Shown: piece by piece, positions 1 through 28,817 of the stretch
Position numbering within the stretch: the stretch's first letter is position 1
Layout: each line of letters opens with the position of its first letter
Assembly (NCBI GenBank): GCA_035531735.1
Contig: DATKSH010000271.1
Location: forward strand, 1-28,817
Direction of reading: 5' to 3'
Source: Alphaproteobacteria bacterium
Lineage (GTDB): Bacteria; Pseudomonadota; Alphaproteobacteria; UBA9219
Length of the DNA stretch: 28,817 nucleotides
Notes under the pieces: model-generated
Database searches by the model: none
Seen by the model: only the letters and a program-made list of their open reading frames with translations
Told to the model about the DNA's origin: nothing
Position numbers and translations under genes: made by a program

Positions 1-459
1 GAATTCGTGGTTCTCTTCATGCCCGGCGATCATTTTCTCAGCGCCGCTCTCGAATGCGATCCCGAGCTGGTCGATTTCAGTATCGCACAAAAAGTCCTGT
101 TGGCCACGCCGATGACCCTGATCGGCCTTTTGCGGGCAGTCGCCTATGGCTGGCGGCAGGAAAGCCTGAATGAGAATGTGCGCCGCATCGCAACACTGGG
201 CGGGGAATTATATGGCGCCCTTGCGACCATGACCGACCATATCGGCGCGCTGGGGGGCAAATTGGCCGGCAGCCTGGACAGCTATAACAAAATGATCGGC
301 AGTTTCGAGCGCAACGTGCTGGGCAAAGCACGCCGCCTCGCCGAATTCGGCGCCGGCAAGGACGGCAAGGCTTTGCCGGAGGGTTTGGAACCGGTCGATT
401 TGCAGCCGCGTGCGCTTAACCTTGTCGTCAACGAGGATGCGAAACAGGACGTGGCTTGA
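1..459 (+). CDS. rmuC: DNA recombination protein RmuC, C-terminal part (5'-truncated by window edge)
   Basis: Frame open from base 1 (EFVVLFMPGD...). Contains the RmuC C-terminal signature LATPMTLIGLLRAVAYGWRQE..L.EN...IA.LG.ELY and sits directly upstream of def-fmt-truA, as is common in alphaproteobacteria. Confidence 0.85.
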   Translation, partial: EFVVLFMPGDHFLSAALECDPELVDFSIAQKVLLATPMTLIGLLRAVAYGWRQESLNENVRRIATLGGELYGALATMTDHIGALGGKLAGSLDSYNKMIGSFERNVLGKARRLAEFGAGKDGKALPEGLEPVDLQPRALNLVVNEDAKQDVA

Positions 460-786
460 TCTTTTTGAAAAATTGAAGACCCCGGCGTGATTGCCGCCCA
501 TGGAATGTCGCGGCAAAATCGCGCGCGGCCGCCCTCATCTCGGAAATGGTCGGCGCTTTCCGGGAGTCTTGCATGGCATATTTCTGCGCACGATAGATAA
601 TCCACAAGCGACGTTTATTATTGCGAGACCTGATTTTAGGCATGGAATATCTTTCCGGCTTGCTATAAATAAATTGCCATCACGTTTTGACCGTAACAGA
701 AAAAGCATGAAAGTATTTCGTTTCCTTGCTTTTAGGCGCAGGCTCGGTGCCTTGAAAATTAATCAATATATGCAAATATAGTATTC

Positions 787-1314
787 GTGAGCCAAATCCC
801 CATCCGCATCATCCCCGATCCGGTCCTGCGCGAGACCGCGCGGCCGGTCGCTTCGGTCGACAAGCGCGTCGCGCAATTCATGGAGGACTTGCTGGAAAGC
901 ATGTACAAAGGCCACGGCATCGGGCTTGCCTCCAACCAGGTGGGGGCGTTGGAACGCGTCATCGCGGTCGATATTTCCGAAAGCCGCAACGGCACGCAAG
1001 CGCTCCTTATGGCCAACCCCGAAATCAGCTGGCGCGATCCGGGCGAGACGTTCACCTATAACGAAGGCTGCCTGTCGATCCCGGACCAGTATGCCGATAT
1101 TACGCGCCCCAAACGCATCCGCGTGAATTTTCTCGACATCCACGGCAAGAAGCAGGAACTGGAGGCCGGGGATTTGCTCAGCCAATGCATCCAGCATGAG
1201 ATCGACCATTTGAACGGCGTGCTGTTCATCGACTACCTGTCGAAATTGAAGCGCGACATGATCGCCAAAAAGGTCGAAAAGGCCCACCGCGAGGGCGACG
1301 AGCATCTGTTGTAA
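787..1314 (+). CDS. def: Peptide deformylase
   Basis: GTG start. All three PDF motifs are present: GIGLA, EGCLS, QHEIDHLNG. Confidence 0.97.
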   Translation: MSQIPIRIIPDPVLRETARPVASVDKRVAQFMEDLLESMYKGHGIGLASNQVGALERVIAVDISESRNGTQALLMANPEISWRDPGETFTYNEGCLSIPDQYADITRPKRIRVNFLDIHGKKQELEAGDLLSQCIQHEIDHLNGVLFIDYLSKLKRDMIAKKVEKAHREGDEHLL

Positions 1315-1360
1315 AATCGTTTGAGATGACGTTGCAGCGAAAGCGTGGTAGCAGAATTCC

Positions 1361-2293
1361 ATGCAACCTCGCGCCAAGCTCCGCCTCGCCTTCATGGGCA
1401 CACCGGCTTTCGCCGTCGCGGCTTTGCGCACGCTGAAAGACGCCGGCCACGACATCGTCATGGTTTATGCGCCGCCGCCAAAACCGGCCGGGCGCGGCCA
1501 GCATATGCAAAAATCCGCCGTGCAAATCGCCGCCGAGGACATGGGACTTGCCGTTCGGACGCCCAAGACCCTGCGCGATGCGGAAGAACAAAAAATTTTC
1601 GCCGGTTTAAAGCTCGATATCGCGGTGATCGCGGTCTATAGCCTGATCCTGCCTTTGCCGATCCTGGTGGCGCCCAAATTCGGTTGCCTCAATATTCACC
1701 CCTCCTTGTTGCCGCGCTGGCGCGGCGCCGCGCCGATCAAGCGCGCGCTCCTGGCCGGCGACAGGGAAACCGGCGTCACCATCATGCAGCTTGAAGAAGG
1801 GCTCGATAGCGGCCCGATGCTGTTGCAGGAAAAAATTCCGGTCGCCCCGGCGGCGACCGCCGAAACACTCGATGATGAACTCGCTGTCATGGGCGCGCGG
1901 ATGATCGTCGAGGCGCTCGATGGATTGGCCGCCGGAGCCATTACGCCAAAGCCGCAGCCGCAAGAAGGCATCACCTACGCGGCCAAACTCACGCGCGAGG
2001 ACGGACGCATCGACTGGACGAAGCCGGCCGCCGACATCGAGCGGCAAATCCGCGCCCTGCAGCCGTGGCCCGGTGCTTTCTTTATGCTGGGCGACGAATC
2101 GGTGAAAGTGCTGGCGGCGGAGATGGTGGCGGGTGCAAAAGGCGCGGCCGGCACCTTGCTCGCCGATGATTTTACCGTCGCCTGCGGCAAGGACGCCTTG
2201 CGCCTCGTCACTGTCCAGCGCGCGGGCAAGAGCGCCACGGATGGCGCGTCTTTCCTGCGCGGCGCGCGGCTTGCCGAAGGCCAAATCTTGTGA
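1361..2293 (+). CDS. fmt: Methionyl-tRNA formyltransferase
   Basis: AFMGTPAFA N-terminus, NIHPSLLPRWRGAAPI, GVTIMQLEEGLDSGP, C-terminal Q-RAGK; follows def. Confidence 0.96.
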   Translation: MQPRAKLRLAFMGTPAFAVAALRTLKDAGHDIVMVYAPPPKPAGRGQHMQKSAVQIAAEDMGLAVRTPKTLRDAEEQKIFAGLKLDIAVIAVYSLILPLPILVAPKFGCLNIHPSLLPRWRGAAPIKRALLAGDRETGVTIMQLEEGLDSGPMLLQEKIPVAPAATAETLDDELAVMGARMIVEALDGLAAGAITPKPQPQEGITYAAKLTREDGRIDWTKPAADIERQIRALQPWPGAFFMLGDESVKVLAAEMVAGAKGAAGTLLADDFTVACGKDALRLVTVQRAGKSATDGASFLRGARLAEGQIL

Positions 2294-3030
2294 CGCGCTG
2301 GAAACTGACGCTCGAATATGACGGCACCGGCTTTTGCGGCTGGCAACGGCAGGCGCATGATGTGTCGGTGCAGCAGGTTCTGGAAGATGCTTTCAAAAAA
2401 TTTTCCGGCGAGGACATCACGCTGCATGTTGCCGGCCGCACCGATGCCGGCGTGCATGCGCTGGCGCAGGGTGCACATTGTGACTTGGCCAAGGACGCGA
2501 CCACCGACACCGTGCGCGACGCGGTCAATTTCCACGTCAGGCCGCATCGCGTCGCGGTGCTGGAAGCGGAAGCGGTGGCGGCGGATTTCCACGCGCGCTT
2601 TAGCGCCAAATCGCGCCGCTATCGCTATCGCATCGTCAACCGCCGCGCCCCCTTGGCGCTTGAGGCCGATTATGCATGGCACGTGCCGAAGCCGCTCGAC
2701 GTCGCAGCCATGCACGAAGCCGCGCAAACCCTGATCGGCCATCACGATTTTTCGACCTTCCGCGCGCACAATTGCCAATCCAATTCGCCGCTCAAAACGC
2801 TCGATGTCCTTAACGTCGCGCAAGACGGCGATAGCATTTTTTTCGAGGCCGAGGCACGTTCGTTCCTTTATCATCAAGTCCGCAACATGGTCGGCACCCT
2901 CGTTCTGGTCGGCGGCGGGCAATGGACGCCGGCGGATTTCAAGGCCGCCTTCGAAGCGCACGACCGCCGCAAGGGCGGCCCGACCGCGCCGCCGCACGGC
3001 CTCTATTTCGAAAGAGTTAAATACTCATAA
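2290..3030 (+). CDS. truA: tRNA pseudouridine(38-40) synthase
   Basis: LEYDGTGFCGWQRQ, catalytic AGRTDAGVHA, FHARFSAKSRRYRY, SFLYHQVRNMVG, TAPPHGLY. GTGA overlap with the fmt stop. Confidence 0.97.
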   Translation: MTRWKLTLEYDGTGFCGWQRQAHDVSVQQVLEDAFKKFSGEDITLHVAGRTDAGVHALAQGAHCDLAKDATTDTVRDAVNFHVRPHRVAVLEAEAVAADFHARFSAKSRRYRYRIVNRRAPLALEADYAWHVPKPLDVAAMHEAAQTLIGHHDFSTFRAHNCQSNSPLKTLDVLNVAQDGDSIFFEAEARSFLYHQVRNMVGTLVLVGGGQWTPADFKAAFEAHDRRKGGPTAPPHGLYFERVKYS

Positions 3031-3171
3031 GTTTCATTAACTTACCGGAGGTTGCGAAAGTAGCCTTTGACTTTTCAACCGCAAGTAGACATAAAACCGC
3101 CGCACACGTTCGTGTGCCCTGCCTCCCAGCCCTTCTTCCAAGGGCTTCCTTTCGCATTCGATATTATTGCC

Positions 3172-5004
3172 ATGAAGCCAGCACACGCTCTTTCCGTGTT
3201 GCTTCTCGCGGCTGCCTTGACTGCTTTGCAGGGCTGCTCGGGGAGCATGTTTCCGGGCGGCAACCAGATCGATCCGTCGGGTGGCCTCACGCGCGCCGAC
3301 TATCTCGCCTTGCGAAAACGCGAGGCACTGGCGCTCAAGGCCCAAAAACAGCAAAAGGAAGCGCCACCGATCCCGCCGATGCCGATCGAAACCGGGACGT
3401 TGCCGAAGCCGCTGCCCGGGCATAATAAACTGGTAAGCGTCAGCGTCACCGACAGCGTGCCGCTGCGTAACGTGCTGATCCAATTGGCACGCGAAGCGGG
3501 AGTCAATCTCGAACTCGATCCACGCGTCAAGGGCGGCGTCATTTTTACCGCCAACGACCAGTCTTTCGACCGGGTTTTGCACCATATTTGCGACCTAGCC
3601 GGCCTGCGCATCGAAATGGACGGCAACTTTATCCATATCGAGCCCGACGATCCGTATGAGAAAACCTATCAGCTCAGCTATCTGAGCCTTACGCGCAAGA
3701 CCACCAGCGAAACCTCGATCGCCACCAACGTGTTCGACGTCGATGTCGGCAACGGCACCGGCGGCGTCAACGGCTCTTTCGGCGGCAGCGGCGCGAACGG
3801 CATCGCCGGCACCGGGAACAACTCGACCTCGCGCATTTCCGGCACCTCGGATGCCGATTTCTGGGACGAGGTCAAGGCCTCGCTGGCGCAAATCCTGTCC
3901 TCGACCGGCCAAAACGCCAAGGGCGCGGACAAGGCCAGCTTCAGCATCGACCAGCAGGCCGGCATGGTCACGGTCTATGGCAACGACCGCCAGCAAGGCG
4001 CGGTCGCCGCCTATGTCAAGGCGTTGCGCCGCAAAGCCTATGCGCAGGTACTGATCGACGCGCGCATCATCGAGGTCGAGCTTAACGACAGCTTCCAGAG
4101 CGGCATCGACTGGCGCACCCTGTTCGGCGGCGCCTTCAACGCCGCCGCGCGCTTCGGCCCGGCCGCCGTCGGCGCACCTTTCACCACCGCGACCACCGCC
4201 ACCAACGGGGTCTTCACCGCCTCGATCAACGACGCGCATTTCGCCGACATCATCAATTTGGTGCGCAGCTTCGGCACCACGCGCGTCCTCTCGGCGCCGC
4301 GCCTGACGGTGCTGAACAACCAGACGGCGGTGCTGAAAGTGGCGACCAATCAGGTCTATTTCGTCACGCAGGCACAATTCACCACCGTGACCAACGCCAA
4401 CGGTTCGGCCGTGACGACGACGCCGGTCTATACCAGCACGCCGCGCACGGTGCCGGTCGGACTCGTGATGACAGTGCAACCCTCGATCGATCCCGCCCAC
4501 GACCTCGTGACCATGACGCTGCGCCCCACCATCTCGCGCGTCGTCAGCGAAGTGGACGATCCCTCCATCGGCCTCAACGCTGCACAGGCGGGCGTCACCA
4601 ACCCGGTCGAATCGCAGATTCCTGTGCTGGCGGTGCGCGAGATGGATTCGGTCCTGCAACTTCATTCCGGCCAGATCGCCGTCATGGGCGGCTTGATGCA
4701 GGATAGCTCGATCAACACCGACGCCGGCGTGCCGCCGTTCGACACGCTGCCGGTGATCGGCAATCTGGCCAAAAGCCGCGACGACGCCGGCGACACCACC
4801 GAGCTGGTGATCCTTTTGCGCGCGACCATCACCAACGGCGGCCCGTCGCCCGACGGCGCCGACCGCGCGCTCTACGCCGATTACAGCAACGATCCGCGTC
4901 CCTTGCCGCTACCGGTGCCGGCGGCATGGAGCGAAAAGAAACCGAAAGTTCGAGAATCGAAGTTAGCCGATAAAAAACCCGAATTGGCCTTTCCCACCCC
5001 CTAG
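3172..5004 (+). CDS. Outer-membrane secretin of a type IV filament system, MshL-like lipoprotein (start revised from 3067 to ATG 3172)
   Basis: MKPAHALSVLLLAAALTALQGC is a lipoprotein signal (Cys codon 3235-3237). STN-like domain (VPLRNVLIQLAREAGVNL), MshL-type Y.LSYLSLTR and DFWDEVKASLAQIL segments with a G/S/N-rich loop. Secretin core: QVLIDARIIEVEL, VLSAPRLTVLNNQTAVLKV, VGLVMTVQP, LPVIGNL, TELVILLRATI. Confidence 0.9.
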   Translation: MKPAHALSVLLLAAALTALQGCSGSMFPGGNQIDPSGGLTRADYLALRKREALALKAQKQQKEAPPIPPMPIETGTLPKPLPGHNKLVSVSVTDSVPLRNVLIQLAREAGVNLELDPRVKGGVIFTANDQSFDRVLHHICDLAGLRIEMDGNFIHIEPDDPYEKTYQLSYLSLTRKTTSETSIATNVFDVDVGNGTGGVNGSFGGSGANGIAGTGNNSTSRISGTSDADFWDEVKASLAQILSSTGQNAKGADKASFSIDQQAGMVTVYGNDRQQGAVAAYVKALRRKAYAQVLIDARIIEVELNDSFQSGIDWRTLFGGAFNAAARFGPAAVGAPFTTATTATNGVFTASINDAHFADIINLVRSFGTTRVLSAPRLTVLNNQTAVLKVATNQVYFVTQAQFTTVTNANGSAVTTTPVYTSTPRTVPVGLVMTVQPSIDPAHDLVTMTLRPTISRVVSEVDDPSIGLNAAQAGVTNPVESQIPVLAVREMDSVLQLHSGQIAVMGGLMQDSSINTDAGVPPFDTLPVIGNLAKSRDDAGDTTELVILLRATITNGGPSPDGADRALYADYSNDPRPLPLPVPAAWSEKKPKVRESKLADKKPELAFPTP

Positions 5005-5021
5005 CCCCGAGGACCCAAGCC

Positions 5022-5660
5022 ATGCGCAACCGATCCCTTCGCCGCGCCGCCGGATTCACGCTGGTGGAACTGTCAATCGTCCTCGTCATCATCGGCCTTA
5101 TCATCGGCGGCGTCTTGACCGGCCAGCAGATCATCCAGAACGCCCGCATCACCCGCGCGCTCAACGACGTCCAGGCCTACGAAGCGCAGTTCCAGACTTA
5201 TCAGCAGAATTTCGGCGCCTTGCCGGGCGACGACGCCAGCGCCGTGACGCGTTTCCTCAACGTGGCGCCGGCCAACGGCAACGGCGACGGCACCCTGCAA
5301 GGCACTTTCGATTCCGCGACCGCGACCGACGAAAGCCGCCTCGTATGGGCCGATCTGCGCGCCGCCAGCCTCGTCAAGAACCAGGTGCCGATTACCGCCC
5401 AGCCGCCCAATCCCTTCGACGGTATCTATGGCTTCCAGAATGGCGCGTTCGGCGGCGTCTTCACCACCACCGTGCTGTGCCTCAACGACGTGCCGGCGGC
5501 GGCGGCGCAGGCGATCGACACGCGGCTCGACGACGGCAACAGCAACGCGGGCGCGATCCAGGCGATGGCCGCGACCGGCGCGGTCGGCGAGGCCACCAGC
5601 GGCACCGTCGCCGCCAATTACGGCGCGGCCGAGACTTATACGATGTGCATCAGGATGTGA
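5022..5660 (+). CDS. Type IV prepilin (probable major pilin/pseudopilin)
   Basis: Basic leader MRNRSLRRAAG, then G|FTLVELSIVLVIIGLIIGG (Gly -1, Phe +1, Glu +5), ALPGD motif, and two C-terminal Cys (VLCL...MCIRM) consistent with a D-region disulfide. Confidence 0.92.
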   Translation: MRNRSLRRAAGFTLVELSIVLVIIGLIIGGVLTGQQIIQNARITRALNDVQAYEAQFQTYQQNFGALPGDDASAVTRFLNVAPANGNGDGTLQGTFDSATATDESRLVWADLRAASLVKNQVPITAQPPNPFDGIYGFQNGAFGGVFTTTVLCLNDVPAAAAQAIDTRLDDGNSNAGAIQAMAATGAVGEATSGTVAANYGAAETYTMCIRM

Positions 5661-5661
5661 G

Positions 5662-5736
5662 TCAGATGACGGAATACAGGTATCAGAAGGCAGCCCTTAT
5701 TTTTCTGATACCCGATCCCTGCCTTCTGCCTTCTGA
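5662..5736. repeat. 7-bp-periodic imperfect palindromic element (copy 1)
   Basis: Left arm cagatga/cggaata/caggtat/cagaagg/cag, right arm ctgatac/ccgatcc/ctgcctt/ctgcctt/ctga. Perfect inverted pairs 5679-5688 with 5703-5712 and 5683-5693 with 5726-5736. Confidence 0.8.
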
Positions 5737-6592
5737 AGGCTTCACCCTGGTCGAAATGGCGGTGGTGCTGATCGTAATTGGGCTTATCGTCCTCGCGGTC
5801 TTCCCGGCTCTCACCGCCCTGCGCATGAGCGGTCAGCGTACGCTGACCCAAAGCAACCTGAACAGCCTCATGCGCGCGACGGCGGCTTACGCAGAGGCCA
5901 ACGGATGCCTGCCCTGCCCGACGCCAGCCAGCACGATAGGATCGGGCTTCGGCCGCGTGCGCGGTGACGGCAGCGCGTCACCGGCCGCCTGCGGCGCCTG
6001 CGCAGCGCCGGAAGGCATCGCGCCGTTCATGTCGCTGGGCCTGCCGGCCGAAGCCGCGCGCGACGGCTGGGGCCACTGGATTACGATGCGGGTCGACCCG
6101 GCCTTGACCGTTAATCCCGCCAACAGCGCGAATCCGGTGGGCGTCGTGCCGCCCTTCGCGCCCTGCACCGCCGCCGATCTCGCCGCATCGCCGGTGACGG
6201 CAAGCTGCAGATTGCAAGGCGCCAGCCAGAAAGGCCTGTGCCGCACAGGACTTGCCGCCGCGGGGCGCATCGACGTGACGACGCCCGGCAATGCCAATCC
6301 CCAGCAAACCGCCGTTATTTTCGTCAGTTACGGCGCGCAGGGTTACGGTTCCTTTTCCGCCAGCGTCAACCTGACCGGCACCAACGGCGCGCAACTGCCG
6401 TTTCCTTCTTCGATGCCGGCCTGTTCGGCGAGTGAAGGCTTCACGCGCTGCAACGCCGCCGGCACCACGCAATTCGTCGATGCGCCGATCACGGTCGGCG
6501 GCGGCGACCCTTATGACGACCTGCTGGCCTATGCCGACCGCAACACGCTTTTAAGCATGTTCGGCAACGGCAGTTGCCAAACGGTGTGGTGA
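5666..6592 (+). CDS. Type IV prepilin-like protein (minor pilin, Cys-rich); start ATG 5666 or GTG 5657, not 5345
   Basis: SEG|FTLVEMAVVLIVIGLIVLAVF cleavage/methylation motif (Gly codon 5738-5740), RDGWG motif, 10 Cys in the mature part. GTG 5657 overlaps the upstream stop. Confidence 0.85.
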   Translation: MTEYRYQKAALIFLIPDPCLLPSEGFTLVEMAVVLIVIGLIVLAVFPALTALRMSGQRTLTQSNLNSLMRATAAYAEANGCLPCPTPASTIGSGFGRVRGDGSASPAACGACAAPEGIAPFMSLGLPAEAARDGWGHWITMRVDPALTVNPANSANPVGVVPPFAPCTAADLAASPVTASCRLQGASQKGLCRTGLAAAGRIDVTTPGNANPQQTAVIFVSYGAQGYGSFSASVNLTGTNGAQLPFPSSMPACSASEGFTRCNAAGTTQFVDAPITVGGGDPYDDLLAYADRNTLLSMFGNGSCQTVW

Positions 6593-6603
6593 GGAGGCAC
6601 GCG

Positions 6604-8409
6604 ATGGCCAGCAATCTGCGCCTCGTCGCCGACGAAACACCCGGCGAAACGCCGGCCGTCGCCGATACGCTGGGCGCGCGGCTGGTCGAGCTCGGCCTCG
6701 TCACGCCGGATCAATTGCGGATTGCCCTGCACGAGCAACGGCGCGGCGGCCATATGCTGGGCCTCACCCTCGTCGAACTCGGCTTTCTCGGCGAGGACGA
6801 CCTGGCCGGCGTCTTGGCGGAGCGCACCGGCCGGCGGCGCATCGATTTGCGCAAGACGCCGCCCGATCCTGATCTCATGGAAAAAGTGCCGGAAGCCGTG
6901 GCGCGCCGTTGCCGCGCGGTGCCGGCGCGCCTTAAGGGCGACACGCTCGAACTGGCAATGGCCGATCCCTATGACGTGACGGCAATCGACGAAATGCGCC
7001 GCTATTTCCCGCGCCGCGTCGAGATCGTGCCGCTGGTCGCGGCCGCCGCCGACATCATGGCGTTGCTCGACCACGCCGACCGCGCGGCCGCCTCGATCAA
7101 CGACATTCTGAAAGAACTTGAAACCGGCGAAAGCGCCGAGGGCGAAGAGGCGTGGCAACACCCGGTCGTGCGGCTCGTCAACACGCTTTTGGCCGACGCC
7201 GCGCGGCGCGGCGCCTCGGACCTGCATTTCGAGCCGGAAAACAGCTTCGTGCGCTTGCGTTACCGCATCGACGGGGTGCTAACCCAAGTCCGCGCCATTC
7301 ATCGCACCCATTGGCCGGAGCTTTCGCACCGGCTCAAGATCATGGGCGGGCTCAACATCGCCGACCAGCGCAGCCTGCAGGACGGGCGTTTCCGCCTTTC
7401 GATCAACGGCGCGGAGATCGATTTCCGCATCGCCGTGATGCCAACCGTGCAGGGCGAGAATATCACCGTGAGGGTGCTCGATCATCGCCGCGCGCTGGTG
7501 CCGCTTGAGCAACTCGGTTTCGGCGGCGCGGCGCTCAAGGAACTTGGCCGCATGCTGGAACGGCCCGAAGGCATCGTCCTCGTTACCGGCCCCACCGGCT
7601 GCGGCAAGACCACCACGCTTTATTCGATGCTGGCCAAAATCAGCACCGTCGAGGTCAACATCATGACCCTCGAAGAGCCGGTCGAATACCAGTTGAGCCT
7701 GATCCGCCAGACCGCCGTTGCCGAAGCGCAAGGCCTGACTTTTGCCGAAGGCGTACGCGGAATTTTGCGGCAAGATCCCGACATCATCTTCATCGGCGAG
7801 GTGCGCGATCCCGACACCGCGCAAATGGCGCTGCGCGCCGCCATGACCGGCCATCAGGTGTTTTCGACCCTGCATTGCAACGACGCGGCCGGCGCCTTGC
7901 CGCGCCTTTACGATCTCGGCCTCGGCCCGCGCGCGCTACAGGGAAACCTGAGCGGCATCGTCGGCCAGCGCCTCGTGCGCTGCCTCTGTCCACATTGCAA
8001 GCGTCCGCGCGCGGCCAATGAGGAGGAGCAAAAAATCCTCAGCACCTTCGCGCCGAACACGGGCATTGAAACACCGGCTTCGGCCACGCATCGGGCGCCG
8101 GGTTTCGCCGAAACGCAAAGCGCCTATCTCGGGCCGGCACCGGCCGCGCCCGTCATTTATGAAGCCGTCGGTTGCGCGCAATGCAACGGCAGCGGCCATA
8201 AGGGGCGCATCGCGGTCGCCGAAGTGCTGCGCATCGCGCCGGCGCTCGACGAATTGATCGCCCGCGACGCCGGGCGCGGCGAGATCATGCAGGCCGCGCG
8301 CGGCGAAGGATTCCGCGGCATGGCCGAGGACGGCATGCAAAAGGTTCTCGCCGGCACGATTGCGCTCGACAGTTTGCGCCGCGCGATCGATGTGACGGGG
8401 ATCGGCTGA
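6604..8409 (+). CDS. PilB/GspE/MshE-family extension ATPase (start revised to ATG 6604)
   Basis: RBS GAGGAGG at 6591-6597. MshEN-like N-terminus, ASDLHFEP, VRLRYRIDGVL, QDGRF, Walker A GPTGCGKTT, TLEEPVEY, RQDPDIIFIGEVRD, TGHQVFSTLH, and a tetracysteine CPHC...CAQC. Confidence 0.95.
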   Translation: MASNLRLVADETPGETPAVADTLGARLVELGLVTPDQLRIALHEQRRGGHMLGLTLVELGFLGEDDLAGVLAERTGRRRIDLRKTPPDPDLMEKVPEAVARRCRAVPARLKGDTLELAMADPYDVTAIDEMRRYFPRRVEIVPLVAAAADIMALLDHADRAAASINDILKELETGESAEGEEAWQHPVVRLVNTLLADAARRGASDLHFEPENSFVRLRYRIDGVLTQVRAIHRTHWPELSHRLKIMGGLNIADQRSLQDGRFRLSINGAEIDFRIAVMPTVQGENITVRVLDHRRALVPLEQLGFGGAALKELGRMLERPEGIVLVTGPTGCGKTTTLYSMLAKISTVEVNIMTLEEPVEYQLSLIRQTAVAEAQGLTFAEGVRGILRQDPDIIFIGEVRDPDTAQMALRAAMTGHQVFSTLHCNDAAGALPRLYDLGLGPRALQGNLSGIVGQRLVRCLCPHCKRPRAANEEEQKILSTFAPNTGIETPASATHRAPGFAETQSAYLGPAPAAPVIYEAVGCAQCNGSGHKGRIAVAEVLRIAPALDELIARDAGRGEIMQAARGEGFRGMAEDGMQKVLAGTIALDSLRRAIDVTGIG

Positions 8410-9638
8410 TGCCCGCCTATCGCTATCGCGCCGTGCGCGCCGCGGGCGGCATCGCCAAGGGGCGCCTCGTCGCCGCCAACGAAAGCGAGTTGGCGCAGCA
8501 TCTTAACGCCGCCGGGCTCGAACTGATCGCGGCGCGCGCGAAAAACGAAACGCTCGCGCCGCGTGCGCGTTTTTATCCGCGCCTCGAAATCCGTTCGGAG
8601 CCGCGGGCGCTGGCCGGTTTTTGCCTGCAAATGAGCGATCTGCTGGCGGCCGGCATTTCCTTCGCCGCCGCGCTTTCCGATCTCGAAAGCGCGGCGGCGT
8701 CGCCGGCGTTGCGCGAGGCTCTGGCCGACGTCGCGCGCGAGGTGCGGCATGGATCGATGATCTCGGCCGCCTTCGCCCGTCATCCGCGCCTGTTTCCCGA
8801 TATTTTCGTCGCCATTCTCGCCGCCGGCGAGAAAAGCGGCGATCTCGAAAAAACCTTCGCCCATCTCGCGCGCTACGCCGAAACCCGCGCCCGCACGGCC
8901 GAGCAATTGCGTCGCGCGCTGCGCTATCCGCTGTTTTTGTTCGCGGTCGCCATCGGCGTGGTCGTTTTCATGATGATCATGGTGGTGCCGGAGGTGATCC
9001 AGTTCCTCAAGACTTTCCACAACCGGTTGCCGCTAGCGACCCGCGTCTTGATCGCGGTTTCGCAAATCGTCGTCGAAGGCTGGTGGATCGCGGGCCTCGC
9101 CATCGCCGGTATGATTGCCGCGCTGGCAATTGCGCGCAAGCACTCGCAAGCCGTGGCGTGCACGCTCGACAGCGCGCTTTTGCGCCTGCCGCTGCTCGGC
9201 CCGGCCCTGCGCAAACTGGCCCTCGCGCGTTTTACCCACAGCTTCGCCATTTTGTTCCAAAGCGGGCTCGGCGTGCCGGCCAGCCTGCGCGCGGCCAAGG
9301 CGGCACTCGGCAACAAGGCCCTCGAAGCCGCGCTCGGAGACGCCGAGCGGCAGGTGCAGGCCGGCCGCGCGCTGTCGGCGGCGATGGAAAACCTGTTTCC
9401 ACCCTTCGCCGCGCGGCTGTTGCGCACCGGCGAGCAAAGCGGGCGGCTCGGCAAGGCGCTCGGCCATATCGCATCCGCTTACGACCGCGAAGTGACGGAT
9501 GTCACCGAACGATTGATCGGCGCGATCGAACCGGCGCTGACGCTGATGATCGGCTTGATTCTGGTATGGGTGGTGCTGGCGGTGCTGGGGCCGATTTACG
9601 GCAATCTCGCCAGGATCACCGCGTCGGGGGGCTATTGA
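8409..9638 (+). CDS. PilC/GspF/MshG-family inner-membrane platform protein
   Basis: MPAYRYRAV start, two repeats of the T2SSF motif (AGEKSGDL...ALRYP; TGEQSGRL...IEPAL), three hydrophobic segments, stop/start overlap with the ATPase gene. Confidence 0.93.
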   Translation: MPAYRYRAVRAAGGIAKGRLVAANESELAQHLNAAGLELIAARAKNETLAPRARFYPRLEIRSEPRALAGFCLQMSDLLAAGISFAAALSDLESAAASPALREALADVAREVRHGSMISAAFARHPRLFPDIFVAILAAGEKSGDLEKTFAHLARYAETRARTAEQLRRALRYPLFLFAVAIGVVVFMMIMVVPEVIQFLKTFHNRLPLATRVLIAVSQIVVEGWWIAGLAIAGMIAALAIARKHSQAVACTLDSALLRLPLLGPALRKLALARFTHSFAILFQSGLGVPASLRAAKAALGNKALEAALGDAERQVQAGRALSAAMENLFPPFAARLLRTGEQSGRLGKALGHIASAYDREVTDVTERLIGAIEPALTLMIGLILVWVVLAVLGPIYGNLARITASGGY

Positions 9639-9639
9639 G

Positions 9640-11184
9640 ATGATCCTGCCGTTCGCGAAGCGCTCCCCGGCGCAATTTATTTTGTTGCTCGGCGACGAAG
9701 GAATCTTATGTACGCCTTACCGGATCGCCGCCGCGCCGCCGCCCTTTTTCACCCGCACGGGCAACGAACACGGCGTCAACGCCATTCACGCGCTGCTCGC
9801 GCGTTATCCGCAAGTGCCGGTCGCGTTGCTGATCGACACGCTGGAGCAGGATTTCCGCATCGACACCTTGCCGCGCCTCAATCCGTTCGACCGCGCCGCC
9901 TTGATCAAGCGCCGTTTGCAGCAAGCTTTTCCCGACGCCTTTTTGCGCGCGCACCTGGTGCAGGGCGGCGGGCGCGTGCTGCTGGCCGGCGTCGGCAACA
10001 ACGGCCCGCTCTCGGCATGGCTTCAGCGTTTGGAGCGGCCGGGCGCGGCGGCGCCACGCTTCGCTCTCTTACCGGTCGAAGCGGCCGATCTTGCCGCGCG
10101 CCTCGCGCCGGCGGAAAACGGCTGGAGCCTGCTTTTGAGCCGCCAGCAGGCCGGCGGCGTTCGCCAGATCGTCGCGCGCGACGGCAAGCTGGTTTTCACA
10201 CGCCTGACGCCGTCCGTGCCGCCTGATGCGGGCACCGGCGAAATTGCGCAATCGGTCGTGCGCGACCTGCGCGCGACGCTCGGCTATCTCGGCCGCCTCG
10301 GTTTAAGCGATAGCCGCCAATTGGCGGCCGCGATCCTCGCGCCGCCGTTCCTGCACGACGCGCTGCGCAAGGCCGCTCCCCCACTCGGCACCCTGAATAT
10401 TCTTTCGCCGCGCGCGGCCGCCTTGCAACTCGACCTGCCTTTCTTTCCGGAAGACGGCGATCCGTTCGGCGACGCGCTGTTCGTCGGCTGGTTCGCCCGC
10501 AGGAAAAAACTCCTTATGCCGCTGATGACGCCGGACCGGCGGGCGGCGCGGCAAGGCGTTTTGATCCGGCGCTGGGGCTGGCGCGCCGCCGTCGCCGCCT
10601 TGCTGCTCGCCCTTGTCCTAGGCGGCTGGCAAACGCATGACGCCTTCGCCACCATTTTCAAGAGCCGCCGCGCGGCCTACGAGCTGGCCGCACTGCGACA
10701 TGAACTAGCCGAGGAACAGGCGGCAACCGGCTCCGTTACCGCGCCATTGGGACGGCTGCGCGCGGCCCTCGAACGCAAGCGCCTGTTCGCCGCGCCGCAG
10801 CCTGCGCCGTGGCCGTTACTGGCGGCGCTGGCGCGGGGGCTCGGCGGCACGGCGCGGCTCGTCAGGCTCGACTGGCGCTATGAAAGCGCGCAGGAAGCCG
10901 AAAACGATAAGGCAAAAAAGGATCGGCCCGCCGGCGAAATTCTGGCCATCGACCTGTGCCTCGTGCCGGCCCTCGATGCCACGGCTTCGAAAGACGCGAT
11001 CGTCGCCGGTTTCCAGCATGTGGCGACGGCATTGGCGACGACGCTGCCGGGCTATACGGTCGCGGTCACGCGTTTTCCGTTCCCGGCCCTGCCGCAGGAA
11101 ACCTTGTCCAACGACGGAAAAACGGGCGCGGATGCTCCGGGCGATTTCACCGCCGCCTTCATGATCCAGAAGGCAACGCCATGA
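9640..11184 (+). CDS. Putative alignment-complex protein, GspL-like / PilM-PilN-like fusion
   Basis: Large soluble N-terminal region, one TM helix (WRAAVAALLLALVLGGWQ), then a coiled coil and a C-terminal domain. In-operon position after pilC. The function call is an inference from architecture and synteny. Confidence 0.6.
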   Translation: MILPFAKRSPAQFILLLGDEGILCTPYRIAAAPPPFFTRTGNEHGVNAIHALLARYPQVPVALLIDTLEQDFRIDTLPRLNPFDRAALIKRRLQQAFPDAFLRAHLVQGGGRVLLAGVGNNGPLSAWLQRLERPGAAAPRFALLPVEAADLAARLAPAENGWSLLLSRQQAGGVRQIVARDGKLVFTRLTPSVPPDAGTGEIAQSVVRDLRATLGYLGRLGLSDSRQLAAAILAPPFLHDALRKAAPPLGTLNILSPRAAALQLDLPFFPEDGDPFGDALFVGWFARRKKLLMPLMTPDRRAARQGVLIRRWGWRAAVAALLLALVLGGWQTHDAFATIFKSRRAAYELAALRHELAEEQAATGSVTAPLGRLRAALERKRLFAAPQPAPWPLLAALARGLGGTARLVRLDWRYESAQEAENDKAKKDRPAGEILAIDLCLVPALDATASKDAIVAGFQHVATALATTLPGYTVAVTRFPFPALPQETLSNDGKTGADAPGDFTAAFMIQKATP

Positions 11185-11780
11185 ACGCCCCGCGCCCGCA
11201 TGTTCCGTGGCTCGCGCTTGTGGCGCTGGCGTTGACGATTGCGTTCGGCAGCGGCCCGCTCGCGCGAATTCTGCAAACCTCGGCGGCGCAACGCCTGCCC
11301 GCCCTCGAGACGCAGCGCGCGCAAGCCGCGAAAAATTTGCGGCAATTGCAAAGCGACGCGGCGCTGGCGCGCAAGCTGAGCGGCCAGATCGACGCCGCCG
11401 GCGCGGCGCGGATGCTGGCGCCGGTCGATCGGCTGCAGGCGGCGGCGCAACTCGAACGGGCGGCGGCGGCATCGGGCCTGCGCCATTTTACCTACACCAT
11501 CGGCGCCGAGCATCCGGTCACCGTCACGGATAGCGGCCTGCGCCAAAAACTGGCGCGCTGTTCGATCCGGCTGGCGGCCGACGCGCCGCTCGACACCGAC
11601 GCCTCCGCTTTTATCGTCCGTATCCAGAAAATCCTGCCGGGACGCGTGCGGGTGCGGGCCTTTTCGTTGACCCGCATCGGCGGCGCAAACACGCCACTCG
11701 GCGCCGTCAACCTGCGTTTTACGGCGACGCTCGCATGGCTATCGAACGGCGCGCGCACGGTGCTGGCAGGGACGCCATGA
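11181..11780 (+). CDS. Putative PilO/GspM-like bitopic protein (start revised to ATG 11181)
   Basis: ATGA overlap with the previous stop, N-terminal TM (WLALVALALTIAFGSGPL), coiled coil, C-terminal alternating beta pattern (VRVRAFSLTR, LRFTATLAWL). Confidence 0.6.
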   Translation: MNAPRPHVPWLALVALALTIAFGSGPLARILQTSAAQRLPALETQRAQAAKNLRQLQSDAALARKLSGQIDAAGAARMLAPVDRLQAAAQLERAAAASGLRHFTYTIGAEHPVTVTDSGLRQKLARCSIRLAADAPLDTDASAFIVRIQKILPGRVRVRAFSLTRIGGANTPLGAVNLRFTATLAWLSNGARTVLAGTP

Positions 11781-12187
11781 AAACGCTTTTGTGCGCAATC
11801 ATCGTGGCGGCGATGCTGGCGGAACCGGTTCCGCCAGCCCTGGCCGCGCCGCCTCAAGGCCCGCCGGCCGTATCGCTCTTTTTCACGCCGGCCGAAACCG
11901 CGCAAATCGCAGCGCTGGCGGCAAGCGGCGGCGCGGAAACCGCTGCTGCCGATCTCTCGCTCGGTGCGGTGATTTATTACGGACCGAACGACTGGAGCGT
12001 ATGGCTGCAAGGGGCATGCTGGACGCCGGTGACGGCGGCGCGGCCCGATCTGCGCATTCTCGGCGTCGCGCCGGACCTCGTCCGGCTTATGTGGACGCCA
12101 CAGAGCGGGCCACCACGCACCATAAGTTTGCGCGCGCATCAAACTTATCAGATTGCGACCGGAAAAATCGTCGAAGGCAGCCGCTAA
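11777..12187 (+). CDS. Small exported protein, putative PilP/GspC/MshK-like (start revised to ATG 11777)
   Basis: ATGA overlap, signal peptide MKTLLCAIIVAAMLAEPVPPALA, SLFFTPAE, and a beta-rich LSLGAVIYYGPNDWSVWLQG segment. Last gene of the operon. Confidence 0.55.
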   Translation: MKTLLCAIIVAAMLAEPVPPALAAPPQGPPAVSLFFTPAETAQIAALAASGGAETAAADLSLGAVIYYGPNDWSVWLQGACWTPVTAARPDLRILGVAPDLVRLMWTPQSGPPRTISLRAHQTYQIATGKIVEGSR

Positions 12188-12197
12188 CCGGGGCGGC

Positions 12198-13370
12198 TCA
12201 CGGCGCCGCCGCCGTCGCGTCGAGATAAGCCAGCCGCTGGCGAATCGCCACGGGCGAGAACGGCAAGGCACCCGCAGCGCCGTCCTTATAAGCGGCGGCG
12301 GCGCTGAGTACCTGCCGATAAGCCGCGATGGCTTGGCCGCCACGGCCGAGCCGATCGAGCAAGACGGCATCATCGAGGCGATAGACCGGGTCGCCCGGCG
12401 CATCCGCCGCCGCGCGTTGCGCGTAGATCAGCGCGTCGTTGGTATCATTCTTTCGAGTCAGAAGGCGGGCAAGTGCATCCTCGGCCGGCGCGAAGCCGGG
12501 CTGTGCATTTGCCATGCGCGTCAATTCGCGTTGCGCTTCTGACGATCCCCACGCGCCGAGATGCACGGCAAGATCGGCGCGCGCGGCTTGATCGGCCGGC
12601 GCCATGGCAAGGCGGCGGCGATCAGCGGCGGCGGCGGCGGCGTCATCGCCTTCGCCGGCCAGCGCATAAGCCTTGCCGGCCAGCGCCGCGCGGGTGGTTT
12701 GGTCGTGGGCCAGGACGTAATCATAGAGGACGACGGCAGCGCGATTGTCGCCGGATTGCAGCAACGTGCGCGCATCCTCCAGCAACCGGGCCGCGGCGGC
12801 ATCGCCGGCATTCTCGACCGTGATGCGCGCGCCGCGATCAGGCACCGCCGCCAACGCCGCATCATGCGGCACGGGACGGCGCCGCAAGGCCGGCACGCCG
12901 GCAAGGTCCTTGGCGACCAGCGCCACGTCCGGGTCGCCGGCCATCGCCGTCGCCACATCGACCGGCAACGGCGGCGGCGCGAGGCGCCATGCCGGGATGG
13001 CGATGCCGGGATCGTCGTTTGCGGGTAACGATGCCGCCTTGATGGACGACGGCACAGCCGGCGCCGGCACCACGACATCGTCCGGCAACGGCCAGATCGG
13101 GCCATCATAGGTATCGGCGGCGATGGATTGGGCTGGCGGCGGCGTCCATTGCGCGATCATGGCATAATCCAACGAAACGCCACGCGCAAACCACCACGCG
13201 CCCGCCATCATTGCCACGCCGCACAAGGCCGCAAAGCCAAGCGCCGGCCACAGCCGCGCGCGGCGGCGCGGCGACGTCCACGCCATCAGCGGGATCGCGC
13301 GCGGCGGCGGACGGCGATCGTTGGCGGCCCGGCCGAAGGCTTGCGGCGTGGCGTGCGGCGACGAATGCAT
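12198..13370 (-). CDS. Membrane-anchored tetratricopeptide-repeat protein (MshN-like architecture); start uncertain (13370 or 13286; track start 13505 unlikely)
   Basis: Single TM (LWPALGFAALCGVAMMAGAWWFA), Pro-rich linker, C-terminal helical repeats with TPR-type patterns (AALAGKAYALA, DPVYRLDDAVLLDRLG, AIAAYRQVL). Confidence 0.7.
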   Translation of the reverse strand: MHSSPHATPQAFGRAANDRRPPPRAIPLMAWTSPRRRARLWPALGFAALCGVAMMAGAWWFARGVSLDYAMIAQWTPPPAQSIAADTYDGPIWPLPDDVVVPAPAVPSSIKAASLPANDDPGIAIPAWRLAPPPLPVDVATAMAGDPDVALVAKDLAGVPALRRRPVPHDAALAAVPDRGARITVENAGDAAAARLLEDARTLLQSGDNRAAVVLYDYVLAHDQTTRAALAGKAYALAGEGDDAAAAAADRRRLAMAPADQAARADLAVHLGAWGSSEAQRELTRMANAQPGFAPAEDALARLLTRKNDTNDALIYAQRAAADAPGDPVYRLDDAVLLDRLGRGGQAIAAYRQVLSAAAAYKDGAAGALPFSPVAIRQRLAYLDATAAAP

Positions 13371-13563
13371 AACAGGGGATGGTTTCGAAAGCGAAAGGAG
13401 GGAGCCATTCATTAGCACAACGGCAAAGCCCTCGCCAAGGCCGGAGAAAGCCCGGATTTTGCGGGCTTTTCCGGCCGTATGTGTTGCGCGGGATTCGCGG
13501 ATCATTCACAATGCGCAAAGTTTCACGTGGCTGCGGACAGTCTTCCGCCGAAGTGAGGTCCCG

Positions 13564-13653
13564 ATGCTCTTCGAGCTTTATGTGGGCGGTGTAACGGCGT
13601 TGGGGCTGGCCGCCTATCTGGTCTTCGCCCTCATCCACCCGGAAGAATTCTGA
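13564..13653 (+). CDS. kdpF: K+-transporting ATPase subunit F (29 aa)
   Basis: MLFELYVGGVTALGLAAYLVFALIHPEEF: hydrophobic peptide with the KdpF YL..AL..PE.F ending, 9 nt before kdpA. The ORF track shows it only as the tail of a 110-aa ORF. Confidence 0.93.
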   Translation: MLFELYVGGVTALGLAAYLVFALIHPEEF

Positions 13654-13662
13654 TCCCCCTCC

Positions 13663-15387
13663 ATGCGCCTTGCCGATCTTCTGCAATTCCTTTTGTTCGC
13701 CGGCGCGGCCGTCGCCGTCGTATGGCCGCTCGGTGCCTATATGACGCGCGTGTTCAGCGGCCAGCCGGTATGGCTCGGCAAGATCGTCGGGCCTTTCGAG
13801 AGGCTGATTTACAAAATCGCCGGGCTGCGCGCGGATCGGGAACAAACATGGAGCGCTTATGCCGGCGCGGTCCTGTTGTTCAATATTCTCGGCATGGCGG
13901 TTTTGTTCCTGATCCTGGTTTTTCAGGACAGGCTGCCGTGGAACCCGCAGCGCCTGCCGGCCTTGCCGAAACTGCTGGCCTTCAACATCGCCGCCAGTTT
14001 CACGACCAACACCGACTGGCAATCCTATGCGCCCGAAACCACGCTGAGTTATTTCAGCCAGATGTTGGGCCTCGGCGTGCAGAATTTCCTCTCTGCCGCC
14101 ACCGGCATGGCCGTGGCCGTCGCCGTCATTCGCGGCTTCGTGCGCAAGGAAACCCGCACGCTTGGCAACTTCTATGTCGATTGCACGCGCGCGGTGCTTT
14201 ATGTGCTGTTGCCGCTGGCTTTTGTGTTCGCCCTCGTCCTTGTCTGGCAGGGTGTACCGATGAATCTCAAGCCTTATGTAGAAGCGACCACGCTCGGACA
14301 TGTGAAGCAGCTTATCGCCCAAGGCCCGGTCGCCTCGCAGGTCGCGATCAAGGAGCTCGGCACCAATGGCGGCGGCTTTTTCAATGCCAACGGCGCGCAT
14401 CCCTACGAAAACCCGACTCCGTTCAGTAATTTTCTCGAACTGATAAGCATCGTCGCCATCGCCGCCGCGTTCGTCGTCATGTTCGGCCGCATGGTCGGCG
14501 ACAAGCGGCAGGGCCGCGCTCTCTTGGCCTGCATGACGATTTTGTTCCTCGCGCTGTTCGCCTTTTGTTGGGCAAGCGAGGCACAGGGCAACCCGCACTT
14601 CGCCGCTTTGGGAATCGATCAAACCATCAGCGCCACCAATCCCGGCGGCAACATGGAAGGCAAGGAAGACCGTTTCGGCATCATGAATTCGGCCCTGTGG
14701 GCGACCTTGACCACCGCGACCTCCAACGGCTCGGTCAATGCCATGCATGACAGCTTCACGCCGTTCGGCGGCCTCGTGCCGCTGTTCAACATGCTGGTCG
14801 GTGAAGTGATTTATGGCGGCGTCGGATGTGGGCTTTACGGCATCCTGATTTACGTGCTGCTGACCGTTTTCATCGCCGGGTTGATGGTCGGGCGCACGCC
14901 GGAATATCTCGGTAAGAAGATCGAGGCTTACGAGATCAAGCTCGCCGTATTTGCGATGCTGCTTTATCCGCTCTGCGTTCTGGGTTTTGGCGTACCGGGC
15001 CTTTTGCTCCCGGCCGCCGCCGCATCGATCACTGCCGCGCAGCCACACGGCCTTACGCAGGCGCTTTACGCCTATGCCTCGGCGGCCGGCAACAACGGCT
15101 CGGATTTCGCCGGCTTCAATGCCGATACCAATTATCAAAACATCGCGCTCGGCATCGTGTTTTTGCTCGGCCGTTTTGGCGTGATCCTGCCAGTGCTGGC
15201 CATCGCCGGCTCGCTGGCGGCCAAAAAGACCGTGCCAGCTTCGCCCGGCACCTTCCCAACCCACGGCTTGATGTTCGTCGTGCTTTTAACCGGCGTCATC
15301 GTTATGTTCGGCGGCCTGACCTATTTCCCGGCTTTGGCCTTGGGCCCCATCGCCGAGCATTTCATGCTCCACCCGGCGGGGCTTTGA
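13663..15387 (+). CDS. kdpA: K+-transporting ATPase subunit A
   Basis: Filter loops [43 protein letters not shown]; [11 protein letters not shown]; very hydrophobic. Confidence 0.97.
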
Positions 15388-15388
15388 G

Positions 15389-17446
15389 ATGGACGGCAAG
15401 GCCCGCCTCCGCAAAAGACGCGCCCGCCGCGGCGCCCTGCTCGATTCCGCCCTGATCGGCGAGGCGGCGCTCAACGCCATCGGCAAACTCGATCCGCGCC
15501 AATTGATCCGCAACCCGGTTATGTTCACGGTCGGCGTCGCCGGTTTCGCCGCGACGGTAATCGCGTGCGAGCAAGGGTTGCACGACGCGGCGTTTGCCTT
15601 CAGCTTGCAAATTGCGCTGTGGCTATGGTTCACGGTGCTGTTCGCCAATTTCGCCGAAGCCTTGGCGGAGGGGCGCGGCAAGGCGCAGGCCGACAGCATG
15701 CGCCGCACCAAGACCGAGACCATGGCCAAGAAACTGGCCACCAAGGACGGCGAGGATTTCAAGCTGGTGCCGGCCGCCCAATTGCGCGCCGGCGACCTGG
15801 TGCTGGCCGAGACCGGCGACACCATTCCCGGCGACGGCGATGTGGTCAAAGGAATTGCCACGGTCGATGAATCCGCCATTACCGGCGAATCCGCGCCGGT
15901 CATCCGCGAGTCCGGCGGCGACCGTTCGGCCGTCACCGGCGGCACGCGGGTGGTATCGGATCGCGTGGTGATCGAGATCCGCGTCAATCCCGGCGAAAGC
16001 TTCCTCGACCGCATGATCGGGCTCGTGGAAGGCGCCAAGCGCCAGAAGACGCCCAACGAAATCGCTCTCAATATCCTTCTGATCGGCCTAACGCTGATTT
16101 TCCTTATCGTCTGCGTGACGCTGCAAGGCATGGCAGCCTATTCGGGAAAAATGGTCCCGGTGATCGACCTGATCGCCCTGTTTGTCACGCTGATCCCCAC
16201 CACTATCGGCGGCCTCTTGTCGGCCATCGGCATCGCCGGCATGGATCGCCTTGTGGCTTTCAACGTGGTGGCCAAATCGGGCCGCGCGGTCGAGGCCGCC
16301 GGCGACATCGATGTCCTGTTGCTCGACAAGACCGGCACCATCACGCTCGGCAACCGCATGGCTAGCGAATTCCTGCCGGTCGCCGGCGCATCCGAGGAAA
16401 ACCTGGCGGAAGCCGCGATGTTGTCGTCCCTCACCGACGAAACGCCGGAAGGCAAATCCATCGTGCGGCTGGCCGAGGAACGATTCGGCTGGAAGGCCGC
16501 CACGCGCAGCACGCCCGACATGGAATTCATCCCCTTCAGCGCCACCACGCGTATGAGCGGCGTCGATGCCGGCGGTATCGCGATCAGGAAAGGCGCGCCC
16601 GATGCGATCCTGAAACTGACCGGCCAGCAACCGGGCGCCGCGATTAACCGCGCCATCGAGCGAGTAGCCAAGACCGGCGGCACGCCGCTTTTGGTCGCGC
16701 GCAACAAGCAATTGCTCGGCGTCGTGCATTTGAAGGACATCATCAAGGCCGGCATCCGCGAACGTTTTGCCACCCTGCGGCGCATGGGCATCCGCACCGT
16801 GATGATTACCGGCGACAACGCGCTCACGGCGGCGGCGATCGCGGCGGAAGCCGGGGTCGACGATTTCCTCGCCGAGGCGTCGCCCGAAAAAAAACTCGAA
16901 CTGATCCGCCACGAGCAAGCCGACGGCAAACTGATCGCCATGTGCGGCGACGGCTCCAACGACGCGCCGGCGCTGGCGCAGGCCGATGTCGGCGTCGCCA
17001 TGAACACCGGCACCATGGCCGCGCGCGAGGCCGGTAACATGATCGACCTCGACAGCAATCCGACCAAATTGATCGAGGTAGTGATGATCGGCAAACAATT
17101 GCTGATGAGCCGCGGCGCACTGACGACCTTTTCCATCGCCAACGACGTGGCTAAGTATTTCGCCATCATCCCGGCCTTGTTCCTCGGCATTTATCCGGCG
17201 CTCGGCGCACTCAACGTCATGCGCCTCGGCAGCCCGCAAAGCGCCGTTTTATCGGCTATCATCTTCAACGCGCTGATCCTGATTGCCCTCGTGCCGCTGG
17301 CGCTCAAGGGCGTCAAATACCGCCCGGCCTCGGCCAGCGCCATCCTGCGGCGCAATTTGTTGCTCTATGGCGGCGGCGGCCTGATCCTGCCCTTTATCGC
17401 CATCAAGGCGATTGATATGATCGTCAGCCATTTCATGGGAAGCTAG
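15389..17446 (+). CDS. kdpB: K+-transporting ATPase subunit B (P-type ATPase)
   Basis: TGES, phosphorylation motif DKTGT (Asp codon 16325-16327), [29 protein letters not shown]. Confidence 0.98.
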
Positions 17447-17449
17447 GCG

Positions 17450-18046
17450 ATGGGAAAAGAGTTGCGCGCGGCCTTCGGCCTTTTCGTCCTGCTGGTCCTG
17501 CTGACGGGTGTGGTTTACCCGGCGGCAGTGCTTGGCATCGGGCACGCGCTGTTTCCTTTTCAAGCCGGCGGCAGTCTTGTCAGCGTCAATGGTGCGATGA
17601 TCGGTTCGACCTTGATCGGGCAAGCGTTCGACGGCCCGGCTTATTTCCACTCGCGCCCTTCCGATGCCGGCGCGGGCTATGACGCGGTCAATTCCTCCGG
17701 CAGCAACCTGGCGCCGACCGCGGCCAAGCTTTTGGAAGACGTCAACGCACGCGTGACGGCGCTCAAGGCCGCCAGCAACACGCCGATCCCGGTCGATCTC
17801 GTCACCTCCTCGGCCAGCGGCCTCGATCCCGACATTTCGCTGGCGGCGGCTTATTTCGAGGCCCCGCGCGTGGCGGCCGCGCGTCATCTGCTGCCGGCCG
17901 CGCTTCTTAAACTGATCAACACGCAAGCCAAGGGACGCACCTTCGGCCTATTGGGCGAAAACCGTGTCAATGTGCTGCAACTCAATCTCGCGCTCGACGC
18001 GTTGACGTCCCCGGCATCGCAAAAGGCGGGGCCGCATGGCCGATAA
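17450..18046 (+). CDS. kdpC: K+-transporting ATPase subunit C
   Basis: N-terminal TM, GSTLIGQAF...YFHSRPS, SGSNLAPT, IPVDLVTSSASGLDPDIS, RVNVLQLNLALD. Confidence 0.97.
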   Translation: MGKELRAAFGLFVLLVLLTGVVYPAAVLGIGHALFPFQAGGSLVSVNGAMIGSTLIGQAFDGPAYFHSRPSDAGAGYDAVNSSGSNLAPTAAKLLEDVNARVTALKAASNTPIPVDLVTSSASGLDPDISLAAAYFEAPRVAAARHLLPAALLKLINTQAKGRTFGLLGENRVNVLQLNLALDALTSPASQKAGPHGR

Positions 18047-20711
18047 CGAGGAAAACCGTCCGTCGCCGGAGGCGTTGCTGGCCGAGGCCAAGCGCGAGGC
18101 GCGCGGCAAGTTGAAAATTTTCATCGGCGCGGCGCCCGGCGTCGGCAAGACGTTCTCCATGCTGCGCGCGGCGCAAGCAAAGAAACAGGAAGGCATCGAC
18201 GTCGCGGTCGGTATCGTCGAAACCCATCGGCGCAGCGAAACCGAAACGCTGCTGGCCGGGTTGGAGATCATCCCGCGCCTCGACATCAATTATCGCGGCA
18301 TTCCGTTCCAGGAAATGGACCTCGACGCGGTCCTGAAACGCGCGCCGAAACTGGTGCTGATCGACGAATTGGCCCATTCCAACATTCCCGGCAGCCGCCA
18401 TCCCAAACGTTACCAGGATGTCGAGGAATTGCTCGACGCCGGCATCGACGTCTATTCGACGCTCAACGTCCAGCATATCGAAAGCCTGAATGACATCGTT
18501 GCGCGCATCACCGGCGTCACGGTGCGCGAGACGGTGCCCGACGACATCGTGCAGAAGGCCGATTCAATCGAACTGATCGATTTGACACCGGAAGAACTTT
18601 TGCAGCGCTTGAAGGAAGGCAAGGTCTATATCCCGGCGCAGGCACGCCTCGCCATGGGCCGCTTTTTCACCGCCGGCAATTTGACGGCCTTGCGTGAGCT
18701 GGCCTTGCGGCAGGCGGCCGCCCGCGTCGACGAGCAAATGGCCGATTATATGCGCAGCCACGCGATCGAAGGCCCATGGCCGACCAGCGAGCGCATCCTC
18801 GTCTGCATCGCTGGTGACGGGCAATCGCTGGCCCTGATCCGCACGGCCAAGCGCAGCGCCGAGCGCCGCCATGTGCCGTGGCTGGCGCTTTACGTCGAAA
18901 CCCATCATCACGCGGAACTGGGCGAGAGCGCGCGGCAGGAAATCGCCCAGGCCCTGCGCCTAGCCGAAAGCCTCGGTGGCGAGACCCAGACGGTGGCGGC
19001 CGAGGACGTGGCGGGCGAAGTGCTGCGCGTGGCGCGCGAAAAGAACGTCAGCGTCATCATCATCGGCCGCTCGGTGCGCACGCTGGGCTCGCGGCTTTTG
19101 CGTCCCTCGGTGGCAGCGGCCCTGCTCGACCGCAACGAGGATTTCGACATCCTCGTCATGAGCGGCAACGAAGACAAACGCCCGCGCAAGGACGACGGGC
19201 CGCGCCCCGCGCGGCCGTGGTTCACCGGTCATTGGCGCGCGTGGCTCGAAGCGACACTGGTGGTCGGCCTCGCCAGCATCGTCGCCGCCGGTGCCGGCCA
19301 TTTGACCGATCCGCCGACGCTGGGGCTGATCTACCTGGTCGCCGTGATGCTGCTGGCGGTCGACCGCGACATTCGCGTTTCGCTTTACGCCGCAATCCTC
19401 AGCGGCGTTGCCTTCGATTTCCTGTTCTTGCCGCCGCGTTATTCGCTGATGATCGACCAGCATCAGGATTTTTTGTTGCTGTCGTTCTTCCTGGTCGTCG
19501 CGGCAGTCGCCTGCCTGATCGGGTCGCGCCTGCAAAAGCAGATCGCCGTCACGCGCCACAACGCGCGCCGCACGCAGGCGCTCTACGATTTCGACAAGGC
19601 CATCGCGCAGGCGGTGACGCTCGACAACATCCTGCAAACCATGGTGCGGCACGTGGCGGCGACCCTGAAGGCACGGGCGGCTGTGTTGCTGCCCGAGGGC
19701 GAGCGGCTTGAAATGGCCGCTCTTTATCCCGATACTACGCGGCTCGATACCGCCTCGACGGCGGCGATGGATTGGGCCTTCAGCCACGGCAGGCCGGCCG
19801 GTTTCAAATCCGACACGCTGCCCGGCGCCGCGTTTTACGGGTTGCCGCTGCGCGCCGGCAACGAGACCGTCGGTGTGCTGGCGGTGCAGGCGGAGGACGG
19901 AGCGCCGCTGTCGCCCGACCAGATGCATTTGCTCGACAGCTTCGCCAACCTGTCGGCGGTCGCCATCCAGCGCACGCGCCTGGCCGGCGACATCGAGCAG
20001 GCGCGGCTCGAAACCGAGACCGAGCGCCTGCGCTCGAGCCTGTTGTCGTCCGTCAGCCACGATTTGCGCACGCCGCTGGTCGCCATTCTCGGCGCCACCA
20101 CCAGCCTGCGCGATTACTGGGACAAATTCGACAACAAGGCGCGGCGCGAATTGTTCGGCACCATCGAGGAGGAAGCCGGGCGCCTCGATCGCTTCGTGCA
20201 AAACCTGCTCGACATGACGCAACTGGTGGCCGGCGGCCTCAAGTTGAAGCGCCAACCGATCGACGTGCAGGATTTGATCGGCGCGGCACTCGGCAAGCTC
20301 AGAAAACAGCTAGGTGGGCGGCCGCTCAGGCTCGACATTCCCGACAACCTGCCACCGATCGACGGCGATTTTGCCATCCTCGAACGCGTCTTGGTCAACA
20401 TCCTCGACAATGCCTGCAAATACGCACCGGAGGATCAGCCCGTCACCGTCACCGCGCGGCGCGAGGCGCATTACATAGGACTCACCATCACCGACCGCGG
20501 CGCCGGCATCCCCGAGGAGGAACGCGAACGCGTGTTCGATATGTTCTATCGCGTCAAGGTCGGCGCCACGCCGACCGCGGGTGCCGGCCTTGGCTTGGCG
20601 ATCTGCCGCGGCTTCATCGAGGCGCATGAAGGTCGCATTAACGCCCTGCCCGGCACTGACGGCATCGGCACGCAGATCGTCTTGCGGCTGCCGATTTCAG
20701 AAAGCAGATAG
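18036..20711 (+). CDS. kdpD: Sensor histidine kinase KdpD
   Basis: GKLKIFIGAAPGVGKTFSML, DELAHSN, KRYQDVEELL, USP domain, four TM helices, GAF-like region, SSVSHDLRTPL, NILDNACKY, G boxes (DRGAGI, GLGLAIC). Confidence 0.97.
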   Translation: MADNEENRPSPEALLAEAKREARGKLKIFIGAAPGVGKTFSMLRAAQAKKQEGIDVAVGIVETHRRSETETLLAGLEIIPRLDINYRGIPFQEMDLDAVLKRAPKLVLIDELAHSNIPGSRHPKRYQDVEELLDAGIDVYSTLNVQHIESLNDIVARITGVTVRETVPDDIVQKADSIELIDLTPEELLQRLKEGKVYIPAQARLAMGRFFTAGNLTALRELALRQAAARVDEQMADYMRSHAIEGPWPTSERILVCIAGDGQSLALIRTAKRSAERRHVPWLALYVETHHHAELGESARQEIAQALRLAESLGGETQTVAAEDVAGEVLRVAREKNVSVIIIGRSVRTLGSRLLRPSVAAALLDRNEDFDILVMSGNEDKRPRKDDGPRPARPWFTGHWRAWLEATLVVGLASIVAAGAGHLTDPPTLGLIYLVAVMLLAVDRDIRVSLYAAILSGVAFDFLFLPPRYSLMIDQHQDFLLLSFFLVVAAVACLIGSRLQKQIAVTRHNARRTQALYDFDKAIAQAVTLDNILQTMVRHVAATLKARAAVLLPEGERLEMAALYPDTTRLDTASTAAMDWAFSHGRPAGFKSDTLPGAAFYGLPLRAGNETVGVLAVQAEDGAPLSPDQMHLLDSFANLSAVAIQRTRLAGDIEQARLETETERLRSSLLSSVSHDLRTPLVAILGATTSLRDYWDKFDNKARRELFGTIEEEAGRLDRFVQNLLDMTQLVAGGLKLKRQPIDVQDLIGAALGKLRKQLGGRPLRLDIPDNLPPIDGDFAILERVLVNILDNACKYAPEDQPVTVTARREAHYIGLTITDRGAGIPEEERERVFDMFYRVKVGATPTAGAGLGLAICRGFIEAHEGRINALPGTDGIGTQIVLRLPISESR

Positions 20712-20803
20712 CAGAAGACGGGGATCGGAAGCGTTTCATACCCGGCAATGCAGCATTTTAACACATTGCTTTTGATACCTGTCTTCTGTCTTCTGCCCTC
20801 TGA
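20697..20803. repeat. 7-bp-periodic imperfect palindromic element (copy 2)
   Basis: Left arm cagaaag/cagatag/cagaaga/cggggat/cggaagc, right arm ttgatac/ctgtctt/ctgtctt/ctgccct/ctga. The arms match at 23 of 32 positions by my manual alignment. Inner IR gcaatg (20745-20750) / cattgc (20764-20769). Confidence 0.8.
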
Positions 20804-20806
20804 TTA

Positions 20807-20815
20807 TGCTACAAT
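20807..20815 (+). promoter_or_regulatory. Putative extended -10 promoter element for kdpE (TGcTACAAT)
   Basis: TG-n-TACAAT lies 9 nt before the kdpE ATG. No SD sequence and no clear -35. Confidence 0.45.
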
Positions 20816-20824
20816 GCGCCCATT

Positions 20825-21544
20825 ATGGAACCCGCCCCGCGCATCCTGATCGTCGACGACGAACCGTCGGTCCGAAAACTCCTGCGCCTCAGCCTGCAGG
20901 CGGAAGGCTTCGACGTGCTGGAAGCGGCGACCGCCGAGGCGGCCATCACCCTCGTTCATAGCGCCCCGCCCGATGTGATGATCCTCGATCTCGGCCTGCC
21001 GGACTTCGACGGCCAGCAGGTGATCCGGGACGTGCGGTTGGTCAGCGACATGCCGATCCTGGTTTTGTCGGGCCGCACGGAGGACGGCGAGAAAATCGCC
21101 GCCATCGAGCGCGGCGCCGACGATTACATGCAAAAACCCTTCGCCATGAGCGATTTGGTGCTGCGCGTGAAGGCCGCCCTGCGCCAGCGCGAAACGCGCG
21201 AGGCCCTTTTGGACACCGAGCATGTGCAGACCGGCATGCTCGACATTCACCTCGATTCGCATGAAGTCCTGCGCGGCGCGGCGCGGATCGATCTCGACGA
21301 CGAGGAATACGCACTTTTGCGCCTTCTGGCCCTGCATGGCGGGCGGGTTTTGACCTATGGCCGGCTCGAACGCGCTTTATGGGGCGAGGATAAGGACACC
21401 GAGCACCATCGCCATTTGCAGCAGCGCATCGGCGCCCTGCGCCGCAAGCTCGAAGCCGAGCCGTCCTTCCCGCGCTACATCGTCACCGAGCCGGCGGTCG
21501 GCTATCGCCTCGAAATGTTGCCGGCGGAGGAACGGGCGGCGTGA
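20825..21544 (+). CDS. kdpE: OmpR-family response regulator, KdpE-like
   Basis: RILIVDDEP, ILDLGLPDFDG (phospho-Asp), VLSGR, GADDYMQKPF; winged helix LRRKLEAEPSFPRYIVTEPAVGYRL; follows kdpD. Confidence 0.85.
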   Translation: MEPAPRILIVDDEPSVRKLLRLSLQAEGFDVLEAATAEAAITLVHSAPPDVMILDLGLPDFDGQQVIRDVRLVSDMPILVLSGRTEDGEKIAAIERGADDYMQKPFAMSDLVLRVKAALRQRETREALLDTEHVQTGMLDIHLDSHEVLRGAARIDLDDEEYALLRLLALHGGRVLTYGRLERALWGEDKDTEHHRHLQQRIGALRRKLEAEPSFPRYIVTEPAVGYRLEMLPAEERAA

Positions 21545-21547
21545 TTC

Positions 21548-22171
21548 TCATCCGCCGGTTACCCTGTGTACGACAGTGCCAAGCGAGGCGAACAACCATA
21601 AGCACCACCAGCCGACCGCATAGGCCAGCGCGATGAAGACCCCGTCGCGCTGCAAAAGCCCGAGCGCGAGGAAAAAGATGCCGATCGAGGGCGGCACGTT
21701 GACCACCGGGATCGGTAGTGTCACTAGGATGGCCAAAACCAAGGCAAGGAAAGCATGCACGCGCAACAGGGCCGGCGCCGAGAGAAAAGCAAGGCGCGGC
21801 TTGATGTAGCGCTCGATGCGTTCGACCCAGTAAATGGCGCGGGCAAGGCCGTCGAGCAAGGCCGTGCGAGCGATGGTGCGGCGGCGGATGAAGGCCGGGA
21901 ACAACGGCGCCTTGAGGCCCAGCACCATCTGTACCGCGAGGATCACCATCGGCAGGCCGAGAAAGAACGACAGCATCGGCACCATGAAGATGACGATGTT
22001 GAGGATCGAAAGAATCAGAAGCAGGAAGGCGAAGCCGCGCAGGCCGAAGATCGAGAGGATGCGGCCGACCGTGATGGTGTCCTCGCGCGCGGCTTCCTCC
22101 ATCAAATGCCGCATCAGGTCGGAAATATGATCGGGTTTTTGGCCGGGCGGCGGTGACGCGAGGGAAGTCAC
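21548..22171 (-). CDS. exoD: ExoD-family membrane protein
   Basis: ITVGRILSIFGLRGFAFLLLIL, QMVLG...LFPAFIRRRTI, ERYIKPRLAFL, PIPVVNVPP, LGLLQRDGV. GTG start 7 nt after the atpF stop. Confidence 0.8.
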   Translation of the reverse strand: MTSLASPPPGQKPDHISDLMRHLMEEAAREDTITVGRILSIFGLRGFAFLLLILSILNIVIFMVPMLSFFLGLPMVILAVQMVLGLKAPLFPAFIRRRTIARTALLDGLARAIYWVERIERYIKPRLAFLSAPALLRVHAFLALVLAILVTLPIPVVNVPPSIGIFFLALGLLQRDGVFIALAYAVGWWCLWLFASLGTVVHRVTGG

Positions 22172-22178
22172 GCGCAGC

Positions 22179-22679
22179 TCAAACCGCCCCGGCCTTGACG
22201 GTGCCGAGTTTCGGCATTTCGGCGATGGCCTGGTCGGCGAGGGTGGCGGCTTCGGTGCCCCCTATCTGTGCCGCCAGTTTTTCGCGCGCGATGGTCATCG
22301 CCGCATCGACCGCCGCCACGCGCACCGCCGCGGCCGCTTCGGTCTCGGCGAGGCGAATGCGCTCCATCGCCTCCTGCTCGCGGCGCGCCAGCACATCTTT
22401 CAATTCGGCTTCGGCCTGCGTTTTCAAACGCGCGGCTTCTTCATGCGCACGGCGCACGATCTCCTCGGCGTCCTGCATCGCCGCCGCGTGTTTCGCTTTG
22501 TATTCGGCGAGGGTCGCTTCTGCCTCGGCGCGCAGCTTTTGCGCATGCCCGAATTGCTCGCGGATAGCGGCGATCTGGTGATCGAGCCACGCATACATCG
22601 GCTTGCGCACATAGCGCCAGAAGAGAGCAAGAAAACAAAGGAACGCGACGGCGCTCCAGAACATCGGATCGTGCCACAT
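22179..22679 (-). CDS. atpF: ATP synthase F0 subunit b
   Basis: N-terminal TM (FWSAVAFLCFLALFWRY), then a long Ala/Glu/Arg coiled coil; last F0 gene. Confidence 0.9.
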   Translation of the reverse strand: MWHDPMFWSAVAFLCFLALFWRYVRKPMYAWLDHQIAAIREQFGHAQKLRAEAEATLAEYKAKHAAAMQDAEEIVRRAHEEAARLKTQAEAELKDVLARREQEAMERIRLAETEAAAAVRVAAVDAAMTIAREKLAAQIGGTEAATLADQAIAEMPKLGTVKAGAV

Positions 22680-22682
22680 GGC

Positions 22683-23132
22683 TCAGCCTCGCGCGGTAAT
22701 TTTGTCGATAATGACGGCGGCGAGATCGGCCGCCTTGCTCCGCACCTCGCCGAGCGCCTTGTCGCGGGCGGCGAAAATCCGCGCCTCGGCCTCAGCCAGG
22801 TGGCCGTCCAGCTCTTGTTGCCTTGCGGCTTGCCGTGCTGCCGATTCCTGCGCCGCCACAGCAGCGATGTCGGCCACCGTCGCCTGCGCCTTGGCGCGCG
22901 CCTCGGCAAGAGTCTTTTCGTAATGGCTCAGAAGCACCCGCGCCTCCTCGTTAGCGGCATGGGCGCTTTCGAGATCGTCGGCGATGGCCAATGTGCGTTT
23001 TTCCTGGGTACGCCGTACGACCGGCAACGCGAGGCACGCCATCAGCCCGTAAAGAACGGCGAAACTGACGGCCAACCAGAAGATTTCCCCCGGGTATTGC
23101 GTCGCGTCGAGTTGCGGCAGGCCGCCTGACAC
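22683..23132 (-). CDS. ATP synthase F0 subunit b'
   Basis: GLPQLDATQYPGEIFWLAVSFAVLY is the typical alphaproteobacterial b' N-terminus, followed by a coiled coil. Confidence 0.9.
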   Translation of the reverse strand: MSGGLPQLDATQYPGEIFWLAVSFAVLYGLMACLALPVVRRTQEKRTLAIADDLESAHAANEEARVLLSHYEKTLAEARAKAQATVADIAAVAAQESAARQAARQQELDGHLAEAEARIFAARDKALGEVRSKAADLAAVIIDKITARG

Positions 23133-23136
23133 CGGA

Positions 23137-23361
23137 TCACACCACGAACATCAGCATGACGGCGATCACGAAGCACATCAAAAGGACCAACTCGGCGAGG
23201 GCGAAGCCCATCAGGGCGACCGGCCTGACCTTGCCTTCCACGGAAGGGTTGCGCGCGATCGCGTTGATCCAAGCCGCGAAAATCAGGCCGATGCCGATGC
23301 CGGCGCCCGTCGAACCGATCATGGCGAGGCCGGCGCCGATCATCTTGACTGAATGCTCCAT
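23137..23361 (-). CDS. atpE: ATP synthase F0 subunit c (74 aa; start revised to ATG 23361)
   Basis: MEHSVKMIGAGLAMIGSTGAGIGIG, ARNP loop, ion-binding Glu in GFALAELV, GGGAG RBS upstream. Confidence 0.96.
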   Translation of the reverse strand: MEHSVKMIGAGLAMIGSTGAGIGIGLIFAAWINAIARNPSVEGKVRPVALMGFALAELVLLMCFVIAVMLMFVV

Positions 23362-23402
23362 CGAAAAACTCCCTGACTGGTTAGAGTGACAAAACTCACG
23401 CG

Positions 23403-23422
23403 ATCCCCGCTTTTGCGGGGAT
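23403..23422. repeat. REP-like GC-rich hairpin (atccccgc-tttt-gcggggat)
   Basis: Perfect 8-bp inverted repeat with a 4-nt loop between atpB and atpE. Resembles the widespread alphaproteobacterial CCCGC-n4-GCGGG repeats. Confidence 0.65.
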
Positions 23423-23467
23423 AGGGGTTTTCTAAACTCGCGCTTCGCGCTCGTTAAGAAAGCCGCC

Positions 23468-24211
23468 CTAATGCATCTCAATCGCGTCGCGCAGATAGAC
23501 GGCCGAAAGGATCGCGTAGATATAGGCCTGCAACAGCGCGACGAACAATTCGAACCCAGTGATACCAACGTCGGCCAAAAGAGGCAATACGCTGAAGCCG
23601 GACAGCCAGCCGGCGGCCAAAAGGCTCGCCACCATGCCGGCAAAGACCTGCAAAAGGATATGGCCCGCCATCATGTTGGCGAACAGGCGGATCGAGAGGC
23701 TGAAGGGCCGCACGACGAAGGACAGGAATTCGACCACGATCATGAACGGCAGCATGACCTTGGGCGCGGGCGGCGCAAAGAGGGCAAAGAAACGAACGCC
23801 GTGCCGGACGAAGCCGGTAATGATGATGACGATGAAAAGGAAGATGGCGAGGCTGAAATTGACGATGATCTGGCTGGTCACCGTGAATGAATACGGGATC
23901 AGGCCGAGAACGTTGCAAAAAAGGATGAAAACGAAAATCGAGAACACGAAAGGGACGAAGGGTTCCGCATGCTTGCCGGCCGCGCCTTCGACCATATCGA
24001 CGATCATGTTGTAGATCGATTCCGCCGCCATCTGAAAGCGGCCCGGCACCAGCGCCCGGCGGCGCATGCCGACCATCATCAAAAGCGAGGCGCACATGAC
24101 GGCCAGCAGCATAAGAAGCGCGGAATTGGTGAAGACGACCGGATGGCCGCCGGCCGAAAAAAGCGACCCACTCAGGGGATGAATTTCGAATTCGTCGAGT
24201 AGCGGGGCCAT
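23468..24211 (-). CDS. atpB: ATP synthase F0 subunit a
   Basis: FTNSALLM, VPGRFQ, LGLIPYSFTVTSQ, essential Arg in LSIRLFANMMAGH, LQAYIYAILSAVYLRDAI. Confidence 0.97.
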   Translation of the reverse strand: MAPLLDEFEIHPLSGSLFSAGGHPVVFTNSALLMLLAVMCASLLMMVGMRRRALVPGRFQMAAESIYNMIVDMVEGAAGKHAEPFVPFVFSIFVFILFCNVLGLIPYSFTVTSQIIVNFSLAIFLFIVIIITGFVRHGVRFFALFAPPAPKVMLPFMIVVEFLSFVVRPFSLSIRLFANMMAGHILLQVFAGMVASLLAAGWLSGFSVLPLLADVGITGFELFVALLQAYIYAILSAVYLRDAIEMH

Positions 24212-24556
24212 TCAATCCTCTGTCTTCCGGTTTCCGTCTTCCGCCTTCGGTTTCCAGCCGATCCCTTGCTCATAGCCGCCCAGCGCGCGCCACATATTGG
24301 CGAGCCCGGCAACGAACCCGGCCAGCAGCAGGCCCAGCATAACCCACGGCCGGGTTCCCAATTGCCGATCGACCAGAAAGCCGACCGCGCCGCAGACCAT
24401 GACCGTCGCCACGAAATCGAAACCCATGCGCCCGGCCTTGGCGAGGCCAAACCGGTCGCCGGCTTCGGTTCCTTCCGGCTGCGCCGGTTTCGCGCCGGCC
24501 TTATCGATGCGCGCCGCAAGATCGTCCAGCCTGTTGCGTTCGGGATCGCCTGTCAT
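24212..24556 (-). CDS. AtpZ/AtpI-family protein (start revised to ATG 24556)
   Basis: LDDLAARIDKA, GFDFVATVMVCGAVGFLVDRQLGTRPWVMLGLLLAGFVAGLANMWR; first gene of the F0 operon. Confidence 0.88.
   Translation of the reverse strand: MTGDPERNRLDDLAARIDKAGAKPAQPEGTEAGDRFGLAKAGRMGFDFVATVMVCGAVGFLVDRQLGTRPWVMLGLLLAGFVAGLANMWRALGGYEQGIGWKPKAEDGNRKTED
24220..24254. repeat. Single arm of the 7-bp-periodic repeat family (copy 3)
   Basis: ctgtctt/ccggttt/ccgtctt/ccgcctt/cggtttc. The first unit is identical to the units at 20779-20792. Confidence 0.65.
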
Positions 24557-24628
24557 GCCTTTAAAACCCGCGCGGAAGGTAGGGATGGGCGGCTTGGGAG
24601 TCAAGCCGCTCAAAGGCCAAAAAGCTCT

Positions 24629-25327
24629 TTATTTTGCCGGTACGGCTGCCTGTTGCTTGTCCATAAAACGGCGGACGGCAACGGCCATGCCGTCGGGATC
24701 GGCGTCGTCGGGAAAGCTGGTGAGGAAAGTGCCGCCCGGGCCCATCAAATAAATCAGGTTCGAATGATCCATGATGTAGTCATGGCCCTCGACCACCTCG
24801 CCCTTGGCGTAATAGACCTTATATTCCTTGGCGACGGCGGCGATTTGCTCCGGCGTACCGGTCAGGCCCATGATGCCGGGATGAAAACTCTCCACGTATT
24901 GCTTGAGCTTGGCCGGCGTGTCGCGCGCCGGGTCGATGGTGATGAAAAGGGTTTGCACCTTCTTGGCCTCGGAGCCGAGCGTGTCGAGCACATGGGCGAT
25001 GCCGGAAAGCCCGGTCGGGCACAAATCGGGGCAATAAGTATAGCCGAAATAGACCAGCAGGAATTTACCGCGAAAATCGGTATCGCTGACCGTCTTGCCG
25101 TCCTGGTCGGTGAGGGTGAAAGGCCCGCCGATGGCGCCAACCGGATGCAGCGCTTCTGCGCGCAGGGTCTCGCGCCGCATTTCGTCCTTATGGATTTGCC
25201 AAGCCGCAACGCCGCCTGCCAGCCCAAGCCCGATCACAATCGCCAACACGATGCGCAACACGCGCAGCTCGGCCAGCAAAAGGTGTTTGCTCGGTTCGGA
25301 ATCGGGGGATTTGGGAGATTTGGCCAT
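24629..25327 (-). CDS. SCO1/SenC-family copper chaperone
   Basis: N-terminal TM, IGGPFTLTDQDG, YFGYTYCPDLCP (CxxxC), FITIDPARDT, conserved His in YIMDHS. Confidence 0.95.
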   Translation of the reverse strand: MAKSPKSPDSEPSKHLLLAELRVLRIVLAIVIGLGLAGGVAAWQIHKDEMRRETLRAEALHPVGAIGGPFTLTDQDGKTVSDTDFRGKFLLVYFGYTYCPDLCPTGLSGIAHVLDTLGSEAKKVQTLFITIDPARDTPAKLKQYVESFHPGIMGLTGTPEQIAAVAKEYKVYYAKGEVVEGHDYIMDHSNLIYLMGPGGTFLTSFPDDADPDGMAVAVRRFMDKQQAAVPAK

Positions 25328-25352
25328 GCGGGCATTCTAAAGCATGCCCAAT

Positions 25353-25403
25353 AAAAAAGGCCAAGAGGAATGAGCGGCTTAAAAGCCCGATTCCGGCCTC
25401 TGG
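25353..25403 (-). terminator. Possible intrinsic terminator after phoH
   Basis: On the minus strand an imperfect nested hairpin (ggctt/aagcc, ggaat/attcc, agagg/cctct) is followed by a T6 run. Confidence 0.4.
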
Positions 25404-25425
25404 TTACCGATAACCGATTGCTGGC

Positions 25426-26175
25426 CTAAAGAACGCCCAACATGCTGGCGACCAACGGATGCCGGACGATGTCGTGATCCGAAAAGCGGGTGACGGCGAT
25501 GCCGGGCACCGGTTCCAGTCGTTTCGTGATGTCGGCAAGGCCCGACATGCCTTCGAGCAAGTCGCTTTGATCGGGATCGCCGGTCAGCACCATGGTCGAA
25601 TGCCAGCCAAGCCGCGTCAGCAGCATCTTGATCTGGTTGTAGGTGCAGTTCTGCGCCTCGTCGATCACGACGAAGGCGTTGTTGAGCGTGCGCCCGCGCA
25701 TATAGCCGATCGGCGCGATCTCGATGGCGCCGTCCTGAAGATGCTGCTTCAGGCGCTTGCCGCCGATGCGGTCGTTAAGCGCGTCGTAGAGGGGCCGCAG
25801 GAACGGCGCCATTTTCTCCTGCAAATCGCCGGGCAGGTAACCGATGCTTTCCCCGGCTTCGACCGCGGGCCGCGACAGGACGATGCGGTCCACGCGCCCG
25901 GCCTCCAAGGCTTCGACCGCGGCAGCGATGGCAAGGTAGGTCTTGCCGGTGCCGGCGGGGCCAACCGCGATGACGAGGCTGTTTTTTGCCAGCGCTTCGA
26001 GCAATTGCGACTGGTTGGCGTTTTGCGGCTTGATTTTGCGAATATAACTTTGATCGCGGCGTTCGAAGGCGGGGTTATTCAAAGGGTCCCAGGCGGAGTG
26101 GCCGGCACGGAGCGGTTCGACATTCCAGGATTTTTCGTTGCGGTTCGAAGAGTCATAATGACGCCGCTTGGACAT
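25426..26175 (-). CDS. phoH: PhoH-family ATPase, short form without N-terminal KH domain (start revised to ATG 26175)
   Basis: GAGG RBS, Walker A GPAGTGKT, RPAVEAGESIGYLPG, YMRGRTLNNAFVVIDEAQN, TGDPDQSDL, DIVRHPLV. Confidence 0.9.
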   Translation of the reverse strand: MSKRRHYDSSNRNEKSWNVEPLRAGHSAWDPLNNPAFERRDQSYIRKIKPQNANQSQLLEALAKNSLVIAVGPAGTGKTYLAIAAAVEALEAGRVDRIVLSRPAVEAGESIGYLPGDLQEKMAPFLRPLYDALNDRIGGKRLKQHLQDGAIEIAPIGYMRGRTLNNAFVVIDEAQNCTYNQIKMLLTRLGWHSTMVLTGDPDQSDLLEGMSGLADITKRLEPVPGIAVTRFSDHDIVRHPLVASMLGVL

Positions 26176-26434
26176 CCTCGCCTCGTTTCTGCCCATACAA
26201 ATGGGCGCTGACGACACGCACGGGATGCGCGTGCCTGGCACCTTCTTCGATTGTCGGGAAACAGCAGGGGGTAACGGTCGGGACTGAGCCGCAAAAAGGC
26301 CTCAAGGCTTGCCGGACTTTGAAGGTCGGGGCCGTCGAAGGGTTGCGAATCTCAGCACCTCCTTTGGCATTGGGGAAGGCCTTAACCAACTGCGTTAATT
26401 GCCTTCGACCTTGCTCTTAGCTTACGGAATTTAA

Positions 26435-26450
26435 GTTAATAAACCCTTAG
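26435..26450 (-). promoter_or_regulatory. CtrA-box-like motif (CTAA-N7-TTAAC on the minus strand)
   Basis: 8 of 9 matches to the TTAA-N7-TTAAC consensus, in an AT-rich patch with four TTAA tetramers (26382, 26395, 26431, 26436) upstream of phoH. Confidence 0.4.
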
Positions 26451-26586
26451 GGAAATTCAAGGGGCAAATGAAGGTTTTTGCACTGCGGGGAGAAAGAAGC
26501 CGGCCCCCGGCATCCCATGCAAGGGCCATTTCTGGAGCGGATTTATATTATTGCCGCACGGAATCACGGCTTCGATGCGCAAAAAC

Positions 26587-26616
26587 TTGACAAAACAAGC
26601 GCCGCTCCCCTAGTTT
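26587..26616 (+). promoter_or_regulatory. Sigma70-type promoter for rpmJ
   Basis: TTGACA (26587-26592), 18-nt spacer, TAGTTT (26611-26616); GGAG RBS before ATG 26640. Confidence 0.7.
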
Positions 26617-26639
26617 GCGCGCCTTGAATGGAGACGCTT

Positions 26640-26765
26640 ATGAAAGTCGCTAATTCGCTAAAAGCCCTCAAGAAACGCGATGCCGATTGCCGCGTCGTGC
26701 GCCGCAAGGGCCGCGTCTATGTGATCAACAAGAAAAACCCGCGCTACAAGGCGCGGCAGGGCTAA
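26640..26765 (+). CDS. rpmJ: 50S ribosomal protein L36 (41 aa, zinc-free type); absent from the ORF track
   Basis: Manual translation: [41 protein letters not shown]. Confidence 0.97.
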
Positions 26766-26766
26766 T

Positions 26767-28575
26767 TTAAGGCCCAAGCCACGCGGCCAGAGCTTCCCCC
26801 GTCCGCTTGATGACGCCGGCCCAATCGCCGATCCGGCGCTGGCGAAACAGCCACATGGTCGGATACCAGGGACTGTCGCCGCGCTCGGTCAGCCAGCGCC
26901 AATCGGGCGCGAATGGCAACAGCGTCCATACCCGTTTGCCCATGCCGCCGGCGAGATGCGCCATTGCCGTATCGCAGGTGATGATGAGATCGCATTGCTG
27001 CACGAAGCACGCGCTGTCGGCAAAATTGCGCAGGCGCGGCGCCAGGTCGATCACCTGATGCTGCGCCAGAATACTCGCATCGCCGCGGCGCGCGTCATGA
27101 TTGAAGCTATAGAATCGCATCCGGTTGCGCATGGCCTTGCCGGCGAACAGGCCGGCAAAGACCGCGAGCGGAATCGAGCGGCGCGCGTCGTTGCCATGCA
27201 CGCGGCTGCCGCTCCAGACGATGCCGACCTTCTTTTTCGCATCGTCCGGTAAGCACATGTCGGGCGGCGGCACGGGAAGCGGCAAATAGGGCACGTTTGC
27301 CGGCACGGTGGAAAGCGTGGTGCCGAGGCGATGCGGCACATCGAAAATCGACGCGTAATAATCATAGACCGGCACCGGCTGGCCATGCGTGATCAAAATA
27401 TCGGCGCCGTCCCAGCCTTTGAACAAAGACTCCAGCACCGGATGCACCGAAAAGATGATTTTCGCGCCCTGCTTTTTCAGGATCGGCAGATAGCGGGCCA
27501 GCATCAGGGTGTCGCCGAAACCCTGCTCGTCGGTGACCAGCAAAGTCTTGCCCTCCAACCGTTGGCCGCGCCACAGGGGCCGCGAAAAATCGGGCCGCTT
27601 GAGCTCGCCGACATCCTCGAAACGCGCGCGGTAACGGGCGAAACCTTCCTTGTATTTGCCGCGCAGCAATTCCATCAGCGCCAGATGCCAATGGCGGTTG
27701 CCATATTCCTTTTCGTCGATGTCGCGGCCGTCCGCGAGGCGCTGCTCCTCGTCGGTAATCGCCTGCCCGGCGACCTCGACGGTTTTGCGGAAGGTTGTCT
27801 CCGCTTCTTCGAGCCGGTTCAAGGATTGATAGGTCTGGCCGAGATTGTCCCAAATATCCGCACGGCCGGGCTTGATTTCGAGCGCGCATTTGTAGGCAGC
27901 GATCGCCTCTTCGTGGCGGTCGAGGCGGTTGAGCGCCACGCCATAACCGAACCAGCTGCGATGATCGTCGGGCAACAGGCGAATGGCGTAGCTGCCGGCT
28001 TCGACCGCCGTCGCATAATCCTTCAACTGCTCGGCGACGTTGCAGAGCGTCAGCCAGCCGGGCCCATAGCCGGGCGCCAGCGCGACCGCGCGCTTGACCA
28101 GCGGTAACGCCTCCTCGCATTTCTTCTCGCGCACGAGGGCAAGGGCGATGTTGTTGTAGGGCTCGGCCATCAGGGGATCGCAGCGCGTCGCCTCGCACCA
28201 CGCGGCCACCGCGCCATGCCAATCGTCCATATTGCGCAGGGCGTTGCCGAGATTGTAATGCGCGACCGCCAGTGCCGGTTGCAAACGGATCGCTTCGCGA
28301 AAAGCGGCGGCCGCATCATGCACGCGTCCCACCCCCATCAGCGCATTGCCGAGATGAAGCCGGAACAGCGGCGATGCGGGATCGAGCGCGATGGCCTTTT
28401 CGATCAGCGCGACGGCTTGCTCGTGGTCGCCGGTCGCATCGACCAGCGCGCCGAGCAAGGCAAGGGCGTCGGCGTCGTTGGGTTTTGCCGCCAGAACGCC
28501 GCGATAGGCCGCTTCCGCCGCGGCCTGCTGGCCGGACTGATGAAGGCCGATGGCCTTTTGCAGAAGCTCGCTCAT
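26767..28575 (-). CDS. TPR-repeat protein with C-terminal glycosyltransferase-like (GT-B, GT9-like) domain
   Basis: Multiple TPRs (AHYNLGNAL, YNNIALAL, IWDNLGQTY), then WRGQRLEGKTLLVTDEQGFGD, KVGIVWSG, DTAMAHLAGGMG, LLPFAPDWRWL...SPWYP. Confidence 0.85.
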   Translation of the reverse strand: MSELLQKAIGLHQSGQQAAAEAAYRGVLAAKPNDADALALLGALVDATGDHEQAVALIEKAIALDPASPLFRLHLGNALMGVGRVHDAAAAFREAIRLQPALAVAHYNLGNALRNMDDWHGAVAAWCEATRCDPLMAEPYNNIALALVREKKCEEALPLVKRAVALAPGYGPGWLTLCNVAEQLKDYATAVEAGSYAIRLLPDDHRSWFGYGVALNRLDRHEEAIAAYKCALEIKPGRADIWDNLGQTYQSLNRLEEAETTFRKTVEVAGQAITDEEQRLADGRDIDEKEYGNRHWHLALMELLRGKYKEGFARYRARFEDVGELKRPDFSRPLWRGQRLEGKTLLVTDEQGFGDTLMLARYLPILKKQGAKIIFSVHPVLESLFKGWDGADILITHGQPVPVYDYYASIFDVPHRLGTTLSTVPANVPYLPLPVPPPDMCLPDDAKKKVGIVWSGSRVHGNDARRSIPLAVFAGLFAGKAMRNRMRFYSFNHDARRGDASILAQHQVIDLAPRLRNFADSACFVQQCDLIITCDTAMAHLAGGMGKRVWTLLPFAPDWRWLTERGDSPWYPTMWLFRQRRIGDWAGVIKRTGEALAAWLGP

Positions 28576-28817
28576 TCGACCAGGTTTAATTGGCGCGGAT
28601 CGCCGGGCTCGCCGATCGCGGCAATGCGCAAAAGATTAGTGTTTCCGGGCTTGCCGAAGGGAACACCCGCCGTGATGACGACGCGCTGGCCGGCCGTCGC
28701 GATGCCGTCGGCCAGCGCGATCTGCACGGCCTTCTGCACCATTTCTTCGGGATTGGCGACGTCGGCGGTATGGACGGCATGAACGCCGAACGACAGCGTG
28801 AGGCGGCGCGCGGTTTC
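28572..28817 (-). CDS. pyk: Pyruvate kinase, C-terminal part (5'-truncated by window edge)
   Basis: Manual translation: ETARRLTLSFGVHAV...GQRVVITAGVPFGKPGNTNLLRIA... Its TGA overlaps the ATG of the TPR-GT gene. Confidence 0.9.
   Translation of the reverse strand, partial: ETARRLTLSFGVHAVHTADVANPEEMVQKAVQIALADGIATAGQRVVITAGVPFGKPGNTNLLRIAAIGEPGDPRQLNLVE

Follow-up and report, generated by a model that had tools for sequence, protein, structure and literature searches.

According to the summary in PMC10969869, Rickettsia palindromic elements (RPEs) are small, multi-copy palindromes that carry no gene and lie in frame within coding genes without destroying them. The element described here shares these properties. 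RPEs differ from it in being about 150 bp long, in having no heptamer structure, and in being retained in the mature protein, whereas the present element provides a start codon and a leader whose removal is predicted. The likeness is functional only. An Rfam scan of positions 5400-6000 at E ≤ 1 returned no match.

Heptameric repeats have been described in Xanthomonas (GGGAATC) and Nostoc (GGGGAYT), where they occur as convergent pairs capable of forming stem-loops, with 70 pairs in Xcc (Rehm et al. 2015, PMC4692102). About 90% of these repeats are intergenic and near a neighbouring ORF, and their length and sequence vary widely between related species (PMC4692102). The present element likewise consists of arrays of 7-nucleotide units, often in inverted pairs. 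It differs in its units (CAGAAGR/CAGGKAT), in a fixed order of unit types within each arm, and in not being G-quadruplex-prone; translation of the repeats into a leader peptide is not described in that paper. TAACTGA heptamers form direct repeats in Beggiatoaceae, cyanobacteria, and Bacteroidetes, with only a single indirect repeat reported (PMC4679880). These and the cyanobacterial STRR heptamers resemble the present family in placing 7-nucleotide units within a few nucleotides of start codons and in their patchy phylogenetic distribution, but the TAACTGA repeats are direct and the family here is composed of palindromes.

REP/BIME sequences, such as that between malE and malF, are dispersed palindromes that immediately follow a highly expressed first cistron on its 3' side, and intercistronic protective structures of this sort may sit inside the downstream ORF (PMC5927463). 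The present element has the same position. It does not contain the GTAG motif.

The leader at this locus has 25 residues ending in Gly and is followed by a hydrophobic N-terminus with Glu5, as in type IVb prepilins. Type IVb prepilin leaders are long, at about 15-30 residues. The length of the present leader comes from the insertion of a repeat, and the orthologues have type-IVa-like leaders, mostly of 3-14 residues. No repeat-encoded prepilin leader was found in the literature collection searched. At this locus, a dispersed non-autonomous repeat fills the junction between two pilin genes and probably gives the second its start codon and whole leader, which is predicted to be cleaved off.

The element at the pilin junction

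The window, defined here as the whole stretch of DNA analysed, is 28,817 nucleotides in length. The source organism is an uncultured soil bacterium, and its genome is 74% complete. The major pilin gene (5022..5660, + strand, from the ORF list) has a Pfam N_methyl match with an E value of 5.4e-6, the leader MRNRSLRRAAG/FTLVEL (the slash marks predicted cleavage), and a TGA stop codon at 5658-5660. Downstream on the same strand is a gene for a Cys-rich pilin-like protein. Its Gly(-1) codon, GGC, is at 5738..5740 within the motif G/FTLVEM and is the predicted prepilin peptidase site. The mature part, placed by homologue comparison, is 283 residues long and occupies 5741..6592 with its stop codon. 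The protein has 201 homologues at E ≤ 1e-20, among which Cys, Gly, and Pro columns are invariant. Its own N_methyl match (E 2.9e-4, 20.7 bits) is slightly below the 21.2 cut-off, and its orthologues carry PF07963. The sequence G/FTLVEMAVVLIVIGLIVLAVF shows the class III signal peptide pattern, with Gly(-1), a hydrophobic residue at +1, Glu at +5, and about 20 hydrophobic residues.

The element (5662..5737, + strand) was delimited by arm-model matches, exact stems, and lag-7 periodicity, and occupies the entire interval between the major-pilin stop codon and the Gly codon. The arm model matches 5661-5693 on the + strand (E 0.035) and 5700-5737 on the - strand (E 5e-10). The left arm (5663..5693) reads CAGATGA CGGAATA CAGGTAT CAGAAGG CAG, is purine-rich, and encodes MTEYRYQKA. 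It is identical at 24 of 26 bases, counted by eye, to a copy on the minus strand of contig C248 (CAGATGACGGAAGACAGGTATCAGAA). An approximate loop at 5694..5699, taken from the minimum free energy structure of the dominant hairpin, separates it from the right arm (5700..5737). The right arm, TTTTTCTGATA CCCGATC CCTGCCT TCTGCCT TCTGAA, encodes FLIPDPCLLPSE and is an inverted heptamer array; at 5719-5735 the unit CTGCCTT repeats perfectly about 2.4 times (read by eye). It is the top-scoring arm in the genome, but was itself a seed of the arm model.

The earlier note had described an imperfect palindrome with a 7-bp period and two perfect stems, and both descriptions hold. Autocorrelation over 5662-5736 is 0.47 at lag 7 and 0.13-0.30 at lags 1-6 and 8-13, and the lag-7 value is matched by about 1 in 10,000 mononucleotide shuffles. 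The segments 5679-5688/5703-5712 and 5683-5693/5726-5736 are exact reverse complements, and a third perfect register pairs 5684-5693 with 5719-5728. The fold of 5655-5745 has a free energy of −29.2 kcal/mol (z = −3.2), and none of 200 shuffles was equally stable. A terminator and promoter scan of 4900-6700 found nothing at the element, including no U-tract terminator. In three soil-metagenome runs, one of which may be the source sample, contigs bridge the element with zero differences and confirm its placement, so it is no artefact of assembly. A search among RNA runs gave none containing the locus.

The repeat family

The arm model gave 49 matches in the genome at E ≤ 0.2, distributed over 32 loci, of which 17 are two-armed. 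This bears out the genome-wide repetition expected earlier. Copies are 70-150 bp long at about 32 loci and have no ORF of their own, which agrees with MITEs in size and copy number. They are imperfect palindromes, mostly extragenic and in high copy number, as are REP/REPIN sequences. Their arms are tandem 7-nucleotide units in convergent orientation, with lag-7 autocorrelation of 0.47-0.58, and many of the 17 two-armed copies are 0-8 nucleotides from gene ends, as are intergenic heptameric inverted pairs. Many copies were also seen to run a few codons into the ends of genes. Among the family's natural terminal heptamers is CAGATGA, which occurs in this genome (G000) on contigs C57, C195, and C248, and in copies of G018. 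Further heptamer sub-families with other units exist.

Six further genera of the order also carry copies. The pattern CRGGKATCRGGNATCRGA has 17 matches in this genome, 11, 5, 4, 3, 2, and 1 in these six genera, and none in 34 other relatives; the reversed pattern, used as a control, has 0-2 matches in any genome. The tallies for relatives include one unpublished genome (G023), on which no claim depends.

Two further sites in the window had been named as recurrences. That at 20696..20802 (+ strand) is a full, two-armed copy (arm-model E 0.008 and 0.003), and its left arm provides the last codons and stop (SESR*) of the preceding long ORF. The names kdpD, for this ORF, and kdpE come from the earlier reading of the sequence. 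The site at 24215..24254 (- strand) encodes a C-terminal tail and holds the related heptamers CGGAAGA CGGAAAC CGGAAGA CAGAGGA. As it is a single array without a score from the arm model, the recurrence stands here only in part, and the site is not a full copy.

The comparison to MITEs and RPEs also holds in part. The behaviour of the element is RPE-like, but its sequence is not, and strict MITE membership fails on target-site duplications. In 18 copies, the longest string common to a copy's own flanks averages 3.2 nucleotides, compared to 3.7 for mismatched flanks. One Y1_Tnp gene with an HHV motif was identified (C9:5058-5729), and heptamer arrays are absent from its flanks. A link to RAYT was rejected for this reason, and the family differs from REP/BIME in the same respect. 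No autonomous element with family arms was noticed among the arm matches in the genome at its present completeness. Complementarity between the arms of one copy is not above that between arms of different copies (p = 0.36), so copy-specific selection on the hairpin is unsupported.

Orthologous junctions

About 50 orthologous junctions were compared, of which 49 are distinct. In 31 of these the junction is at most 59 nucleotides long, and the leaders are mostly basic and 3-14 residues long (for example, MPMDR/G, MRKR/G, and MTRSSRS/G), which mostly agrees with the short, insert-free leaders that had been predicted. The other 18 are at least 70 nucleotides long, with inserts of 70-645 nucleotides, and 15 of them fold with z ≤ −2.2. 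Among the 14 inserts of 70-161 nucleotides, 12 have an open frame with the nearest in-frame start at least 15 codons upstream. The inserts belong to repeat families that are unrelated to one another, and those of L022 and L055 are terminator-like hairpins. At the next junction of the operon, from the pilin to the ATPase, no insert was found in 41 loci.

Clear heptamer palindromes beginning with CAGATGAC are present in at least four junctions (G000, L074, G011, and L060). This sequence begins 2-4 nucleotides past the stop codon in the first three and 18 nucleotides past it in L060. All four keep the ATG of CAGATGA in frame with the frame open. The four fall in two clades of the locus tree, which rejects a clade of G000 and G011 (AU p = 2.8e-6) and with it a single common insertion in these two. 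The tree suggests long retention with repeated gain and loss of the element, rather than one recent landing.

Several kinds of hairpin repeat thus occupy the translated leader of the pilin-like gene in many lineages, and judged by these junctions, such repeats have landed in this leader repeatedly. The idea that the leader is a safe harbour is supported accordingly across lineages. None of the three contrary outcomes that the earlier note had set in advance, on genome-wide repetition, on the leaders of orthologues, and on the position of the start, was found.

Translation of the element and alternative explanations

The only canonical in-frame starts before the Gly codon are GTG 5645, GTG 5657, and ATG 5666, which are 31, 27, and 24 codons from it. 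The ATG (5666..5668, + strand) is the nearest, is 5 nucleotides past the major-pilin stop codon, and is predicted to be 68% unpaired. Because this nearest start lies in the first heptamer (CAGATGA) and no canonical start exists downstream of the element, the element must be translated. The GFTLVE codons (GGN TTY ACN YTN RTN GAR) vary synonymously across about 50 orthologues and are therefore translated. The product is MTEYRYQKAALIFLIPDPCLLPSE-G/FTLVEM, as stated earlier, with 24 residues before the motif. This leader is acidic and partly hydrophobic, whereas those of the orthologues are basic. Its net charge of about −1, compared to +4 for the neighbouring MRNRSLRRAAG, agrees with its description as unlike a leader. 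The leader of P0003 (MAESRNQKAKIPFLMPDACSLYSGR/G) also looks element-encoded.

By comparison with the orthologues, a copy of the element has taken the place of the short, basic sequence that coded for the ancestral leader, and its CAGATGA heptamer supplies the ATG. The arms are inverted arrays of imperfect CAGNNNN heptamers with one frame open through both. Translation would begin at ATG 5666, probably by coupling to the end of major-pilin translation 5 nucleotides before it, and ribosomes would read through the hairpin to produce the 24-residue leader and then Gly. Prepilin peptidase would cut after Gly25, and the mature protein would therefore be unchanged. In a prepilin leader nothing but Gly(-1) matters, and the element copy probably persists for this reason, the leader being the one unconstrained stretch of a tightly packed operon. 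Peptidase_A24 has two matches in the genome, one of them on C216 within about 60 bases of the sequence end. The PilD-type peptidase is partly assembled in G000, with an N-domain match below the cut-off, and PilD-type N-domains are present in all 12 relatives searched. The 12-bp hairpin starts 13 nucleotides past the ATG and immediately follows the cistron of the abundant major pilin. By its likeness to REP and other intercistronic structures, it would probably lower expression of the downstream gene, protect the upstream mRNA segment, or both; this part of the reading is secondary and more weakly drawn.

It had been proposed that alternative folds of the element tune the pilin ratio. This was not upheld, since adopting an alternative stem means a loss of 6.7-7.6 kcal/mol in stability. 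Such stems arise trivially because the arms consist of repeated heptamers. A two-state RNA switch was likewise rejected, as forcing stem B or B' costs this amount and stem A has a pairing probability of about 1. A fixed hairpin could nevertheless have been selected as a regulator, either a 3' protective structure or an attenuator, that sets the ratio of major to minor pilin, with the coding of a leader as its price, instead of being a selfish passenger that the operon tolerates. We hold this to be quite possible without thinking it probable. It is consistent with the 18 inserts in 49 junctions after the major pilin, 15 strongly folding and of unrelated families, against 0 of 41 at the next junction, and it has precedents in the malE-malF REP and in structures inside downstream ORFs (PMC5927463). 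Against it, 31 of the 49 lineages do without an insert, the arms show no copy-specific compensation, the family is also present at many unrelated junctions, and this junction may simply be the only non-overlapping one in the operon. In a bolder version, type IV pilin-like genes would in general offer their cleaved leader as an evolutionarily favoured dock for heptamer-palindrome repeats, as a mobile module of start, leader, and attenuator that is repeatedly acquired in the order; this is speculative and rather unlikely. In it, the hairpin would set the stoichiometry of the major pilin and downstream subunits, and the CAGATGA end would act as a portable start codon.

Three further alternatives were considered. 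Among protein relatives the closest, P0002 (76% identity), is called from a Leu start with a 3-residue leader (LQS/G). This is a protein record only, and a non-ATG start downstream is therefore conceivable here, leaving the element an untranslated intergenic hairpin with a short leader begun inside the right arm. The right-arm heptamers intrinsically contain in-frame CTG codons, and the candidates read by eye are CTG 5726-5728, which would give MPSE/G, and upstream in-frame CTG, ATT, or ATA codons. Bacterial ribosomes initiate very weakly at CTG, ATT, and ATA. The candidates have no purine-rich ribosome-binding site before them and are buried in the paired right arm, whereas the ATG is accessible 5 nucleotides past the upstream stop and is kept in frame and open at all four heptamer-type junctions. 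Part of the element would be translated even so, and we consider this explanation improbable. The insertion might instead have silenced the pilin-like gene, or be degrading it, with the open frame due to chance and the protein no longer made. The leader is indeed atypical in its acidity and hydrophobic stretch, and 33 of 102 element frames (32%) are open, near our rough expectation for random sequence. A special coding design of the repeat was rejected on this count, and an open frame in a single copy says little by itself. The 283-residue mature part is intact, however, with all invariant Cys, Gly, and Pro columns kept, and L074, G011, and L060 also keep the frame open, as do 12 of the 14 mid-sized inserts overall. 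Such openness is unlikely by chance at about 0.3 per junction, even for about six independent lineages, and loss of the protein is very improbable. Slippage by whole heptamers, each shifting the frame by one, could in principle switch the minor pilin by phase variation, given the perfect CTGCCTT units in the right arm and the variation of insert length and frame between lineages. Only about two units are perfect, the arms are imperfect, and contigs of the three runs contain no length variants, although contigs hide rare ones; this is the most improbable of the explanations considered.

If the element is translated and its leader removed as proposed, the locus would be a natural example of (semi-)selfish hairpin repeats that colonise a dense operon harmlessly by overwriting a part of a gene that is discarded. 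The start codon of a gene and its complete leader peptide could then both come from a repeat. In the annotation of metagenome-assembled genomes, prepilin leaders that look long and odd may be genuine, and a start placed at the Met following Glu5 is probably an error. Prepilin peptidase is predicted to tolerate leaders that are unrelated in sequence, acidic, and partly hydrophobic. The heptamer-palindrome repeats themselves are widespread and patchily distributed, and the junction between major and minor pilin would be a site where RNA structure is repeatedly installed.

The element within the type IV filament operon

The source genome assembly is 1.58 Mb in 313 contigs, is 74% complete, and has 60.6% G+C; the window is its contig C271. 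The element lies within a type IV filament operon composed of a secretin (3067-5004), the major pilin (5022-5660, MRNRSLRRAAG/FTLVEL, the slash marking the predicted prepilin peptidase cut here and below), a pilin-like gene of 308 codons (5666-6592), a GspE/MshE-type ATPase (about 6604-8409), and a GspF-type platform protein (8409-9638). Independent soil-metagenome contigs from three runs, one of which may be the source sample, span the element with zero differences, so it is not a binning or assembly artefact.

The interval between the major-pilin stop codon (TGA, 5658-5660) and the GGC codon at 5738-5740 is an imperfect palindrome. Its left arm reads CAGATGA CGGAATA CAGGTAT CAGAAGG CAG, and the right arm is an inverted array reading TTCTGATA CCCGATC CCTGCCT TCTGCCT TCTGAA. 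The 7-bp period described in the earlier note is borne out by a lag-7 autocorrelation of 0.47, with about 1 in 10,000 shuffles as high. The two perfect stems described there are both exact, and a third perfect stem register is also present. The frame from the ATG at 5666 gives, as previously read, MTEYRYQKAALIFLIPDPCLLPSE, then G/FTLVEMAVVLIVIGL. The predicted RNA fold of 5655-5745 has a free energy of -29.2 kcal/mol (z = -3.2). No Rfam match to the element was found. The alternative folds, proposed earlier as a means of tuning the pilin ratio, are real in the sequence, but arms made of repeated units give rise to them anyway. Their stability is 6.7-7.6 kcal/mol below that of the main stem, which does not support a two-state switch.

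A dispersed heptamer family

The element was expected to recur genome-wide, and it does. The family was surveyed by permissive blastn, inspection of the matches, and then an nhmmer model of the arm, with genes called by a simple home-made caller. The arm consensus is approximately CAGAAGG CAGAAGA CAGGTAT CAGGKAT CAGAAAA. The source genome contains 49 arm matches at E<=0.2, distributed over 32 loci (52 matches at E<=1), and 17 of the 32 loci contain two inverted arms 5-70 nt apart. Copies are close to gene ends, many at 0-8 nt or overlapping a few codons. A specific 18-nt pattern has 17 matches in the source genome, 11, 5, 4, 3, 2, and 1 in six further genera of its order, and none in 34 other relatives; the reversed pattern, used as a control, has 0-2 matches in any genome. 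One unpublished genome (G023) is counted in the tallies only. Copies retrieved from these genera share the architecture of those in the source genome. No target-site duplications were found flanking family copies. Arm complementarity within a copy is not above that to the arms of other copies (p = 0.36), and each arm tracks the family consensus, not its own partner. The single Y1_Tnp gene of the source genome (C9:5058-5729, minus strand) encodes 223 residues and is HUH-type and RAYT-like; its flanks contain no heptamer arrays.

Sister sub-families are also present in the source genome. They too consist of a 7-nt-unit array, a loop, and the inverted array, but with other units, namely CAGCATT/CAGGGGT, CAGCTAA, and CAGATGT/CGGATGC (C17:3320, C32:7251, C36:625, C83:1513, C223:3882, C103:2107-2200, C147:170, C42:1704, C266:4270, and C255:2897). 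One of these loci contains a perfect 10-copy tandem, (CGGCATT)10, and some copies mix unit types between arms. In a relative, G011, two family copies (L035, contig C9; L037, contig C47) are directly upstream of genes that look by eye tRNA-like and 5S rRNA-like, so the repeats would occupy RNA-gene spacers too.

Of the two further occurrences noticed earlier in the window, the one at 20696-20802 is a full copy. It separates a long ORF from the gene that follows (previously read as kdpD and kdpE), and the upstream ORF takes its final four codons and its TAG stop from the left arm of this copy (SESR-stop). At 24215-24254 (minus strand) related units are present as a single arm only, encoding a C-terminal tail. 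A CAGATAG unit on contig C278 donates a stop in the same manner as the full copy (VVPEDR-stop). Purine-rich arms encode charged C-terminal tails of several proteins (window 24215-24254, minus strand; C39:1516-1556, C121, and C42), for example KPKAEDGNRKTED and GIRYQKSENRDRASDG, each followed by a stop, and this arm has few stop codons in the tail-coding orientation. Read 5' to 3', the palindrome encodes a basic hydrophilic stretch and then a hydrophobic one, the layout of a signal peptide. In two copies of the source genome (C199:5594-5693 and C161:4787-4894, minus strand), the loop and pyrimidine-rich arm seem to code for export signals at protein N-termini: a lipoprotein-like MKNLLSLFCLLIPVFCLPS/CG that starts at a loop TTG, and MMKKLLLLLACLLIPVFYPLSSAHA/A.

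Xanthomonas and Nostoc also have heptamer arrays that lie as inverted pairs close to the ends of ORFs, as this family does (PMC4692102). Heptamer repeats of Beggiatoaceae adjoin start codons (PMC4679880), and Rickettsia RPEs and other MITE-like elements are palindromic repeats read in frame, as here (PMC10969869). A literature search found no published description of a repeat of this kind encoding a prepilin leader.

Orthologous junctions and translation of the leader

GTDB genomes, together with contigs of public MAGs and JGI metagenomes, supplied 49 distinct orthologous junctions for comparison; public records label the relatives as uncultured Alphaproteobacteria, Rhodospirillales, Rhodospirillaceae, and some 'Bdellovibrionales' MAGs. 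As the earlier note had anticipated, 31 of the 49 are <=59 nt and unstructured, with leaders mostly of 3-14 residues (MRK/G, MRKR/G, MPMDR/G, MTRSSRS/G, MARRSCS/G). Leader lengths in large-database protein calls agree, with modes at 5-10 residues. The closest relative (P0002, 76% identity) is called with LQS/G. The other 18 junctions are 70-645 nt long, and 15 of them have a folding z <= -2.2. Inserts of 70-161 nt are open through the hairpin in 12 of 14 cases, with the nearest canonical in-frame start 15-40 codons upstream, and in the four inserts >220 nt a short leader is retained between the insert and Gly. The junction between the pilin-like gene and the ATPase has an insert in none of 41 loci.

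Clear heptamer palindromes are present at four junctions, those of the source genome, L074, G011, and L060 (lag-7 autocorrelation 0.46-0.48). They begin CAGATGAC 2-4 nt past the stop codon, or 18 nt past it in L060. The leaders of the last three are MTAGRDQGSERKYLFSDTYLRRSES/G (L074, with the right arm read in another frame), MTDCMDQKTEKPVPYLIPATCSLPSES/G (G011), and MTDDRIRKKFFFYPRHSISCHGA/G (L060). As the peptides differ even among heptamer-type copies, the peptide is unconstrained and the recurring part is the DNA. In L056, L012, L031 and L064, and where the L059 insert starts, the sequences look like degenerate members of the family or like members of other sub-families. Unrelated GC-rich hairpins occur within an open leader frame in L022, L055, L062, and L066, from other MAGs and metagenomes. 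Their predicted leaders are 33-53 residues long, L022 also has an in-frame TTG 12 codons before Gly, and two of these hairpins have a T-run after them, as intrinsic terminators do.

In about 50 orthologues the G-F-T-L-V/I-E codons vary synonymously while the residues are constant, so translation has to begin upstream of Gly. In the source genome the nearest canonical in-frame starts (ATG 5666, GTG 5657, and GTG 5645) are 24, 27, and 31 codons before Gly, all at or before the first heptamer. By the codon evidence and the position of these starts, the element must be translated. Chance alone leaves roughly a third of element frames open, so the case is built on the absence of another start and on recurrence, not on the open frame of this single copy. 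Roughly one tenth of database orthologues (P0034, P0038, P0039, P0047, P0084, P0088, P0093, P0094, P0104-P0106) have their start placed at the conserved Met that follows Glu5, or within a few residues downstream of it (MAVV, MSVV, MVLIV). GFTLVE is conserved at the protein level, so these starts seem to have been miscalled, perhaps because of upstream repeat inserts or non-ATG starts. Loci L010 and L068 (G019 and a JGI contig) have a 16-nt junction without a canonical in-frame start; their nearest in-frame ATG is 24 codons upstream, inside the 3'-terminal part of the major pilin gene, which is read in a different frame. Either the two genes would overlap by 50 nt or the start would be non-canonical.

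Initiation would occur at ATG 5666, which lies within CAGATGA, a natural terminal unit of the family (C57, C195, and C248 in the source genome and many copies in G018). This ATG is predicted to be 68% unpaired, and the 12-bp main stem begins 13 nt downstream. It is only 5 nt past the major-pilin stop, making termination-reinitiation coupling plausible. Prepilin peptidase would then cut after Gly25. The element may be tolerated because cleavage needs only Gly(-1) of the leader, as was reportedly found by mutagenesis of Pseudomonas PilA. Peptidase_A24 has two matches in the source genome, one of them no more than about 60 bases from where the available sequence of its contig stops; PilD-type N-domains were found in 12 of 12 relatives searched and weakly in the incomplete source genome.

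History and possible role of the insert

A tree of concatenated major pilin, pilin-like protein, and ATPase groups the source genome with L052, L012, L056, L065, and L074 (SH-aLRT 94), and places G011 in another group with L059, L060, and L032. Inserts of 70-80 nt are present in five of the six members of the source group. The insert is absent from L052 and from G060, which is of the same genus as G011. A clade of the source genome and G011, defined by presence of the element and not by the tree, is rejected (AU p = 2.8e-6), so the insert was gained at least twice, or recombination took place. A genome has some tens of copies and about 1,800 junctions; by our own rough estimate, it is unremarkable by itself that one junction was hit a second time among repeat-bearing genera. 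After gain, the insert appears to have been retained for long, with decay or loss.

Protective RNA structures have been described, and some lie within the ORF downstream (PMC5927463). These precedents, and the enrichment of structured inserts at exactly the junction of the major pilin and the pilin-like gene, fit a regulatory role. The hairpin may plausibly lower initiation of the downstream gene or protect the major-pilin segment of the mRNA.
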